Positions 1 through 64,000 of a DNA stretch of 64,000 nucleotides are shown here, one piece after another. Source of the stretch: an uncultured Acidobacteriota bacterium. GTDB lineage: Bacteria > Acidobacteriota > Thermoanaerobaculia > Multivoradales > SZUA-115. Made by a program: the position numbers and the translations under genes. The stretch spans positions 96,001 through 160,000 of the forward strand of contig CAWDVR010000003.1 of the NCBI GenBank assembly GCA_963805975.1. The letters are read 5' to 3'. The notes beneath the pieces are model-generated. The model did no database searches and had not been told where the DNA came from. It worked only from the letters and a program-made list of their open reading frames with translations. The stretch's first letter is position 1. Every line of letters begins with the position of its first letter.

Positions 1-712
1 CGAAGCCGGCCAGGAGCAGCAGGAAGAGGGCGGTCTCCCCGGCGGCGCGGCCCTCGTAGCCGTTGCGCGCCGCGATCACCGCCCACTCGACCGGGTTGAA
101 GCGCGCCACGGTCTCGAGCCAGCCCGGCATCAGGCCGTGCGACATCAGCATGCTGGAGGAGAAGATCATCGGCGTCACCGTGAAGTTGGAGGCGGCGATG
201 ATGATCTCCTGCCGGCGGGTGAGGAGCGCCAGCGCGCTCGAGAAGCCGGCGAAGGCAGCCGAGAGGAGCGAGGCCGCGAGCAGCAGCACGAGGACGCCCG
301 GGAGCCCGCCGCGCGGCCGCGCGCCCAGCGCGAAGGCCACCGCCAGGATGACCAGCGCCTGCAGCACCACCTGCACCGCTGCGTAGAGCAGCCGGCCGAC
401 GATCAGCGAGCCGCGCGCCACCGGGGTCGAGAGCATGCGGTCGAGCACGCCGCGCTCGACGTCCCCGAGGAGGCTCATGCCGGCGTAGGCGGAGGAGAAG
501 ATCGCGGTCATGATCGTCACCCCCGGCGCCAGGAACTGCACGTAGCTCCCCGACTCGAAGCCGGGGATCGCCGTCACCGAGCGGAAGAGCTGGCCGAAGA
601 GGAGCAGCCAGAGGATGGGCTGCACGATCGAGATCAGGAGGAAGACCGGCATCCGCCGCGTGGCCACCACCTGGCGCAGGAACAGATACCAGGAGTCGGC
701 GAGAAACCTCAC
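1..712 (-). CDS. ABC-2 type transporter permease (DrrB-like), runs off the window start
   Basis: My own translation from GTG at 712 (overlapping the ATPase stop): MRFLADSWYLFLRQVVATRR...SYVQFLAPGVTIM...GVLDRMLSTPV...ARFNPVEWAV. These are typical ABC-2 permease motifs. Not in the ORF track because it is truncated. Confidence 0.9.
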   Translation of the reverse strand, partial: MRFLADSWYLFLRQVVATRRMPVFLLISIVQPILWLLLFGQLFRSVTAIPGFESGSYVQFLAPGVTIMTAIFSSAYAGMSLLGDVERGVLDRMLSTPVARGSLIVGRLLYAAVQVVLQALVILAVAFALGARPRGGLPGVLVLLLAASLLSAAFAGFSSALALLTRRQEIIIAASNFTVTPMIFSSSMLMSHGLMPGWLETVARFNPVEWAVIAARNGYEGRAAGETALFLLLLAGF

Positions 713-1665
713 GTCGCCTCCGCCGCGGCGCGGTAGGCGTGCCCCGTGGCGTGGAGATAGACCTCGTCGAGCGACGGCCGGCTGGCCGCGATCTGCTCCA
801 CCTCGAGCCCCCGTGCCTCGAGGGTGCCGACCAGGGCGGGGATCGCCCGCGCGCCGTGCGGCACCTGGGCGTAGAGCCGCCGGCCGTCGACCACCACCCG
901 CGAAACGCCTTCGAGGCCCGAGAGCAGGGCCTCGGCCTCGGCCACGCGGCCGGCGTCGGCGAGGTCGATCGCCACCTGGTCGCCGGCCACCCGCCGCTTG
1001 AGCTCGTCCGGCGTGCCCTCGGCCACGATCCGCCCGCGGTCCACGATGGCCAGGCGCCCGGCGAGCTGGTCCGCCTCTTCGAGATAGTGGGTGGTGAGCA
1101 GGATGGTGAGCCCGGCGCGGGCTAGCTCGCCGACCTCCTTCCACATCACGGATCGGCTCTCCGGGTCGAGGCCGGTGGTCGGCTCGTCGAGGAACAGCAC
1201 CTGTGGCCGGTGGACGAGCCCCATCGCCACGTCCAGCCGCCGCTTCATGCCGCCGGAGTAGGTCTGCACTAAACGGTCGGCCGCGTCGTCGAGTCGGAAG
1301 AGGGCGAGGAGCTCACGGCTGCGTGCGGCGATCTCCGCCGCCGGCAGGTGGAAGAGGCGGCCCTGGAGCATCAGGTTCTCGCGGCCGGTCGCCAAGCCGT
1401 CCACGCCCGAGGTCTGGGCGACGTAGCCGATCGCCCGGCGCACCTCCTGGCTCTGGCGAATGACGTCGAAGCCGCCGACCCGGGCGCTGCCGCCGGTCGG
1501 GCTCGACAGCGTGGTCAGGATCTTCATGGTGGTCGACTTGCCGGCGCCGTTGGGGCCCAGCAGAGCGAAGACCTCGCCGCTCGCGACGGTGAAGGAGATG
1601 CCGCAGAGAGCCTCGACGCCCGCGGCGTAGGTCTTTCTGAGATCGCGGGCCTCGATCGCGTTCAC
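709..1665 (-). CDS. ABC transporter ATP-binding protein (DrrA-like)
   Basis: Walker A GPNGAGKS, signature YSGGMKRR, Walker B LFLDEPTTGLD, C-terminal PSLDEVYL. Start moved to GTG at 1665 (NAIEARDLRK). Confidence 0.93.
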   Translation of the reverse strand: MNAIEARDLRKTYAAGVEALCGISFTVASGEVFALLGPNGAGKSTTMKILTTLSSPTGGSARVGGFDVIRQSQEVRRAIGYVAQTSGVDGLATGRENLMLQGRLFHLPAAEIAARSRELLALFRLDDAADRLVQTYSGGMKRRLDVAMGLVHRPQVLFLDEPTTGLDPESRSVMWKEVGELARAGLTILLTTHYLEEADQLAGRLAIVDRGRIVAEGTPDELKRRVAGDQVAIDLADAGRVAEAEALLSGLEGVSRVVVDGRRLYAQVPHGARAIPALVGTLEARGLEVEQIAASRPSLDEVYLHATGHAYRAAAEAT

Positions 1666-1731
1666 GGGCTCGATGATAGTGCCAGGCTCTGCCCGGAGCG
1701 GGGTGCTAGAGTCGCGATCTTCGCGAAGAAC

Positions 1732-2412
1732 ATGTTGGATACCTATCGCGCCGTCGAGACCCCGGAAGGTGTGGAGCTGGGGCTGCGGGTCGCCGGGCTC
1801 CCGGCGCGTATGCTCGCCTACGGCATCGACAGTGTGATCCGCATCCTGATGCACGCGCTGTCGCTCGCCGTCCTCGCGCCGCTCGGCACCATCGGCGGCG
1901 GCATCTTCCTGCTCAGCCTGTTCGTGGGCGCCTGGTTCTACCCCGTCCTGTTCGAGGTGCTCTGGGGAGGGGCCACGCCGGGGAAGCGGGCCCTGGGCCT
2001 GGTGGTGCTGCACGACGACGGCACGCCGGTGGGCTGGACGGCCTCGATCGTGCGCAACCTCCTGCGCACCGCGGATCTCCTGCCCTTCGCCTACGGGCTG
2101 GGGATCCTGTCGATGCTCTTCTCGCGTGATTTCAAGCGGCTGGGCGACCACGCCGCCCGTACCGTGGTGGTCTATCGGGAGCGCGAGGCCGCGTCGCTGC
2201 CGCTCGCCGGCGCGCGCTCCTGGGCGCCCCCGGTGCCGCTCGCCGCCGCCGAGCAGAAAGCGATCATCGACTTCTCGCACCGGCTGCCGAAGTGGTCCGA
2301 CGAGCGGGCCTGCGAGCTCTCCGACCTCGCTTCGCCGCTGACCGGGGCGCGGGGCGAGGAGGGCCTCACGCGCCTGGTGGGCGCCGCCAACTGGCTGGTG
2401 GGGCGGCGTTGA
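1732..2412 (+). CDS. RDD family membrane protein
   Basis: ETPEGVEL...RMLAYGID...TPGKRALGLVV...RNLLRTAD...KRLGDHAARTVVV pattern; ATG at 1732. Confidence 0.88.
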   Translation: MLDTYRAVETPEGVELGLRVAGLPARMLAYGIDSVIRILMHALSLAVLAPLGTIGGGIFLLSLFVGAWFYPVLFEVLWGGATPGKRALGLVVLHDDGTPVGWTASIVRNLLRTADLLPFAYGLGILSMLFSRDFKRLGDHAARTVVVYREREAASLPLAGARSWAPPVPLAAAEQKAIIDFSHRLPKWSDERACELSDLASPLTGARGEEGLTRLVGAANWLVGRR

Positions 2413-3389
2413 ACCGCGACCAGTTCATCGAGCGGCACGCCGCGGGCTGGCAGCGCCTGGAGGGCCTGCTGGATCGGATCGAGCGCCGCCGCGGCGCCCG
2501 GCGCGGCGAGGCGGAGGACGGGGCGGTCGGCGCCCTCCCCGAGCTCTACCGCCGGCTCTGCCGCGAGCTCGCGCTGGCGCGCTCCCGCCGCTACGGTGGA
2601 GATCTCGAGGAGCGCCTGAACCGGCTGGCGCTGCGCGGCCACCAGCAGCTCTACAAGAGCGCCGGCGTCATCACCTGGGCGGCGGTGGGCCGCTTCGTCC
2701 TGCGCGACTTCCCGCGCCTGGTGCGGCGGGAGGGGAGGCTGGTCGCGGCCAGCTCGGTCCTGTTCTTCGGCACCCTGCTCGTGACGCTGGGGGCGGTCTC
2801 CGCCCATCCCGAGCTCGCCTATTCGATCCTGAGCCCCGAGCAGGCCGCTGGCATGGAGCAGATGTACGACCCGGGCGCGAGAGCGGAGCGGCCGGCCGCG
2901 ACCGACTTCGGCATGTTCGGCTACTACGTCTACAACAACATCTCGATCGCCTTCCGCACCTTCGCGAGCGGCCTCCTGGCGGGCGTCGGCGCCGTCCTGA
3001 TCCTGTTCTACAACGGCCTGGTGATCGGTGCCGTGGCCGGCCACCTGGGCAACGCCGGCTTCGGCGAGACCTTCTATCCCTTCGTCATCGCGCACGGCGC
3101 CTTCGAGCTGCCGGCGATCGTTCTCGCCGGTGCCGCCGGCCTGCGCCTGGGGCTGGCGCTCCTCGCTCCCGGGCGCCTCTCCCGCGGGCGCGCCATCTCG
3201 GAAGCGGCGCGCGGCGCGGTGCCCATGCTCTACGGCATCACCGGCATGCTCCTGGTCGCGGCGCTCATCGAAGCTTTCTGGTCCTCGACCGTGACCCTGC
3301 CGTCCGCCGTGCGCTACGGCGTCGGCGCGGCGCTCTGGGTCCTGACGGCCCTGTACTTTCTCTTCGCCGGGAGGCGGCATGGACCTTGA
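2409..3389 (+). CDS. Stage II sporulation protein M (SpoIIM/DUF95) family membrane protein
   Basis: LYRRLCRELALARSR, YYVYNNISIAFRTFASG, AHGAFELPAIVLAGAAG and AALIEAFWS motifs; TTG overlaps the upstream stop. Confidence 0.88.
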   Translation: MNRDQFIERHAAGWQRLEGLLDRIERRRGARRGEAEDGAVGALPELYRRLCRELALARSRRYGGDLEERLNRLALRGHQQLYKSAGVITWAAVGRFVLRDFPRLVRREGRLVAASSVLFFGTLLVTLGAVSAHPELAYSILSPEQAAGMEQMYDPGARAERPAATDFGMFGYYVYNNISIAFRTFASGLLAGVGAVLILFYNGLVIGAVAGHLGNAGFGETFYPFVIAHGAFELPAIVLAGAAGLRLGLALLAPGRLSRGRAISEAARGAVPMLYGITGMLLVAALIEAFWSSTVTLPSAVRYGVGAALWVLTALYFLFAGRRHGP

Positions 3390-4914
3390 GCGGGTCGCGG
3401 CGGTGATCCGCCCGCGCCGGCCCTGGGAGGCCGTCGACCTGGGGTTCACGCTGGTGCAAGCGTGGCGGCGGCAGATCTGGGGGCCGTGGCTGGTGGTGGC
3501 CCTGCCGCTGTGGCTCGCCGTGCTGCTCGCCACCCGCCGCTCGCCCTACCTGGGGTACGCCCTCCTGTGGTGGACGAAGCCGCTCCTCGACGTGATCCCG
3601 CTCCACGTGGTGAGCCGCGCGCTGTTCGGCGAGACGCCGACGCTGCGCGCCACGCTCCGCCACGCGCTGCGCTCCTGGCGCCGGATGGCCCCGGCCTACC
3701 TGGGCCTCGAGCGCCTGGACCCGGCCCGCTCCTTTCACCTGCCGGTACGTCTGCTCGAGGAGCTGTCCTGGGGGGAGCGCTGGCGGCGCCAGGGCGTGCT
3801 CAACCGGGACGGGCACCGGCAGGCCATCCTCCTCACGCTCGCCTGCCTGGGCGCCCAGGTCTTCCTGCTCTTCGCTTTCTTCGCCTTCGTGTTCCTGATG
3901 GTGCCGGAGGGCCTGGCGCCGGACTGGAGCTTGCTCTTCGACCGCTACGTCGAGGACGGCGAGGCCCCGCTCGCCTACCACCTGCTGTGGGGCATGGCGG
4001 CGTTCGCCGCGCTGACCGTGGTCGAGCCCTTCTACGTGGCGGCCGGCTTCACGCTCTATCTCAACCGGCGGACCGAGCTCGAGGGCTGGGACGTGGAGAT
4101 CGCCTTCCGCCGCCTGGCCCGGCGGCTCACCCAGGAGGCCGGGGCCAGGCCTGGCAAACCGGGCGCCGCCGCCCAACGTGGCGTGGCCGCGGCCCTGCTG
4201 TTGGGGGCGCTGGTGCTGGGCGCCCTGCCGGCGAGCGCCGTGCCACCTACGGCGGCAGGGCCCACTGCGGCGCCCGCTCCCGCAACGGAGACCGGCTCGC
4301 CACAGCAGGTGGCGGAGCGCGTGCTCGCCGGCCCCGACTTCGGCCGTGAGCGCACCACGCACGACTGGAAGTGGCGCTTCGGCGGCGACGGCCAGGGTCG
4401 CCGCGCGAGCGGCAGGTTTTCGCTTTCCTGGGTGGGCCCGTTCCTGGAGGCGGGGCTCTGGCTGCTCCTGGGTGCCGGTGTGGCGGCGCTGCTGGTGTTC
4501 GCGGTGCGGCGAAGAGGCTTCCTCGCTCGCGGCTCCGCGCCGCCGGTAGCGCCCCTGCCGCTGCCGATCGCGGCGGGAACCGGCCCGAACGCCGAGCCGT
4601 TGCCGGCCGACGTCGCCGCCGAGGCGCTGCGCCGCTTCGAGGCCGGGCGGTCGGTGGAGGCGCTGTCGCTGCTCTATCGCGGCGCGCTGAGGGCCCTGGC
4701 GGCTCGCCGCGGGATCGAGGTCGATCCGAGCTGGACGGAAGGCGAGTGCCTGCGGCGGCTCGTGCAGCAAGTGTCGCCACCCACGGCCTCCGAGCTCGAG
4801 CGCCTGACCCGCGCCTGGCAGGGGGCCGCCTATGCCCGGCGCCCGGTGCCGGGTGAGGAGATGCGCTCGCTCTGCGCCGAGTTCGGCCGTCACTTCGGAG
4901 CCGGTGCGAGATGA
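3379..4914 (+). CDS. Membrane protein with C-terminal DUF4129 domain
   Basis: RPRRPWEAVDLG N-terminus, LYLNRRTELEGWD, C-terminal EALSLLYRGAL...SWTEGEC...AYARR; sits in the MoxR operon. Confidence 0.8.
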   Translation: MDLERVAAVIRPRRPWEAVDLGFTLVQAWRRQIWGPWLVVALPLWLAVLLATRRSPYLGYALLWWTKPLLDVIPLHVVSRALFGETPTLRATLRHALRSWRRMAPAYLGLERLDPARSFHLPVRLLEELSWGERWRRQGVLNRDGHRQAILLTLACLGAQVFLLFAFFAFVFLMVPEGLAPDWSLLFDRYVEDGEAPLAYHLLWGMAAFAALTVVEPFYVAAGFTLYLNRRTELEGWDVEIAFRRLARRLTQEAGARPGKPGAAAQRGVAAALLLGALVLGALPASAVPPTAAGPTAAPAPATETGSPQQVAERVLAGPDFGRERTTHDWKWRFGGDGQGRRASGRFSLSWVGPFLEAGLWLLLGAGVAALLVFAVRRRGFLARGSAPPVAPLPLPIAAGTGPNAEPLPADVAAEALRRFEAGRSVEALSLLYRGALRALAARRGIEVDPSWTEGECLRRLVQQVSPPTASELERLTRAWQGAAYARRPVPGEEMRSLCAEFGRHFGAGAR

Positions 4915-6106
4915 GCTCGCCGGCCTTCACGCCCCGCCGCCGCTCGCTCCCCGCGCTGGTCGTACCGTTCTGCGGGGCGCTTCTGGTAGCGGCTTTCTTC
5001 GTCCTCTTCGAGCCCGTGGAGACCCGCGTGCGGATCGGCTATTCCGCCGCTGCGCGACAGGATCCGTTCCTCGCCGCCCAGCGGTTCCTCACCGAGATGG
5101 GAGTGCCTTCGGAGCCCGGCCACAGCCTCAAGCAGTTGCCGCCGGCAGGGCACCTGCTGGTGGTGAGCACGCCGCTCGCACAGGGCGAGGCGGAGCGCCT
5201 GCTGGCCTGGGTCGAGGAGGGGGGATATCTGATCGCCCATGACGACCTCGTGCTCGCGGGGCGCCTCGGCGTCGAGCTGAAAGACCTGTACGAAGTGGAG
5301 GACGAAGACGAGGAGGGGCAAGAAGCGGCCGAGGAGGAGCCGGCGCCCCAGCCGGAACCGCTCGAGCCGGAACAGCCCGAGCCGGAACAGCCCGAGCCGG
5401 GGACCCGCCTCTCCCTGGGCCCCAACCTGGCGCACGAGGTCGCGCTCGGGCCGTCGATCCGCTTCGTCCCGGGCGACAGCGAGCCGGAGCTGGCCGCCAC
5501 GCTCACGGGAGAATCGGACCCGGTGCTGGTGCGCTTCCGGCGCGGCAAGGGCTGGGTGGTGCTGTTCGTCGACCTCGGGGCGTTCAACAACCAGCGCCTG
5601 GGCGACCGCGAGCACGCCTCGCTGCTCTGGTCGCTCGCCAGCGTCGACGGCCCGCCCCTGGGCGCGCGGCTCCGGGCCATGGGGTACGACTATCCCGCGC
5701 TGGGCGCGCTCGTCTGGCGCCATGGCTGGCGCGTGGTGGTAGCCGGTGTGCTGCTGCTCGCGTTCTGGCTCTGGCGGCGGGCGGCGCGCTTCGGCCCTCT
5801 CCTTCCCGACCCGCCGCTCGAGCGGCGGAGCCTGATCGAGCACGTCCGCGCCGTGGCCCAGTTCCTGTGGCGGCAGGGAGAGGCCGGCACCCTGGTCGAG
5901 AGCCAGCGCCAGGCGCTCCTGAAGCGCGCCGGTCTGCGGTTCCCCGGCTTCGCCAAGCTCCCGAGCCGCGCCAAGGTGGAAAAGCTGGCGGCCCTGGCCG
6001 AGCTGCCGGGAGAGACCGTGTCCTGGGCGCTCGGCGGAGCCGTGCCGCGGCGCTCGCCCGACCTGGTGCGCATGATCCAGACCCTCGAGACCCTACGGAG
6101 ACCCCT

Positions 6107-6110
<4 letters not shown>
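4911..6110 (+). CDS. DUF4350 domain-containing membrane protein
   Basis: N-terminal TM, LLAWVEEGGYLI, FNNQRLG, second TM followed by RFGP and RRSLIEHVRA; sits in the MoxR operon. Confidence 0.78.
5351..5400 (+). repeat. 15-bp coding tandem repeat (GCCGGAACAGCCCGA, about 3.3 copies) encoding a PEQPE linker
   Basis: gccggaaccgctcga gccggaacagcccga gccggaacagcccga gccgg read directly from the sequence. Confidence 0.85.
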
Positions 6111-7098
<988 letters not shown>

Positions 7099-7102
<4 letters not shown>

Positions 7103-8406
7103 CCCCGTCCGCGCGCTCCCTGGCGGCGATCGTGGCTTGGCTGCTGGCCGGCCTCGCGGCCTCGTTCGCACCGGACGCGCTGGGCCCCGCCTGGCTGGCG
7201 GCGGGAGGTGCGCTGGCCGTGGCCTTCGCCGCCGACGCGCTCTGGGTGCGGCGCACGCCCGCGCCCACGGTCGAGCGGCAGGTGGCGGCGGCCGTGCCGC
7301 TGGGGGTGCCGACCCGCGTGCAGTTGAAGCTCGTGAACCCGGGCCGCCGGCCGCTCTCGCTGGCAGTCTTCGACCACTACCCGCCGGCCTCGGAGCTCGA
7401 GGGCCTGCCGCGGACCACCGTCCTGCCGGCCGGCGGCTGGGCGACGGTCGAGTACCAGCTCCGGCCGCTGGCTCGCGGCGACGCGGCCTTCGGCGCGACC
7501 GAGCTGCTGCTCGCCTCGCCGCTCGGCCTGTGGCGCCGCCGCCGGTGGGCCGGGGCGGCGCAGATCGTGCGCGTGCTGCCCAACTTCCGGCCGCTCCTCG
7601 GCTACGCCCACCTGGCGGTCGCGGACCGCTTGGCACAGATGGGCATCCGCCAGCGCCAGCGCCGCGGCGAGGGGCGCGAGTTTCGCGAGCTGCGCGACTT
7701 CCGCCAGGGGGACTCGATGCGCCAGATCGACTGGAAGGCGACCTCGCGCCGCGGCAAGCCGATCGCCCGTGAGTTCCACGACGAGACCGACCAGCGGGTG
7801 GTGTTCATGCTCGACTGCGGCCGGCGCATGCGGGCCCGCGAGGGCGACCTCTCCCACTTCGACCACGCGCTCAACGCGGTGCTGCTCCTGGCCTATGCCG
7901 CCACCCGCTACGGCGACGCCGTGGGCCTCGGCACCTTCAGCGGCGAGCCGCGCTGGGTGCCGCCCGGCAAGGGGCCCGCGGCCATCGCGCGGCTCCTCGC
8001 CGCGGTCTACGACCTCGAGACCTCCGCCGCGCCGGCCGACTACGTGGCGGCGGCGGTGCGTCTCGCGACCCGCGAGCGGCGCCGGGCGCTGGTGGTGGTG
8101 GTCTCCAACCTGCGCGACGAGGATGCGAGCGACCTCTACCCGGCCTTGAAGCTCCTCTCCCAGCGCCACCTGGTGCTGTTCGCCAGCCTCCGCGAGTCGG
8201 CGCTGGCGAGCGCCGCGGCCGGGCCCACCGAGACGCTCCAGGAGGCCCTGCTCGTCGCCTCGTGCCGCCGCTATCTGGCGGCCCGCGAACGGGCCCACGA
8301 GCAGGTGCGCGGCCAGGGCGTCCTGACGCTCGACGTGGAGCCCGAGCGGCTGCCGGTCGCGATGGTGAACCGCTACCTGGAGATCAAGCGCGCCGGGATG
8401 CTGTAG
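7099..8406 (+). CDS. DUF58 domain (VWA-like) protein, MoxR partner
   Basis: GEGREFRELRDFRQGDSMRQIDWKATSR, MLDCGRRM; translationally coupled to moxR. Confidence 0.92.
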
Positions 8407-8440
8407 CATCTGATGAAACGAACGCCGTGAGCGATCCGCG

Positions 8441-9184
8441 ATGAACGAGCCGCCGAACGTCGATGCCCCCACCGCCTCCGCGCCGGGAAAGTGTCCCAAG
8501 TGCGGCTACACCCGCGCGCCGGAGAACGAGGAGTGCCCGGCTTGCGGCATCGTCTTCTCCCGCTTGCAGTCACGGCTCGAGAGCCCCTACCGCGACGCAG
8601 CGGAGATCCGCACCGATCTCGCCGCGGCGGGCGCTTCGGGCTTCAACCCCTACGCCCCGCCGGGAGCCGAGGTGGGGCAGGCCAGCCTGCTGCCCGAGGC
8701 CCTCGAGCTCGCCGGGCGCGGTGCACGGCTCGGGGCACGTTTCATCGACGCCTTCATCTTCCTGGCGGTGGTCTTCGTCGGCATCATCCCGGCCCTGACG
8801 TTGGGCGAAGCCCCTGCCAACCGGGCGATAGCCGTCGCGGCCCTCTGGTTCGTCAGCTGGCTCCTCGCGTTGGGAGCCTGGAACCTCGTGCTGCTCCACC
8901 GGCACGGGCAGTCGGTGGGCAAACGTCTGGTCAAGGTGCGGATCGTGCGCAGCAACGGCGAGCGCTCCTCGCTCGCCCGCCTGGTCGTGTTGCGCTGGCT
9001 CGTGCCGGGCCTCTTCAGCAGCTTTCCGTACCTCGGGGTCGTCTTCGCTCTCGTCAACATCTTCTTCATCTTCCGCGACGACCGCCGCTGCCTCCACGAC
9101 CACCTGGCGGACACCATCGTGGTCACGGCCCGGCCGGAGGCGAGCGCCCCCGAGGCAGGGCTGCCGCTGGTCACCCTGCGCTGA
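8441..9184 (+). CDS. RDD family protein with N-terminal zinc ribbon
   Basis: CPKC...CPAC, FNPYAPP, RLGARFID, GQSVGKRLVKVRIV, RCLHDHLADTIVV. Confidence 0.87.
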   Translation: MNEPPNVDAPTASAPGKCPKCGYTRAPENEECPACGIVFSRLQSRLESPYRDAAEIRTDLAAAGASGFNPYAPPGAEVGQASLLPEALELAGRGARLGARFIDAFIFLAVVFVGIIPALTLGEAPANRAIAVAALWFVSWLLALGAWNLVLLHRHGQSVGKRLVKVRIVRSNGERSSLARLVVLRWLVPGLFSSFPYLGVVFALVNIFFIFRDDRRCLHDHLADTIVVTARPEASAPEAGLPLVTLR

Positions 9185-9219
9185 GGGGGCCGCGGGCTTC
9201 GGATAGTCTCCCGGCCGCG

Positions 9220-10191
9220 ATGCGGCCCGCCTTCCTGATCCTCCTCGTCGTCTTCGTCATCTGGGCCAACTCGTTCATCGCCGTCCGGGCGTTGGTGGGG
9301 GAGGACGTGCCGGTGGCCGAGCGCCTGGGGCCGCTCGAGTTCGTGGAGGCACGCTTCGCGCCGGTGGCGGCCTTCTGCCTGCTGTGGTTCGCCTTCCAGC
9401 CCGCGGCGCGGCGCGAGGCGCGGGAGGTGCTGGCTCGGCACGCGCCGCTCACCGTGCTCCTGGGGCTCCTCGCGGTCTGGGGTTACAACCTCGCTTTCGC
9501 CGCCGGGCACCACCGCGTGCCGGCGGGCACCGGCTCGCTGTTCACGGTGCTCAACCCGGTGCTGACCTTCGTGCTGGCGGCGGCCATCGGCCTCGAGCGG
9601 CCGACGCTGCGCAAGGCCCTGGGAATCGCTCTCGCCTGTGTCGGCCTCTACACCGTGGTGGTCTACGGCGCGGGCCGCAAGGTCGAGCCCGCCTACCTGC
9701 GCGATGCGCTTCTGCTGCTGGGCGCGCCGATCTCCTGGGCGCTCTACACCGTGCTCTCGAAGCCGCTGGTGGCGCGCTTCTCGCCGCTCCACCTCAACTT
9801 CCTGGTGCTCGGCCTCGCGAGCCTGCCGGCGTTGGGCATTGCCGTGGTGGACCGCGGCTTTCACGCCAAGGTCGCGGCCTGGGGAGGCGACCGCTTCTTC
9901 GCCGCCCTCTTCCTGGCGCTCGCCTGCACGGTGCTCGCTTTCTGGCTGTGGTACGAGGCGCTGAAGCGGCTGCCGGCCACCACCGCCGCGGCCTTCGTGT
10001 TCCTGAACGCGCCGCTCACCGTGGCCTTCGAGTGGCTGTGGTTCGGCCGCGTGCCGAGACCGGCCTGGGTGGTGGGCTGCGCCGTGGTGCTGGCCGGCGT
10101 GTATCTCTCGACGCGGGAAACCCCTCACCCCAGCCCTCTCCCCGCGAGCGGGGAGAGGGGGCCGGACGCGCCTAGACCGCTCGAACCTTGA
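9220..10191 (+). CDS. EamA/DMT family transporter
   Basis: About 10 hydrophobic segments; IWANSF, GLERPTLRK, SWALYTVLSKPL and LWYEALKRL motifs. The C-terminal tail is encoded by a palindromic repeat. Confidence 0.88.
   Translation: MRPAFLILLVVFVIWANSFIAVRALVGEDVPVAERLGPLEFVEARFAPVAAFCLLWFAFQPAARREAREVLARHAPLTVLLGLLAVWGYNLAFAAGHHRVPAGTGSLFTVLNPVLTFVLAAAIGLERPTLRKALGIALACVGLYTVVVYGAGRKVEPAYLRDALLLLGAPISWALYTVLSKPLVARFSPLHLNFLVLGLASLPALGIAVVDRGFHAKVAAWGGDRFFAALFLALACTVLAFWLWYEALKRLPATTAAAFVFLNAPLTVAFEWLWFGRVPRPAWVVGCAVVLAGVYLSTRETPHPSPLPASGERGPDAPRPLEP
10121..10160. repeat. Palindromic REP-like element (CCCTCACCC...CCCTCTCCC family)
   Basis: CCCCTCACCCCAG-CCCTCTCCCCGC-GA-GCGGGGAGAGGG with a 12-bp stem; a partial second copy lies at 37677-37700. 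Confidence 0.75.
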
Positions 10192-12265
10192 TCGCCACGA
10201 AGGTCACGTCGTCGTCCGGCAGGGCGCCCGCCTTGCGCTCGCTGACGGCGTGGGCGAGGTCGGCGATGAGCTCGGCCGGCTGCTTGGCTGCCGAGGCGGC
10301 GAAGATCGCCTGCGCCCGGCCGTAGCCGAGCGGCTCGCCGGCGGCGTCCCTGAGCTCCGGAAAGCCGTCGCTCATCAGCAACACGGTGTCGCCGGGGAAG
10401 AGCTCGGTCGTCACCTCGCAGTAGGCGCAGTCGGCGAGCGAGCCCAGGGGCAGGCCGGGAGCGGCGAGCTCCTCGACCGCGCCGGTCCCGGCCCGGTGGA
10501 CCAGCGCCGGCGGCATGCCGGCCGCGGCCAGGGTGAGCCGGCGGCCGTCGATCCTGGCGACCGTCAGGGCCATGGCCATGCGGCCGAGATCCATGCACTT
10601 GATCGCCCGGTTGGCCTCGGCGAGGAAGCTCGCGAGCGGCGTGCCGGCGGCGCGCGCCATGAACAGGCTCTTGGCCGCCGTCACCAGGGTGCCGGCGCGG
10701 GCGCCGTGGCCCGTCGCGTCGCCCACGGCGAGGGTGAAGGCGCCGTCCTCTCCCAACCGGAAGTCGTAGTAGTCGCCCCCCACCTCGGTCGCGGTGCGCA
10801 TGAAGACGGCGAGGTCCAGCCGCGGGTGCGCCGGGAGCTTCTTGGGCAGCAGCGAGAGCTGGAAGCGGCGCGCCTCCTCGAGCTCCGAGGTCTTGCGCTC
10901 GTTCTCGGTGGCGAGCAGCAGACGCTCGATCTCCCGCTCCTGGGCCAGCCGCTCCTGCTCGATCAACTGCCGCTGGTTCTCGGCCAGGTCGGCGGCCATG
11001 CGGTTGAAGGTGGAGGCGAGCTGGCCGACCTCGTCCCGGGTGCGGACCGGCACGCGCGCCTCGAGGTTGCCGGCGGCGAGGGCGCGGGCGCCGTCGGCCA
11101 AGTCCCTCAGCTCCCGGGTGATGCGCCGCGAGAGCGGCGCGATCCCCACCAGCGCGAAGCCGATCAGGCCCAGCCCGAGGATGAAGTTGCGGGCCGCGGT
11201 GCGCCGCAGCTCGACCAGCGACTTCTCGAGCGGGCTGGCGATGCCGAAGACCAGGCCGGACTCGGAGTCCTTGACCCTGGCGAGCACCCAATCGCCGGGC
11301 TCGCGCTCCTCCTCGCCGCCGCCCGCGGCGAGCGGCAGGGTCTTCAGGATCGCGGCGTCCTCGGGATCGGCGGTGTAGACGGCGCCGTCGCTGTCGAGCG
11401 CGAAGGGGATCTCACCGCGGTCGCGGCGGGAGAGGGCGAGCACTCCCTGCAAGAGCTGCTTGGCGCTCACCCGCGCCTCGAACGAGCCGATCTTCTTGCC
11501 GTGCTGCTCCACGGGGCAGTCGAAGTCGCGGCCCAGGAGCTTCTTGGTCTCCTCGGCCTTGGCGTCGAGCGCACGCCGGGCCTCCGGAGCCAGGCGGCTC
11601 GCGGACTCCATCCAGGGGAGGGCCAGGGCGACGCCCAGGGTCATGGCGGCCGGCGGAGCCTCCGGGGCAGGCGGGACCGCGGCGACGGCGGCACGCCGCG
11701 CGTCGCCAGCCCTCTCCCTGGCCAGGTGAACGGCCTCGCTGGTGTGCGCGGCGATGAGCTCCTGAAGCGCCGAGAGCTCGGCTTGGCGGCTCTCCGCCTC
11801 CTGACGGCGCCCCGCCGCTGCCAGGGAGTCCAGCCGGATCACTATGGGGCCGAGGGTCTTCGCCAGTGCCTCCGGCGCGGCGGCCGGGGCCGGCCGGACA
11901 GCAGGGCGCGGGGCCACGGGCGCCTCCGGCACCTGGGGAACGAACTCGATGGCCTCCACGAAAGGCGCTACCTCCCCGATGGCGACCTCCACCTGGCGCA
12001 GCAGGGCGGAGCGCTCCTCGCCCTCGACGCCCCCTTCCGCCAGCGCGCCGAGCGGCAGGCGCCCGAGCTGGCGCACCCGGCGGGCGAGATCGTTCTTCAC
12101 CAGGCTCATGCGCTGGCCCATCTCGTCGGCGAGCGCCGTCGACTCCTCGAACGCCACCCGGCGCGCGGCCGCGGTCGAGCTGACGTAGGAGTAGACGACC
12201 AGCGCCGACAGCGGCGCCACCGACAGCAGCAGAAAGGCCAGGATCAGCTTGGTTCGCAGGCTCAT
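10172..12265 (-). CDS. Membrane HAMP + SpoIIE/PP2C (RsbU-like) serine phosphatase
   Basis: Two TMs, HAMP (RTRDEVGQLASTFNRM), EVGGDYYD, VGDATGHG, LLMSDG, DDVT. Confidence 0.93.
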   Translation of the reverse strand: MSLRTKLILAFLLLSVAPLSALVVYSYVSSTAAARRVAFEESTALADEMGQRMSLVKNDLARRVRQLGRLPLGALAEGGVEGEERSALLRQVEVAIGEVAPFVEAIEFVPQVPEAPVAPRPAVRPAPAAAPEALAKTLGPIVIRLDSLAAAGRRQEAESRQAELSALQELIAAHTSEAVHLARERAGDARRAAVAAVPPAPEAPPAAMTLGVALALPWMESASRLAPEARRALDAKAEETKKLLGRDFDCPVEQHGKKIGSFEARVSAKQLLQGVLALSRRDRGEIPFALDSDGAVYTADPEDAAILKTLPLAAGGGEEEREPGDWVLARVKDSESGLVFGIASPLEKSLVELRRTAARNFILGLGLIGFALVGIAPLSRRITRELRDLADGARALAAGNLEARVPVRTRDEVGQLASTFNRMAADLAENQRQLIEQERLAQEREIERLLLATENERKTSELEEARRFQLSLLPKKLPAHPRLDLAVFMRTATEVGGDYYDFRLGEDGAFTLAVGDATGHGARAGTLVTAAKSLFMARAAGTPLASFLAEANRAIKCMDLGRMAMALTVARIDGRRLTLAAAGMPPALVHRAGTGAVEELAAPGLPLGSLADCAYCEVTTELFPGDTVLLMSDGFPELRDAAGEPLGYGRAQAIFAASAAKQPAELIADLAHAVSERKAGALPDDDVTFVAIKVRAV

Positions 12266-12359
12266 GGTGACGAGAGGGGAGGGCCCGGCAAGGAGCCGGA
12301 GCCCAGGCCCTAGGATACGGCGAGAGCCGGCGCAGGTTGCAGAGCGGGCCGCGCCGACC

Positions 12360-13127
12360 CTAGCTTCGGAGCTTGAAGTTGACCGTCAGGGTGTAGAACA
12401 CGCGGACGGGCCTGCCCTGGTAGGTCGAGGGCTTGAAGCGCCAGCGCTTGAAGGCCTGGAGACTGGCGAGGACCATGGTCAGCTCGCCCTTGGACTCCAG
12501 GATGACCGGGCTCTCGACACTTCCGTCGGTGTCGACGATCGCCTGCACGAGCACCGAGACCTCGGTCTCCTGCTGGCGCTTGGCCTCCGGGAACTTGGGC
12601 AGCGGCGTCTTGAGCTTCTCGGGCGCGGTCACTGCTCCTGGATCGACGCCGGAACGGTCGAGGACGTCTGCCGAGGGCTCCTCGAACGTGTGCGGCGGGC
12701 TGGCGGTCAGGGGCTTCGTCACGTCGCCAAACTTGGCAAGGTCGAAGCGGGCGGCGTCGGGGAAGAGCTGCTGCGCGGTTTGCCAGTCCCACAGCGCAGC
12801 GCGAAGGTCTCCCACGCCCGCCTCGGCCACCGCGAGGTAGGTCAGCACGCTGGCGAGCGCGGCCCCCACGTCCTCGCCGGAGACGATGGACTGCGTCATG
12901 TCGTCGAGCAACCTCTCGGCCCGGCGCCGTGCCTTCTCCCACTCACCGCGGCCCAGGTTCTCGTCGATGTCACGGGCCCTCTCGGCCCAGAGCCTGGCGT
13001 AGGAATTGGTGGCCGTCGGTGCCGCAGCCAGCGCAGGGGCCGCGAGGAGCGCAAGGAGACCGAGCACGGCCACCGGCTTGCGGCGGCTCTGCGGGCGGCG
13101 TTCAGCCCCGGGTCCTCTGCCGGTCAC
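12360..13127 (-). CDS. TonB C-terminal domain protein with signal peptide
   Basis: Signal-like N-terminus; C-terminal PKFPEAKR..VLVQAIVDTDGSV...WRFKPSTYQGRPVRVFYTLTVNF. Confidence 0.85.
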   Translation of the reverse strand: MTGRGPGAERRPQSRRKPVAVLGLLALLAAPALAAAPTATNSYARLWAERARDIDENLGRGEWEKARRRAERLLDDMTQSIVSGEDVGAALASVLTYLAVAEAGVGDLRAALWDWQTAQQLFPDAARFDLAKFGDVTKPLTASPPHTFEEPSADVLDRSGVDPGAVTAPEKLKTPLPKFPEAKRQQETEVSVLVQAIVDTDGSVESPVILESKGELTMVLASLQAFKRWRFKPSTYQGRPVRVFYTLTVNFKLRS

Positions 13128-13128
13128 C

Positions 13129-14874
13129 TCAGTACCTCCAGCTCTTGAGGTCCGCTCCCGGCGGGGCGGACTCCTCGATGCGCTTCAGGATCTTCGGCAG
13201 GTACATCGTGTTGTAGCGCAGCCGGGAGAGGTAGTTGGGGTTCTCGTGGTCGCCGTTCCAGCAGTGCTCGGCGCGGTCGCCGTAGTCGACCTCGCCGCCG
13301 TAGTACGGCTCGGTAGTCTTCTCCAGGAAGTCTTCCATCAGGTAGACGGCGTTGTTCAGGTAGTAGTTGTCCATGTCGCCGCAGTAGATGTGGATCTTGC
13401 CCTCGACCTTGGGCCCGAGCTTCGCCCAGTCGCGCTCCAGGATGTGGCGGAGGTCGTAGTTCTCCCGCCAGTACGCGGCCACCGTGGGGTCGATGGCGCC
13501 GCTGCGCTTGTCCCAGATGCGTTTCGGGTAGCCGTCCGAACCGACCGGCGAGTACACGGCTTCCCAGATGTCGAACTGGTCGCCCGAGCGGCTCTTCTCG
13601 CCCAGCACCAGCTCCAGGTGGTTGTAGTCCTCGAGCGTCGCGTCCACTTGGCCGAGATAGTTGCGGTGGCCGGGTCGCTTCACGGTGTTGAAGTCGCCCC
13701 GCCGGTAGTAGGCGTTGTCGTCCCGGTAGAGATCGACCACCGTATAGGCGCGGAAGTCGATGGGGTCCGGGCAGGCGGCGAAGCAGCCGTTGTACATCTC
13801 GGGGTAGAAGACCTGCGTCGCGAGCGCCTCCCAGCCGCCCGTCGAGCCGCCATAGGTGAAGCGCGCCCAACCTTCGCCCAGGCCGCGGAACCGGCGCTCG
13901 ATCTCCGGGATCAGCTCGTGGTTGATGGCGTCGCCGTAGGGGCCGAGGTTGGCCGAGTTCACGGCGTAGGAGTCGTCGTAGTAGGGGTTGGCGTGCTGGA
14001 TCTCGACGATCAACAGGCGCGGGAAGCCGGGGCCCGTCCACTTCTTGTAAAAGTCATGGGCCTCCTGCTGCTGGATGCGGTTGTAGCCGCTGATGCCGAA
14101 GCGCGCGTTTTGGTCCGGCTCGAGGTTGGGGTCGGGCGGTTCAACGCGGAAGCCGCCGAAATCCTCCGGGAAGTGGCCGTGGAAGACCACCAGCGGGTAG
14201 CGCGCCTCCGGGTGCTCGTCGAAGCCTTCCGGCAGCAGCACGTGCGCGCCGAGGTGCATGGGCCGGCCCCAGAATGCGGAGAGCAGCTTGCTCTCCAGCT
14301 TGATGTGGCGCACGTACTTCGTGTCCTTGGGCTGCTCGATCGGTGGGATCGCCGATTCGAGCTTCAGGGCCACCGTGCCGCCTCGCGCCGGATCGATCTT
14401 CACCGGCAAGGGCTTGGACAAGAGGTTTCCCGGAGCCAGATTCCAGTGCTGGCCCTCGCCGCGGTCCATGGGGAGCTTCACCACGTGGCCGTCCGCGCGG
14501 TGGAAGGTCTCATAGCGGTGGAGAACCGCCTGCACCACGTAGTCCCCGGCCGCCAGGCTCCCGAGGCTCGCCACCGGAGAGCCGAAGACCGTCTCGTCGA
14601 CGATCGCTGCTTTCTCCGCCTTCCAGCCGTCGACGTCGATCCCCAGCACCTGGATCGCCCCGACCCCCGCCGTCACCTGGAAGCGCGGCTCGGGCTCGGC
14701 CTCCCTGGTGATCAGCACCAGCAGCCGCCCGTCGAGCGGCGCCGATGAAAGGGCGGGATCGTAGGTGACGGCGAAGCGCAGGCTGTCGTCGGCCGCGGCG
14801 ACGGGCATTACGGCGGCGAGGAGCAGAGCAAGAAATGGAAGCGAGGATGGAGAGAAGCATGGAACACGAGACAT
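13129..14874 (-). CDS. Exported alpha/beta-hydrolase (putative esterase)
   Basis: Signal peptide; VLLPEGFD..YPLVV, nucleophile elbow YGGSTGGW, CGDMD, EHCW. Confidence 0.78.
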   Translation of the reverse strand: MSRVPCFSPSSLPFLALLLAAVMPVAAADDSLRFAVTYDPALSSAPLDGRLLVLITREAEPEPRFQVTAGVGAIQVLGIDVDGWKAEKAAIVDETVFGSPVASLGSLAAGDYVVQAVLHRYETFHRADGHVVKLPMDRGEGQHWNLAPGNLLSKPLPVKIDPARGGTVALKLESAIPPIEQPKDTKYVRHIKLESKLLSAFWGRPMHLGAHVLLPEGFDEHPEARYPLVVFHGHFPEDFGGFRVEPPDPNLEPDQNARFGISGYNRIQQQEAHDFYKKWTGPGFPRLLIVEIQHANPYYDDSYAVNSANLGPYGDAINHELIPEIERRFRGLGEGWARFTYGGSTGGWEALATQVFYPEMYNGCFAACPDPIDFRAYTVVDLYRDDNAYYRRGDFNTVKRPGHRNYLGQVDATLEDYNHLELVLGEKSRSGDQFDIWEAVYSPVGSDGYPKRIWDKRSGAIDPTVAAYWRENYDLRHILERDWAKLGPKVEGKIHIYCGDMDNYYLNNAVYLMEDFLEKTTEPYYGGEVDYGDRAEHCWNGDHENPNYLSRLRYNTMYLPKILKRIEESAPPGADLKSWRY

Positions 14875-14928
14875 GACGGTCTCCTGGGCACTGCAGTCTC
14901 GGCTACGTTGAGGAACGGTCGCAATGAA

Positions 14929-15330
14929 TCAACCCAGAAGCGTGAACCCCGGCTGGCCAGCCAACTCGCGATCAAACGTGAAGGTGGTCCGCGCTTCCTG
15001 TGTCTGGGCAGTGATGCCGATCAGGTAGTCAGCAAAGCTGGCCCTGCCATCCTCAAAATGGTTCAGAGCCCGACCGATGGCAGGCCGATCCTCGAAAGCA
15101 AAGACTGGGTCTTCCAAGAACCCTTGGATCGCGGCCGAGATGTCTTTGCGCTTGGCACGGTAGGTTTTGGTCAAGACCCATTCGATCTCGCACAGGACCG
15201 GATCGCTGATCAGACAGGACTCGCCCTGTTCCCGTGCGTCCTGGAGCAGGCGATCGGCGACCTCCTTTTGGCGGAGGTCATCATGGACAAGGAGGCGCAG
15301 CAGGACGTTGGTATCGACTGCGATCATCAA
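14929..15330 (-). CDS. vapC: VapC-type PIN domain toxin
   Basis: IAVDTNVLLR, VLCEIEWVL, SFADYLI, TFTFDR; overlaps the antitoxin gene by 4 bp. Confidence 0.92.
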   Translation of the reverse strand: MMIAVDTNVLLRLLVHDDLRQKEVADRLLQDAREQGESCLISDPVLCEIEWVLTKTYRAKRKDISAAIQGFLEDPVFAFEDRPAIGRALNHFEDGRASFADYLIGITAQTQEARTTFTFDRELAGQPGFTLLG

Positions 15331-15623
15331 ACGTCCCTATCAGGGTCGAAGCTCCCTTTGGTTCGGATCGCATCGGCCTTGCGGGACAAGTATTCGGCGA
15401 TACCTTTGTCCATCTCCTCGATGGTCACGGCTTTCGTGGGAGCCAGATGCCTGAGCAGGCCGGAGATCCGCGGACCGGCGCTCTTTGCCAACGGCTCGAG
15501 GAACAGGCGTCCCTGCTCGTCGAAGCGAAAAGTGAGGCGGTCGCCCTGCGAGACGCCAAGCCGTTCCCGGACTTCCCTGGGGACGGTGAGCTGGCCTTTC
15601 GAAGTTAGGGTGCTGGCAGGCAT
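15327..15623 (-). CDS. AbrB/MazE/SpoVT-family antitoxin
   Basis: STLTSKGQLTVPREVRERLGVSQGDRLTF. Confidence 0.92.
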   Translation of the reverse strand: MPASTLTSKGQLTVPREVRERLGVSQGDRLTFRFDEQGRLFLEPLAKSAGPRISGLLRHLAPTKAVTIEEMDKGIAEYLSRKADAIRTKGSFDPDRDV

Positions 15624-15627
15624 GATA

Positions 15628-15670
15628 CCTCCTTACGAAAGGCGAGGTTATCGCTCTCCTCGTAAGGAGG
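15628..15670 (-). promoter_or_regulatory. Perfect 11-bp inverted repeat (candidate TA operator or RBS-sequestering hairpin)
   Basis: CCTCCTTACGA (15628-15638) and TCGTAAGGAGG (15660-15670). The proximal arm is the AAGGAGG RBS of the antitoxin on the minus strand. Confidence 0.7.
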
Positions 15671-15705
15671 CAAGGAGGGGCGCGGAGCCCTGCCGAATGA
15701 AGCGC

Positions 15706-15984
15706 TCAGCCGCCCCGATCGCCGCGGCGCTGCGGCTGGTTGGTGGGCACGTGACCGTGGGTGGCGCCGGGGTGGACGCCGCCACCGGTGCCCTCGGGCC
15801 GCTGCCCATGCTGGGCCTCGCCGGTCAGCTCGATCGCTCCGGCCGCGATCAGCTCCTGGACCGCGGGGTGGTCGACGGCGTTCTGTGTGATCTGCCCGCT
15901 CTTGTTGGGCCCGAGAAAGAGGGCCTTGCCCAGCGGCAGAGGCACGCGGACCGGTTTGTGGCTGGTGTTGCGGATCGTCGCCAT
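15706..15984 (-). CDS. Small hypothetical protein
   Basis: 92-aa ORF with a GGAG RBS just after the TPR gene stop and plausible codon usage. Confidence 0.7.
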   Translation of the reverse strand: MATIRNTSHKPVRVPLPLGKALFLGPNKSGQITQNAVDHPAVQELIAAGAIELTGEAQHGQRPEGTGGGVHPGATHGHVPTNQPQRRGDRGG

Positions 15985-15996
15985 GGATAGTGTCTC

Positions 15997-17607
15997 CTAC
16001 GAGCCTTCCTGCAGACGTTTCAGGTTCTGGGCGGCGAGCGCGTCCTGAGGGTTGATCTGGAGCACGCGCTCGAGGAGCTTCTTCGCCTCGGCAAGCTCCT
16101 TCCGGTTCATGAGCAGCACGGCGAGGTCGTTCATGGCCGCCGGATGGTCCGGCGCCAGCACCAGCGCCTGGCGCAGGTCCTGCTCGCCACCGGCCGTGTC
16201 GCCGCGGCCCATGCGCAGGGCCCCACGCTGGTAGATGGCGTCGGCGTTGCCGGGGAACTGGGACACCAGGCCCTCGGCCATGGAGAGTGCCTCGTCATTG
16301 CGATTGAGCGAGAGCAGAACGCGCACCGCGACAAAGCGCGGGCGGGGGTCGGCGGGCACGCGCAGGGCCTCGTTGCGGGCGAGCTCGAGTGCCCGCTCCG
16401 GCTCGCCGGCGTTCAGGGCCTCCATCAGCGGCCCGAGGTTGGCACCGCCAGGGGTAGCCGCCTGCGAGGCTGCGAGCGCCTTCTCCTGCGCTTCGACGAG
16501 CTGTTTCGCCCGCGTCCTGGCGAGGTCGGCCTTCTGGGTCTCGCCGAGACTGGTCTGCGCCTCGGCCAGGGTCTGCCAGGCCTGGAGGCTCGCCGGGTTC
16601 AAGGCCACGGCGCGCTCGAGCGCCGTAGCCCCTTCACGGGAGCGGCCGGAGGCCACCAGAGTGCGGCCGTAGTCGAGCAGGATGGCGCTGGCGAAGGGGG
16701 ACGCACGGTTCGGGTTGGGGGAGCCGAGAACCTCCTCGGCGAACGGCTTGAGCACCGTGGCCGCTTCTCCCAGCCGGCCGGCCAGGCGCAGCGCGCGAGC
16801 GAGGAGCAGCGAGAGCTGCGGGTCCTGCCCCACCTTGCCGGTGAGCAGCTTGATGGCGGAGCCGGGGTCGTTGCCGGCCAGGTAGGCCTCGGCCGCCAGC
16901 CCTCGCGCATCGCTCGACAGGCCGCCCTCGTCCTTCTCGAGCAGGGGCTTCAGGAGCTCGAGCGCCGCCGCGCGGTCACCCTGGGCGTAGACCAGCTCGG
17001 CCTTCAGCAGCCGCGTGGCCGCGGCGCCCTCGGGCAGGCCGGCGATCAACCGTTCCGCCGCCGCAGTGCGGCCCATGAGCAGCGCGGCCTGCGTCGCGGC
17101 GAAGCGGGCCTCGGTGTCCTGCGGCTGCGACTCGACCCACGGGCCGAGGTACGCCAGGACGTCGCCGAGGCGGCCCTGGCGCTGGCGCAGGAGGCCGAGC
17201 TCGCGTGCCGCCGGCGACAGCGGCGCGAGCGCCGCCGAACGCTCGAGCAGGGGCTCCGCCTTGGCCTGCTGGCCGGCAGTCGCGGCGGCGCGGGCGGTGT
17301 GGAAGAGCACCGCGGGGTCCGGGTTGGGCGCCGCCGCCAGGGGCTCGAGCACCGCGAGCGCCTTCACGGCATCACCGCTCTCGAGGTAGAGGATGCCGAG
17401 CAGAGCGAGCGCCGGCCCGGGTGCCTGGGGATCGCGGCGGAGCGGCTCGAGCAGAGCGATCGCCGCCTGGGGCCGGCCGGCCTCGGTCTCTGCGAGCGCG
17501 CGGTCGAGGATCGTGGTGGGTTCCGAGGTGGGCGCCTGAGCGGCGGCGGGCACCCACGAGGCGGCGGACGAGAGCGTGGCGAGGAGGAAGACGAGAAGTC
17601 GGCTCAT
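15997..17607 (-). CDS. Exported tetratricopeptide repeat protein
   Basis: Signal peptide and many TPR-like helical repeats (e.g. ALVLAPDHPAAMNDLAVLL). Confidence 0.88.
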   Translation of the reverse strand: MSRLLVFLLATLSSAASWVPAAAQAPTSEPTTILDRALAETEAGRPQAAIALLEPLRRDPQAPGPALALLGILYLESGDAVKALAVLEPLAAAPNPDPAVLFHTARAAATAGQQAKAEPLLERSAALAPLSPAARELGLLRQRQGRLGDVLAYLGPWVESQPQDTEARFAATQAALLMGRTAAAERLIAGLPEGAAATRLLKAELVYAQGDRAAALELLKPLLEKDEGGLSSDARGLAAEAYLAGNDPGSAIKLLTGKVGQDPQLSLLLARALRLAGRLGEAATVLKPFAEEVLGSPNPNRASPFASAILLDYGRTLVASGRSREGATALERAVALNPASLQAWQTLAEAQTSLGETQKADLARTRAKQLVEAQEKALAASQAATPGGANLGPLMEALNAGEPERALELARNEALRVPADPRPRFVAVRVLLSLNRNDEALSMAEGLVSQFPGNADAIYQRGALRMGRGDTAGGEQDLRQALVLAPDHPAAMNDLAVLLMNRKELAEAKKLLERVLQINPQDALAAQNLKRLQEGS

Positions 17608-17699
17608 CGCACGATTGTAGCCAGTTTGACGGCGGGGGGCCCGCAGGTGGGCCTCGGTTCGCCAAGACCTGGCGGCGCGGTCGATATACTGCCGGCACG

Positions 17700-19370
17700 A
17701 TGGCGGCCTCCTGCTCTCTTGCCGGCCTGTCCTCGACGGCGGTCCTCGCTTGGACCCTGCTGGCGGCGACTCCCGGCTCGGCCGCGATCCGCTTTCGGGA
17801 AGCGTCCGAGCCCTGGGGCCTGCGCTTCCGTCATCACAACGGCAGCTCCGGGAAGCTCTTCCTGATGGAGACCTTCGGCTCCGGCGTGGTGCTCTTCGAC
17901 TACGACGGGGACGGCGACGACGACGTCCTCTTCGTCGACAGTGGTGCTTTGCCCGGTTATACGGGCGAGCCCGGGCGCACGGTGCTCTACCGTAACGACC
18001 GCGGCGCGGACGGCAGCCCCCGCTTCGTGGACGTGACGGCGCAGGCCGGGGTGGTGCTGCCCAGCTACGGCATGGGAGCGGTCGCCGGGGACGTGGACAG
18101 CGACGGGGATCTCGACCTCTTCCTCACCGCCTACGGCCCCAATGCCTTGCTGCGCAACGAGGGCGATGGGACGTTCCGGGACGTGACCGTCGCCGCCGGG
18201 GTGGGCGCTTCGTCCTGGAGCACCTCCGCCGCGTTCGCCGACGTGGATGGTGACGGGGACCTCGATCTCTATGTCGCGAGCTATGTGCAGTTCTCGCTCG
18301 AGACGTTCCCGGTCTGCGGCGAGACGGAGAGCGGGCTGCGTTCCTACTGCCATCCGGCAATCTTCCCCGGCCTTCCCGACCGCTTCTACCGCAACCGCGG
18401 CGACGGCACTTTCGAGGACCGGACGACGGCCGCGGGCTTCCCGGCCGACGAGGGCAAGGGGCTGGGCGTGGTCTTCGGCGACCTCGACCGCGACGGCTGG
18501 CAGGATTTCTACGTCGCCAACGACACGACGCCCAACTTTCTCTACCACAACCGCGGCGACGGCACCTTCGAGGACATGGCTTTCCTCGGCGGCACGGCGA
18601 TCAACACCGAGGGCAAGGCCGAGGCGGGGATGGGGGTCGACGTTCACGACCTCGACGGCGACGGGCTGTCGGAGATCGTGGTCACCAACTTCGACATGGA
18701 AACCAACTCGCTGTGGGGAAACCTCGGGGACAATCTGTTCACCGACCGCCGCTTCCTCGCCCGGATCGCCGGGCCGTCGCTCTACAAGGTGGGGTTCGGG
18801 GTGGCCTTCGCCGACCTCGACCTCGACGCGGATGCCGATCTCGCGATCGCCAACGGCCATATCCTGCCCAACATCGAGCAGTTCCCGGACAAGAAGGGCA
18901 ACACCTACCGGCAGGCTAACCAGGTCCTGGAGAACGAGGGAGACGGCCGCTTCCGCGAGGAAAAGGAAGCGGGCTTGACGGTGATCCGGTCGAGCCGCGG
19001 TCTCGCCGTGGGAGATCTCGACGGGGATGGGGACGGGGACCTCGTGATCACCAACTCGGACGAGCCGGCCGAGGTCTACGACAACATCTCGTCGCCCACC
19101 GGCCGCTGGCTCGCCGTGGCCCTCGCCGCCCCGAGCGGCAACCGCTTCGGGATCGGCGCCGCGCTGGAGCTCGACCTCGGGGCGAAGAAGCAGTTCGGAG
19201 AGGTACGGACCTCGTCGTCCTACCTTTCCCAGAACGAGCTCGCCGTGCGCTTCGGGCTCGGTGCTGCGGCGCGCGTCGACCTGGAGGTGCGCTGGCCGGA
19301 CGGCCGCAGGCAGCGCCTGCTCGGCCTGCCGCAGAACGCCCGGGTGCAGATCGTGCGGGATCCGCGCTAG
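17700..19370 (+). CDS. CRTAC1 / ASPIC-UnbV family protein with FG-GAP repeats
   Basis: Repeated DxDGDGDxD motifs, YRNRGDGTF, SSRGLAVGD, C-terminal GNRFGIGA...SYLSQN...FGLG...VRWPDG. Confidence 0.92.
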   Translation: MAASCSLAGLSSTAVLAWTLLAATPGSAAIRFREASEPWGLRFRHHNGSSGKLFLMETFGSGVVLFDYDGDGDDDVLFVDSGALPGYTGEPGRTVLYRNDRGADGSPRFVDVTAQAGVVLPSYGMGAVAGDVDSDGDLDLFLTAYGPNALLRNEGDGTFRDVTVAAGVGASSWSTSAAFADVDGDGDLDLYVASYVQFSLETFPVCGETESGLRSYCHPAIFPGLPDRFYRNRGDGTFEDRTTAAGFPADEGKGLGVVFGDLDRDGWQDFYVANDTTPNFLYHNRGDGTFEDMAFLGGTAINTEGKAEAGMGVDVHDLDGDGLSEIVVTNFDMETNSLWGNLGDNLFTDRRFLARIAGPSLYKVGFGVAFADLDLDADADLAIANGHILPNIEQFPDKKGNTYRQANQVLENEGDGRFREEKEAGLTVIRSSRGLAVGDLDGDGDGDLVITNSDEPAEVYDNISSPTGRWLAVALAAPSGNRFGIGAALELDLGAKKQFGEVRTSSSYLSQNELAVRFGLGAAARVDLEVRWPDGRRQRLLGLPQNARVQIVRDPR

Positions 19371-20659
19371 CGCTTCGGGGGTGGGAGGCGCGAGAGGTTC
19401 TCTCGCGCCTGGGTGTTGCCGGGATCGATCGCCAGCACCCTGTCGAGCAACGCTCGGCCGCCGGCCAGGTCCCCATGCTGCAAGAGGATCACCGCCAGGT
19501 TGTTGAGCGCCGGCACGTGCGTCGGGACCAGCTCCAGGGTGTGCTCGAAGGCGGCCTCGGCCCGCGGCAGGTCGCCGCGAATCATCGCCACCGTGGCCTG
19601 GTGGTACACGGCGTCCGGCTCCCGCGGGAAGGCTGCCGCCGCGGAGTCGGCCGCCCGCTGGGCCTCGTCCAATCGTTTCTCGGAGAGCAACAGGCTGATC
19701 TGGAGCAGCCGCGGCTCGAACAGCCCAGGCTGCGCCGCGATGTCCCTTGCGAGCTGCGCGAGGGCGTCGCCCGCTTTGCCGGCCTTGGCGAGCCCCAGGG
19801 CCTGATCGACGATCCGTCGGCCTTCCCGGGCGGCCGCCTCGGCCACCTCGGTGCGGAGCTTGCCCACGTCCACGGGCTCCGGCTGGCTCGCCTTCGCGAG
19901 CTCCCGGAAGTGGGCGAGCGCCGTCTCCGCGCCCGCCTTGTCTCCAGCGAGCCGCTGCGCCTGGGCGAGAGCCTGCCAGGCGGTGCCGTTCGCGGGCTCC
20001 ATCTCGACCACCCGGGCGAGAGCCTGAACGGCGTCGCCAGCCCGCCCGGCGGCGATGGCGATCCGGCCGTGCTCGAGGAGGATCTGTGCTGCCACTCCCG
20101 GCGGGATGGGCCTTTCGGGCGGGCCCCGGCCCAGGAGGGCGGCGACGAAAGGCGCCAGGACCTCCGTCGCCCGCTGCGCCTCGCCCTGGCGGTAGAGGGC
20201 GCGGGCGAGCGCCAGCGAGGTGGCCGCCTCGCCGGACGCGACCGGCGTGAGCCAGCGCTCGGCGTCCTCGTACCGGCCGGCGAGGAGCGCTGCCCGACCA
20301 CCTGCCCGCGCGACGGCCTTGGTGACGGCCGCGGGCGGCGCAGCGAGGAGCGGGCCGAGCGCCTCGAGCGCCTCGTTCGGATGCCGGCTCGCGAGCCACA
20401 GCTCCGCCCGCGCGAGCCGCTCCTCCGGGGTCCGCGGTGACGGCAGGTCTTTGGACGAGGTGTCTCCCGGGACCTGCGGGGCCCGGAGGGCGATCGCAAA
20501 CGGGTTGCCGGCCGCCGCGGCCGGTTCGAGAGCCCTGACCGCCGCAGCCTGGTCCCCGAGCTGGAGTTGCTCGATGGCGGGCAGGAGGGAGGGCGATGGG
20601 GCTTCAGCCGCCACCGGGAGCGTGCAGAGGAAGACGAGCGCGAAGGCCGGACCTGGCAT
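19367..20659 (-). CDS. Exported tetratricopeptide repeat protein
   Basis: Signal peptide and TPR repeats (ALNNLAVILL...LAIDPGNTQAREN); similar in architecture to 15997-17607. Confidence 0.85.
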   Translation of the reverse strand: MPGPAFALVFLCTLPVAAEAPSPSLLPAIEQLQLGDQAAAVRALEPAAAAGNPFAIALRAPQVPGDTSSKDLPSPRTPEERLARAELWLASRHPNEALEALGPLLAAPPAAVTKAVARAGGRAALLAGRYEDAERWLTPVASGEAATSLALARALYRQGEAQRATEVLAPFVAALLGRGPPERPIPPGVAAQILLEHGRIAIAAGRAGDAVQALARVVEMEPANGTAWQALAQAQRLAGDKAGAETALAHFRELAKASQPEPVDVGKLRTEVAEAAAREGRRIVDQALGLAKAGKAGDALAQLARDIAAQPGLFEPRLLQISLLLSEKRLDEAQRAADSAAAAFPREPDAVYHQATVAMIRGDLPRAEAAFEHTLELVPTHVPALNNLAVILLQHGDLAGGRALLDRVLAIDPGNTQARENLSRLPPPKR

Positions 20660-20788
20660 CGTCGTCTGATGAGGCTCGCGCTATCGCGCGTTTTTTCGAG
20701 GCGGGAGCTCGAGGGGGCACAAGGCACTCCCTCGAGCTGTTGGGGTGGGAGCGATGTGAGGAGATCGACTCGTAGCGAAAATCATTTC

Positions 20789-20804
20789 TGCAACCGGGAT
20801 GCCA
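20789..20804 (-). promoter_or_regulatory. Sigma54 (-24/-12) promoter candidate for the TPR gene
   Basis: Minus strand TGGCATCCCGGTTGCA = TGGCA..GG-N10-GC..TTGCA, about 130 bp upstream of the 20659 start. Confidence 0.65.
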
Positions 20805-20891
20805 CAGGGTTCAGGCGCCCGCCGGGCGGATTTGGCGCAGCGACCGTGGCTGGTGCAGGACGGAGCTGTGGCCGCCAGCGGACAGGAGCCG

Positions 20892-22067
20892 TCAATGAGG
20901 TACGTGGCAGAGCCAGCCCTTCAGGTATTCGCCCTCGGGATGGCGGATGTCGACCGGGTGGTCCGGGGCGGCCGCGAGCGGCGCGAGCAGAGAGGCCCGC
21001 ATACCGGCCTCATCCGCGGCGGCGAAGAGGATCTGTCGGAACAGGCGAGCATCCACCGCGCCGCTGCAGGTGAAAGTCAGGAAAAAGCCGCCCGGTGCCA
21101 CGCGGGCGAGGGCGAGGCGATTCAAATCCTTGTAGGCACGGCTGCCGCGGTCGAGGTCGCTACGCCGCGGCACCAGCGGCGGCGGATCGCAGATCACCAG
21201 GTCGTAGCGCTCGCGCCGCTGCCGCAGGTCGGCGAAGACGTCGGCCTCGACCCAGGCCAGTCGGCCGGCGTCGAGCGCGTTGACCGCGAGGTGGCGCGCC
21301 GCGACCGCCGCCAGGCGCGGCGCCGACTCGACGGCGGCCACGGCGCTGGCGCCACCCCGTAGGGCATAGGCGGCGAAGGCGCCGGTGTGAGCAAAGAGAT
21401 CGAGCACCGAGCGACCGGCCGCCAGCCGCTCGGCGAGCCGGCGGTTCTCCCGCTGGTCGCAGTAGAAGCCGGTCTTCTGCCCGCCCGCGACCTCGGCGCT
21501 GAAGGTGAGGCCGTGCTCGCTGAAAGTCGCCACTTCGCTGGGCGGCCCGGCAATCACCTCGTCGACCTCGGTCAGGCCTTCCTGGCGGCGGGCGCCCAGG
21601 CGGTTGCGCTGCAGGATGGAGGCACCGGGAAAGGCCGCACCGAGGGCGGCGTAGGCCTCGTGGCGCAGGCCCTCGAGGCCGCCGGCCGTGATCTGGCTGA
21701 CCAGCGTCTCCCCGAAGCGGTCGACGGTCCAGCCGGGGACGCCGTCGCCCTCGGCGTTGAGCACACGGTAGCCCGTGGTCTCGGGCGGCAGCACCGCCGC
21801 GCGCAGGGCCGCCGCCGCCGCCAGCCGGGTGGCGAAGAACGTACGGTCGAGATCCTCGAAGCCGCGGCCGACGAAGCGCACGGGAATGCGGGAGGAGGGC
21901 TGATAGAAACCGAGCCCCAGCTCCTCGCCGCTCGCGGTGAGCACGCGGGCGACGGGGCCCTCGCCGGGCTCGGCGCCCGCCACGGCGCCGGAGAAGATCC
22001 AGGGATGGCCGCGGCGGGCGGGTTTCTCCCGCCCGGCCTTCAATCGCACGCGCACCGGCTCGTTCAT
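20892..22067 (-). CDS. rlmI: Class I SAM-dependent rRNA methyltransferase (RlmI/RlmK family)
   Basis: RGHPWIFSG PUA-like N-terminus, NAEGDGVPG, GQKTGFYCDQRENR, VLDLFAHTGAF, DPPP, TFTCS, DHP..PEGEYLKG. Confidence 0.88.
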   Translation of the reverse strand: MNEPVRVRLKAGREKPARRGHPWIFSGAVAGAEPGEGPVARVLTASGEELGLGFYQPSSRIPVRFVGRGFEDLDRTFFATRLAAAAALRAAVLPPETTGYRVLNAEGDGVPGWTVDRFGETLVSQITAGGLEGLRHEAYAALGAAFPGASILQRNRLGARRQEGLTEVDEVIAGPPSEVATFSEHGLTFSAEVAGGQKTGFYCDQRENRRLAERLAAGRSVLDLFAHTGAFAAYALRGGASAVAAVESAPRLAAVAARHLAVNALDAGRLAWVEADVFADLRQRRERYDLVICDPPPLVPRRSDLDRGSRAYKDLNRLALARVAPGGFFLTFTCSGAVDARLFRQILFAAADEAGMRASLLAPLAAAPDHPVDIRHPEGEYLKGWLCHVPH

Positions 22068-22092
22068 GCGGGTGCTCGGGCGCTCGATCCCT

Positions 22093-24288
22093 CTACCTGG
22101 CGACCGTGAGCTCGGCCGAGCTCGAGCCGCTCTTGCCCGTGCCCTGGTCGGTCACCGCCACCTCCAGCCGGTAGCGCCCGGGCGCCAGCCCCGAGTACTT
22201 GAGACCGACGAGCAGCGTCTCCGAGCCGGGGATGGAGCCCGGCGAGCGCTCGATCTTGCCCACTTCGAGGCCTCGCTGCGCGACACCCTCGGCGGAGAAG
22301 AGCTTGACGTCCGCGGCGAGCGGCCCCTGGCCGAGGTTGAAGGCGATGACCGGCACCTGCGTCTCGCCCTGGGACTTCCAGGCCGGCGCCGCCGAGGGCA
22401 GGTACGGCTGGTCCTTCAGCACGAACGGGAAGGGCACGTTGCGCTGCCGTTCCGGGACCTCGCGCACCATCAGCCACTTGCCGAGCGGTTCGGGGAAGGT
22501 CGGGGGAGCGAGGCTCAGCTCCCCCTTGGCGTAGTCCGGCACGGTGACCGGCACCACCTCGAGGGAGGATCTCCCGGTCTCCAGGTTGCGCACCAGCACA
22601 CGCACCGAGTACTCGCCGGGGTCGAGGTCGAGGTGGCCGTAGTACTTGAGGCCGGTCTGCTTCATCAGCTCGCCGGCCTGCTTCATGTCCACGCCCAGGG
22701 TCTGGGCGAAGAAATCGTGCACCGAGCCGGCAGCGTCGAGGGCATAGGCGTAGACCTCGAGCGGCAGCATGGCGCCCTTCGAGCCCAAGGTCAGGCTCTT
22801 GCCGTTGGCCTCGATCAGCACCGGCACGTAGGCCTTGCCTTCCGGGACACGGTAGGGCGCCGCCACCACCGCGGTCTCGAGCGCGCCGCCGGCGGCTCCG
22901 AACAGATCGTTGGCGCTGCGCAGGTTGCGTTCCAGCTTGCTCTGCTGCGTGAGCGGCGTCGGCGCGTAGTAGCCCGGGCGGTGCTGGACCTCGGCGCCCT
23001 TGGGCCCGTTCTTGAGCCGCACCTTGAGCCCGTGGTAGTTGCCGTCGCTCTTCAAGTCCTCCGGCTGCACGGCGAGGAGGTAGGTGACGCTGGTCTTCTC
23101 GAGCAGCCGCTCCATGGCCTCTGACAGGTCGTTGAAGTTGCGGTACACCTCGCCACCGGTTTCGCTCGCCATCTGTGTCAGCACGCTGACCCCCGAGGTG
23201 GTGGCCCGGACGCTGCCGCCCGCCTTCAAGCCCCCGATGTCGATCGCGTGGATGGTGCAGTTGGCGCGCCTGAAAGCCTGCAGCGCCCGCTGCAGGTCGC
23301 CCTGCACCTTGCCGCTGCCGTACATGTCGTCGCTCTGTACCCGGTACGACTCCCCGCCGGCGATGCTCTCGCTGGCGGAGGGAGAGGCGGCGTTGGCGCT
23401 GTCGATCGGCGAGTCGCCGAGACCCCGGTCGCCGCCGTTGATGGAGGCCGTGCCACCGGCGCCCACCAGCAGCTTCTCGTCGAAGCCCTCGGAGAGATAG
23501 ACCACGATCTTGCGGCCTTCCACGGCGTCGAGCACGCGGCCGAGCTCCGCCAACTGGCGGGTCATGTTGGTCACCCGGTCCTGCTGCTCGCGGCGCTCCG
23601 ACCGGCTCGTCAGGGTGTACACGTCATCGAGATAGGTGCGCACCGCCTCGGCGGTTGCTCTCTCTTGGCGGCCTCCGCCGGAGCCACCGTCGGAGCTGTT
23701 CGAGTCCAGGCTGGTGAGGACGATGCCCAACGGGTCGGCGGCGGCCATGCGGTCGTTCCGCGTCGCGCCGAGGGTCTCGAGCGCCATCTTGAGCTGGGTG
23801 CGGTCGGAGGTGAAGTTGAGGACCACGTTGAGCCCGCCCGGCGAGGCGTAGGTGACGACCGCCGCCAGATCCTGGGGCTTCAAGTCCGAGGCCACCATCT
23901 CCCGGGCCGCGTCCCGCGCCCGCAGCACGGCGCTGGGCTCGGAGAACGAGAGGTCGAAGAGCAGCAGGAAGTGGCGGCGGCTGGCGGTGGGAAGCGAGCG
24001 CGTCTGGGCGGCACCGCCCTCCGTCCCCGGGGTCGCTCCCAGGTCGATGACCTCGAAGCCGACGATCGGTTGCACCTTGCGGCCGTCCACGACCTCGAAG
24101 TTGTCGACCGTCAGGCCGCGCACGGGCTCGCCGTTCACGGTGACGTTGACCGGGACCTCGATGGCCACCACCGTCGCGGTGTCGTCAAAGCCCTTCTTCT
24201 GCCCTTCAGCGAGCGGCGCGAGAAGCAGGACGGCGGCGACGAGTGGTATCCAGGTGCCCTTCGGCTTGCGGTTCGAGCGGTGCTTCAC
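22093..24288 (-). CDS. Exported VWA domain protein (acidobacterial VWFA-related type)
   Basis: VNVTVNGEPVRGLTVDNFEV, MIDAS-like FDLSFS, GRKIVVYLSEG, MASETGG, YLLAVQP, HRPGYYA. Confidence 0.9.
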   Translation of the reverse strand: MKHRSNRKPKGTWIPLVAAVLLLAPLAEGQKKGFDDTATVVAIEVPVNVTVNGEPVRGLTVDNFEVVDGRKVQPIVGFEVIDLGATPGTEGGAAQTRSLPTASRRHFLLLFDLSFSEPSAVLRARDAAREMVASDLKPQDLAAVVTYASPGGLNVVLNFTSDRTQLKMALETLGATRNDRMAAADPLGIVLTSLDSNSSDGGSGGGRQERATAEAVRTYLDDVYTLTSRSERREQQDRVTNMTRQLAELGRVLDAVEGRKIVVYLSEGFDEKLLVGAGGTASINGGDRGLGDSPIDSANAASPSASESIAGGESYRVQSDDMYGSGKVQGDLQRALQAFRRANCTIHAIDIGGLKAGGSVRATTSGVSVLTQMASETGGEVYRNFNDLSEAMERLLEKTSVTYLLAVQPEDLKSDGNYHGLKVRLKNGPKGAEVQHRPGYYAPTPLTQQSKLERNLRSANDLFGAAGGALETAVVAAPYRVPEGKAYVPVLIEANGKSLTLGSKGAMLPLEVYAYALDAAGSVHDFFAQTLGVDMKQAGELMKQTGLKYYGHLDLDPGEYSVRVLVRNLETGRSSLEVVPVTVPDYAKGELSLAPPTFPEPLGKWLMVREVPERQRNVPFPFVLKDQPYLPSAAPAWKSQGETQVPVIAFNLGQGPLAADVKLFSAEGVAQRGLEVGKIERSPGSIPGSETLLVGLKYSGLAPGRYRLEVAVTDQGTGKSGSSSAELTVAR

Positions 24289-24465
24289 GGCAGCCTCCTT
24301 CGAGTGTCCGTGGTCACTCTATCAGGGCGTTTTCCACGGCCCAGGTCAGCAGGTCAGGAAACGAGTCACCGGCAAGTGATTCATCGGAGAACCAGCAAGA
24401 GTCGAGCCAGACAGTGGCCGGCACACGACCTGGCCGCGAGCGCTCGCACCGAGCCGGCGCGCGGC

Positions 24466-24493
24466 AAAACGCCCTCTCCGAGCGACAGGGCGT
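24466..24493 (-). terminator. Candidate intrinsic terminator between the two VWA genes
   Basis: Minus strand ACGCCCT-loop-AGGGCGT followed by a short T run, right after the 24496 stop. Confidence 0.5.
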
Positions 24494-24495
24494 GG

Positions 24496-26724
24496 CTAGT
24501 TGGGGACGCTGAAGGGAATCGAGTTCGACAGCGAGCGTCCGGTGGCCGGGTCGACCAGCGCCACCTTCAGCGTGTAGTGGCCCGCCGCGAGGCCCGAGGG
24601 CGCGAAGCGGGCGAGCAGCTTGTCGAGGCCGAGAATGCCGGTCGCGGTGCGCTCGACCAGCTCGAGCCGCCCGCCCGCCATGGTCTCGCCCACGGAGTTG
24701 ACCACTTCGCCGTCCAGGGTCACCGCGCCGTCGCTCAGGTTGTAGGCCACCAGGCAGAAGTTGGCGTCCTCGTCGCGGCCGATCTCCGGGCGCACGGCCG
24801 GCACGTACGGCTGGCCGTTGATGGTGAAGGGGTAGACCGTGGAGCTGCCGGCCCGGATGTCCTGCCGCTCCCGCACCAGGAGCCAGCGTCCGGGCTCCTC
24901 GAGGAAGAAGGGGGGCAGCATCACGGTCTCCTGCTGCTCGAAGGAGGGCACCGAGAGCGGCACGGCCTTGACCGCCGCTCTGCCGGAGGTGGCGTTGCGC
25001 ACCAGCACGCGTACCAGGTAGTCGCCGGGCGCCAGCTCCAGGTGGCCGTAGTACTTGAGGCCCTTGCCGGTCAGCAGCTCGCGCCCGCGGGAGATGTCGA
25101 GCTTCACCTGCTGCGTGAAGAAACCCTTCATCTCGCCCTTGCCGTCGGTGACGTAGACGTAGATCTCGACCGGCAGGGCGTTCTGGCCGTGGCCGGCCAG
25201 CAGGCTCTTGCCGTCGACCTCGACGATCACCGGCACGTACGCCCAGTCGCGGGTGGCGCGGAAGGCGGCGGCGAGCACGTCGAGCCCGAAGTCCGCGGCG
25301 GGTGCGGCGGTGGCGATCGCTTCGGAGGCCAGGAGCTCTTTCTCCAACGGATCGAGCTCGGAGAAGGGCCGTGGAGCGTAGTAGCCCTGGCGGTAGGAGA
25401 GCCGGCGGTCGTCACCCGCCCCCTTTTCCTTGAGCCTGTTCTCCTTGAGCTTGACCCGCAGGCGCCGGAACTCGCCGCTGGTCGCGAGCTCCGAGGGAGT
25501 GAAGGTCAAGAGGTAGGTCACGGAGCTGCGCTCCAGGACGCGCTCAAGCTGGGACTCGAGGTTGTTGGCGTCCTTGAAGAGCTCGCCGCCGGTCTCGTGG
25601 GCCATGTAGAACAGGCCCTCCTGACCGGAGTTGATCGGGCCGCCCTCACGCGCGCTGCCGCCCGCCCGCAAGCCACCGATGTCCACGGCCTGGATGACGC
25701 AGTCGGCGCGGCGGAACTCCTGCACCATTTCGCTCAGGCGGCTCTGCAGCTCGGTGTTGCCGTACACGTCGTCGGCATCGACGCGGTACATCTCGCCGCG
25801 TTGGATCTGGAGCTGGCGCTGGTCGCCGCTCGAGATGTCCGCGAGCGGCGTTCCCGTGAGCAGCCGGCTGTCGAAGCCCTCGGAGAAGAGGACGATCTGC
25901 TTGCGCCCGTCGATGGCGCTCATCTTGCGCGCCATCTCGCCCAGCGAGCGCGAGAAGGACGTGATCTGGCTGCGCTTGAAGCTGCGCTCGCTCTTGTCGA
26001 GCTGCTCGGCCAGGATCGCCATGTGCTCGCGCACCGCGGCGCTCCGGTCGCCCCTGATGTCAGGGTTGGTCGAGTTGACGGCCTGGCTCGAATCGTGGCC
26101 GGGCAGCCGGGTGGGCTCGATCAGGAACCGCAACGGGTCGAGCTCGGTGCTGCGGAAGAGACCCAGGCTGTCGATCGCCTGCGCCACCTGCGCGCGGTCC
26201 GGGGTGAAGGTGACCACCAGACGCGGCCCGGTCTCGAGGGAGTATGTGGCGACAGCCACGAGGTCAGTGGGGTGCATCTGCTGCAGCACGAAGTCGCGCG
26301 CGGCGACCCGCGCCTTGAGCACTGCCGAGGGATTGGAGAACGAGATGTCGAAAAGCAGCAGGAAATGACGGCGGGAAGAGGAGGGGAAGTGCCGCTCGAC
26401 GGGCGACGGCAGGCCCTCGACCGAGGCGAGATCGATGACCTCGAAATCGGTCAGCCTTTGTAGCTTGCCCTCGTCGTAGATCTCGAAGTCTTCGGCGGTC
26501 AAGCCCGGCACCGGCGTCCCGTTCTTGTCGACGACGTTGACCGGGACCTCCACGGCGACGACGCGCGCCGTTTCGTCGAAGCCCCGGCCCTTGCGCGCCG
26601 GTTGCGCAGGGGCCGAGTCTTGGGCGGCGCTGGCGGAGTGAGCCGGGGCGCCCGCGAGGGCCGCGCCCACGACTGCAATCGAAAGCATCAGGCTAGCGAT
26701 GCGATGACCCATGGCTGATTGCAC
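24496..26724 (-). CDS. Exported VWA domain protein (acidobacterial type), paralog of 22093-24288
   Basis: VNVVDKNGTPVPGLTAEDFEI, FDISFS, GRKQIVLFSEG, MAHETGG, YRQGYYA; shares GLKYYGHL and YxVRVLVRN with its neighbour. Confidence 0.9.
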   Translation of the reverse strand: MQSAMGHRIASLMLSIAVVGAALAGAPAHSASAAQDSAPAQPARKGRGFDETARVVAVEVPVNVVDKNGTPVPGLTAEDFEIYDEGKLQRLTDFEVIDLASVEGLPSPVERHFPSSSRRHFLLLFDISFSNPSAVLKARVAARDFVLQQMHPTDLVAVATYSLETGPRLVVTFTPDRAQVAQAIDSLGLFRSTELDPLRFLIEPTRLPGHDSSQAVNSTNPDIRGDRSAAVREHMAILAEQLDKSERSFKRSQITSFSRSLGEMARKMSAIDGRKQIVLFSEGFDSRLLTGTPLADISSGDQRQLQIQRGEMYRVDADDVYGNTELQSRLSEMVQEFRRADCVIQAVDIGGLRAGGSAREGGPINSGQEGLFYMAHETGGELFKDANNLESQLERVLERSSVTYLLTFTPSELATSGEFRRLRVKLKENRLKEKGAGDDRRLSYRQGYYAPRPFSELDPLEKELLASEAIATAAPAADFGLDVLAAAFRATRDWAYVPVIVEVDGKSLLAGHGQNALPVEIYVYVTDGKGEMKGFFTQQVKLDISRGRELLTGKGLKYYGHLELAPGDYLVRVLVRNATSGRAAVKAVPLSVPSFEQQETVMLPPFFLEEPGRWLLVRERQDIRAGSSTVYPFTINGQPYVPAVRPEIGRDEDANFCLVAYNLSDGAVTLDGEVVNSVGETMAGGRLELVERTATGILGLDKLLARFAPSGLAAGHYTLKVALVDPATGRSLSNSIPFSVPN

Positions 26725-26838
26725 AGTGTAGTCCTTCTCTCAGATGGTGACAATTGCCACGGCAGGTCGATTTGCCTGCGCTGGTAAAGTGCGCGGTGCG
26801 TTCTGCCGGCTCAAAAAATTGGAGGACGATCCATCACG

Positions 26839-28311
26839 ATGGAGAAGCACAAAAGAGCCCGCGCGCGCATCGAACGGCAGGTGACGGACCCCGTCGCGAA
26901 GCATGCCGTTCCCTCGCCGCGCGTGGCGGCGGCGCTGGTCTTTCTGTGGGCCTGCCTGGTGCACGGGGTGGCGCTCGCCGCCAACCCTCTCGCCCGCTCC
27001 CCGGTCTCGGCCTTCTTCTTCGGCGACGGCCCGATCTACCTCGAGCAGGGGCGGCGCCTGGCCGAGGGGCTGCCGCTGCTCAACTTCGGCCTGCCCTACC
27101 ATCCGCCGCTCGTGGCGTGGCTGTGCGCGCCTCTGTGGTGGATCTTCGGGGAGCCGGCCCCGGTTTTCCTGACGGCCAAAATCGCGATGATCGCGCTCTG
27201 CGCCGCCGGGTACGCGCTCTTCTACCTGCGGCTCCGTGAGCGGTTGCCGCAGGCGCTCCTCGTCTGCCTCTTCCTGCCGCTCAACTTCGGTGAGCTGGCG
27301 CTGGCCTCGACAGTGTCGAGCGAGATGGTCTACCGGGCCCTGCTCCTGGTCGTGCTGCTCCTGGGCTGGCGCCTGCCGGTGGTGGGCGGTGTCCTCCATG
27401 CTCTGGCGGCGCTGGCGCGGCCCGAGCACTTGGGGTTCGGCCTGCTCGCCGCCGCGGGCACGCTTTTCTGGGTGCCGGAGAGAAGGCGCTTCGTGGGGCT
27501 GGCAGCCGTCGGCGCCGCCTTGGTGCTCGTCCCCTACACCCTGGTCAATGCGCGCACGCTCTCGCACTACAACCGCGCCCATGCCGCCGAGCTGCGCGAG
27601 CCGTTGCCGGTTTGGGTGCCGATCTCGTTCTATGGCCCCCTCAACTTCGCACTCGCCCAGCGCGAGGAAGACATTCACTTCTCGCGCTCGACTCTGCCGC
27701 CGGCGCCCGGTGACCCGGCCGCTCTCGACCCGACGTTTCCGCCGCACAACGAGGTGATCGTCGACGGCTATCGCCTGGGATTCGCGGCCATCGCCAGCGA
27801 GCCCGGCCGTTTCCTCTCCCGGACGGCGGCCAAGCTTGGCCACTCGCTCTCGGCACTGGGCTTCGGATGGACCTGGCGCGACCTTCCCAGGGCCGGCGGC
27901 TGGGTGCGGCAGCCGGTCGACGTGGCGAGCGCCGAGAGCCCGTTCTACCTGGGCTGCTGCCTGGTGCTCACCGGCCTCGGGGCCTGGGCGCTGCGCGGGG
28001 ATCGCCGCCTGCTCGCGGCCGGGCTGGCGCTCCTCCTCTATCGACTCGGTGTCAACGCCGTCTTCTTCCCCTATCTGCGGGGGATGATGGTCATCGCGCC
28101 CCTCTACCTGGCCTTCCAGGTGGAGGGACTCGCCTGGCTGCTGCGCAAACATGCCGGGCGCGGCCTCGCGGTGATCCTCGTCCTGCTCTCGACTTACCAC
28201 TTGACGACCGTGTGGACCGGCAGCGGCGAGCTGCGGCTCTCGGGGGAGCGTTCCGCCGGCGGCACCATCCTCGACGACCGGCCGGTGGTGATCGAGCGGT
28301 CCGGCGACTGA
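26839..28311 (+). CDS. Polytopic membrane protein, GT-C/ArnT-like glycosyltransferase candidate
   Basis: GDGPIY..YHPPL first loop, SSEMVY, ALARPE and many TM segments; start uncertain. Confidence 0.6.
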   Translation: MEKHKRARARIERQVTDPVAKHAVPSPRVAAALVFLWACLVHGVALAANPLARSPVSAFFFGDGPIYLEQGRRLAEGLPLLNFGLPYHPPLVAWLCAPLWWIFGEPAPVFLTAKIAMIALCAAGYALFYLRLRERLPQALLVCLFLPLNFGELALASTVSSEMVYRALLLVVLLLGWRLPVVGGVLHALAALARPEHLGFGLLAAAGTLFWVPERRRFVGLAAVGAALVLVPYTLVNARTLSHYNRAHAAELREPLPVWVPISFYGPLNFALAQREEDIHFSRSTLPPAPGDPAALDPTFPPHNEVIVDGYRLGFAAIASEPGRFLSRTAAKLGHSLSALGFGWTWRDLPRAGGWVRQPVDVASAESPFYLGCCLVLTGLGAWALRGDRRLLAAGLALLLYRLGVNAVFFPYLRGMMVIAPLYLAFQVEGLAWLLRKHAGRGLAVILVLLSTYHLTTVWTGSGELRLSGERSAGGTILDDRPVVIERSGD

Positions 28312-28345
28312 ACGGTCCGCGAGGTGACCCTGGACCGCACCGTCC

Positions 28346-29509
28346 CTACGGCTTTGGGCCGTCTCCGCTCGCCATCAGGCCCAGCATCAGCACGTAGCGC
28401 CGCGCTTCGGGGTTGGTGGCGTCGAGCTTCAGGGCGCGCTCCAGATGGTGGCGCGCCTTCTCGACTTCACCGGTGGCGAGGTAGACCTTGACCAGACCGA
28501 GCTGCACCTCCGGCACCTCGCTGTCGCGGCGCAACGCCTCGGTCATGTACTGGAGCGCAGCGGTGTGGTCACCGCGGGAGAGCGCGACCTCGGACTGGTA
28601 GATGAAGAAGAACGGGTTGCTGTTGTTGGCGCTGTCCACCTTGGCCAGGGTGGCGGCGGCCTCGTCGGGCCGGCCGAGATCCTGGTAGGTGCGGGAGAGG
28701 TTGGAGAGCAAGGCGACGTCCTGAGGCTCGACCTCGAGCCCCGCGAGGTAGGTACCGACCGCCTTGTCCAGGTCTCCGCTGCGCGCGTAGGCGACACCCA
28801 GGTTGTTGATCGCCTTGACGAAGGTGGGCGCGATCTGGTGCGCCACCTGGAGCGTCCCCAGAGCGCGCTCGACCTCGCCGTTCATCAGCGCCTCGGCGCC
28901 GAGGTTGTTGTAGAAATGCGCCGCCGCGGTCAGGTCGTCGACAGGCTTGAAGTCCTTGTAGGCCTTGGCCCGGTAGGGCAAGAAATCGTACGTCTTGAGC
29001 TTCCCCTTGACGTACATTCCGGCGACGATGTGGCCGCGGCTGACCACCAGCCCGTCCTTGTAGTTCCACCGCTGATAGTCGGTGACCTCGACGTAGAACG
29101 GGCTCAGCCGCTGGTGCCTGGCCACGCCGACGAACAGGTTGACGAACGACAGGCAGTTACCCTGGTGGGAACGGAAGGTCTCCACCGCGTTCCGCGTGGG
29201 GTTCAGCGAATACTGGAGGTCTATGCGGTCGAAGATGAAGTCGAGCGTCTGATCGACGCGCCGCAGCTCGTTGGGCCCCGGCTTGTAGCTCGCGGCGAGG
29301 ATCCCGAGGATCTCGCCGTCGAGGGCGAACGGCACCTCGAGCGCCCGGGCCGGCTCGGGCCCCAGTCGTTTCGCGTACTCGCCGCGCAGGAATGCGACGC
29401 TGTCGAACGGCTTGTACTGGGTACAGCCGCCGATCGTGAGGAGAATGGAGGCGGCGCAGGCCAGCCGGGAAATAGCGGCGCAAAGGATTCGGGTATCTGT
29501 TCTGCCCAT
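28346..29509 (-). CDS. Lipoprotein with transglutaminase-like domain and TPR repeats
   Basis: Lipobox-like IGGC; GNCLSFVNLF (Cys), GHIVAG (His), YDF (Asp); then FYNNLGAEAL and INNLGVAY TPRs. Confidence 0.82.
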   Translation of the reverse strand: MGRTDTRILCAAISRLACAASILLTIGGCTQYKPFDSVAFLRGEYAKRLGPEPARALEVPFALDGEILGILAASYKPGPNELRRVDQTLDFIFDRIDLQYSLNPTRNAVETFRSHQGNCLSFVNLFVGVARHQRLSPFYVEVTDYQRWNYKDGLVVSRGHIVAGMYVKGKLKTYDFLPYRAKAYKDFKPVDDLTAAAHFYNNLGAEALMNGEVERALGTLQVAHQIAPTFVKAINNLGVAYARSGDLDKAVGTYLAGLEVEPQDVALLSNLSRTYQDLGRPDEAAATLAKVDSANNSNPFFFIYQSEVALSRGDHTAALQYMTEALRRDSEVPEVQLGLVKVYLATGEVEKARHHLERALKLDATNPEARRYVLMLGLMASGDGPKP

Positions 29510-29604
29510 GAGAGAATCCGGCGTTGCAAGAATCGTACACCCGATGGCAGCCGGTGCCTGCAAGCCCGCGAGAGCCTTCGCCTGCACCCGCTCGGGGGAG
29601 GCGA

Positions 29605-29640
29605 TCCAAGTGCTTGGAGAGAGCCGTCCAAGCCCTTGGA
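29605..29640. promoter_or_regulatory. Tandem palindromes TCCAAG-N2-CTTGGA (candidate enhancer-binding-protein sites)
   Basis: TCCAAGTGCTTGGA at 29605-29618 and TCCAAGCCCTTGGA at 29627-29640, 22 bp apart and about 85-120 bp upstream of a sigma54 promoter. Confidence 0.65.
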
Positions 29641-29725
29641 GGGAGTGCTGATTGGATTCTTGGGCTCAGCCTGTAAACCACAGAACCTAAAAGACTTGCC
29701 AGATCCTGCCAGGCCCGGTTTGCAG

Positions 29726-29741
29726 TGGCACCCGGCTTGCT
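29726..29741 (+). promoter_or_regulatory. Sigma54 (-24/-12) promoter upstream of the TonB-dependent receptor
   Basis: TGGCACCCGGCTTGCT matches the TGGCAC-N5-TTGCW consensus. Confidence 0.8.
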
Positions 29742-29962
29742 TGACCAGGTGGCAGCTAGCAGTTTAGACTCGGCGACTAACCCCTGTTGGAGCCGTTTGC
29801 CGGGAAGGAGGTGTCGCGCGAAATCTGGAGATCAGATAGTCTCGACAGCTCTCAAGACGGACAGTTTTCGAGAAATACCAGTTCGAAGTACCAGATCGCT
29901 CTTTCAGCCCCATCTGTTTGGGGCTATCAACCATCCTGATGGACTTAGGAGGTTTAATTCGC

Positions 29963-32875
29963 ATGGACAACGGTAACTTCTGGCGTAAAGCGCTCGTCTT
30001 CGCGGCGGTTCTGCTGCTGGGGACGGGTACGGCTTTCGCCCAGCTGCAGACCGGCAACCTGTACGGCAACACGACCGACAATCAGGGGCAGGCGCTTCCG
30101 GGCGTCACCGTCACCCTGAGCGGTATCGGCGCCACCCAGGTGCAGGTCACCAACGCCGAGGGTCAGTTCCGCTTCCTCGGCCTCTCTCCCGGAAGCTGGG
30201 CGATCAAGGCCGAGCTCGAGGGCTTCTCGACGGTCGACTATCCGAACATCTCGATCGGCGTCGGCCGCAACACCACCATCGAGGTCACCCTCACCCCGGC
30301 CCTCGAAGAGGTGATCACCGTCACCTCCGAGAGCCCGCTCCTCGACGAGCGCAAGGTCTCGACGGGCACCACGGTCACTCAGACCGAGCTCGAGAAGATC
30401 CCCACCGCTCGTGACCCCTGGGTCATCCTGCAGCAGACCCCGGGCGTGCTCATCGACCGCGTCAACGTCGGCGGCAACGAGAGCGGCCAGCAGTCCACCT
30501 ACATCAGCCCCGGCACCAGCTCCAACAACTCGGTGTGGGCGGTGGACGGCGTGGTGATCACCGACATGGGCGCCATCGGCTCTTCGCCCACGTACTACAA
30601 CTTCGACGCCTTCGAGGAAATGCAGGTCACGACCGGCGGCACCGACGTCTCGCTGGCCACCGGCGGCGTCACCATGAACATGGTGACCAAGCGCGGTACC
30701 AACGAGTGGCGCTTCTCCGGCCGCTACCTGATGACCGACAAGGACTGGCAGTCCGACACGGATGCCGACTCCTCCGACTTCCCGGCCAACCAGCCCACGT
30801 TCCGTTCCGGCAACCGCATCCAGTCGGTGGACGACTACGGCGCCGAGGTCGGCGGCCCGATCGTCAAGGATCGCCTGTGGATCTGGGGCACCTACGGCGT
30901 GCAGGAGATCGACCTCCGCACTCCGATCACCGCGCTGCGCCCGGACGGCGACAAGGACTTCACCGAGCTCGAGAGCTACGGCGTGAAGCTCAACGCCCAG
31001 GTGACCTCGAACAACTCGCTGACCGGCTTCTACCAGTTCGGCGACAAGATCAAGATCGGCCGCAACGCCAGCCCGTTCCGCCCCGGCCCCACGACTTGGG
31101 ACCAGAGCGGCGGCACCCCGATCTACAAGGTGGAAGACACCCACATCTTCAACTCGAACTTCTACCTCACCGGCATGTGGTCGCAGGTGGATGGCGGCTT
31201 CCAGCTCATCCCCCAGGGCGGCGGCATCGGTGACGCGAGCTTCCCGAACGTCTACCGCAACTTCGGTAGCGTCTGGCAGAACAGCTTCCAGGAGTACATT
31301 ACGGACCGTCCGCAGGAGCAGTTGAAGCTCGACGGCAACTACTTCTTCAACACCGGCGCGGCCAGCCACGAGCTGCGTTTCGGCGTTGGCAAGCGCGAGG
31401 CTGACGTCGACTCGCTGTCGACTTGGCCGGGCACCCAGCTCGTCGCTCTCCAAGACTCCGGCGGCTTCGCCTGGAGCGCCACGATCCGTGACGTGTCCGA
31501 CACGGTCGAGTACACCAGTGCCTACGTGCAGGACACGCTGACCTTCGGCAACTTCACCGCCAACGTCGGTCTGCGCTACGACCTCCAGGAAGGCACCAAC
31601 AACCCCGGCAGCATCCCGGCTGCTCCGGTCAACCGCGGCGTGCTGCTCGGTGGCACCTTCGCCGGCACCGACGCGCCGTTCGAGTGGTCGGACGTCACCC
31701 CGCGCCTGGGCTTGACCTATGCGCTCGGTGAGGACCGCTCCACGCTTCTGCGCCTCTCGTACTCCCAGTTCGCCGACCAGTTGAGCTCGAGCACGGTCTC
31801 CTTCAGCAATCCGACCAACTACCAGTACGGTTACTTCTATTGGACCGACACCGACGGCGACGGCCTGCTCGAGGAGTCGGAAGTTCCCGACCAGTTCGAC
31901 TTCACCGGTGGCGCCATCGATCCTTCGCGTCCCGGCGAGCTGGTGCTGCGCAACCTGACCGATTCGGGCCTCAAGGCGCCGACCACCGACGAGCTGGTGC
32001 TCAGCGTCGAGCATGCCCTGATGCCGGAATTCGTCATCAGCGCCAGCGCCACCGTGCGTAAGTACCAGGACATCCTGGAGTTCGAGCGCCGGGTGATCGT
32101 CGACGCGACCGGCGAGGTCCGCACCCACGTGCGGTCGGACTATGAGGGTGTGGCGCGCCCCATCCCCAACAACCTGCCGGATGGCAGCGACGCGGACTTC
32201 ATCCAGTACCGGCTGCGCCCAGGGATCACCTACTTCGGTGGTGACTTCCTCCACAACAGCGACCGCGAGCAGGACTACGTCGGTCTGACCCTGGGCTTCA
32301 ACAAGCGGCTCTCCAACCGCTGGCTGCTCCGTGGCCACTTCACCTGGACGGACTGGGAGTGGAACACGCCGGACAGCGAGCTCGAGAACCCGTCGGCTCT
32401 CGTCCCCGGCGGCCGTGACGGCGATCCGGTGATCACCAACGTCGGCAACGGCTCCGGCGCCAAGGGCAACGTGTACATCAACTCCGAGTGGGCGTACGAC
32501 ATCTCCGGCCTCTATCAAATCGCGCCGGATCGCCCGTGGGGCTTCAACGTGGCCGCCAACATCAACGGCCGCCAGGGCTACCCGGCCCTGTACCAGGCCA
32601 CCAACTCGGACTTCACCGCCAACCGCGTGTACCAGACCTATGACGACCTCGACCGCTTCCGTCTCGACGACGTCATGATCATCAACGGTCGGATCGAGAA
32701 AGAGCTCACCTTCAGCGACTTCGGGCTGACGCTCTCGGTCGACGGCTTCAACCTGTTCAACGAGGCGGTCGTCCTCCAGCGCAATGGCAACGTTCGCTCG
32801 GGGACGTACGACCACGTGCTGGAAGTCACCAGCCCGCGCATCTTCCGCATCGGCGCGCGCGTCAACTTCCGGTAA
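29963..32875 (+). CDS. Oar-like TonB-dependent receptor with N-terminal carboxypeptidase-regulatory-like domain
   Basis: AGGAGG RBS, signal peptide (AFAQ), LPGVTVTL, IPTARDPW, EEMQVTTGG, VTKRGTNEW, NVGLRYD, C-terminal PRIFRIGARVNFR. Confidence 0.95.
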   Translation: MDNGNFWRKALVFAAVLLLGTGTAFAQLQTGNLYGNTTDNQGQALPGVTVTLSGIGATQVQVTNAEGQFRFLGLSPGSWAIKAELEGFSTVDYPNISIGVGRNTTIEVTLTPALEEVITVTSESPLLDERKVSTGTTVTQTELEKIPTARDPWVILQQTPGVLIDRVNVGGNESGQQSTYISPGTSSNNSVWAVDGVVITDMGAIGSSPTYYNFDAFEEMQVTTGGTDVSLATGGVTMNMVTKRGTNEWRFSGRYLMTDKDWQSDTDADSSDFPANQPTFRSGNRIQSVDDYGAEVGGPIVKDRLWIWGTYGVQEIDLRTPITALRPDGDKDFTELESYGVKLNAQVTSNNSLTGFYQFGDKIKIGRNASPFRPGPTTWDQSGGTPIYKVEDTHIFNSNFYLTGMWSQVDGGFQLIPQGGGIGDASFPNVYRNFGSVWQNSFQEYITDRPQEQLKLDGNYFFNTGAASHELRFGVGKREADVDSLSTWPGTQLVALQDSGGFAWSATIRDVSDTVEYTSAYVQDTLTFGNFTANVGLRYDLQEGTNNPGSIPAAPVNRGVLLGGTFAGTDAPFEWSDVTPRLGLTYALGEDRSTLLRLSYSQFADQLSSSTVSFSNPTNYQYGYFYWTDTDGDGLLEESEVPDQFDFTGGAIDPSRPGELVLRNLTDSGLKAPTTDELVLSVEHALMPEFVISASATVRKYQDILEFERRVIVDATGEVRTHVRSDYEGVARPIPNNLPDGSDADFIQYRLRPGITYFGGDFLHNSDREQDYVGLTLGFNKRLSNRWLLRGHFTWTDWEWNTPDSELENPSALVPGGRDGDPVITNVGNGSGAKGNVYINSEWAYDISGLYQIAPDRPWGFNVAANINGRQGYPALYQATNSDFTANRVYQTYDDLDRFRLDDVMIINGRIEKELTFSDFGLTLSVDGFNLFNEAVVLQRNGNVRSGTYDHVLEVTSPRIFRIGARVNFR

Positions 32876-32902
32876 GCAGGTACAGTAGCTCTGCAGTCGA
32901 TG

Positions 32903-32938
32903 CCGCCGGGGCCGTGAGGCCCCGGCGGTTTTCTTTTT
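32903..32938 (+). terminator. Rho-independent terminator after the TBDR
   Basis: CCGCCGGGGCC-GTGA-GGCCCCGGCGG followed by TTTTCTTTTT. Confidence 0.9.
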
Positions 32939-32993
32939 GCCCGACACGCGCGGTAGACTTCCGGCGTCGGGGTTTCGACCCAGGAGAAAGCCA

Positions 32994-33968
32994 ATGCGCG
33001 CCAGACGATTTGCGATCCGGAGATCTGCGATATTGACCCTCAGCCTGCTGCTGCCGCTGATGGCGGCCTCGGTGCAGGCCCAGGACTGGGCGGGCCGGGG
33101 GCGGGCCCAGGGGCTGGTAACGACTGCCGACAAGAAGCCGGTCGAGGGAGCCAAGGTCACGCTGCGGCTCGACGGCGCCGGCCCGGCGCCGATCATGACC
33201 GACAAGAAGGGCCGCTGGTCCTTCCTGGGGTTGGCCACCGGCACCTGGACGGTCACCATCGAGAAGGAGACCTTCAACACCGCCGAGGGGCCGATCAAGA
33301 TCATCGCGGAATCCGTGGGGCCGGGCGAGATGGCCCGCACCACTCTCAACCCGGCCGCTGTTGCGCAGCAACAGCAGCCATCGGAGGCATCCAAGAAGGG
33401 GGCCGAGGTGCGGGCGGCTCTCGAGCGCGGCAATGCCAACCTCCTGGCGCAGAAATATGCCGAGGCGCGGGCCGAGTACGAGGCGGCGATGGCTCAGATC
33501 GAGGATCCCGCGTCGCATGTCCCGATCCTGCGCTCGATCGCCAGCTCCTACTTCGGCGAGGCCAAGCCGGACGAGGCGGTCGCCACCCTGGAGAAGGCTC
33601 TCGTCATCGCACCCGACGACCAGGAGTCGCTGCGCCTCATCACCACCGTGCTCATCAACTCCGGTAAGGAGGAGCAGGCCGCCGCGTACAAGGCGCGGAT
33701 CACGGGCGACTTCAAGGTCGACCCCTCGATCCTGCTCAACAAGGGCATCGAGCAGTACAACAAGGGCGACTACGAGAAGGCGATGCAGTACTTCGAGCAG
33801 GTCGTGGCCGAGAACCCCGGTTCAGCCGACGCCTACTACTACCGCGGCCTGACCTACCTGGCGACCGGCAAGACCGCCGAGGCCAAGGCCGACTTCACCA
33901 AGGTGCTCGAGATCGACCCGAATCACGCTCGGGCCGCCGACGTGAAGGAGTATTTGGCGAACCTTTGA
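32994..33968 (+). CDS. Exported carboxypeptidase-regulatory-like domain + TPR protein
   Basis: Signal peptide, GLVTTADKKPVEGAKVTL, TDKKGRWSFLGL, C-terminal TPRs (AYYYRGLTY). Confidence 0.88.
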   Translation: MRARRFAIRRSAILTLSLLLPLMAASVQAQDWAGRGRAQGLVTTADKKPVEGAKVTLRLDGAGPAPIMTDKKGRWSFLGLATGTWTVTIEKETFNTAEGPIKIIAESVGPGEMARTTLNPAAVAQQQQPSEASKKGAEVRAALERGNANLLAQKYAEARAEYEAAMAQIEDPASHVPILRSIASSYFGEAKPDEAVATLEKALVIAPDDQESLRLITTVLINSGKEEQAAAYKARITGDFKVDPSILLNKGIEQYNKGDYEKAMQYFEQVVAENPGSADAYYYRGLTYLATGKTAEAKADFTKVLEIDPNHARAADVKEYLANL

Positions 33969-33988
33969 GCTCCATCCCAGGTTCTGTC

Positions 33989-36160
33989 ATGGCTGGACGC
34001 AGAGAGAGCGGCGCGAGGCTCGCCGCCGCTCTCTTCCTGCTGCTCCTTCCCGGCTGCGGGCGGGAACGGACGACGGACTCCTTCCCGGGAGCGCCCATCG
34101 TCCTGATCTCGATCGACACCTTGCGGAGCGACCGGCTGCCGGCCTACGGCTACGCGGGCGTCGAGACCCCCGTCCTTTCCCGCCTGGCGCGCGAGTCCAT
34201 CCTCTTCGAGCATGCCTACAGCCACTACCCGCTCACGTTTCCCTCGCACAGCTCGATCCTGACCGGCCTGCTGCCGTCGGAGCACGGCGTGCGCGACAAC
34301 GTGGGCTATCCGCTCAAGTCCGACACGCTGCCCTACCTGCCGCGGGAGCTGAAGACGGCCGGTTACGCCACCGCGGGCGCGGTCTCGGCTTTCGTGCTCC
34401 AGGGCGATCTGGGGCTCGACCGATCGTTCGATCTCTACGACGACGCCATCGAGGTCCGGCCGGACGTGGGCCTCGGGGGCTTGCAACGGGCGGGCGGCGA
34501 AACCCTAGAGCGGGTGCTGCCGTGGCTCGCCGAGACCGCTTCCAAGCCGTTTTTCCTGTTCTTCCACATCTACGAGCCGCACACGCCCTACACCCCGCCC
34601 GAGCCCTACGCCTCGCGCTATCCGTCCCCCTATGACGGAGAGATCGCCGCCGCCGATGCGATCATCGGCCGGCTGGTGGCCGAACTCGAGCGCCTCGGGG
34701 TGTACGACCGCGCGATCATCGTCCTGCTGTCGGACCACGGTGAAGGCTTGGGCGAGCACGGCGAGGACGAGCACGGCCTGTTCCTCTATCGCGAGAGCCT
34801 CCAGGTGCCGCTCCTGCTCAAGCTTCCCGGCGGGGCCCGGGGCGGCGAGCGGGTGAAGGCACCGGCGCAGTTGATCGACGTGGCTCCGACCCTGCTCGGG
34901 CTGGTGGGCCGGCCGGTTCCGCCGAGCCTGCACGGCACCTCGCTCGTCACCCTCGGAGGAGGGCAGGGCGAGCGGCAGATCTATGCCGAGACCTACTACC
35001 CGCGGCTGCACATGGGTTGGAACGATCTCGCCTCGCTGATCGGCGGCGGTTACCACTACATCGAAGGCCCCGACCCCGAGCTCTACAACCTGGAGCGCGA
35101 TCCCCGAGAGAGCTCCAACGTGCTGGGGCAGGAGAGGCGGACCTTCGCCACTCTGCGCGACGCGCTGCGGGGCTTGAGGACCCCGCTCGCCAAGCCCGGA
35201 GAGGTGGACGCGGACACCGTGGCCAAGCTCTCGGCGCTGGGCTACGCCGGTGCTCCGGCGCGGGTGACCGAGGGGCCGCTGCCCGATCCCAAAGCGCGGA
35301 TCCATACCCTGGAAGATTTCAAGAAGGCCTCCTTCCTGATGAGCCGCAAGGACTTCCTCGGGGCTCTCCCCAAGCTCCAGAAGCTGGTCGCCGACAACCC
35401 TCACATGCAGGACGGGTGGGAGAAGCTGGCCCTCTGCTTCCAGCGCCTGGGCCGGCGCACGGACGCCGTCGCCGCCTACCAGCGGGCGCTCGAGAACTCC
35501 GGCGGCGCGGCCCACGTCGCCCTGTCGCTCGCCACGCTGCTCTCGGACCTGGGGCGCTGGCCGGAGGCTCGGGCCCACGCCGAGCTGGCGCTCGCGGCCT
35601 CACCGGCGGTCGCCCATCAGAAGCTGGCGGAGATCGCCCTGGCTGCCGAGGACTATGCGGAGGCCGAGCGGCAGGCGAGGGCGGCGGTCGAAGCCGACGC
35701 GGACCGGCCGCCAGCCTTGATCTCGCTGGCCCAGGTTCTTAACCGGGTGGGCAAGCTCGAAGAGAGCGCCTCCACCGTGGCGCGGCTCGAGCAACTGACC
35801 GCCCGCGCGCACGCCACGCCGCCGCAGGGCTACTTCCTGGTGCGTGGAGACCTGCTCGCCCGCCAGGGCCGCGCCGCCGAGGCCGAGGCAGCCTTCCGCG
35901 AGGAGATGCAGCGCCACCCGGAGAGCCTGGAGACCTACTCGCGGCTGGCCGTCCTGCAGGTGACCCAGGGCCAAGCGGCGGCCGCCTGGCGCACGCTGCA
36001 GCAGATGGTCGAGAGCAACGACAGCTCGCCGGCGGCCTACGTATCCGCGGTCGAGACGCTGCGCGTGCTGGGCGACCGGCCGACCGCCGACCGGCTGCTC
36101 GGCCACGCGCGCTCCCGCTATCCGCAGGACGAGCGGCTGGCGGCTCTGACCCGGGGCTAG
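33989..36160 (+). CDS. Sulfatase-like hydrolase/transferase lipoprotein with C-terminal TPRs
   Basis: Lipobox LPGC, ISIDTLRSD, PLTFPSHSSILTG, EPHTPY, YDGEI, SDHGE, ELYNLERDPRE, then TPRs. Confidence 0.9.
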   Translation: MAGRRESGARLAAALFLLLLPGCGRERTTDSFPGAPIVLISIDTLRSDRLPAYGYAGVETPVLSRLARESILFEHAYSHYPLTFPSHSSILTGLLPSEHGVRDNVGYPLKSDTLPYLPRELKTAGYATAGAVSAFVLQGDLGLDRSFDLYDDAIEVRPDVGLGGLQRAGGETLERVLPWLAETASKPFFLFFHIYEPHTPYTPPEPYASRYPSPYDGEIAAADAIIGRLVAELERLGVYDRAIIVLLSDHGEGLGEHGEDEHGLFLYRESLQVPLLLKLPGGARGGERVKAPAQLIDVAPTLLGLVGRPVPPSLHGTSLVTLGGGQGERQIYAETYYPRLHMGWNDLASLIGGGYHYIEGPDPELYNLERDPRESSNVLGQERRTFATLRDALRGLRTPLAKPGEVDADTVAKLSALGYAGAPARVTEGPLPDPKARIHTLEDFKKASFLMSRKDFLGALPKLQKLVADNPHMQDGWEKLALCFQRLGRRTDAVAAYQRALENSGGAAHVALSLATLLSDLGRWPEARAHAELALAASPAVAHQKLAEIALAAEDYAEAERQARAAVEADADRPPALISLAQVLNRVGKLEESASTVARLEQLTARAHATPPQGYFLVRGDLLARQGRAAEAEAAFREEMQRHPESLETYSRLAVLQVTQGQAAAAWRTLQQMVESNDSSPAAYVSAVETLRVLGDRPTADRLLGHARSRYPQDERLAALTRG

Positions 36161-36232
36161 GAACCCGCGACCGCAAACCCTCGCCCAGTTCCGCCGTATC
36201 CGCTTCACGGACCCAAGGAACTGGAGAAGCTC

Positions 36233-37597
36233 ATGCGAAATGGAACACGGCGGTGGCTGCAGGTACTGGCGGTGGCCGGGTTGGCGGGCTGGGTGGCGAC
36301 CACCGCTGGCGCGGTTCCCCAGAGTGAAGCGCCCGCGGGCGCCGGTGCGACGGCCAGCTCGGTGCCACCGTCGGCGGAAGCCGGCTTCGATCCCGTGGCC
36401 GCTACCGAGGCCTACCTCGATCGCCTCACCCCCGAGCAGAAGGAGCGCTCGGACTCTTACTTCGAGGGCGGCTATTGGTTGCAGCTCTGGGGGTTCCTCT
36501 ACGGCCTCGGGGTCGCCTGGCTGCTCCTCGACCGGCGTTGGTCGGCGGCCATGCGCTCGCTCGGTGAGCGCATCACGCGGTTCCAGTGGCTGCGGAACTT
36601 CCTCTACGCCGTGCAGTACCTGGCCGTCACGTTCGTGCTCGGCTTCCCGCTGAGCCTCTACGTGAGCTTTTTCCGCGAGCACCAGTACGGCATGTCGAAC
36701 CAGACCTTCGCTGCCTGGATGGCCGACCAGGGCAAGGAACTGGCCGTGGGCCTGGTGCTGGGGAGCCTCGCCATCGTGGGCCTCTACGCGGTGCTCAAGC
36801 GGGCGCCTCGCACCTGGTGGATCTGGGGCACCGTGGTGTCGCTCGTCTTCCTGATGATCGGCGCCCTGATCGCGCCCGTCTTCATCAACCCGATCTTCAA
36901 CGACTACACGCGGCTCGAGGACCCGGTCGTCCGCGGGCCGATCCTCTCTCTGGCGCGCGCGAACGGCGTGCCGGCGACCGACGTCTGGGTGTCGGACGCC
37001 TCGCGCCAGACCACGCGCATCAGCGCCAACGTCAGCGGCTTTCTCGGCACCGAGCGGATCACGCTCAACGACAACCTGCTCTCCCGCACCTCGCAGGCCG
37101 AGATCGAGGCGGTGATGGGCCACGAGATCGGCCACTACGCGCTCAACCACGTCTACGAGATGATCTTCGAGCTCGGCATCGTGATCGCGCTCGGCTTCGG
37201 CTTCCTCTACTTCGCCTTCGAGCGCGCGCGCCGGCGCTGGGGTAGCGGCTGGGGCATCAGCGGCATCGCCGACGTGGCCGGCCTTCCCCTGCTGGCGGCG
37301 CTGTTCTCGGTGTTCTTCTTCGTCTTGACGCCGGTGACCAACACCATCATCCGTGTCAACGAGGTGGAAGCCGACATCTTCGGCCTCAACTCCGCTCGCC
37401 AGCCGGACGGTTTCGCGGAGGTGGCGCTCAAGCTCGGCGAGTACCGCAAGCTCTCGCCCGGGCCGATCGAAGAGTTCATCTTCTTCGATCACCCGAGCGG
37501 CAGGAACCGCATCCTGATGGCGATGCGGTGGAAGGCGGAGCACCTGACGGGCGGCGCCGCCGAGCCGAGGAGTGGACTCCCGCTTTCGCGGGAGTGA
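36233..37597 (+). CDS. M48 (Ste24/HtpX-like) membrane zinc metallopeptidase
   Basis: EIEAVMGHEIGH, NEVEADIFG, FFDHPS and multiple TMs. Confidence 0.92.
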   Translation: MRNGTRRWLQVLAVAGLAGWVATTAGAVPQSEAPAGAGATASSVPPSAEAGFDPVAATEAYLDRLTPEQKERSDSYFEGGYWLQLWGFLYGLGVAWLLLDRRWSAAMRSLGERITRFQWLRNFLYAVQYLAVTFVLGFPLSLYVSFFREHQYGMSNQTFAAWMADQGKELAVGLVLGSLAIVGLYAVLKRAPRTWWIWGTVVSLVFLMIGALIAPVFINPIFNDYTRLEDPVVRGPILSLARANGVPATDVWVSDASRQTTRISANVSGFLGTERITLNDNLLSRTSQAEIEAVMGHEIGHYALNHVYEMIFELGIVIALGFGFLYFAFERARRRWGSGWGISGIADVAGLPLLAALFSVFFFVLTPVTNTIIRVNEVEADIFGLNSARQPDGFAEVALKLGEYRKLSPGPIEEFIFFDHPSGRNRILMAMRWKAEHLTGGAAEPRSGLPLSRE

Positions 37598-37642
37598 CGG
37601 CGACAGGGCATCGAACGTCATTCCCGCGAAAGCGGGAATCCA
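37573..37642. repeat. Inverted doublet of 27-bp CGTC-type REP palindromes (REPIN-like)
   Basis: TGGACTCCCGCTTTCGCGGGAGTGACG (37573-37599) and CGTCATTCCCGCGAAAGCGGGAATCCA (37616-37642), with a 16-bp spacer. Confidence 0.85.
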
Positions 37643-37676
37643 TCCGGTTTTGACACCGCTCGAGATACCCACGGAC

Positions 37677-37700
37677 GCGGGGGAGAGGACCGGGTGAGGG
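37677..37700 (-). repeat. Partial copy of the CCCTCACCC...CCTCTCCC repeat
   Basis: Minus strand CCCTCACCCGGTCCTCTCCCCCGC resembles 10122-10145. Confidence 0.55.
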
Positions 37701-37716
37701 TGCTAGGCTCCGCGGC

Positions 37717-38451
37717 ATGGCTCGCAGCTTCGCTGTCCTGGTCTCGGTCCTGCTCCTCGCCTGGCCCGCGGTGGCGGCCGCGCCGTCGCCGGACGCCATC
37801 GCGCTGCTCCTCGAAGCGGTGAAGGTGGACGCCGCGTTCCATGGCCGGCAAGCCGGGCGCGACGAGCTGTCCCCCGGTGTGCTGGCGGCGCTCGCCGAGG
37901 TGCCGCGGCACGAGTTCGTGCCCGTGGCGGCGGCGGGCCTGGCCTGGGAGAACCGGCCGGCGGCGCTGGGCAACGGGCGCACGCTGCCGCCACCCTACTT
38001 CTCCGCCCTGATGGCCGAGATGCTCGACATCGGTCCCGGCGAGCGGGTGCTCGAGATCGGCACCGGCTCGGGCTACCAGGCGGCGATCTTGGCGCGGCTG
38101 GCCGGCCGGGTGCGTACCGTCGAGCCGGTGGGAGCGCTCGCTCGGCAGGCCTCCGCGCGGCTGGCACGCCTCGGCTTCCCCGGCGTCGAGGTGCGGCACG
38201 GCGAAGGCCTCGCCGGCTGGCCGGAGGAAGCGCCGTTCGACGGCATCGTCGTCACCTTGGCCGTTGCCGAGATCCCGCCGGCGCTCCTCGCCCAGCTCGC
38301 GCCGGGCGGCACGATGCTCGTGCCGCTCACCCACGGCGGCTCGACACCGTATCTGACGCTGGTGCACAAGAACGAGAAGGGCAAGCTCAAGCCCAAGCCG
38401 CGGCCCCTGGTGGCCCTGGCCGTCGAAGCGCTACCGCCTTTTGCCGAGTGA
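37717..38451 (+). CDS. pcm: Protein-L-isoaspartate O-methyltransferase-like protein
   Basis: VPRHEFVP, VLEIGTGSGYQAAILA, GWPEEAPFDGIVVT, QLAPGG. Confidence 0.85.
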   Translation: MARSFAVLVSVLLLAWPAVAAAPSPDAIALLLEAVKVDAAFHGRQAGRDELSPGVLAALAEVPRHEFVPVAAAGLAWENRPAALGNGRTLPPPYFSALMAEMLDIGPGERVLEIGTGSGYQAAILARLAGRVRTVEPVGALARQASARLARLGFPGVEVRHGEGLAGWPEEAPFDGIVVTLAVAEIPPALLAQLAPGGTMLVPLTHGGSTPYLTLVHKNEKGKLKPKPRPLVALAVEALPPFAE

Positions 38452-38459
38452 AGGCCGGC

Positions 38460-39257
38460 TCACGCCAGCGCTTCCGCGACGTCGGCCCAGGAGACCCCCT
38501 GCTCCGCGAGCGCCGCGTGCAGCTCGGCGAGCTGGCGGTTGATGCGGCGGTAGAGGCTCTTCTGATCGAGCGTCAGCGCGGTGGCGATCGAGCTCACGGC
38601 ACGGTCGTCGCAGAAGCGCATGCGGAGAATCAGCCGATCCTCGGCCGGCAGTGAGGACAGGGCGCGGGCGAGCGCCACCTGCACCTTCCTCGCCTGCCGT
38701 GCGTGCTCGCGGTCCCGCAGGCCGTCGTCGGCGCGCTCTCGCGCCGCCTCGCTGGCCAGGTTCAGACCGCCTTCCTCCCGGCGCCGGCCGCGGTGGGGAA
38801 GGCGCCCGGCGAGATCCAGGAGCTCCGCCTCCGAGATCGTCACCTGGTAATTGGTGACCAGCAGGGCGACGGCCTCGCGGGGGCTGTGGCCTTCACGGTA
38901 GAGGAGGCGGTCGAGGAGCACCCCCACCTTGCCGGCCCGGCGCGCCTCGGCGGACGGCCGCCACTTCCCCCACTTCTCGATGCGCCAGTCGAGGAACAGT
39001 CGGCCGACCACGGTGGTGAGGTAGGTGCGCAGCGTGCTGCCGCCGCGGAACTTGCGGAGGATCGCATAGCCGTTCTCGCACAGGCGCACGCTTGCACGCG
39101 ACTTGAACTCCTCGGCCTCCTCGGGCGCCAGCGCGTGGCGCTGGCACACCCAGCGGATGACGCTCTCGACGAGCGGCCAGTTTGACTCGAGGCGGGCCTT
39201 GAAGTGGCCCTCCTCGAGCTGTGCTTCTCCGCTCTCGGTGACCGGCTCGGCGAGCAT
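38460..39257 (-). CDS. ECF-type sigma-70 factor with extended internal region
   Basis: EAEEFKSRASVRL, LRKFRGGSTLRTYLTTVV (region 2), WGKWRPSAEARR, LPAEDRLILRMRF...SSIATAL (region 4); start uncertain. Confidence 0.85.
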   Translation of the reverse strand: MLAEPVTESGEAQLEEGHFKARLESNWPLVESVIRWVCQRHALAPEEAEEFKSRASVRLCENGYAILRKFRGGSTLRTYLTTVVGRLFLDWRIEKWGKWRPSAEARRAGKVGVLLDRLLYREGHSPREAVALLVTNYQVTISEAELLDLAGRLPHRGRRREEGGLNLASEAARERADDGLRDREHARQARKVQVALARALSSLPAEDRLILRMRFCDDRAVSSIATALTLDQKSLYRRINRQLAELHAALAEQGVSWADVAEALA

Positions 39258-39427
39258 CGCGACCTCCCCCCGCGCGGCAAGACTCGTGATTGCTTGTCTT
39301 CGGGGCTCATCACCTATAACGTCGCACTCCGCAAAAGCGAACAGGGGACGATGTCGAAGCTGGGGCAAGTGTCTTGCAGGGCCGGTGGCAGCAGCCGCGA
39401 CCTCGAGCTCCCAGTGGACGGAAAACG

Positions 39428-40084
39428 GTGAGCAGCCACTTTGTGCAGCCGCCCAGGACGGATCGGCCGCCCTTGCCGGAAGGCGAGCGGACCCTCGATG
39501 GCGAAGCATCGATCGGTTTTGCCGGCGAGTCGACGCTCGATCTCCTCGCGCGCATCCGGGTTGGTGACCGCGCAGCCCGGGACGCCCTCTGCCGGCGCCT
39601 CTACCCCCGCCTGACCCGGTTTGCCCACAGCCAGCTTCCGCCCCAGGCTCGCGATCTCAAGGAGACCGGCGACCTGGTCAACGAGGCGCTGTTCAAGACC
39701 TTCTCCAACCTCGATTCCTTCGAGCACCGCCACCAGGGCTCGCTGTTCGGCTATCTGTGCCGGGGCGTGCGCAACCAGATCAACGACGAGATCCGTCGCG
39801 TCTCCCGCCATCCGCCGCGCGAGGTGATGGCCGGCAGCGTGATCGACCACCGACCGTCGCCCGTCGAGCTGGCGATCGGCCGCGAGCAGCACGAGCTCTA
39901 CGAGCGCGCCCTCGCCCAGCTCTCGGACACCGACCGCGAGGCGATCTTCCTCAGCCTGGAGCTCGACCTGAGCAACAGGGAGATCGCCGAGGCCCTGGGC
40001 AAGCCCTCGGCCGACGCCGCCCGCATGACCGTGAACCGTGCCGTGCTCCGGCTCGGCCGGCTCCTCGAGCGTGCCGGTGTCTGA
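39428..40084 (+). CDS. ECF sigma factor associated with a Ser/Thr kinase
   Basis: STLDLLARIRVGDRAARDAL, ETGDLVNEA, LFGYL, LSDTDREAIFL...SNREIAEALGKPSADAARMTVNRAV; overlaps the kinase gene. Confidence 0.88.
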   Translation: MSSHFVQPPRTDRPPLPEGERTLDGEASIGFAGESTLDLLARIRVGDRAARDALCRRLYPRLTRFAHSQLPPQARDLKETGDLVNEALFKTFSNLDSFEHRHQGSLFGYLCRGVRNQINDEIRRVSRHPPREVMAGSVIDHRPSPVELAIGREQHELYERALAQLSDTDREAIFLSLELDLSNREIAEALGKPSADAARMTVNRAVLRLGRLLERAGV

Positions 40085-42629
40085 GCCCACCCGCGAGCCG
40101 GACGACGATCCGGCGCTGCTCGAGGTCGCCGGCTCGGTGGCGGGCGGCGAGGCGGTCGACTGGCAGGCCGCCGAGGCCCGGGCCGGCGCCGAGCGCGGCC
40201 CCGTGGTGCGGGCTCTCCATCTGATCGCGAAGATCGCCGAGGTCCACCGCAGCCTGCAGCGGACCGTGATCCTGGAGGACAGCCACTCCTTTGCGGCCCC
40301 CTCCGGGGACGCCCCGCCCATGCCGGCGCGCTGGGGCGACCTCGAGCTACTCGAGCGGGTGGGGGAGGGGGCCTCGGCCGACGTCTACCGGGCGCGGGAC
40401 ACGCGCCTCCAGCGCGAGGTCGCCTTGAAGCTCCTGCGCCGCCCGCCCAGCCGTGGCGAGACCGGCAACGAGGCCGTGCTGCGCGAAGGGCGACTGCTGG
40501 CCAAGGTGCGGCACGCGAACGTCGCCACGGTCTACGGGGTCGACGAGCACGACGGCCGGGTGGGCGTGTCCATGGAGTACGTGCGCGGCAAGACGCTCAG
40601 CCGGCTGATCGCCGAGCAGGGCCCGCAGAGCGCGCGCGAGGCGAGCGGCATCGGCATCGATCTCTGCCGGGCGCTCGCGGCGGTGCACGAGAAGGGCGTG
40701 GTGCACCGCGACCTCAAGGCGCAGAACGTGATGCGGGAGGAGGGCGGGCGGACGCTCCTGGTCGACTTCGGCATCGGCCGTGACCTCGAGGCCGAGGACG
40801 ACGGCGCGCCGTCGCTCTCCGGCACGCCGCTCTACCTGGCGCCGGAGATCTTCGACCGCCGGCCGGCCACGGCGCAGTCCGACCTCTACAGCCTGGGGGT
40901 GCTGCTCTTCTACCTGGTGACGGGCAAGTTCCCGGTGATGGGCGGCTCGCTCGCCGAGCTCCGCGCCGCACACCAGGAGGGACGGGCAGCGCTCCTCCGC
41001 GACCTGCGCCCGGACCTCCCTGCCTGGTTCGTGCAGACGGTGGAGCGGGCGCTGGAGCGCGATCCCGCGGCTCGCTTCCGCAGCGCCGGACAGATGGAGC
41101 GGGCGCTCGAGGCGGGCGCCGGGTCCGTGCGCGGTGCGGCAGTGGACGAGACCTCCAGCCGTCGCCGCGTCCTCCGCTGGCCCTGGCTCGCGGCCGCTGC
41201 TCTCGCGCTCGTCGCTGCCTCCGCCTGGTGGATCCAACTCGGCAGCCCCGGCGCCAGGGCACAGGAGCACTACGAAGTGGCGAAGCGGCGCTACGACGAC
41301 GATGATGTCCAGGGCGCGCTGGCAGCGGGTATGAAGTCTGTCGAGATCGATCCCACGAACCCCCGCACGCAGAACCTCATGGCCATGATCTATGGCGCAG
41401 CGGGCCAGCTCGACAAGGAAAAGACCGCTGCCGACCTGGCTCGCCAGTTCGCCGGCCGGTTGCCGCCGGCCGAGAGGCACGAGATTGCCGGCAACAGCCT
41501 CCTGGTGCAGCTCGATTACGAACGAGCCGCCGCGGAGTACAGCGAAGCGTTTCGGCTGGACCCCAAGGCCGAGTTCTCCCGGCGTCAGCTGGCGATGATC
41601 TACGGGAAGCTCGGCAAGCCGAGGAAGGCGGTGGAGCTGCTCGCCGGCTCGTGCAGTGGCGGCCAGGCGAACTGGGTCAGCTGTGGCGAGCTCTGCCTCG
41701 CCACAGCGCAGGACCGTGGCGTCGAGGCCGGGATCGAGCTCCTCGAATCGCTGCCCGCCGAGCTGCGGGAGACCAAGAGCAACGTTGGCTGGTCGGAGGG
41801 GGTGCTCTGGCTCGCGGCCGGCAATCTCGAACTGGCCGAGCGGTCCTTCGCGCGCCTCGCGCAGGCCGACGACACCTATGCCAGCGAAGGCTCGATGTTC
41901 CTTTCCGAGGTCGATCTCCTCCGAGGCCGCCTCCACGAGGCGAAGCAGGACCTCACCAAAGGCTTCGTGGTCGACACCCGCGGTGAGCAGGTCGTGGTGG
42001 GATGGCGCCGTCGGCTGGCCCTAGCCGAATCTGGACCTGGTGCTGAGAGAGGAGGACGAAGCGCGGCGTCAGCTGGATCAGCTCGGCGACGCTTCCCAAG
42101 GTACCCAAGGCGGCGCGGACGATCGCGCACCAGGCGCTGCTCGAGATCCAGGCCAAGAGGCTCGACCGCGCATTGACCCTCGAGCCGCGACCTCGACGGG
42201 ATGCAGCGCCTCTACGACGGCAACGCCACACTCGCCGCCTTGGCGCTCCAGGTGCGAGGGAGCCTCGCCCTCGCGCAGAATGATGCAACGAGGGCGCGCG
42301 ACGATCTCGAAGCGGCCCTGCGCTACCGGGACGAGCCCTTGATCCGAAACGAGCTAGCGCGAGCGCTCGAGAAGTTGGGGCAGGTCCGCGATGCACTGGT
42401 CATCCGCCAGGAGATCGATCGCCTGAAAGTAACCTTGCTCAATGAGAACCTCGCTCTCCTCTGGGTCACCAATCTCGCCGACCTCGCCCGCCTTCACGAG
42501 AAGCTTGGTCAGACCGAGGAGGCGACGAAGCGCTACGAGCAGTTCCTCTCGTATTGGGGCGAGAACGCCCCTGATCTACTCCTCGTGAAAGAGGCCCAGG
42601 CCGCGCTCGACAGGCTCTCCTCGAAGTAG
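40077..42629 (+). CDS. Membrane Hanks-type Ser/Thr kinase with extracytoplasmic TPRs; interrupted by three apparent +1 frameshifts near 42030, 42091 and 42182
   Basis: VGEGASADVY, VALK, HRDLKAQN, DFG, GTPLYLAPE, DLYSLG, then a TM and TPRs. The 42201-42629 ORF continues the TPR region in the original frame. Confidence 0.85.
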
Positions 42630-42846
42630 CTTTCGCCTCTTCCAAGAATTCCTTTTGTAGTTCCGTCTACTCCGCTGAACGGAGCAGAGATCGGGCGCAG
42701 TGAAGCTCGGCTCGCGGCCGTGCGGAGGATGCGCGCTCCCTTCCGGAAGCCTCCGCACGGTCGTCGGCCGGACGCCCGCGGTCTGCTCGGTACGAAGAAG
42801 AGATTCCGACAACCGAACCATGATCGCTACGCGAGAGGTATATGCC

Positions 42847-43569
42847 ATGTCCACGGGAAATCCATTCTGGGTCGTCACGGGTCGCGCCTGCTGCGACCGC
42901 GGCTTTCGCAGGGACTGTGTGGCGCGTCTGGGAGGTCGGGTCACCCCGACTCTCGCGCCCCTCCACGACGAGGTGGAACAGCTCAAGAAGCACGTGCTGG
43001 GCACACTCAGCTATCGGCTCGACAACAAGGGCCTCTACTACTTCTACGACCTCATCTTCCGCGGCCACGAGGCCGAGCCGAGCCTCGACCGCGGCCCGCT
43101 GGCGGAGCTGGGCCGGCTGGCGGCCGGCGCCAACCTCGGCCGCGAGCTCTCCGACCCCGCCCACTGGCAGCCCACCTGGGAGGTGATCGGCCTCGCCTGC
43201 ACGGACCGCATCTTCCGCGCCCAGCTCCACGAGGCCTCGGGGGAGCCGGAAGCGTTCCGCGCCGAGCTCGAGGACGGCATCCCGAGCTTCGCGGTGGGCG
43301 AGGAGTCGCGCGAGGTGCTGCGCGAGCTCTTCTCCCAGGTCGAGACCATGCAGGTCCTGCGTTCGATCCACGTGCTGGCCTGGCGCATCCCCTACGCCGA
43401 GCCGGCCGAGCGCGCGGCCTGCGAGACCGCGATCCGCCACGACGACTACGTCTTCATCCGCCAGGACGTGGCCATGGACCTCTTCCTGCTCCAGACCGCG
43501 GTCAAGCCGGGCGCCCAGCGCGATCTGCTCCAGGCCAGCCTGGACGAGAAGCTCGCCCTCGCCGCCTAG
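42847..43569 (+). CDS. Hypothetical protein with duplicated W-x-V-x-G-x-A-C-x-D-R-x-F-R motif
   Basis: GAGAGG RBS then ATG at 42847; host-like codon usage; motif copies FWVVTGRACCDRGFR and TWEVIGLACTDRIFR. Confidence 0.75.
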   Translation: MSTGNPFWVVTGRACCDRGFRRDCVARLGGRVTPTLAPLHDEVEQLKKHVLGTLSYRLDNKGLYYFYDLIFRGHEAEPSLDRGPLAELGRLAAGANLGRELSDPAHWQPTWEVIGLACTDRIFRAQLHEASGEPEAFRAELEDGIPSFAVGEESREVLRELFSQVETMQVLRSIHVLAWRIPYAEPAERAACETAIRHDDYVFIRQDVAMDLFLLQTAVKPGAQRDLLQASLDEKLALAA

Positions 43570-43695
43570 CGTGGCCCTCCAACCTCGCTCACCTCACTTC
43601 CCGCGCCGGCTCCCCTCGGGGCCCGGCGCGGCTTTCCGAGGTACCCGTGCGCCGCGCGCTAGAATCGCGCCCTGGCTTCCGAGCCCCAGCCCGCC

Positions 43696-44292
43696 ATGGA
43701 CCTCACCCCGGGCGAGACCCTCCATCGTGTCCTCGCCGGCGACCGCGCAGCCGCGGCCTGGCTCTACGACTCGTTTGCCGAGCGCCTGTTCCGCCGCCTG
43801 CGGCAGCGCTACGGCTACCTGGGCGAGCCGGAGCTCGAGGATCTGCTCCAGGAAACGTTTCTCCTGGTGCTGCGCAACCAGCGCCGGGTGCTCGCCGCCT
43901 TTCTCGATCGCCGCCCGGCGCGGCCGATCGAGAGCGGGGAGATCGAGCGCTTCCTGTGGGACGAGGCCTGCGGCCTGGCGAGCAACCGGCGGCGCTCGGC
44001 GGCGGTGCGCAAGGTGGTGCCGCTCGCCGACTACGAGGCCTCCGCGCCGTCCCGCGGCGAGTCCGAGTCGCGCGCCCTGGACCGCGACCTCCTGCTGCGG
44101 CTCGCCGCCTGCCTCAAGCAGAGCGGCGCACGGCTCTTCCTCTACTACAAGCTCCGTTTCCGCGACGGCCTGACCCCCGACGAGATCGCCACCGTCACGG
44201 GCTGGTCGCTCAAGGCCACCTACAAGCTGCGGCAGGATCTCAACCAGGCGGTGCTGCACTGCGCCGAGCGGCTGGGCCTGGTCGGAGGCTAG
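43696..44292 (+). CDS. ECF-type sigma-70 factor
   Basis: AGDRAAAAWLY, ELEDLLQETF (region 2), LRFRDGLTPDEIATVTGWSLKATY (region 4 HTH); TAGAAT -10-like box at about 43659. Confidence 0.85.
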   Translation: MDLTPGETLHRVLAGDRAAAAWLYDSFAERLFRRLRQRYGYLGEPELEDLLQETFLLVLRNQRRVLAAFLDRRPARPIESGEIERFLWDEACGLASNRRRSAAVRKVVPLADYEASAPSRGESESRALDRDLLLRLAACLKQSGARLFLYYKLRFRDGLTPDEIATVTGWSLKATYKLRQDLNQAVLHCAERLGLVGG

Positions 44293-44316
44293 TGTTCCCG
44301 AGCCACCAGATCGGAG

Positions 44317-44339
44317 TGTCATCCTGAGCGCAGCGAAGG
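44317..44339 (+). repeat. TGTC/CGTC-type REP half element
   Basis: TGTCATCCTGAGCGCAGCGAAGG resembles the widespread GTCATCCTGAGCGCAGCGAAGGATCT repeat. Confidence 0.6.
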
Positions 44340-44371
44340 CTCCCGCTCTCGGGACGCTTGCCGTCGCCGGG

Positions 44372-47179
44372 TTGCTGGCGCTCGGAGGCTGTGCCGGGGC
44401 CGGCGAGCCTCTGCCGGCGGAGGTGGCGGTCGTGCTGCGGGGCCACAGCGAGGGCGAGGTGCGCGCCGACGGTGGTGTCACCCCGCTCTACCTCAGCCCG
44501 CGGCAGCCGATCGAGCTCTGTCTCGCCGCCCCGCGGGATCTCAACACCAGCCAGTGGCAGGCGCGCCTGTGGTTCTCGGGCGGGCGCCGAGGCGCCGGGG
44601 CCTTCGTTCCGCCCACGGTGCGGGCCGGCACCACCCTCTGCTTCCGGGCCCCGGAGGCGGCGTTTGGGGTCCACCGGCTGTGCGGGGACGTGGAGAACCG
44701 GCTCGACAGCCGGCACTACCGCCTGCCGTGCCAGCCGCTCGCGGTGGCCGAGCGCCCGGCCTTCCGGGCTCTCGCGGCCGAGCGCGGCACGCTGGCCGGC
44801 TCGCTCGGCGGCGGCAGCTTCGCGGCCTGGCTGCGGGGGGCCGAGTATCTGCGCGCGCGGGCCGCGAGCCAGGGCTGCCCGTTTCTCGCCGTGGAGGTCG
44901 ACCTGGTGGTCGCCTACGTGGCGCGCCAGGCGGGAAGCGCGGCCACCCTGGCCGAGGCCCGGCAGCGCCTCGCGGCCCTGCCGCGGTGGCTCGGCGAGCC
45001 GGCGGCGAGCTGGCTCGCCGCGGCGGCGGCGCTCGAGCGGGCGAAGCTCGATCTCGCCCTGGGCGAGGCGCGAGACGCCTGGCAGGATCTGCGGCAGGCC
45101 GCGACCGGCTTCAAGCGGGTGGCCGAGCCCGAGGCCTTCACGGTCGCCATCACCCAGTCGGAGCTCCTGGCCGAGCTCGGCGCCCAGGCGGACGCCGTGG
45201 CGCTGGTGCGCGGCGAGCTGTCCGACTGTGAGCGCTTCCCTTGCGCCGTGGATCTCCTGCCCAGCCTCCAGACGCAGCTCGCCTGGCTCCTGCTCCTCGA
45301 CCCGGACGCCGGCGCCACCGAGCTGGCCGAGGCACGGGCGCAGCTCGAGCGCGCGATCGCCAGCCCGGCCTGGGAGCAGGGTCCCCTGGAGCTGGAGCTG
45401 GCCAACGGCCACATCAACCTCGCCCATGTCGTTCTGCGCCAGGGCGGCGATCCGCAGCCGGACCTCGAGCATGCGCGGCGGCTCCTGGCTGCCAACCCGA
45501 GCCCTTCGGCGCGCCGGCGCTTCCTGCTCGCCTGGGTCGAGCTCCTCGCCGGGCTCGAGCGCCTGGGCCGCGGCGACGCGGCCGGGGCGCTCGCGGCCTG
45601 CGCGCCGCTCGCCGCGGAACGGGGGACACCGCGGCTCGCAGTCTGGGGCCTGTCCTGCGTCGGTGCCGCCGAGCGCCGGCAAGGCGACCTGCTCGGCGCC
45701 CGGCGCAGCTACGCGCGGGCGCTCCTCGCCTACGAGCTGGCGAGCCCGGCCGAGCTGCGCCAGAACCTCGTCCTGGGTCCCAGCCAGCGGGCCGACGATT
45801 ACTACCAGGCGGCGCGGGTGGAGGTCGAGCTGGGGCGGCCCGAGGAAGCCTGGTCGCTCCTCGCCGGGCTCGACCGCCTCGCCGCCGACGAGCGGGAGCG
45901 CCAGTGCCGCGCGCGGGCGGAGAGCCCGGCGCTCGCCGCTCGTTGGGAGGCGGCCGACACACGGCGCTCCGAGCTCCTGGCCGAGCTGCTCGCGCTCGAG
46001 GCCCCGACCTCCCGCCAGCGGCGCCAGGAGCTCGCGCCGGTGGTGCGCGACCTCAAACGCGAGGCGCAGGAGATGGCCCGGGCGGTTCCCCGTTGCTCGG
46101 CCGCGATCGACACTCCACGCGAATCCTGGGCCGGGTTCCGTGCCGTGCCGCTTCCCGAGGAGGTTCTGCTGCTCGAGCGCACGGCCGGCGGCAGGGTCCA
46201 CCTGGCACGCCGGACGCCGCTCGCTCGCGGCGCGCTCCAGGGCCTCTCGGCCGAGGTCTCTGCCGCCCTCGACCGTCGGCAGATGGACGATGGCGAGTGG
46301 CAGCGGCTCGTAGCGCCCCTGGCCCGTGCCCTGGTGCCGCCCGCGCCGGAACGGCTGCACCCCCTGACAGCCTTCGCTCTGCACGGCGCGTTGCAGAACG
46401 TTCCCCTGGCCGCGCTGCCGGTGACGGCTAACGCGCTGCGCGGTAAGGCTCAGCGCTGGCTGGCCGATTGGACGACGCCCGTCCAGGTGCCGGCGGAAGG
46501 CGAGCGGGACGCCGGGGCAGGCGGGACCGAGACCTGGTTCCTGGTCGATCCCGGCGGCAACCTGGCCGGCGCGCGCTCCATGGTCGACACCTACCGGCGC
46601 CTGTTCCCGGCGGCGCGGGTGCTCACCGGCCGAGCGGCCACCGTCGAGGCCCTGACCGGCGGCCTCGGTCGCGCCGGCCGGCTGCACCTGGACGCCCACG
46701 GGCTCTACGACCCGGCCTTTCCGGAGCTCTCGAGCCTCGAGCTGGCGGACGGCCGGCTGATGGCGAGCGAGCTGGCGAGGCTGCCGGTGCCCCGCGAGCT
46801 GGTGAACCTCTCGGCCTGCAAGACGGGCCGCTCGCCGACCACGGCCGACAGCGGCCGGTACGGGCTCGCCGGCCTCTTCGCGCAGCGGGGCACGGCCTGG
46901 GTGGTGGCCAGCCGGGGAAACCTCGACGACGCTCTGGCGCGCGAGTTCAACCAGGCGTTCTACGCGGCGCTCGCAGCCGGCCGCGGCGTGCCCGCGAGCT
47001 ACGAGGAAGCGCTCGGTACGGTGCGCCGGCGCTGGCCCGCCGCGGCCTGGGCCGGCCTGCTGCTGCTCTCGGCCGGCCCAGGCTGCGAGGCCGCCAGGAA
47101 AGACACCGACGGGAAAAACGCCGACGGAAAAAACGACGTCGTAATGACTCCTATCTCTGTCGTAGGGGGTAGAGGATGA
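44372..47179 (+). CDS. TPR-like + CHAT (caspase-like) domain protein, probable lipoprotein; true start probably further upstream (possibly CTG at 44324)
   Basis: ALHGALQNVPLAAL, VDPGGNLAGA, LHLDAHG (catalytic His), LVNLSACKTG (catalytic Cys), FYAAL, WAGL; N-terminal hydrophobic stretch ending LGGC. Confidence 0.88.
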   Translation: MLALGGCAGAGEPLPAEVAVVLRGHSEGEVRADGGVTPLYLSPRQPIELCLAAPRDLNTSQWQARLWFSGGRRGAGAFVPPTVRAGTTLCFRAPEAAFGVHRLCGDVENRLDSRHYRLPCQPLAVAERPAFRALAAERGTLAGSLGGGSFAAWLRGAEYLRARAASQGCPFLAVEVDLVVAYVARQAGSAATLAEARQRLAALPRWLGEPAASWLAAAAALERAKLDLALGEARDAWQDLRQAATGFKRVAEPEAFTVAITQSELLAELGAQADAVALVRGELSDCERFPCAVDLLPSLQTQLAWLLLLDPDAGATELAEARAQLERAIASPAWEQGPLELELANGHINLAHVVLRQGGDPQPDLEHARRLLAANPSPSARRRFLLAWVELLAGLERLGRGDAAGALAACAPLAAERGTPRLAVWGLSCVGAAERRQGDLLGARRSYARALLAYELASPAELRQNLVLGPSQRADDYYQAARVEVELGRPEEAWSLLAGLDRLAADERERQCRARAESPALAARWEAADTRRSELLAELLALEAPTSRQRRQELAPVVRDLKREAQEMARAVPRCSAAIDTPRESWAGFRAVPLPEEVLLLERTAGGRVHLARRTPLARGALQGLSAEVSAALDRRQMDDGEWQRLVAPLARALVPPAPERLHPLTAFALHGALQNVPLAALPVTANALRGKAQRWLADWTTPVQVPAEGERDAGAGGTETWFLVDPGGNLAGARSMVDTYRRLFPAARVLTGRAATVEALTGGLGRAGRLHLDAHGLYDPAFPELSSLELADGRLMASELARLPVPRELVNLSACKTGRSPTTADSGRYGLAGLFAQRGTAWVVASRGNLDDALAREFNQAFYAALAAGRGVPASYEEALGTVRRRWPAAAWAGLLLLSAGPGCEAARKDTDGKNADGKNDVVMTPISVVGGRG

Positions 47180-48033
47180 GAGCGATCGACCCGGAAGCGC
47201 TGCTCGCGAAGCTGGCGGAGGCGGACACGGAGGATGAGGACGGGGATCTGGCGGCGGCCCACGGCGCCGCTTCGCCCTCCCCGCCCACCGCCGTCTCGCC
47301 GACGGAAGCGGTTCTCGTGGCCTACCGGGAGGATCGGCTCTCGGCCGCGGAGGCGGAGCGGATCGCGGGAGCCCTGGCGAGCGATCCCGCCTTGCGACGG
47401 CGGCTGATCGCGCTCGGCGGGATGACCCGGCCACAGCTCTCGCCGCGGGTGCGCGAGGCCGTCCTCGCGGCTGCCGGGACAGCGCCCCGGCCCGGTCTCC
47501 GACCCCGGCTGAGCCGTCGGCGTGCCGCCTGGGTGGGCGCCGCGGCTGCCGCCGCGCTCCTGGCCGTCGCGGTCTTGCCCTGGCTCCTGGGGCGGCAGGG
47601 CGGTACGCCCGCGAGACCGCTGCCCGAGTACGCGGTCGAGGTATCGGGCCTCGCCGCCGAGCGCGACGGGCCGCGCGCCGGGACCACGGCCGCGGCGCTC
47701 GCCGGCACGCGGGTCCGGATCGTCGCCACGGCGGAGGGCGAGGCCGTGGCCGGGGTGGAGTACGGGCTCTACCGGCAGGCAGGCGACCGCTTCGAGCGGC
47801 TCCCTGCCGGCGGGCCGATCCGCTTCGACGCCACGGCCGAGGCCGCGGTCTTCGAAGCCGAGGCCGCGGCCCTCGTCGGCAGGACGCCCGGCAGGCACAC
47901 TCTCTGGGTAGTGGTCGCCCGGCACGGAGAGCTGCCGGCCGGGGCGGAGCTGGCGGCCGGGGGCGACCTGGCGCGGGGCGGCTCGCACCGGATGATGCCG
48001 GTGGTGATCGTGCTCGGGGACGATCGGCAGTGA
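47176..48033 (+). CDS. Putative single-pass anti-sigma factor
   Basis: N-terminal zf-HC2-like helices (PTEAVLVAYREDRLSAAEAERI) lacking Zn ligands, a TM (AAWVGAAAAAALLAVAVLPWLL) and a beta-rich C-terminal domain; ATGA overlap with the CHAT gene. Confidence 0.7.
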   Translation: MRAIDPEALLAKLAEADTEDEDGDLAAAHGAASPSPPTAVSPTEAVLVAYREDRLSAAEAERIAGALASDPALRRRLIALGGMTRPQLSPRVREAVLAAAGTAPRPGLRPRLSRRRAAWVGAAAAAALLAVAVLPWLLGRQGGTPARPLPEYAVEVSGLAAERDGPRAGTTAAALAGTRVRIVATAEGEAVAGVEYGLYRQAGDRFERLPAGGPIRFDATAEAAVFEAEAAALVGRTPGRHTLWVVVARHGELPAGAELAAGGDLARGGSHRMMPVVIVLGDDRQ

Positions 48034-48056
48034 GAGAACGGGTAAGGAGGAGAGCC

Positions 48057-49778
48057 ATGCGAGAGACGAAAAAGCGCCTACGCGCACCGCGCGCGGTCGT
48101 GCTCGGGCTGGTGCTCGTGGCCGGCGCGGGCCGGGAGGCGGCGGCGCAGCTCGTGACCTGGGAACTCTTCGATCGCGACAAGGAGCCGGCCGAGCAGAAC
48201 GACAAGCGGGTCACCTGCGGCCGCTACGGCGTGTTCCACCTGAAAGTGGAGAACCCGGTGCCGGGCGCCGGGTCGATCGAGCCGTACCCGCCGCGGAACA
48301 AGGGCATCGAGGTCCCGGCCCGCTTCCCGAGCTACGCCGATGCCGCCGCGCCCGTGCCGCCGGCCGGGAGCCTCTCGACTGCGGCCGATGCATGGTTTCC
48401 CTGCGACGAGGGCGGCTGCTTCGCGTCGCCCTTCTCTTTTTCTCCGGGCCAGCCGTGGGTGGCGGTCATCGATTGGGACAGTCCGCACGGCTGGAGCGTG
48501 GGCTGGACCATCCGCCAAGTCACGGGCCCCTCGGTGGGCCTCGCCCTCTTCCCGCTCGCGGACCCGGAGCTCGAGTCGGTCTATCGGCGGGGCGAGACGG
48601 ACGCGCACCTCCTCGCCCAGCTCTGCAGACTGACCGAGCTGGTCGAGCACCACGGCCTGACGCCGCCGGTGGCGGTCAACATGAGCTTCGGGCGGCTGGC
48701 GCGGTCGGAGGACAAGCTCCCGGCCGGGATCTGCAACCCCGATCGGCTCGCCTGCCAGGTCGCCTTCGTCGTCGAGCACCTGCGGCAGATCTCCCGGCCG
48801 GAGCTCCCGGCCCCCGGCACGGTTTTCGTGGCCGCCGCGGGTAACCACGGGCAGCTGCTCTACCCGGCCGCGGCTCCCGCCGTGGTCGCCGCCGGCGCCA
48901 TCGATCTCGCCGTCTTCTGGGCGAACCGCGGCGCGGTCCCCTCCTGGGAGACCCCCCATCTCACGGGCCAGGCCGCGGCGCTGATGCCCGGCTACGGGAT
49001 CTGTCTCTTTCCGGGGCCCGCGCCCCAGGATCAGCGCGGCCACCCCGTGCCGCCCGGCAGCTCCTACGCCGCCGCCACCTTCTCCGGCTTCCTGGTCGCG
49101 CCGCTTCTTGCCGGCGAGCTGGGCGATCCCCTGCTGCCCGTCCTGTGGCAACCGGTGGCGACCTGTACCAGCCAGGGGTGCAGTTACCAGGTCCTGCACG
49201 GCGAGCGGCCGATGCTCGGGGTCGGCCCCGGCCTCGATCTCCTCCTGGAGCAGACGCGCACCGGCAGGCCCAGGTGCCGCCCGCCCCACGAGGGCACCGT
49301 CCAGGCAAACGGCCTGCTCGGCGCGGGCCTCGCCGCCAGCCAGTCGATCCCGCGCCTGTCCTTCGACGACGTGGCGGCCGCGGACCGCAAGCAACCGGCC
49401 CCCGGCGCCGACCCCTGCGTACCCTGCCGGGGCCACAACCCGCCGCCGCCGCTCAACGTCTGGGCCGTCCGCGGGCTCGCCACCCACGCCACGTTGGCGA
49501 GCCTGGTGGGGCTCGAGCTGGATCTCTCGTTCGCCGGCGCCCTTCCCGGCGACTACACCCTTCTCGGACTCTTCCTGCGGGTGGGCGAGACGTTCTACCC
49601 GGTCTCCGTGAGCGGCGGGCTCGGCCGGCTCCAGAGCGGTGCCGTCGACCGTCTGGTGGTGCCCGACACCGGCAGCCTGGTCCTCAGGGGAGAGCAGCCG
49701 TCGCTGGTCTTCGTGCTGCGGGACGACCTCGAGAGCGGGGCCGAGTTCTGGACCTCGATCCCGATCCTGATGCAGTAG
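48057..49778 (+). CDS. Secreted divergent S8 (subtilisin-like) serine peptidase
   Basis: AAGGAGG RBS and signal peptide; VAVID (Asp), SPHG (His), VNMSFG, VFVAAAGNHG (oxyanion Asn), YPAAAPAVVAAGA, GSSYAAA (Ser). Confidence 0.75.
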   Translation: MRETKKRLRAPRAVVLGLVLVAGAGREAAAQLVTWELFDRDKEPAEQNDKRVTCGRYGVFHLKVENPVPGAGSIEPYPPRNKGIEVPARFPSYADAAAPVPPAGSLSTAADAWFPCDEGGCFASPFSFSPGQPWVAVIDWDSPHGWSVGWTIRQVTGPSVGLALFPLADPELESVYRRGETDAHLLAQLCRLTELVEHHGLTPPVAVNMSFGRLARSEDKLPAGICNPDRLACQVAFVVEHLRQISRPELPAPGTVFVAAAGNHGQLLYPAAAPAVVAAGAIDLAVFWANRGAVPSWETPHLTGQAAALMPGYGICLFPGPAPQDQRGHPVPPGSSYAAATFSGFLVAPLLAGELGDPLLPVLWQPVATCTSQGCSYQVLHGERPMLGVGPGLDLLLEQTRTGRPRCRPPHEGTVQANGLLGAGLAASQSIPRLSFDDVAAADRKQPAPGADPCVPCRGHNPPPPLNVWAVRGLATHATLASLVGLELDLSFAGALPGDYTLLGLFLRVGETFYPVSVSGGLGRLQSGAVDRLVVPDTGSLVLRGEQPSLVFVLRDDLESGAEFWTSIPILMQ

Positions 49779-49951
49779 CGGCGGCGGAACATTCAGCGCC
49801 GCCAGCCGTAAAGCTCTCCTGAACCAAGGCACGGACCCGTGCGCCCCCTGTCGAGCGTCGAGCGGCGGGCCGTGTTCTGTCGCCTCATTTCCGCCCCTGA
49901 GTGGTATCCTCCGGCCGCCCGCCCGAGAGTGGCCTCGAAGGATAGGAGAGC

Positions 49952-51178
49952 ATGGCCGAACGACCCGTTTCCCTGAGCGATCTCAAGATCGATTCGAGCG
50001 CCCGTGCCGAGCCCGGCGGCCACCGCGGGCGCAACCTCGTGCTCGCCGTCATCGCCCTGGCGGTGGCCGGCGGGCTGGGTTTCTTCCTGTGGCGCGGCGC
50101 CGCGGTCCACCAGGTGAGGGCCGCCGATGTCCAGGTCGTCACCAGCGGTGGCGCCAACGACTCGGTGCTCGATGGCTCGGGCTACGTCACCGCCCGGCGC
50201 CAGGCGACCGTGTCCTCGAAAGTGACCGGCAAGGTGATCGAGATCCTGGTGGAAGAAGGCATGCGGGTGACCGAGGGCCAGGTGCTCGCCCGCCTCGACG
50301 ACTCGCTGCTGCGCCGCCAGATCGATCTCGACAACGCCCGCCTGACCGCGGCGCGCAGCTCGCTCAACGAGCTCGAGGTGCGGCTGGCCGAGGCGGCGCT
50401 CAATCTGAAGCGCAGCGGCCAGTTGGCGGCGAGCGGAGTGGCGGCGCAGGCCCAGCTCGACGCCGACCAGGCCACGGTCGACTCGTTCAAGGCGCAGATC
50501 GCGCGCACGCGCGACGACGCCACGGTCGCCGACCGGACGCTCGCGATGTCGCGCGAGCTGCTGACCGACGCCACCATCCGCGCGCCGTTCTCCGGCGTCG
50601 CGATCTCGAAGGACGCCCAGCCCGGCGAGATGATCTCGCCGGTGTCGGCCGGCGGCGGCTTCACCCGCACCGGCATCTGCACCCTGGTCGACATGTCGTC
50701 GCTCGAGATCGAGGTGGACGTGCGGGAGGCCTACATCAACCGCGTCGCGAACGGCCAACGGGTGGAGGCGGTGCTCGACTCCTACCCGGACTGGCAGATC
50801 CCGGCGCACGTCATCACCATCATCCCCACCGCCTCGCGCGACAAGGCGACGGTGAAGGTACGCATCGCTTTCGACCAGCTCGATCCGCGCATCCTGCCGG
50901 ACATGGGCGTCAAGGTGAGGTTCTTCGCCGAGGAGCGCGCGGCCGCGGCCCAGCCGGCGCGGCGCGTGCGCGTGCCGCAGGCCGCGGTGCGCGAGGACGG
51001 TGGCTCCAAGGTGGTGTTCGTGATCGCCGGCGGGCGCGTCGAGCGGCGGGCCGTGACCGTGGGTGCCGCCGATGGCGATCAGATCGAAGTCACCGCCGGC
51101 CTCACGGGCGGCGAGCGAGTGGTAGTGCTGCCGCCCCCCGGCCTCGTGGACGGCGCGCGGGTCAAGACGATCGAGTGA
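49952..51178 (+). CDS. Efflux periplasmic adaptor (MacA-like membrane fusion protein)
   Basis: N-terminal TM, VSSKVTGKVIEILVEEG, IRAPFSG, ILPDMGVKV. Confidence 0.92.
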   Translation: MAERPVSLSDLKIDSSARAEPGGHRGRNLVLAVIALAVAGGLGFFLWRGAAVHQVRAADVQVVTSGGANDSVLDGSGYVTARRQATVSSKVTGKVIEILVEEGMRVTEGQVLARLDDSLLRRQIDLDNARLTAARSSLNELEVRLAEAALNLKRSGQLAASGVAAQAQLDADQATVDSFKAQIARTRDDATVADRTLAMSRELLTDATIRAPFSGVAISKDAQPGEMISPVSAGGGFTRTGICTLVDMSSLEIEVDVREAYINRVANGQRVEAVLDSYPDWQIPAHVITIIPTASRDKATVKVRIAFDQLDPRILPDMGVKVRFFAEERAAAAQPARRVRVPQAAVREDGGSKVVFVIAGGRVERRAVTVGAADGDQIEVTAGLTGGERVVVLPPPGLVDGARVKTIE

Positions 51179-51188
51179 GGAGGAGCTC

Positions 51189-51884
51189 ATGGCTGCAATG
51201 GAACCCCTGGTCCGCGTGCGCGACGGCTACAAGACCTATCGCCGCGGCAGCGAGACCATCAACGTCCTCCAGGGCATGAACCTGGACATCGCCCGCGGCG
51301 AGTTCCTCGCCCTGATGGGCCCCTCGGGCTCGGGCAAGACGACCCTGCTGAACCTGCTGGGCGGCCTCGACCGGCCGACCCGCGGCGCGGTCGAGGTCGA
51401 GGGCCAGCGCATCGACCAGCTCTCGGAGAACCAGCTCGCGGCCTGGCGCTCGCGGCACGTGGGCTTCGTCTTCCAGATGTACAACCTGCTGCCGGTCTTG
51501 ACCGCCGAGCGCAACGTGGAGCTGCCGCTGCTCCTGACCAAGCTGTCGCGCGACCAGCGCAAGCGCCAGGTGGAGACGGCCCTCACTCTGGTGGGCCTGG
51601 CCGACCGCATGCGCCACTATCCGCGCCAGCTCTCGGGCGGCCAGGAGCAGCGCGTGGGCATCGCGCGCGCCATCGTGACCGACCCGACGCTGTTGCTCTG
51701 CGACGAGCCGACCGGCGACCTCGACCGCAAGAGCGGCGACGAGGTGCTGGATCTCTTGACCGGCCTCAACCGCGAGCACGGCAAGACCATCGTCATGGTG
51801 ACGCACGACCCGCACGCCGCCGCCCGCGCCTCGCGCACCCTGCACTTCGACAAGGGCGTCCTCTCGCAGGAGGAGACGACATGA
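51189..51884 (+). CDS. ABC transporter ATP-binding protein (MacB/LolD-like)
   Basis: GPSGSGKT, GFVFQ, LSGGQEQR, CDEPTGDLD, VTHD. Confidence 0.95.
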   Translation: MAAMEPLVRVRDGYKTYRRGSETINVLQGMNLDIARGEFLALMGPSGSGKTTLLNLLGGLDRPTRGAVEVEGQRIDQLSENQLAAWRSRHVGFVFQMYNLLPVLTAERNVELPLLLTKLSRDQRKRQVETALTLVGLADRMRHYPRQLSGGQEQRVGIARAIVTDPTLLLCDEPTGDLDRKSGDEVLDLLTGLNREHGKTIVMVTHDPHAAARASRTLHFDKGVLSQEETT

Positions 51885-53044
51885 AGTTCCTCCACCTGAT
51901 CTGGAAGAACCTCGGCCGCAAGAAGGTGCGCACGCTCTTCACGCTGGCGGCGATCAGTGCCGCCTTCGTGCTCTACGGCGTGCTCGCCGCGGTGCGCTTC
52001 GCCTTCAGCATGGGGGTCGACCTGACCGGCGTCGACCGCCTGGTGACGATCAACAAGGTGACGCTGATCCAGCCCCTGCCCTTCGCCTACGACGCCAAGA
52101 TCCGCGCCGTGCCCGGGGTCACCGAGGTGGCCCACGCCACCTGGTTCGGCGCCTACTACCAGGACAAGCGCAACTTTTTCGGGCAGTTCCCGGTCGAGCC
52201 CGTGAGCTACCTGCGCATGTTCCCCGAGCTGCGGCTGCCGGAGGACCAGATGAAGGCCTGGCTCGCCGACCGGCAGGGCGCGGTGGTCGGGCGTTCGATC
52301 GCCAACCAGTACGGCTTCAAGATCGGTGACCGCGTACCGCTGATCTCCCCCTGGCCGCGGCAGGACGGCTCGCAGAGCTGGGAGTTCAACATCGTCGGCA
52401 TCTACGACGGCGCCGAGAAGGGCACCGACACCACCCAGTTCCTCTTCCACTACGACTACTTCAACGAGAACCGGCGCACCTTCGGCAACGCCAGGGACAC
52501 GGTGGGCTGGTACACGGTGCGGGTCGCCGACCCGGAGAAGGCGCCGCAGATCGCCAAGGCGATCGACGCGCAGTTCGCCAACTCGTCGTCCGAGACCGAG
52601 ACCACCACCGAGAAGGCCTTCGCCCAGGGCTTCGCCAACCAGGTCGGCAACGTCGGCGCCATCGTGCAGGCGATCGTGGCCGCGGTGCTCTCGATCCTGC
52701 TGCTGGTGGTGGGCAACACCATGGCGCAGGCCGTGCGAGAGCGCACCAACGAGCTCGCGGTGCTCAAGACGCTGGGCTTCACCAACCGCGGCGTGCTCGG
52801 GCTGGTGCTCGGCGAGTCGCTGGCCATCGCGGTGCTGGGCGGCGTCGTAGGCATGGTGCTCTCGTGGCTCTTCGTGCAGGTCTTCGCCAAGACCCTGACC
52901 GCCTACCTGCCCATCTTCTACCTGCCGAACAGCGCCTTCGTGTCGGGCACCGTGTTGATGCTCGTGCTGGGCCTGGCCGCCGGCCTGTTCCCGGCCTGGC
53001 AGGCGATGCGGCTGTCGATCGCCACCGCCTTGAGGAGGGCTTGA
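51881..53044 (+). CDS. ABC transporter permease (MacB/FtsX-like)
   Basis: KNLGRKKVRTLFT, a periplasmic domain, then VRERTNELAVLKTLGF. Confidence 0.92.
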   Translation: MKFLHLIWKNLGRKKVRTLFTLAAISAAFVLYGVLAAVRFAFSMGVDLTGVDRLVTINKVTLIQPLPFAYDAKIRAVPGVTEVAHATWFGAYYQDKRNFFGQFPVEPVSYLRMFPELRLPEDQMKAWLADRQGAVVGRSIANQYGFKIGDRVPLISPWPRQDGSQSWEFNIVGIYDGAEKGTDTTQFLFHYDYFNENRRTFGNARDTVGWYTVRVADPEKAPQIAKAIDAQFANSSSETETTTEKAFAQGFANQVGNVGAIVQAIVAAVLSILLLVVGNTMAQAVRERTNELAVLKTLGFTNRGVLGLVLGESLAIAVLGGVVGMVLSWLFVQVFAKTLTAYLPIFYLPNSAFVSGTVLMLVLGLAAGLFPAWQAMRLSIATALRRA

Positions 53045-53046
53045 GC

Positions 53047-54231
53047 ATGTGGCTGTCTCAGGTCGTAACCGTCACCTGGCTCAACCTGCGCAACCTGCCG
53101 CAGCGCATCGGCTCGTCGGTGGTGGCCATGGTGGGCATCGCCGGCGTGGTCGCCATCTTCCTCGCCGTGCTGTCGATCGGTGAGGGCTTCAAGCGCGCCA
53201 TGACCGGCGCCGGCTCGCCGGACACCGCGGTGGTGCTGCGCTCGGGCGCCACCTCGGAGATGACCAGCGGCTTCGGCGGCGAGCAGGCGCGGATCATCAC
53301 CGAGGCGCCGGGCATCCTGCGTGGCGACGGCGGCAACCTCGCCTCGCCGGAGCTCTACGTGGTCATCGGTCTGCCGAAACGCTCTACCGGCACCGCGGCC
53401 AACGTGCCGCTGCGTGGCGTGGGCCCGGAAGCCTTCGGCGTGCGCGAAGAGGTGAAGGTGGTCTCCGGCCGTCGTTTCGAGCCCGGCAAGTTCGAGGTCA
53501 TCGTCGGCCAGGCCGCGGCGACACAGTTCGAAGGTCTGGCCGTGGGCTCGATGCACCGCTGGGGCGAGAACGAGTGGAGAGTGACCGGCACCTTCACCGC
53601 CGACGGCGCGCTGTCGGAATCCGAGCTCTGGTGCGACGCCAAGGTGCTGCAGCCGGCCTACCGGCGGGGCAACAGCTACCAGTCGGTGTTCGCAAAGCTC
53701 GAGTCGCCCGCCGCCTTCGACCGCTTCAAGGACAGCCTCACCGCCGACCCGCGCCTCAGCGTCACCGTCGAGCGCGAGAACGACTTCTACGCCGAGCAGT
53801 CGCGGATGCTCACCAACCTGATCAAGCGCCTGGGCGGCGTGATCGCCTTCATCATGGGCATCGGCGCGGTGTTCGGCGCCGTGCTCACCATGTACACGGC
53901 CGTGGCCTCGCGCACGCGCGAGATCGCCACGCTGCGCGCGCTCGGCTTCTCGCGCGGCCCGGTGGTGATCTCGGTGCTGCTCGAGGCCCTGTTGCTCGGT
54001 CTCGTCGGCGGCTTGATCGGCGGCGGGCTCGCCTACCTGGCCTTCAACGGCTACCAGGCCTCGACCCTCAACTGGAACAGCTTCAGCCAGGTGGCGTTCG
54101 CCTTCGCGGTGACACCGGCGCTCCTCACCCAGGGGATCGTCTACGCGCTGCTGATCGGTCTGGTGGGAGGTCTCTTCCCGGCGATCCGGGCGGCCAACCT
54201 GCCGGTGGCGACGGCGCTCCGCGAGCTCTAG
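53047..54231 (+). CDS. ABC transporter permease (MacB/FtsX-like)
   Basis: ATG at 53047; VASRTREIATLRALGF, GGLFPAIRAA. Confidence 0.92.
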   Translation: MWLSQVVTVTWLNLRNLPQRIGSSVVAMVGIAGVVAIFLAVLSIGEGFKRAMTGAGSPDTAVVLRSGATSEMTSGFGGEQARIITEAPGILRGDGGNLASPELYVVIGLPKRSTGTAANVPLRGVGPEAFGVREEVKVVSGRRFEPGKFEVIVGQAAATQFEGLAVGSMHRWGENEWRVTGTFTADGALSESELWCDAKVLQPAYRRGNSYQSVFAKLESPAAFDRFKDSLTADPRLSVTVERENDFYAEQSRMLTNLIKRLGGVIAFIMGIGAVFGAVLTMYTAVASRTREIATLRALGFSRGPVVISVLLEALLLGLVGGLIGGGLAYLAFNGYQASTLNWNSFSQVAFAFAVTPALLTQGIVYALLIGLVGGLFPAIRAANLPVATALREL

Positions 54232-54234
54232 AGG

Positions 54235-55017
54235 TCAGCTCCCGACGATCAGCCCGCCGTCCACGTTGAGCACCGCGCCGCTGACGAAGCTCGCCGCGTC
54301 GGAGGCGAGCCAGAAGTAGGCCTCGGCGACCTCCTCCGGCCGGCCGAGGCGGGCGAGCGGCGTGTGCTCGACCACCCGCGAGACGATCGGCGGCGGCATG
54401 GAGCGCACCATCGCCGTCTCGATGAAGCCCGGCGCCACGGCGTTGACGCGGATCTTGTAGCGGCCCAGCTCGCGCGCCCAGGTGCGGGCCATGGCGATGA
54501 CGCCGGCCTTGGCCGCGGCATAGTTGGTCTGGCCGAAATTGCCCGAGTGCGCGACCACCGAGGAGGCGACGGCGATCGAGCCGCCGCCCGAGCTGATGAG
54601 CAGGGGCACCGCCGCGCGCACGGTCAGGAACACGCCCTTCAGGTTGACGCCGGCCACGGCGTCGAAGTCCTCCTCGGCCAGGCGGGCCACGGCCTCACCG
54701 CCCCGCCACTTGACGAGCTGGGCATCGCGCACGATGCCGGCGTTGGCCACCACCGCGTCGAGGCGGCCCCAGCCGGCCTGGATCTCGGCGACCGCGGCCT
54801 CGACCGCTCGAGCGTCGCGGACGTCGACCGTTTGCAGCCGGCTTTCGCCTCCGGCAGCGAGCAGCTCGGCTTCGAGGTCTGCCGGCCAGGCGGCCACGTC
54901 CCAGCAGGCGACCCGCCAGCCGCCCCGCGCGAAGCGGAGCGCGGTGGCGCGGCCGATGCCGGCGGCGGCGCCCGTCACCAGGGCGACGCGGTGGGCCTGC
55001 GGCTCGGCTTCGCTCAT
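54235..55017 (-). CDS. SDR oxidoreductase (FabG-like 3-oxoacyl-ACP reductase)
   Basis: TGAAAGIG, ANAGIVRD, GNFGQTNYAAAKAG, NAVAPGFIET, VDGG. Confidence 0.92.
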   Translation of the reverse strand: MSEAEPQAHRVALVTGAAAGIGRATALRFARGGWRVACWDVAAWPADLEAELLAAGGESRLQTVDVRDARAVEAAVAEIQAGWGRLDAVVANAGIVRDAQLVKWRGGEAVARLAEEDFDAVAGVNLKGVFLTVRAAVPLLISSGGGSIAVASSVVAHSGNFGQTNYAAAKAGVIAMARTWARELGRYKIRVNAVAPGFIETAMVRSMPPPIVSRVVEHTPLARLGRPEEVAEAYFWLASDAASFVSGAVLNVDGGLIVGS

Positions 55018-55029
55018 GGCGAGAGCATT

Positions 55030-55554
55030 CTATGGCTCTCGGTGCCGGCCCTCCTCGACCGCGGCGCTGAGGCGCCGGCCGGCGAGCTCGAGCGCCGTCG
55101 GCCCGGCCGCGGCCAGCAGCAGGGCCAGGGCGTCGGGCCGGGCGAGAAGCTCGTAGGCGACGTTCATCGCCGCCACGAAGGCGTCATCGAAGACCTCGAG
55201 CCGGCCGCAGACCTCGCTCCTCTCGAAGAGGGCGAAGCCGCCGTCGGCGCCCGGCTCGCTGGCGATGCGCCAGGGGCCGTCGCCCACCAGGGTGGGGAGC
55301 ACCGCGGCGGCGATCAGCGCCGGGGCGCGCTCGCTGAAGCGGGCGTGGGGGCGGTCGCCGGAACGGGGGCTCTCCCAGTAACGGAAGAGACCGTAGTCGC
55401 CGGCCGGCAGCCGGCGGACGACCCACGGACCGGTCAGCTCGGCGGCGAGAGCAGAGGACGGTTCGTCCTCGATCAGCAGGCGGGCAAGGAAGTCCGTCGC
55501 AAAGGCGTTGTCGGGACGGAGCTCGGACGGGTGGGGCGCAGCAGGGGTCGTCAT
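55030..55554 (-). CDS. Hypothetical protein
   Basis: ORF with a GGAGG RBS before ATG at 55554 (alternative ATG at 55569) and host-like codon usage; no family recognised. Confidence 0.7.
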   Translation of the reverse strand: MTTPAAPHPSELRPDNAFATDFLARLLIEDEPSSALAAELTGPWVVRRLPAGDYGLFRYWESPRSGDRPHARFSERAPALIAAAVLPTLVGDGPWRIASEPGADGGFALFERSEVCGRLEVFDDAFVAAMNVAYELLARPDALALLLAAAGPTALELAGRRLSAAVEEGRHREP

Positions 55555-55710
55555 GGCCTTGTCCTCCATAAGGTTTTACGCCTTGTTTGCGCCGACTCTA
55601 GTGGAACGGGATCGGGAGAGCAAGCCATCGGCCACGATGCCTCGGCATCGGCGGCAACCTCTATACTGCCCGGACACACAGGGCCGAGATCTCGGCCCGC
55701 AGGAGGTGCG

Positions 55711-56307
55711 TTGGACGTCCGTCCGCAGGAGAGTGAGCCCATCGCGCGGCTGCGCGCGCTCCTCGATCAGGCCCGCGCCGGCGGGATGCCGGACCCGAAC
55801 GCCATGGTGCTCTCGACCGTCGGCCCCGGCGGGCAGCCGAGCTCCCGCGTGGTGCTGCTCAAGGATCTCGACGAACGCGGCCTCGTCTTCTACACCAACC
55901 TGGGGAGCCGCAAGGCGGCGGAGATTCGCGTCAACCCGAAGGTCAGCCTCAGCTTCTTCTGGCGGCCGCTCGACCGCCAGGCCACGGTGCTCGGCACGGC
56001 CGAGCCGGTCACTTCCGCCGAGGCCGAGGAGTACTTCGCGAGCCGGCCGCGGGGAAGCCAGATCGGCGCCTGGGCCTCGCGGCAGAGCCAGCCGCTCGGG
56101 AGCCGCGAAGAGCTCCTGGCCGAGGCGGCGCGCATCCAGGCGCTCTACGCGGGCCAGCCCGTGCCCCGGCCCCCGCACTGGTCCGGCTTCCGCGTGGTGC
56201 CGTCGTCGATCGAGCTGTGGTCCGCCGGCAGCGACCGCCTGCACCACCGCGAGCGCTTCGAGCGCACGCCGGGCGAGGGGTGGAAGAAGAGGTTGCTCTT
56301 TCCCTAG
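55711..56307 (+). CDS. pdxH: Pyridoxamine 5'-phosphate oxidase
   Basis: AGGAGG RBS + TTG; DPNAMVLST, SRVVLLK, FYTNLGSRK, YFASRPRGSQIGAWASRQS, PRPPHWSGFRV, RLHHR. Confidence 0.95.
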   Translation: MDVRPQESEPIARLRALLDQARAGGMPDPNAMVLSTVGPGGQPSSRVVLLKDLDERGLVFYTNLGSRKAAEIRVNPKVSLSFFWRPLDRQATVLGTAEPVTSAEAEEYFASRPRGSQIGAWASRQSQPLGSREELLAEAARIQALYAGQPVPRPPHWSGFRVVPSSIELWSAGSDRLHHRERFERTPGEGWKKRLLFP

Positions 56308-56900
56308 GCCGTCAGGAGCGCTCCGACCTGGCGGTGGCGGAAGCAGCCCACCAAGTGGTCGTTCACCATCCCCACGGCCTGCATGTAGGCGTAGCAGATG
56401 GTGGGCCCCACGAAGCGGAAGCCACGCCGGGAGAGATCCTTCGACAGGGCTCGCGACTCGTCGGTCTGCGCCGGCACCTCGGACGGCAGGAGCCGGCGGT
56501 TGCGGATCGGACGGCCGCCCACGAAACGCCAGAGGTAGGCGTCGAACGAGCCGTGCTCCTCCTGCACGGCGAGAAAGGCGCGGGCGTTCCCCACGCTGGT
56601 CTCGAGCTTCGCGCGGTTGCGCACCAGGCCGGGGTCGGCGAGCATCGAAGCCACCTTCTCCGGCCCGAAGCCCGCCACCGTCTGCGGGTCGAAGCCGCCG
56701 TAGGCCTCGCGGTAGCGCTCGCGCCGGGTGAGGATCGTCCACCAGGAGAGGCCGGCCTGGGCCCCCTCGAGGATCAGCATCTCGAAGAGGTGGCGATCGT
56801 CGTGCACCGGCACCCCCCACTCCTCGTCGTGGTAGGCAAGGTAGAGCGGCTCGGCGCCGGACCAGGGGCAGCGGGTGAGGACCGAAGTGCGGGCGGTCAT
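56304..56900 (-). CDS. tag: DNA-3-methyladenine glycosylase I
   Basis: RCPW, YHDEEWG, LEGAQAGLSW, RNRAK, GFRFVGPTICYAYMQAVGMVNDH..C. Confidence 0.96.
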   Translation of the reverse strand: MTARTSVLTRCPWSGAEPLYLAYHDEEWGVPVHDDRHLFEMLILEGAQAGLSWWTILTRRERYREAYGGFDPQTVAGFGPEKVASMLADPGLVRNRAKLETSVGNARAFLAVQEEHGSFDAYLWRFVGGRPIRNRRLLPSEVPAQTDESRALSKDLSRRGFRFVGPTICYAYMQAVGMVNDHLVGCFRHRQVGALLTA

Positions 56901-57069
56901 CGCGTTTAGTTCCGGAAGCCCGCACGATATCCGAATCGAGATGCTTGCAGTGTCTATGTCGCGGGCCCTTGCGACTTGCCATAAAGAAACAGCGAATGCT
57001 ATGGTATTCGTGTCTTGAAAAAGTCAAACGTATTGCTTCCGCGCTCTTGCTAGGCGGCGCTGTCGGGAG

Positions 57070-57534
57070 GTGAAGATGGATGCCGAAGAGCATCTGGCGA
57101 GGATCCTCCGGCTGCTCCAGGGATCGATTCGTGCCGCGGGCTACACCCAGACCGAGGTCGACGAACGGATCGGCCGCCGCCGTGGCTACCTGAGCCATGT
57201 CTTCCAGCGTCGAGTCGACCTCAAGCTTCACGATCTGCTGCGTGCCCTCGAGATGCTGGAGATCGATCCCAGCGCCTTCTTCCATGCCGCGCTGAGCGGC
57301 CGGGGAGGAGAGCACCCGGCGCTCGAGGATCTGATGCAGCTCGTGACCAACAGCAAGCAGCGGGGGCTGCCGTCGCCGGCCGCGACGCAGCCGCCCGGGG
57401 CCACGGCCGAGGATCCGCGCCTGGTCGAGCGGGTGCGCGCCATCGTCCGCGACCTCCTGACCAGCTCTCCCGAGGCCGGGGAGGCAAAGCCCCCGGCCGG
57501 CCGGCCCCCGGACGGTTTAGACGCGGACGGTTAG
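57070..57534 (+). CDS. XRE-family helix-turn-helix protein
   Basis: IRAAGYTQTEVDERIGRRRGYLSHVF...LKLHDLLRALEMLEIDPSAFF; AT-rich upstream region. Confidence 0.78.
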   Translation: MKMDAEEHLARILRLLQGSIRAAGYTQTEVDERIGRRRGYLSHVFQRRVDLKLHDLLRALEMLEIDPSAFFHAALSGRGGEHPALEDLMQLVTNSKQRGLPSPAATQPPGATAEDPRLVERVRAIVRDLLTSSPEAGEAKPPAGRPPDGLDADG

Positions 57535-57662
57535 ACGCCGAAGGAGAACCCTGTCCCCGTCTTGCCGATAGGGAGCACTACCACCAATGAGTCCTGGATC
57601 GTAGAGGGTAGGTGAGGCGGGCTCGGCGTCGGCGCCGGGAGTGGGCGGGGCCTTGTCTGCCC

Positions 57663-58475
57663 TTACGACAGACCCCTGACGTAGCCCCCGTCCACCGCCA
57701 GCGACTGCCCGGTGACGTAACCTGCCTCCTCCGAGCACAGGAAGCCGATCACCGCTCCGATCTCCTCCGCCCGCGCCATGCGACCCGCCGGAATCTGCGC
57801 CGTCCAGGAGGCGATCACCTCGCCCTTGTCGAGCCCCAGGCGCGCCGCGCGGTCGGTCGCCAGCTCATCCTGCCGCTCGGTCAGCGTGTAGCCGGGCAGC
57901 ACCGCGTTGACGGTGACGCCGTCCGCCGCCACTTCCTGGGAGAGCGTCTTGAGGTAGCCGATCACCGCCGGGCGCAGCGCGTTCGAGAGCGCCAGGCCCG
58001 GTATGGGCTGCCGGGCCGAGATCGAATTGACGGCCACGATCCGGCCCCAACGGCGCTCCCGCATGCCGGGAACCACCAGGCGGCATAGCCGAGGAACGAA
58101 GAGGAGGGCGAGCGGGAGGGCCGCTTCCCAGTCTTCGTCGGTGAGCTCCAGGGCCGGCTTGGCGGTGGGCCCACCGCCGTTTGCGACCAGGATGTCGACT
58201 CCCCCGAGCCGCTCTACGACCTCCCCGACCAGCTTCCCGAGAGCGTCGCTGCTGCGCACGTCGGCGGGCACTGCCACCACCTCGGCGCCCGCCGCCTCGA
58301 GCCCCTGTCGCGCGGCCTCCAGCTTGTCGCCGCCGCGGCTCGCGATGGCGATGCGGGCCCCCCGTGCCGCCAGGGCCCGCGCCGCGGCGAGCCCCAGGCC
58401 GGAGCTCGCGCCGGTCACCAGGGCCACCCGGCCGGCGAGCGAACCTTGACCTATCCCCTCTGTGGCGTAGCTCAT
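57663..58475 (-). CDS. SDR family oxidoreductase
   Basis: TGASSGLG, LVANGGGP, SNALR (atypical catalytic motif), NAVLPG, VDGG. Confidence 0.92.
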   Translation of the reverse strand: MSYATEGIGQGSLAGRVALVTGASSGLGLAAARALAARGARIAIASRGGDKLEAARQGLEAAGAEVVAVPADVRSSDALGKLVGEVVERLGGVDILVANGGGPTAKPALELTDEDWEAALPLALLFVPRLCRLVVPGMRERRWGRIVAVNSISARQPIPGLALSNALRPAVIGYLKTLSQEVAADGVTVNAVLPGYTLTERQDELATDRAARLGLDKGEVIASWTAQIPAGRMARAEEIGAVIGFLCSEEAGYVTGQSLAVDGGYVRGLS

Positions 58476-58557
58476 AGCGCAAAGTCTAGCCAGGTTTCTA
58501 TCCTCTGCCTACATTGCGCCCACCGGGATGCGCTCACTGGAGGCGAGGAGGCGAGGA

Positions 58558-60855
58558 GTGAAGACCCGACGAGCTTGGACGGCTGTGCTGTGCTCCCTCG
58601 CCATGGTGGCGACGCCGGCGGTCTCGACCGGCGCCGGGGATCTGCCGGTCACCTCTCCTCCGGCCAAGGGTGGGCCGGCGCCGCTCCCACACCCGATCCT
58701 CTTCGTCACCCAGATGCCGATCGGCGAAGACTTCGCCACCATCGGCTCGGTCTTTGCCAACCACGGCGCCGGCCTCCAGGACGCCGGCCGCGGCGGGGAC
58801 CTCTACATCCGGTACCCGAACGGCACGCTGCGCAACCTCACCCAGCAGGCCGGCTACGGTGTCGCCGGCTTCCAGGGCGCCGGCGCGATCGCGGTGCGCA
58901 ACCCGAGCGTGCACTGGAACGGCACCAAGGCCGTGTTCAGCATGGTGGTGGGGGCGCCCACGGTGCAGTTCCAGGTCAACTCGTACTTCTGGCAGCTCTA
59001 CGAGGTGACTGGCCTCGCCCAGGGGCAGACGGCCGTCATCACCAAGGTGCCGAACCAACCTGCCGACGCCAACAACGTGATGCCGATCTACGGCACGGAC
59101 GGGCGCCTCCTCTTCGCCTCCGACCGGCCGCGAAACGGCGCCGCCCACCTCTACCCGCAGCTCGACGAGTACGAGTCCACCGCCACCAACACCGGTCTCT
59201 GGAGCCTCGACCCGGCGAGCGGCGACCTGAAGCTCTTGACCCACGCGCCGTCCGGCATCTTCCACCCGACGATCGACCGCTACGGCCGGGTGATCTTCAC
59301 CCGCTGGGACCACCTGCAGCGCGACCAGCAGGCGGACAGCGACGCGCTCGAAGGCGACAGCTACGGCACCTTCAACTACGCGAGCGAGGCGGCGGGCGCC
59401 GCGGCGCTCGCCAACCGCAACGAGGTCTTTCCCGAGCCGCGGGCGGCGCGCACCGACCTCCTGGCCGGCACCAATCTCGAGGGCCACTCGATCAACCACT
59501 TCTTCCCCTGGCAGATCAACGAGGACGGCACCGAGGAGGAGACCCTCAACCACATCGGCCGGCACGAGCTCCACGACTACTTCAACCGCAGCCTGAACGA
59601 CGATGGCAACCTGGACGAGTTCATCGCCGAGGTCTCCGGCCGCGTCAACCCGAACTCGATCCTCAACTTCCTCGAGATCCGCGAGGACGTGCTCTCGGCC
59701 GGCACCTACGTCGGCATCGAGGCCCCGGAGTTCCAGACCCACGCCAGCGGCCAGGTGATCGCGGTCGCGGCAGCGCCGACCGCCGCTCCCGACCAGATCA
59801 CGGTCTCCTACCTCACCCATCCGTCGACCGCCACCGTGGTGCCGGACGGCCAGACGCCGCCGGCCTCGCACACCGGCCACTACCGCAACCCCTTGCCGCT
59901 CTCGGACGGACGCCTCCTGGTCTCGCACACGACCGAGACCCACGAGGCCGCCAACGACGGCACGCGCCCCAACCCGGATGCACGCTACGACTTCCGCCTC
60001 AAGCTCCTGGTCACCGGGCCGGACAGCTACCTGCGCGCGGGCACGACGCTGACCGCGGGGATCACCAAGTCCCTCTCGTATTGGGACCCGGACGTGCTGG
60101 TCTCCTACAACGGGCCGCTCTGGGAGCTGGACCCGGTCGAGGTCAAGGCGCGGCCGGCGCCGCCGCGACGCGGGCCCGTGCTCGCCGCGCCCGAGCGCGC
60201 CATGTTCCTCGCCGCGGGCGTCAACCCCGTGGACCTGCAGCGCGACCTCGCCGGCCGCGGCCTGGCGCTGATGACTGTCCGCAACTCCACCTACCGCGAC
60301 GAGCTGGACCGCCAGCAGCCCTTCAACCTGCGCGTGCCGGGCGGCGAGCAGACGCTCGGCAGCGGCGGCGCCGTCTACGACATCGCTCACCTGCAGCTCT
60401 TCCAGGGCGACCAGATCCGCGGCATGGACGGCCCCGCGACCCCTCGGCCCGGCCGCCGCGTGCTCGCCCAGCTCCTGCACGAGCCCGCGGCGCTCGCCGC
60501 CAATCCGCCCAACCCCGGCGCACCGCCGGCGAGTGTCAAGATCGCGCTCGACGGCTCGGTCGCCGCCTTCGTGCCCACGCGGCGCGCGCTCTCGTGGCAG
60601 ACCGTGGCGCCAGACGGCGAGCCGGTGGTGCGGGAGCGCTACTGGATCACCTTCCAGCCCGGCGAGATCCGCGCCTGCGACGGCTGCCACGGCATCAACG
60701 CCGTCAACCAGGCGGGCGAGGCGGCCGACACCCACCCGCCGCAGGCGCTCCTCGCGCTCCTGCAGCACTGGAAGCAGCAGGTGGGGATGATCTTCTCCGA
60801 CGGCTTCGAGTCCGGCGACACGGCGGCCTGGGGCGTGGTGGTGGGCGACCCTTAG
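58558..60855 (+). CDS. Exported hydrazine-synthase-alpha-like beta-propeller protein with CxxCH heme motif
   Basis: Signal peptide, propeller-type repeats, IFTRWDH, DGSVAAFVP...RERYWITFQPGEIRACDGCH; C-terminal IFSDGFESGD. Confidence 0.75.
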   Translation: MKTRRAWTAVLCSLAMVATPAVSTGAGDLPVTSPPAKGGPAPLPHPILFVTQMPIGEDFATIGSVFANHGAGLQDAGRGGDLYIRYPNGTLRNLTQQAGYGVAGFQGAGAIAVRNPSVHWNGTKAVFSMVVGAPTVQFQVNSYFWQLYEVTGLAQGQTAVITKVPNQPADANNVMPIYGTDGRLLFASDRPRNGAAHLYPQLDEYESTATNTGLWSLDPASGDLKLLTHAPSGIFHPTIDRYGRVIFTRWDHLQRDQQADSDALEGDSYGTFNYASEAAGAAALANRNEVFPEPRAARTDLLAGTNLEGHSINHFFPWQINEDGTEEETLNHIGRHELHDYFNRSLNDDGNLDEFIAEVSGRVNPNSILNFLEIREDVLSAGTYVGIEAPEFQTHASGQVIAVAAAPTAAPDQITVSYLTHPSTATVVPDGQTPPASHTGHYRNPLPLSDGRLLVSHTTETHEAANDGTRPNPDARYDFRLKLLVTGPDSYLRAGTTLTAGITKSLSYWDPDVLVSYNGPLWELDPVEVKARPAPPRRGPVLAAPERAMFLAAGVNPVDLQRDLAGRGLALMTVRNSTYRDELDRQQPFNLRVPGGEQTLGSGGAVYDIAHLQLFQGDQIRGMDGPATPRPGRRVLAQLLHEPAALAANPPNPGAPPASVKIALDGSVAAFVPTRRALSWQTVAPDGEPVVRERYWITFQPGEIRACDGCHGINAVNQAGEAADTHPPQALLALLQHWKQQVGMIFSDGFESGDTAAWGVVVGDP

Positions 60856-60933
60856 GCACAGAGAACGCGAAGCGGCGAGGCCGAGGCGTGGCAGGCCGCG
60901 CGGCGTATACTGCCGAGGTTCACGAGGTGCGCC

Positions 60934-61134
60934 ATGAGTCGAGTCGAAGTCCTGGAGCACAAGATCAGCGAGCTTTCGGTCGAGGAGCTTTCGGAGCTCC
61001 GGCAGTGGTTCGCCGAGTTCGATGCTCAAGCATGGGATCGGCAATTCGAGAACGACGTCCAGGCCGGGAAGCTCGATGCTCTGGCTGAACGGGCCTTGCG
61101 GGCCCACGCCGCCGGCGAGACCACGGAGCTTTGA
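60934..61134 (+). CDS. Putative antitoxin (small acidic protein)
   Basis: 66 aa, AWDRQFENDVQAGKLDALA; overlaps the downstream toxin-like gene; TATACT -10 box upstream. Confidence 0.72.
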   Translation: MSRVEVLEHKISELSVEELSELRQWFAEFDAQAWDRQFENDVQAGKLDALAERALRAHAAGETTEL

Positions 61135-61385
61135 TCCACCGCGCCTCGCCCGACTTCTGGGCTTGCTACCGCGCTCTACCCGCCGAGATTCGAGACCGCG
61201 CGGACAAATCCTTCGGGCTCTTGAAGAACGACCCAAGGCATCCCTCGCTGCACTTCAAGAAAGTCGGCCGATACTGGTCCGCGCGAGTCGGCCTCCATCA
61301 TCGGGCGGTAGCGGTGGAGGCGCCGGCTGGCTTGGTCTGGTTTTGGATCGGGTCGCATTCCGAGTACGACAAGCTCGTCGGGTGA
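61131..61385 (+). CDS. ParE/RelE-like toxin
   Basis: FWACYRALP...LLKNDPRHPSLHFKKVG..WSARVG..RAVA...WFWIGSHSEYDKL. Confidence 0.8.
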   Translation: MIHRASPDFWACYRALPAEIRDRADKSFGLLKNDPRHPSLHFKKVGRYWSARVGLHHRAVAVEAPAGLVWFWIGSHSEYDKLVG

Positions 61386-61432
61386 GCCCATGCCTGCGCT
61401 ACCCCTCACTGCTGCTACAGGAGTCAATGCCC

Positions 61433-62987
61433 TCAGTTGTAGTGCTTCACCCCGGGCCAGGCCTGGGCGAGCGGTGCCTTGAGCCCGCGCGCCACCCAGA
61501 TCGTGAGGTCGTCCTCGTAGGGCATGCAATCCTGGCAGTCGAAGTGCCCGCCGGGCTCGACGCTCGCGAAGTCGCCGACGTGGTCCTCGAGAGGCCCGCC
61601 CAGGATCAGCAACACCTCGCCCGTGCAGCTCCCCGGCCCCCAGAGCCAGTAGCTGTTGTGACCGGAGACCGCCGGCGGCAGGCCCAGCTCGGGGCCGAAG
61701 AAGTCGATGGCGCCGGCTTGGCCGTAGTTGTTGCCATACACGCAGGCCTTCTCGCGGTCTTCGGGGGGCAGCGCGGAGTGGACGCGCGCCGTCGCGCGGG
61801 CGAGCTCGCGCCAGCCGTGCATGTCGGCGAAGAACTGCGGCAGGCGGCCCAGGCGGTGGTTCTCGTCGCTTCCCGGCTCTATGCCGAGCGCCGCCGCGTA
61901 GCGCACGAAGTCGTCGACCGGTAGCAGCGGCTTGGCGAGCGGCGCGGCGAACAGGATCGACACCGCGGCGATCATCGCCACCGCCCGCGCCAGCCGTGCC
62001 CGTGCCGGCCGAGCGAAGCGAGGGCCGGCGGTCCAGGCCTCGAGCGCGGTGCCCGCGGCCGGGAACAGGACAGTGAAGGCAACCGCGAAATAGTAGGGCT
62101 TCGAGACCGACAGGGCGAAGACCGCCAGCACCACGACGATCGCCCAGCCGAGCGGCCGGAAGGGCCGCGCGGCGCGGGCGGCGAGCAGCCAGCCGAGGCC
62201 GGCGAAGGCGAAGAGGAAGGCCACCGGACCGACCATCATGGGCTGCGCGAGGACGAACTCGAGCGGCCCGAGGGCGTTGATCTTCCCGGCCTGGGCGTTG
62301 GCCACGAACTCGCGTGTCGGCCAGCCGTGTGTGGCCTGCCAGAGGACGTGGGGGAGGAAGAGGAGTACTGCGAGCGCACCCCCGGCGTAGAGCCGGCGAT
62401 CGCGCAACACCTCCCAGCGGCGGCTGAGGAGGAGCCCGACGGCGAGGCCCACGCCCAGCAGGCCCACGTCCAGCTTGTTCTGGAGCCCGAGACCGGCGAC
62501 GGCGCCGAAAGCGATCCACAGCCGCGGGTCCCCCCCCCGCAAGGAGCCGCGCCGCCAGCCACGCGAGCGCCGCCCACACCAGGAGGTCGAAGGCGTTCAT
62601 CGAGAAGATCGTGAACAGCGAGAGATAGCCCGGAGCCGTCGCGGCGAGCACTTGGGCCATCACTCGCCCCCAGCGCCCGCCTCCCATCTCCCGCGCGGTC
62701 TCGCCCACCAGGAGGACCGTCGCGGCCGCGGCGAGGGAGGGGAAGAGACGGAGCCCCACCAGCGAATCCCCAAAGAGCGCCCTCGCCAACGCCGCCAGCA
62801 CCGCCACCATCGGCGGATGGTCCACGTATCCCCAGTCCAAGTGCTGGCCGCAGGCCAGGTAGTAGAGCTCGTCGCGGAAGATGCCGTAGCCCTGGGCAGT
62901 GGCAATGAAGAAGACCAGCGTCGCGAGCGGCAAAGCCCAAGTGGTCAGGATCTCGGCGCGGTCCCGGGCGGGACGAACATTGGCCAT
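61433..62987 (-). pseudogene. ArnT/PMT-like (GT39/GT83) glycosyltransferase with a frameshift in a G9 tract at 62530-62538
   Basis: N-terminal part FRDELYY...WGYVDHPP; C-terminal part GLQNK...WQATHGWP...SKPYY...NYGQAGA...SGHNSYWLWGP in another frame. Removing one G joins them into about 517 aa. Confidence 0.82.
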
Positions 62988-63529
62988 CTCTTCTCCTTTT
63001 CGGGTCTCGCTTCACCCGGCCGGCAGAAAGCGGCGAGAGTCACTTGCGCGCTCCTTATCCTATGTAGAAGGGGCCTCGGGAGCCTTCTCCCTCCTGGTCC
63101 GATCGTCTCTCAGGAACCGCGTTTGTCGGGCGACCTGCCGCGGCTGCCGCGCATCCCCGCCTGGCGGCTATCACACCACCCCGCCGCCCGCAGCCAGTGC
63201 CGGAACAGTCGCCGGCCCTCCAAACAGTGGCCGAATCGTGGCTACGCCGGGCTGCCGAGCACTAAGAACCATCGATAGATGGCCCTAAGTATCCTGAGTC
63301 TGGACCTGCTCCGTAATCGAAATCGTAAGGTTCATCGTGGAAGATTCATCAGCACTTGGCAATAGCGATGGAGAGGCCCAGCCACGCGAGCGGCAGGGGT
63401 TGGAGGAACGAAGCAGCGCGACTCCTATGCTAGGGTCACCGCTCCTTTCGCAACGTTTTCTGATCATTCGCAGGCGCTGAGGCTCTTCTAGGGACGAATG
63501 TTCGTATTTTCTATCTTCCGGAGGATTCA

Positions 63530-64000
63530 ATGTCTCGCCGACTCGTTCCAGTGCTCGTCGCCCTGATTCTCGCTCTCTTCGCAGCTCCCGTCATCGCACA
63601 GCCTCTGCTCAAGTCCGCCATCCAGGTGGACCCGGGCAACACCAAGCAGACCGGGCAGACCTTTGGCTATCGGCTGACCTACAACTGCAGCAGCACCTCG
63701 GGGCCTTGTCTCAATGCCGAGGTCGTGGACCTGCTGCCGATCGAGGTGCAGTTCCTGTCGACGGTGCCGGCCAGCCCCACCGGCGACGTGGCCGCGATCA
63801 ACGTCACGCCGAACTTCATGGGCTCGGGCCGCACGCGAGTGCAGTTCGTGCTCATCCCTTCGCTGCCGGCGGGCAACAGCGGCGACCTCCTGATCAACGT
63901 CCGTTTCCCCAACGGCTCGACCCCGGACGGCACGGTGGCGACCAACACGGCGGACGGCATCAACCTGGCGACGCCGCCGGGCACCTTCACGACGCCGCCG
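63530..64000 (+). CDS. Secreted surface protein with DUF11-like domain, runs off the window end
   Basis: GGAGG RBS, ATG at 63530; MSRRLVPVLVALILALFAAPVIAQ signal, GQTFGYRLTYNC...VVDLLP...LPAGNSG...NTA. My own translation. Confidence 0.75.
   Translation, partial: MSRRLVPVLVALILALFAAPVIAQPLLKSAIQVDPGNTKQTGQTFGYRLTYNCSSTSGPCLNAEVVDLLPIEVQFLSTVPASPTGDVAAINVTPNFMGSGRTRVQFVLIPSLPAGNSGDLLINVRFPNGSTPDGTVATNTADGINLATPPGTFTTPP

Follow-up and report, generated by a model that had tools for sequence, protein, structure and literature searches.

A conserved operon joining an ECF-type sigma factor and an anti-sigma-like membrane protein to a TPR-CHAT protease and a subtilase, both predicted to be exported, in an uncultured Acidobacteriota bacterium

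Canonical control of ECF sigma factors by regulated intramembrane proteolysis runs through a site-1 protease and then RseP, and DegS/RseA is an instance of this scheme. Closer to the locus reported here, as far as the accessible parts of the cited sources describe them, are DdvA/DdvS of Myxococcus xanthus and the genomic context of ECF54. DdvA/DdvS combines an ECF sigma factor with a single-pass anti-sigma that has a helical N-terminal domain, a TPR-CHAT region whose His-Cys dyad lies outside the membrane, and an extra peptidase gene within the operon, and cleavage by CHAT at site 1 followed by RseP at site 2 has been proposed (PMC11506125). According to the same accessible text, DdvA that has lost its outer domain is degraded by RseP, and CHAT cleavage was not demonstrated, which could not be done because the signal is unknown. 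ECF54 sigma factors lie near a subtilase and a TPR-CHAT protein without CRISPR (PMC7826278 supplement), and proteolytic control has been proposed for them (PMC7826278; PMC8999054). Other comparable systems are type III-E Csx29/Csx30/CASP-sigma and type III-B SAVED-CHAT/PCaspase, in which a CHAT protease is genetically tied to a sigma factor and, in III-B, two proteases form a cascade (10.1101/2023.06.23.546230; see also PMC10028731). Both operate in the cytoplasm and respond to CRISPR RNA or cOA.

We analysed a stretch of 64,000 nucleotides (the window) that carries a sigma, CHAT, anti-sigma-like and S8 gene (Table 1). The locus shares the above features with DdvA/DdvS, the position of its CHAT dyad outside the membrane being predicted. 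However, CHAT is usually a separate, trans-acting lipoprotein here but is fused to the anti-sigma in DdvA; the anti-sigma has an Ig domain and no zinc ligands, in place of the CHCC zinc site of DdvA; S8 is a fixed partner and sigma-CHAT fusions occur; and no CBASS/CRISPR island, as linked to DdvA/DdvS, was found nearby. ECF54, likened by gene context, is reported in the accessible material as 100% Actinobacteria, without an anti-sigma and with a carboxypeptidase-regulatory-like protein at +1, whereas this Acidobacteriota locus has proteases predicted to be exported and a transmembrane anti-sigma-like protein. The outer domain of that protein is modelled as an Ig-like sandwich. Its topology is the one known from canonical regulated intramembrane proteolysis, with a candidate cleavage site ~22 residues beyond the membrane (compare PMC11506125, in part). 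The locus departs from that scheme in that a caspase-like protein is the dedicated site-1 candidate and the operon also encodes a subtilase. The preliminary description had drawn its comparison with the CRISPR systems; the CHAT/sigma tie stands, but DdvA and the ECF54 context are closer than Csx29/Csx30 or SAVED-CHAT. The idea is also less new than was implied, since DdvA already provides a periplasmic TPR-CHAT carried by a membrane anti-sigma (PMC11506125) and the CRISPR-free combination of ECF sigma, subtilase and TPR-CHAT is already catalogued (PMC7826278), on the portions available. In the literature accessible to our searches, TPR-CHAT with both a sigma factor and subtilisin gave no match, and other ECF groups may share this context. 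Neither CHAT in Thermoanaerobaculia nor release of sigma from a lipoprotein signal peptide by signal peptidase II and RseP gave a match in the literature searched.

Table 1 Features of the operon, with positions in the window
Feature	Position	Strand	Basis
Putative housekeeping-type -10 hexamer TAGAAT	43660..43665	+	similarly placed in L039
Divergent ECF-type sigma factor, 198 aa	43696..44292	+	profile, Atlas, related loci
REP-like repeat in 5' end of CHAT reading frame	44317..44340	+	genome copies
Lipoprotein-type TPR-CHAT protease, ~951 aa	44324..47179	+	probable start; alignments, profile, conserved residues
CHAT lipobox Cys	44390-44392	+	conservation
CHAT catalytic His	46697-46699	+	alignment
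CHAT catalytic Cys	46817-46819	+	alignment
Single-pass anti-sigma-like protein, 285 aa	47176..48033	+	model, Ig fold match, weak family matches
Invariant Arg163 of anti-sigma	47662-47664	+	34/34 in alignment
Secreted-type divergent S8 subtilase	48030..49778	+	likely start ATG 48057; triad, fold model
S8 Asp	48471-48473	+	alignment
S8 His, only 5 residues after Asp	48486-48488	+	alignment
S8 oxyanion Asn	48843-48845	+	alignment
S8 Ser	49062-49064	+	alignment

The four genes form a real, conserved operon unit. All four ORFs are co-oriented on the + strand (43696..49778) and, as first described, closely coupled, with 4-nt stop/start overlaps at the CHAT/anti-sigma and anti-sigma/S8 junctions. The neighbourhood comparison that the preliminary description had named as a check found the genes together: 48 related loci were recovered, and the order sigma, CHAT, anti-sigma, S8 was kept in 32 of the 35 long enough to judge. 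Record titles were mostly Acidobacteriota/Thermoanaerobaculia and uncultured Acidobacteriota. A second family, also present in the source genome and homologous in all four genes, is ordered sigma, anti-sigma, CHAT, S8; sigma>CHAT>S8 occurred in 20/20 of its loci and the anti-sigma was detected in 19/20. S8 and anti-sigma were duplicated together in L045 and both lost in L053. CHAT and S8 were absent from L066, which kept sigma and anti-sigma; L069 held sigma alone, L030 lacked sigma, and L036 and L037 were orphan S8 copies. Weak S8 matches in other orders (L015-L017; one from the unpublished G179) were left out. No conserved fifth gene was found, the largest flanking cluster being generic kinases (6 loci and the window), and a 240-aa ORF upstream of the operon was common to the window and L039 only.

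The first gene is assigned to the ECF sigma factors on the strength of its profile, the model and fusions, although family matches were weak and under cut-off. The family profile matched ECF sigmas in the PDB over positions 8-184 (weak, best E 1.3e-4), TIGR02937 was matched under its cut-off (E 1.3e-4), and the Atlas similarity to sigma clusters was 0.98. The protein has the sigma2 + sigma4 only layout and ~200 aa length of ECF sigmas, but does not reach the curated cut-offs. The TAGAAT hexamer lies 30 nt 5' of its start and recurs in the closest relative (L039), and TANNNT was found 5-9 nt ahead of the sigma start in 15/37 relative loci versus 1.9 expected. K-mer counting over 45 upstream regions revealed no autoregulatory ECF promoter, and the ECF54 promoter motif was not among the top words. 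Given the lack of a conserved ECF-type promoter and the enriched housekeeping -10, the operon does not look self-induced.

The CHAT protein, described earlier as having an intact His-Cys dyad, exceeded the PF12770 cut-off (81.8 bits vs 24, E 7.7e-23), and His792 and Cys832 were invariant in 34/34 sequences, so catalysis is under selection. A lipobox Cys is followed by a small domain that the alignment suggests to be beta-rich, TPR-like helices and CHAT; no solved CHAT relative was found in the PDB by sequence search at E up to 1. Eight more cysteines are at least 90% conserved, which suggests disulfides. The lipobox Cys was present in 40/45 proteins and an uncleaved membrane anchor in 5/45, signal sequences being judged by eye and conservation. 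The lipobox-like N-terminus that had been noted has an h-region and the conserved Cys, but the window has no canonical start ahead of the signal. Upstream of the lipobox the frame stays open yet contains no ATG, GTG or TTG, and the sole canonical start nearby (TTG 44372) falls within the hydrophobic stretch. A REP-like repeat with 70 genome copies (at most 2 mismatches) occupies this junction, surrounded by a depth spike (44305-44358), whereas L039 lacks the repeat and its CHAT has a normal GTGA overlap start. An assembly indel at the sigma/CHAT junction was rejected, as a near-relative contig bridges it gap-free and another contig reaches into it. With no canonical codon upstream, a repeat at the junction and an indel-free junction in a relative, CHAT probably starts at a non-canonical codon, which we infer to be CTG 44324, preceded by GGAG 7 nt 5'. 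A programmed frameshift fusing sigma to CHAT found no support in the unfused loci, most of them offering an ordinary start that overlaps or lies nearby.

The S8 protein comprises a prodomain, a catalytic part, a conserved CxxC motif and a C-terminal beta domain. Although Pfam scored it under the cut-off (15 bits vs 21.8, E 0.016), PF00082 was carried by 8/34 homologue rows, Asp148, His153 and Ser345 were invariant (34/34), and the model (pLDDT 80.7) showed a subtilisin fold with prodomain, matching PCSK9 (Z 16.0, rmsd 3.8, 246 aligned) and subtilisins and pro-forms (Z 15-16); the earlier reading as an S8 peptidase therefore holds. His replaced the oxyanion Asn in 5/34 rows (by eye). The five-residue Asp-His spacing is unusual in itself. 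Both proteases retain their catalytic residues and, as had been thought, look extracytoplasmic, judging from signals assessed by eye and conservation.

For the third gene, the preliminary description of a single-pass protein with an anti-sigma-like N-terminus is upheld by the model, the TM helix and a natural sigma-anti-sigma fusion (P0212), with weak family matches. Its profile weakly matched 3hug_B (E 0.11), which we take to be the anti-sigma RslA, and NF052375 was matched under cut-off (E 1.1e-4); there was no Pfam match. The model gave a helical N-terminal domain without zinc ligands, a TM helix at ~114-141 and an Ig-like outer domain at 149-281 (Z about 10, rmsd 2.8, 109 aligned). The helix was present in every full alignment row, and no conserved Cys/His zinc site appeared in alignments A3 and A7. 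A helical N-terminal domain, one TM, an outer domain and an adjacent sigma is the layout of class I TM anti-sigmas, and the protein would bind sigma. Arg163, invariant in the family, was matched in 16/16 correctly framed paralogue rows and in both anti-sigma-CHAT fusions, and in the model sits 22 residues beyond the membrane, ahead of a variable-length, low-confidence loop. From the alignment it is a candidate cut site, but it could instead be a binding or folding residue; separase cleaves after Arg, as the accessible text of PMC11506125 notes. In the source genome, Arg-Gly/Ser occurred 16-42 residues past the TM in 9/9 anti-sigma candidates adjoining CHAT versus 4/15 elsewhere, with the motif read by eye, the 16-42 range picked post hoc and the paralogues not independent. 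Since 8 of these 9 had no S8 match nearby, the motif appears to follow CHAT, although the neighbour search also missed the window's own divergent S8 and may have missed others.

Natural fusions tie CHAT to both partners. Sigma and CHAT were fused in 28 proteins, and a sigma-lipoprotein fusion is unusual in its own right. Anti-sigma and CHAT shared one ORF in two paralogue loci (L114 and L116), a DdvA-like layout that places CHAT outside the membrane. Complex prediction covered one pair of the operon, CHAT and anti-sigma, plus controls, and scored 0.59 against 0.00 for the best control, on a scale where the mark was reached by 116/157 solved and 2/215 mismatched pairs and where scores of 0.60 or less belonged to only 18 of the 157 solved pairs and to both passing mismatches. 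Contacts agreed between runs at 98%, with partner pLDDT at least 76. The check on this complex envisaged in the preliminary description thus gives weak support for a pairing of the two proteins, which the L114 and L116 fusions also link; it yields no interface and speaks for binding only.

In the mechanism that we propose, CHAT and S8 would both be located outside the inner membrane. Membrane-anchored CHAT would engage the anti-sigma at the latter's outer Ig domain and, as site-1 protease, cut it after Arg163. The short stub left behind would next be cleaved within the membrane by housekeeping RseP, which would release sigma. RseP and LspA homologues are present in the source genome. Secreted S8 may act as the trigger of CHAT activation, which is the weakest step. 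A site-1 role for CHAT, with RseP completing release, is the most likely arrangement. We consider its core, the cutting of the anti-sigma by CHAT, fairly probable and hold the full order, with S8 upstream of CHAT as in the relay of the preliminary description, only tentatively.

Two rival explanations turn on the subtilase. CHAT may cut the anti-sigma while S8 is not the trigger but an output of the system or cargo carried in parallel, be it a secreted enzyme or a substrate downstream of CHAT. Most CHAT/sigma/anti-sigma loci of the source genome have other genes and no S8 match, S8 is orphaned in L036 and L037, and the ddvS operon holds an extra peptidase of unknown role, per the accessible text (PMC11506125); but S8 is a fixed member of either family, its CxxC and C-terminal parts being homologous between them, and the promoter evidence argues against self-induction. 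We consider this reading unlikely. Equally hard to favour is an arrangement in which S8 cuts the anti-sigma and CHAT activates S8, as in SAVED-CHAT/PCaspase, or is a sensor or scaffold. The joint duplication in L045 and joint loss in L053 favour a direct S8/anti-sigma link, the S8 prodomain must be released, and a cascade in which CHAT acts first has a precedent in type III-B, as far as the available portion goes (10.1101/2023.06.23.546230). However, the Arg motif also occurs in CHAT-adjoining candidates without an S8 match, and it is CHAT that the natural fusion and weak predicted complex (the sole pair run) involve.

Control without any cut, with CHAT acting sterically and Arg163 as a binding residue, would fit the DdvA dyad mutants, which are like wild type at rest and without autoproteolysis in the accessible text (PMC11506125), and a complex prediction that speaks for binding only. 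The invariant dyad and the position of Arg163 ahead of a variable-length loop oppose it, and we judge it very improbable. Also improbable, though less so, is that the cassette of the source lineage is partly disabled because the inserted repeat abolished the usual start of CHAT, a reading compatible with any of the mechanisms in relatives. The missing canonical start and the repeat, set against the normal start of L039, point that way; but the frame runs uninterrupted over 951 codons with every catalytic residue kept, near relatives share the junction, the CHAT indels of relatives, among those listed, sum to multiples of three, and GGAG precedes CTG 44324.

No Cas1 or RAMP match was found in the 96%-complete source genome, in agreement with the earlier statement that CRISPR/cas is absent. 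Among 110 flanking ORFs there was no sign of phage-defence context: none was a cas or CBASS core gene, and the matches obtained were generic ones to kinases, ATPases, helicases, SIR2 and the like. PADLOC matched none of the four proteins, and a defence island was rejected on these grounds. Mobile carriage was likewise dismissed, as S8 had no match in plasmids and sigma none in phages. No link to a defence or predation role was found in the searches made here.

To our knowledge, most bacterial TPR-CHAT proteases have no known natural substrate or trigger. With its parts split over separate genes, the cassette offers a named candidate for the substrate and, after Arg163, one for the bond that is cut, and its operon also encodes a candidate activator; CHAT as a site-1 protease thereby becomes testable with four genes. 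Read more boldly, it may belong to a widespread, CRISPR-independent two-protease zymogen cascade of the periplasm, analogous in logic to Toll/Spaetzle or complement: the subtilase would sense an outside protein and activate an Arg-specific caspase-like lipoprotein, which would cleave the anti-sigma of its own set at a site coded as Arg-Gly/Ser. That all these parts hold jointly is somewhat unlikely. If they did, the roughly ten sigma/anti-sigma/CHAT sets of one genome would be parallel channels under one cut rule, and in the fused clade sigma would be synthesised as a lipoprotein's leader, which LspA and RseP would release.

The sigma/CHAT/anti-sigma/S8 cassette is real and strongly conserved. 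All four co-oriented ORFs of the preliminary description were found on one strand of the window, and the genes are kept together elsewhere. With the S8 as query, strong matches occurred in 13 of 400 other genomes sampled from the class, representing 7 families, all within the window's taxonomic order. Among the 17 regions retrieved, 11 carried all four genes in order; the others were two contig-end cuts, one region lacking the sigma, two with S8 only and one fragment. A sigma profile search yielded 48 loci (record titles mostly Acidobacteriota or Thermoanaerobaculia, three proteobacteria), with 32 complete cassettes, 13 contig-end cuts with order kept and three true exceptions. These two sets overlap and some loci share a genome, so the counts are neither independent nor summed. 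No conserved fifth gene was found at the cassette loci (neighbouring genes and variant loci are listed in the table).

Profile searches clearly identified the CHAT domain (PF12770, E 7.7e-23), whereas matches for the S8 and sigma, as well as the anti-sigma, were weak and below curated cut-offs; each of these three was therefore examined by further tests. In the S8, Asp148, His153 and Ser345 were invariant across 34 aligned sequences, and family motifs surrounding Asn217 and Asn272 were kept. Its predicted structure (mean pLDDT 80.7) resembled subtilisins and their pro-forms over residues 39–400 (Z 15–16), with an Asp–His spacing of only five residues, compared with about 30 in subtilisin. A 12-sequence sigma profile weakly matched solved ECF sigmas (best E 1.3e-4) and Atlas assigned the protein to sigma clusters (0.98). 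In the model of the third gene product, a short helical bundle precedes a single TM helix and an outer domain with an Ig-like fold; the protein weakly matched 3hug_B, the anti-sigma RslA (E 0.11).

A homologous cassette of different gene order, L087, was found in the window's own genome, and all four gene pairs align (E 4.5e-9, 5e-14, 7e-20 and 2e-6). Its S8 had 263 homologues and matched 54 of 201 genomes searched within the order. In 20 of the 84 S8 match rows, picked for long contigs, sigma, CHAT and S8 were ordered in every case and an anti-sigma was detected in 19. Both families keep the four parts, and the unit has therefore survived duplication and a change in gene order. The genome contains 22 CHAT matches, many of them with a signal-like N-terminus and with sigma/anti-sigma genes nearby; two are broken by frameshifts and one lies after a gene for a secreted caspase C14-DUF4384 protein.

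Table. Coordinates of cassettes, variant loci and neighbouring genes.
Location	Strand	Feature	Observation
Window 38460-39257	-	Divergent sigma-70-family gene	Three sigma genes inside 6 kb
Window 39374-42629	+	ECF sigma, then Ser/Thr kinase-TM-TPR gene	Kinase gene broken across two frames near 42100-42200 (error or pseudogene); single 875-aa ORF in L039, the closest relative
Window 42847-43569	+	240-aa ORF outside cassette	Otherwise present only in L039 (81%); apparently two repeats, weak likeness to Os1348 NHLP-clan domain (E 0.092)
Window 43696-44292	+	Cassette sigma	Cysteines 92, 139 and 189 invariant in 12/12 sequences; possible redox or metal role
Window 49952-54231	+	HlyD-type adaptor and ABC transporter genes	Downstream of the cassette; also cassette-adjacent in L039 and L048 only
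G000:C1:1476392-1482871		L087 cassette	Sigma, anti-sigma, lipoprotein TPR-CHAT, S8
L114:4710-8909	-	Anti-sigma, TM, Ig domain and TPR-CHAT in one ORF	S8 next
L116:5240-8845	+	Anti-sigma, TM, Ig domain and TPR-CHAT in one ORF	S8 next
L045:10000-20588		Tandem expansion	Sigma, CHAT, anti-sigma, S8, S8, anti-sigma, S8
L062:2747-9574	-	Third type: sigma, putative anti-sigma, CHAT	Head-to-head with window-type cassette; last gene an S8 with P domain
L063:267-4637	-	Third type: sigma, putative anti-sigma, CHAT	Head-to-head with window-type cassette

Of 45 loci, 40 had a CHAT N-terminus with a Cys-terminated hydrophobic stretch, some of the lipoboxes being imperfect, and the remaining five had a hydrophobic anchor lacking the Cys. 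Eight further cysteines were conserved at 90% or more, as expected if they form disulfides. From these features, together with its position after the anti-sigma TM helix and Ig domain in the L114 and L116 fusions, we infer that CHAT lies on the outer side of the inner membrane. Aligned S8 rows had a signal-like N-terminus (judged by eye). These observations agree with the extracytoplasmic CHAT and the S8 signal peptide suggested in the preliminary description.

In-frame sigma-CHAT fusions occurred in 10 of 48 loci (L049, L051, L056, L059, L065, L068, L070, L071, L078 and L084) and in 28 full-length and four truncated database proteins (P0036–P0067). The lipobox was retained in all 13 fusions examined, and fused loci retain a separate anti-sigma. 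In a FastTree phylogeny of 408 columns from the CHAT end, 14 of 15 fused sequences formed one clade (support 1.0) and P0067 fell outside, suggesting a second fusion origin. A sigma-anti-sigma fusion was represented by a single record, P0212. Homologues of LspA and RseP were found in the genome; should the lipobox be functional, LspA would separate sigma and CHAT in fused loci, leaving sigma on a membrane tail. In the window, TTG 44372 falls within the hydrophobic stretch preceding the lipobox, the upstream frame is open with no canonical start, and a repeat with 70 genome copies occupies the CHAT 5' region. The L039 CHAT has an ordinary overlapping start, and the junction is indel-free in contigs of near relatives. 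We infer a start at CTG 44324; CHAT translation may be lowered in this lineage.

Anti-sigma Arg163, 22 residues beyond the TM helix, was invariant (34/34); after it come a small residue and a variable-length loop of low model confidence. An equivalent occurred in 16/16 paralogue rows that were correctly framed. The three rows left out were a frameshifted piece and those of L114 and L116, whose slices covered the CHAT end and whose full ORFs carry the Arg motif. In the window's genome, Arg-Gly/Ser lay 16–42 residues past the TM helix in 9/9 anti-sigma candidates lying no more than 5 kb from a CHAT gene and in 4/15 others, the candidates being picked automatically and read by eye with the 16–42 range set post hoc. 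Eight of the nine had no nearby S8 match in a search that also missed the window's own S8. Separase, a CHAT relative, cleaves after Arg (PMC11506125). Arg208 and Arg221 of the Ig domain are likewise well conserved, so Arg163 stays a candidate only. For the pairing that the preliminary description had proposed, complex prediction of CHAT 37–903 with the Ig domain (149–280) scored 0.59 (median of three; best control 0.00), with contact agreement between runs of at least 98% and partner pLDDT of at least 76; the output did not specify an interface. The mark was reached by 116/157 solved and 2/215 mismatched pairs, 18/157 and both mismatches lying at or below 0.60; docking on the Ig domain is thus weakly supported.

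In the proposed mechanism, S8 would act upstream of CHAT, CHAT would be the site-1 protease cleaving the anti-sigma after Arg163, and RseP would then free sigma. We regard the CHAT and RseP steps as rather probable. The full model is more tentative, with the S8 placement its weakest step; The reasons for putting S8 first are its fixation in both families, its predicted secretion, its prodomain and the fact that it seems not to be sigma-induced. Two observations count against this placement. The S8 and anti-sigma genes were co-duplicated in L045 and co-lost in L053, which fits S8 itself as the enzyme that cuts the anti-sigma, a less likely reading. Most CHAT/sigma sets in the genome had no S8 match, which fits S8 as cargo, a reading about as likely as the last.

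The cassette would work as proposed for Myxococcus xanthus DdvA/DdvS (PMC11506125), but is not a member of that system: it has no zinc site, CHAT is usually separate and no CRISPR/CBASS island was found. With actinobacterial ECF54 it shares a subtilase and TPR-CHAT gene context (PMC7826278 supplement, PMC8999054); it belongs to another phylum, however, and includes a TM anti-sigma-like protein, the comparison being of gene context, not clade. No paper on the exported four-gene form was found in literature that included part of the ECF-group survey.

Cas1 and RAMP had no match in the 96%-complete genome, consistent with the CRISPR independence first described. Across 110 ORFs flanking complete loci, PADLOC matches were generic only, and a phage-defence role found no support here. 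Regions upstream of sigma held no shared ECF-type promoter motif, and 15 of 37 loci (8 from the fused clade) had a TANNNT hexamer 5–9 nt ahead of the sigma start codon, versus 1.9 expected. Together, these upstream patterns suggest housekeeping expression of a resting sensor whose targets may lie elsewhere, and the mechanism proposed for it is plausible and directly testable.
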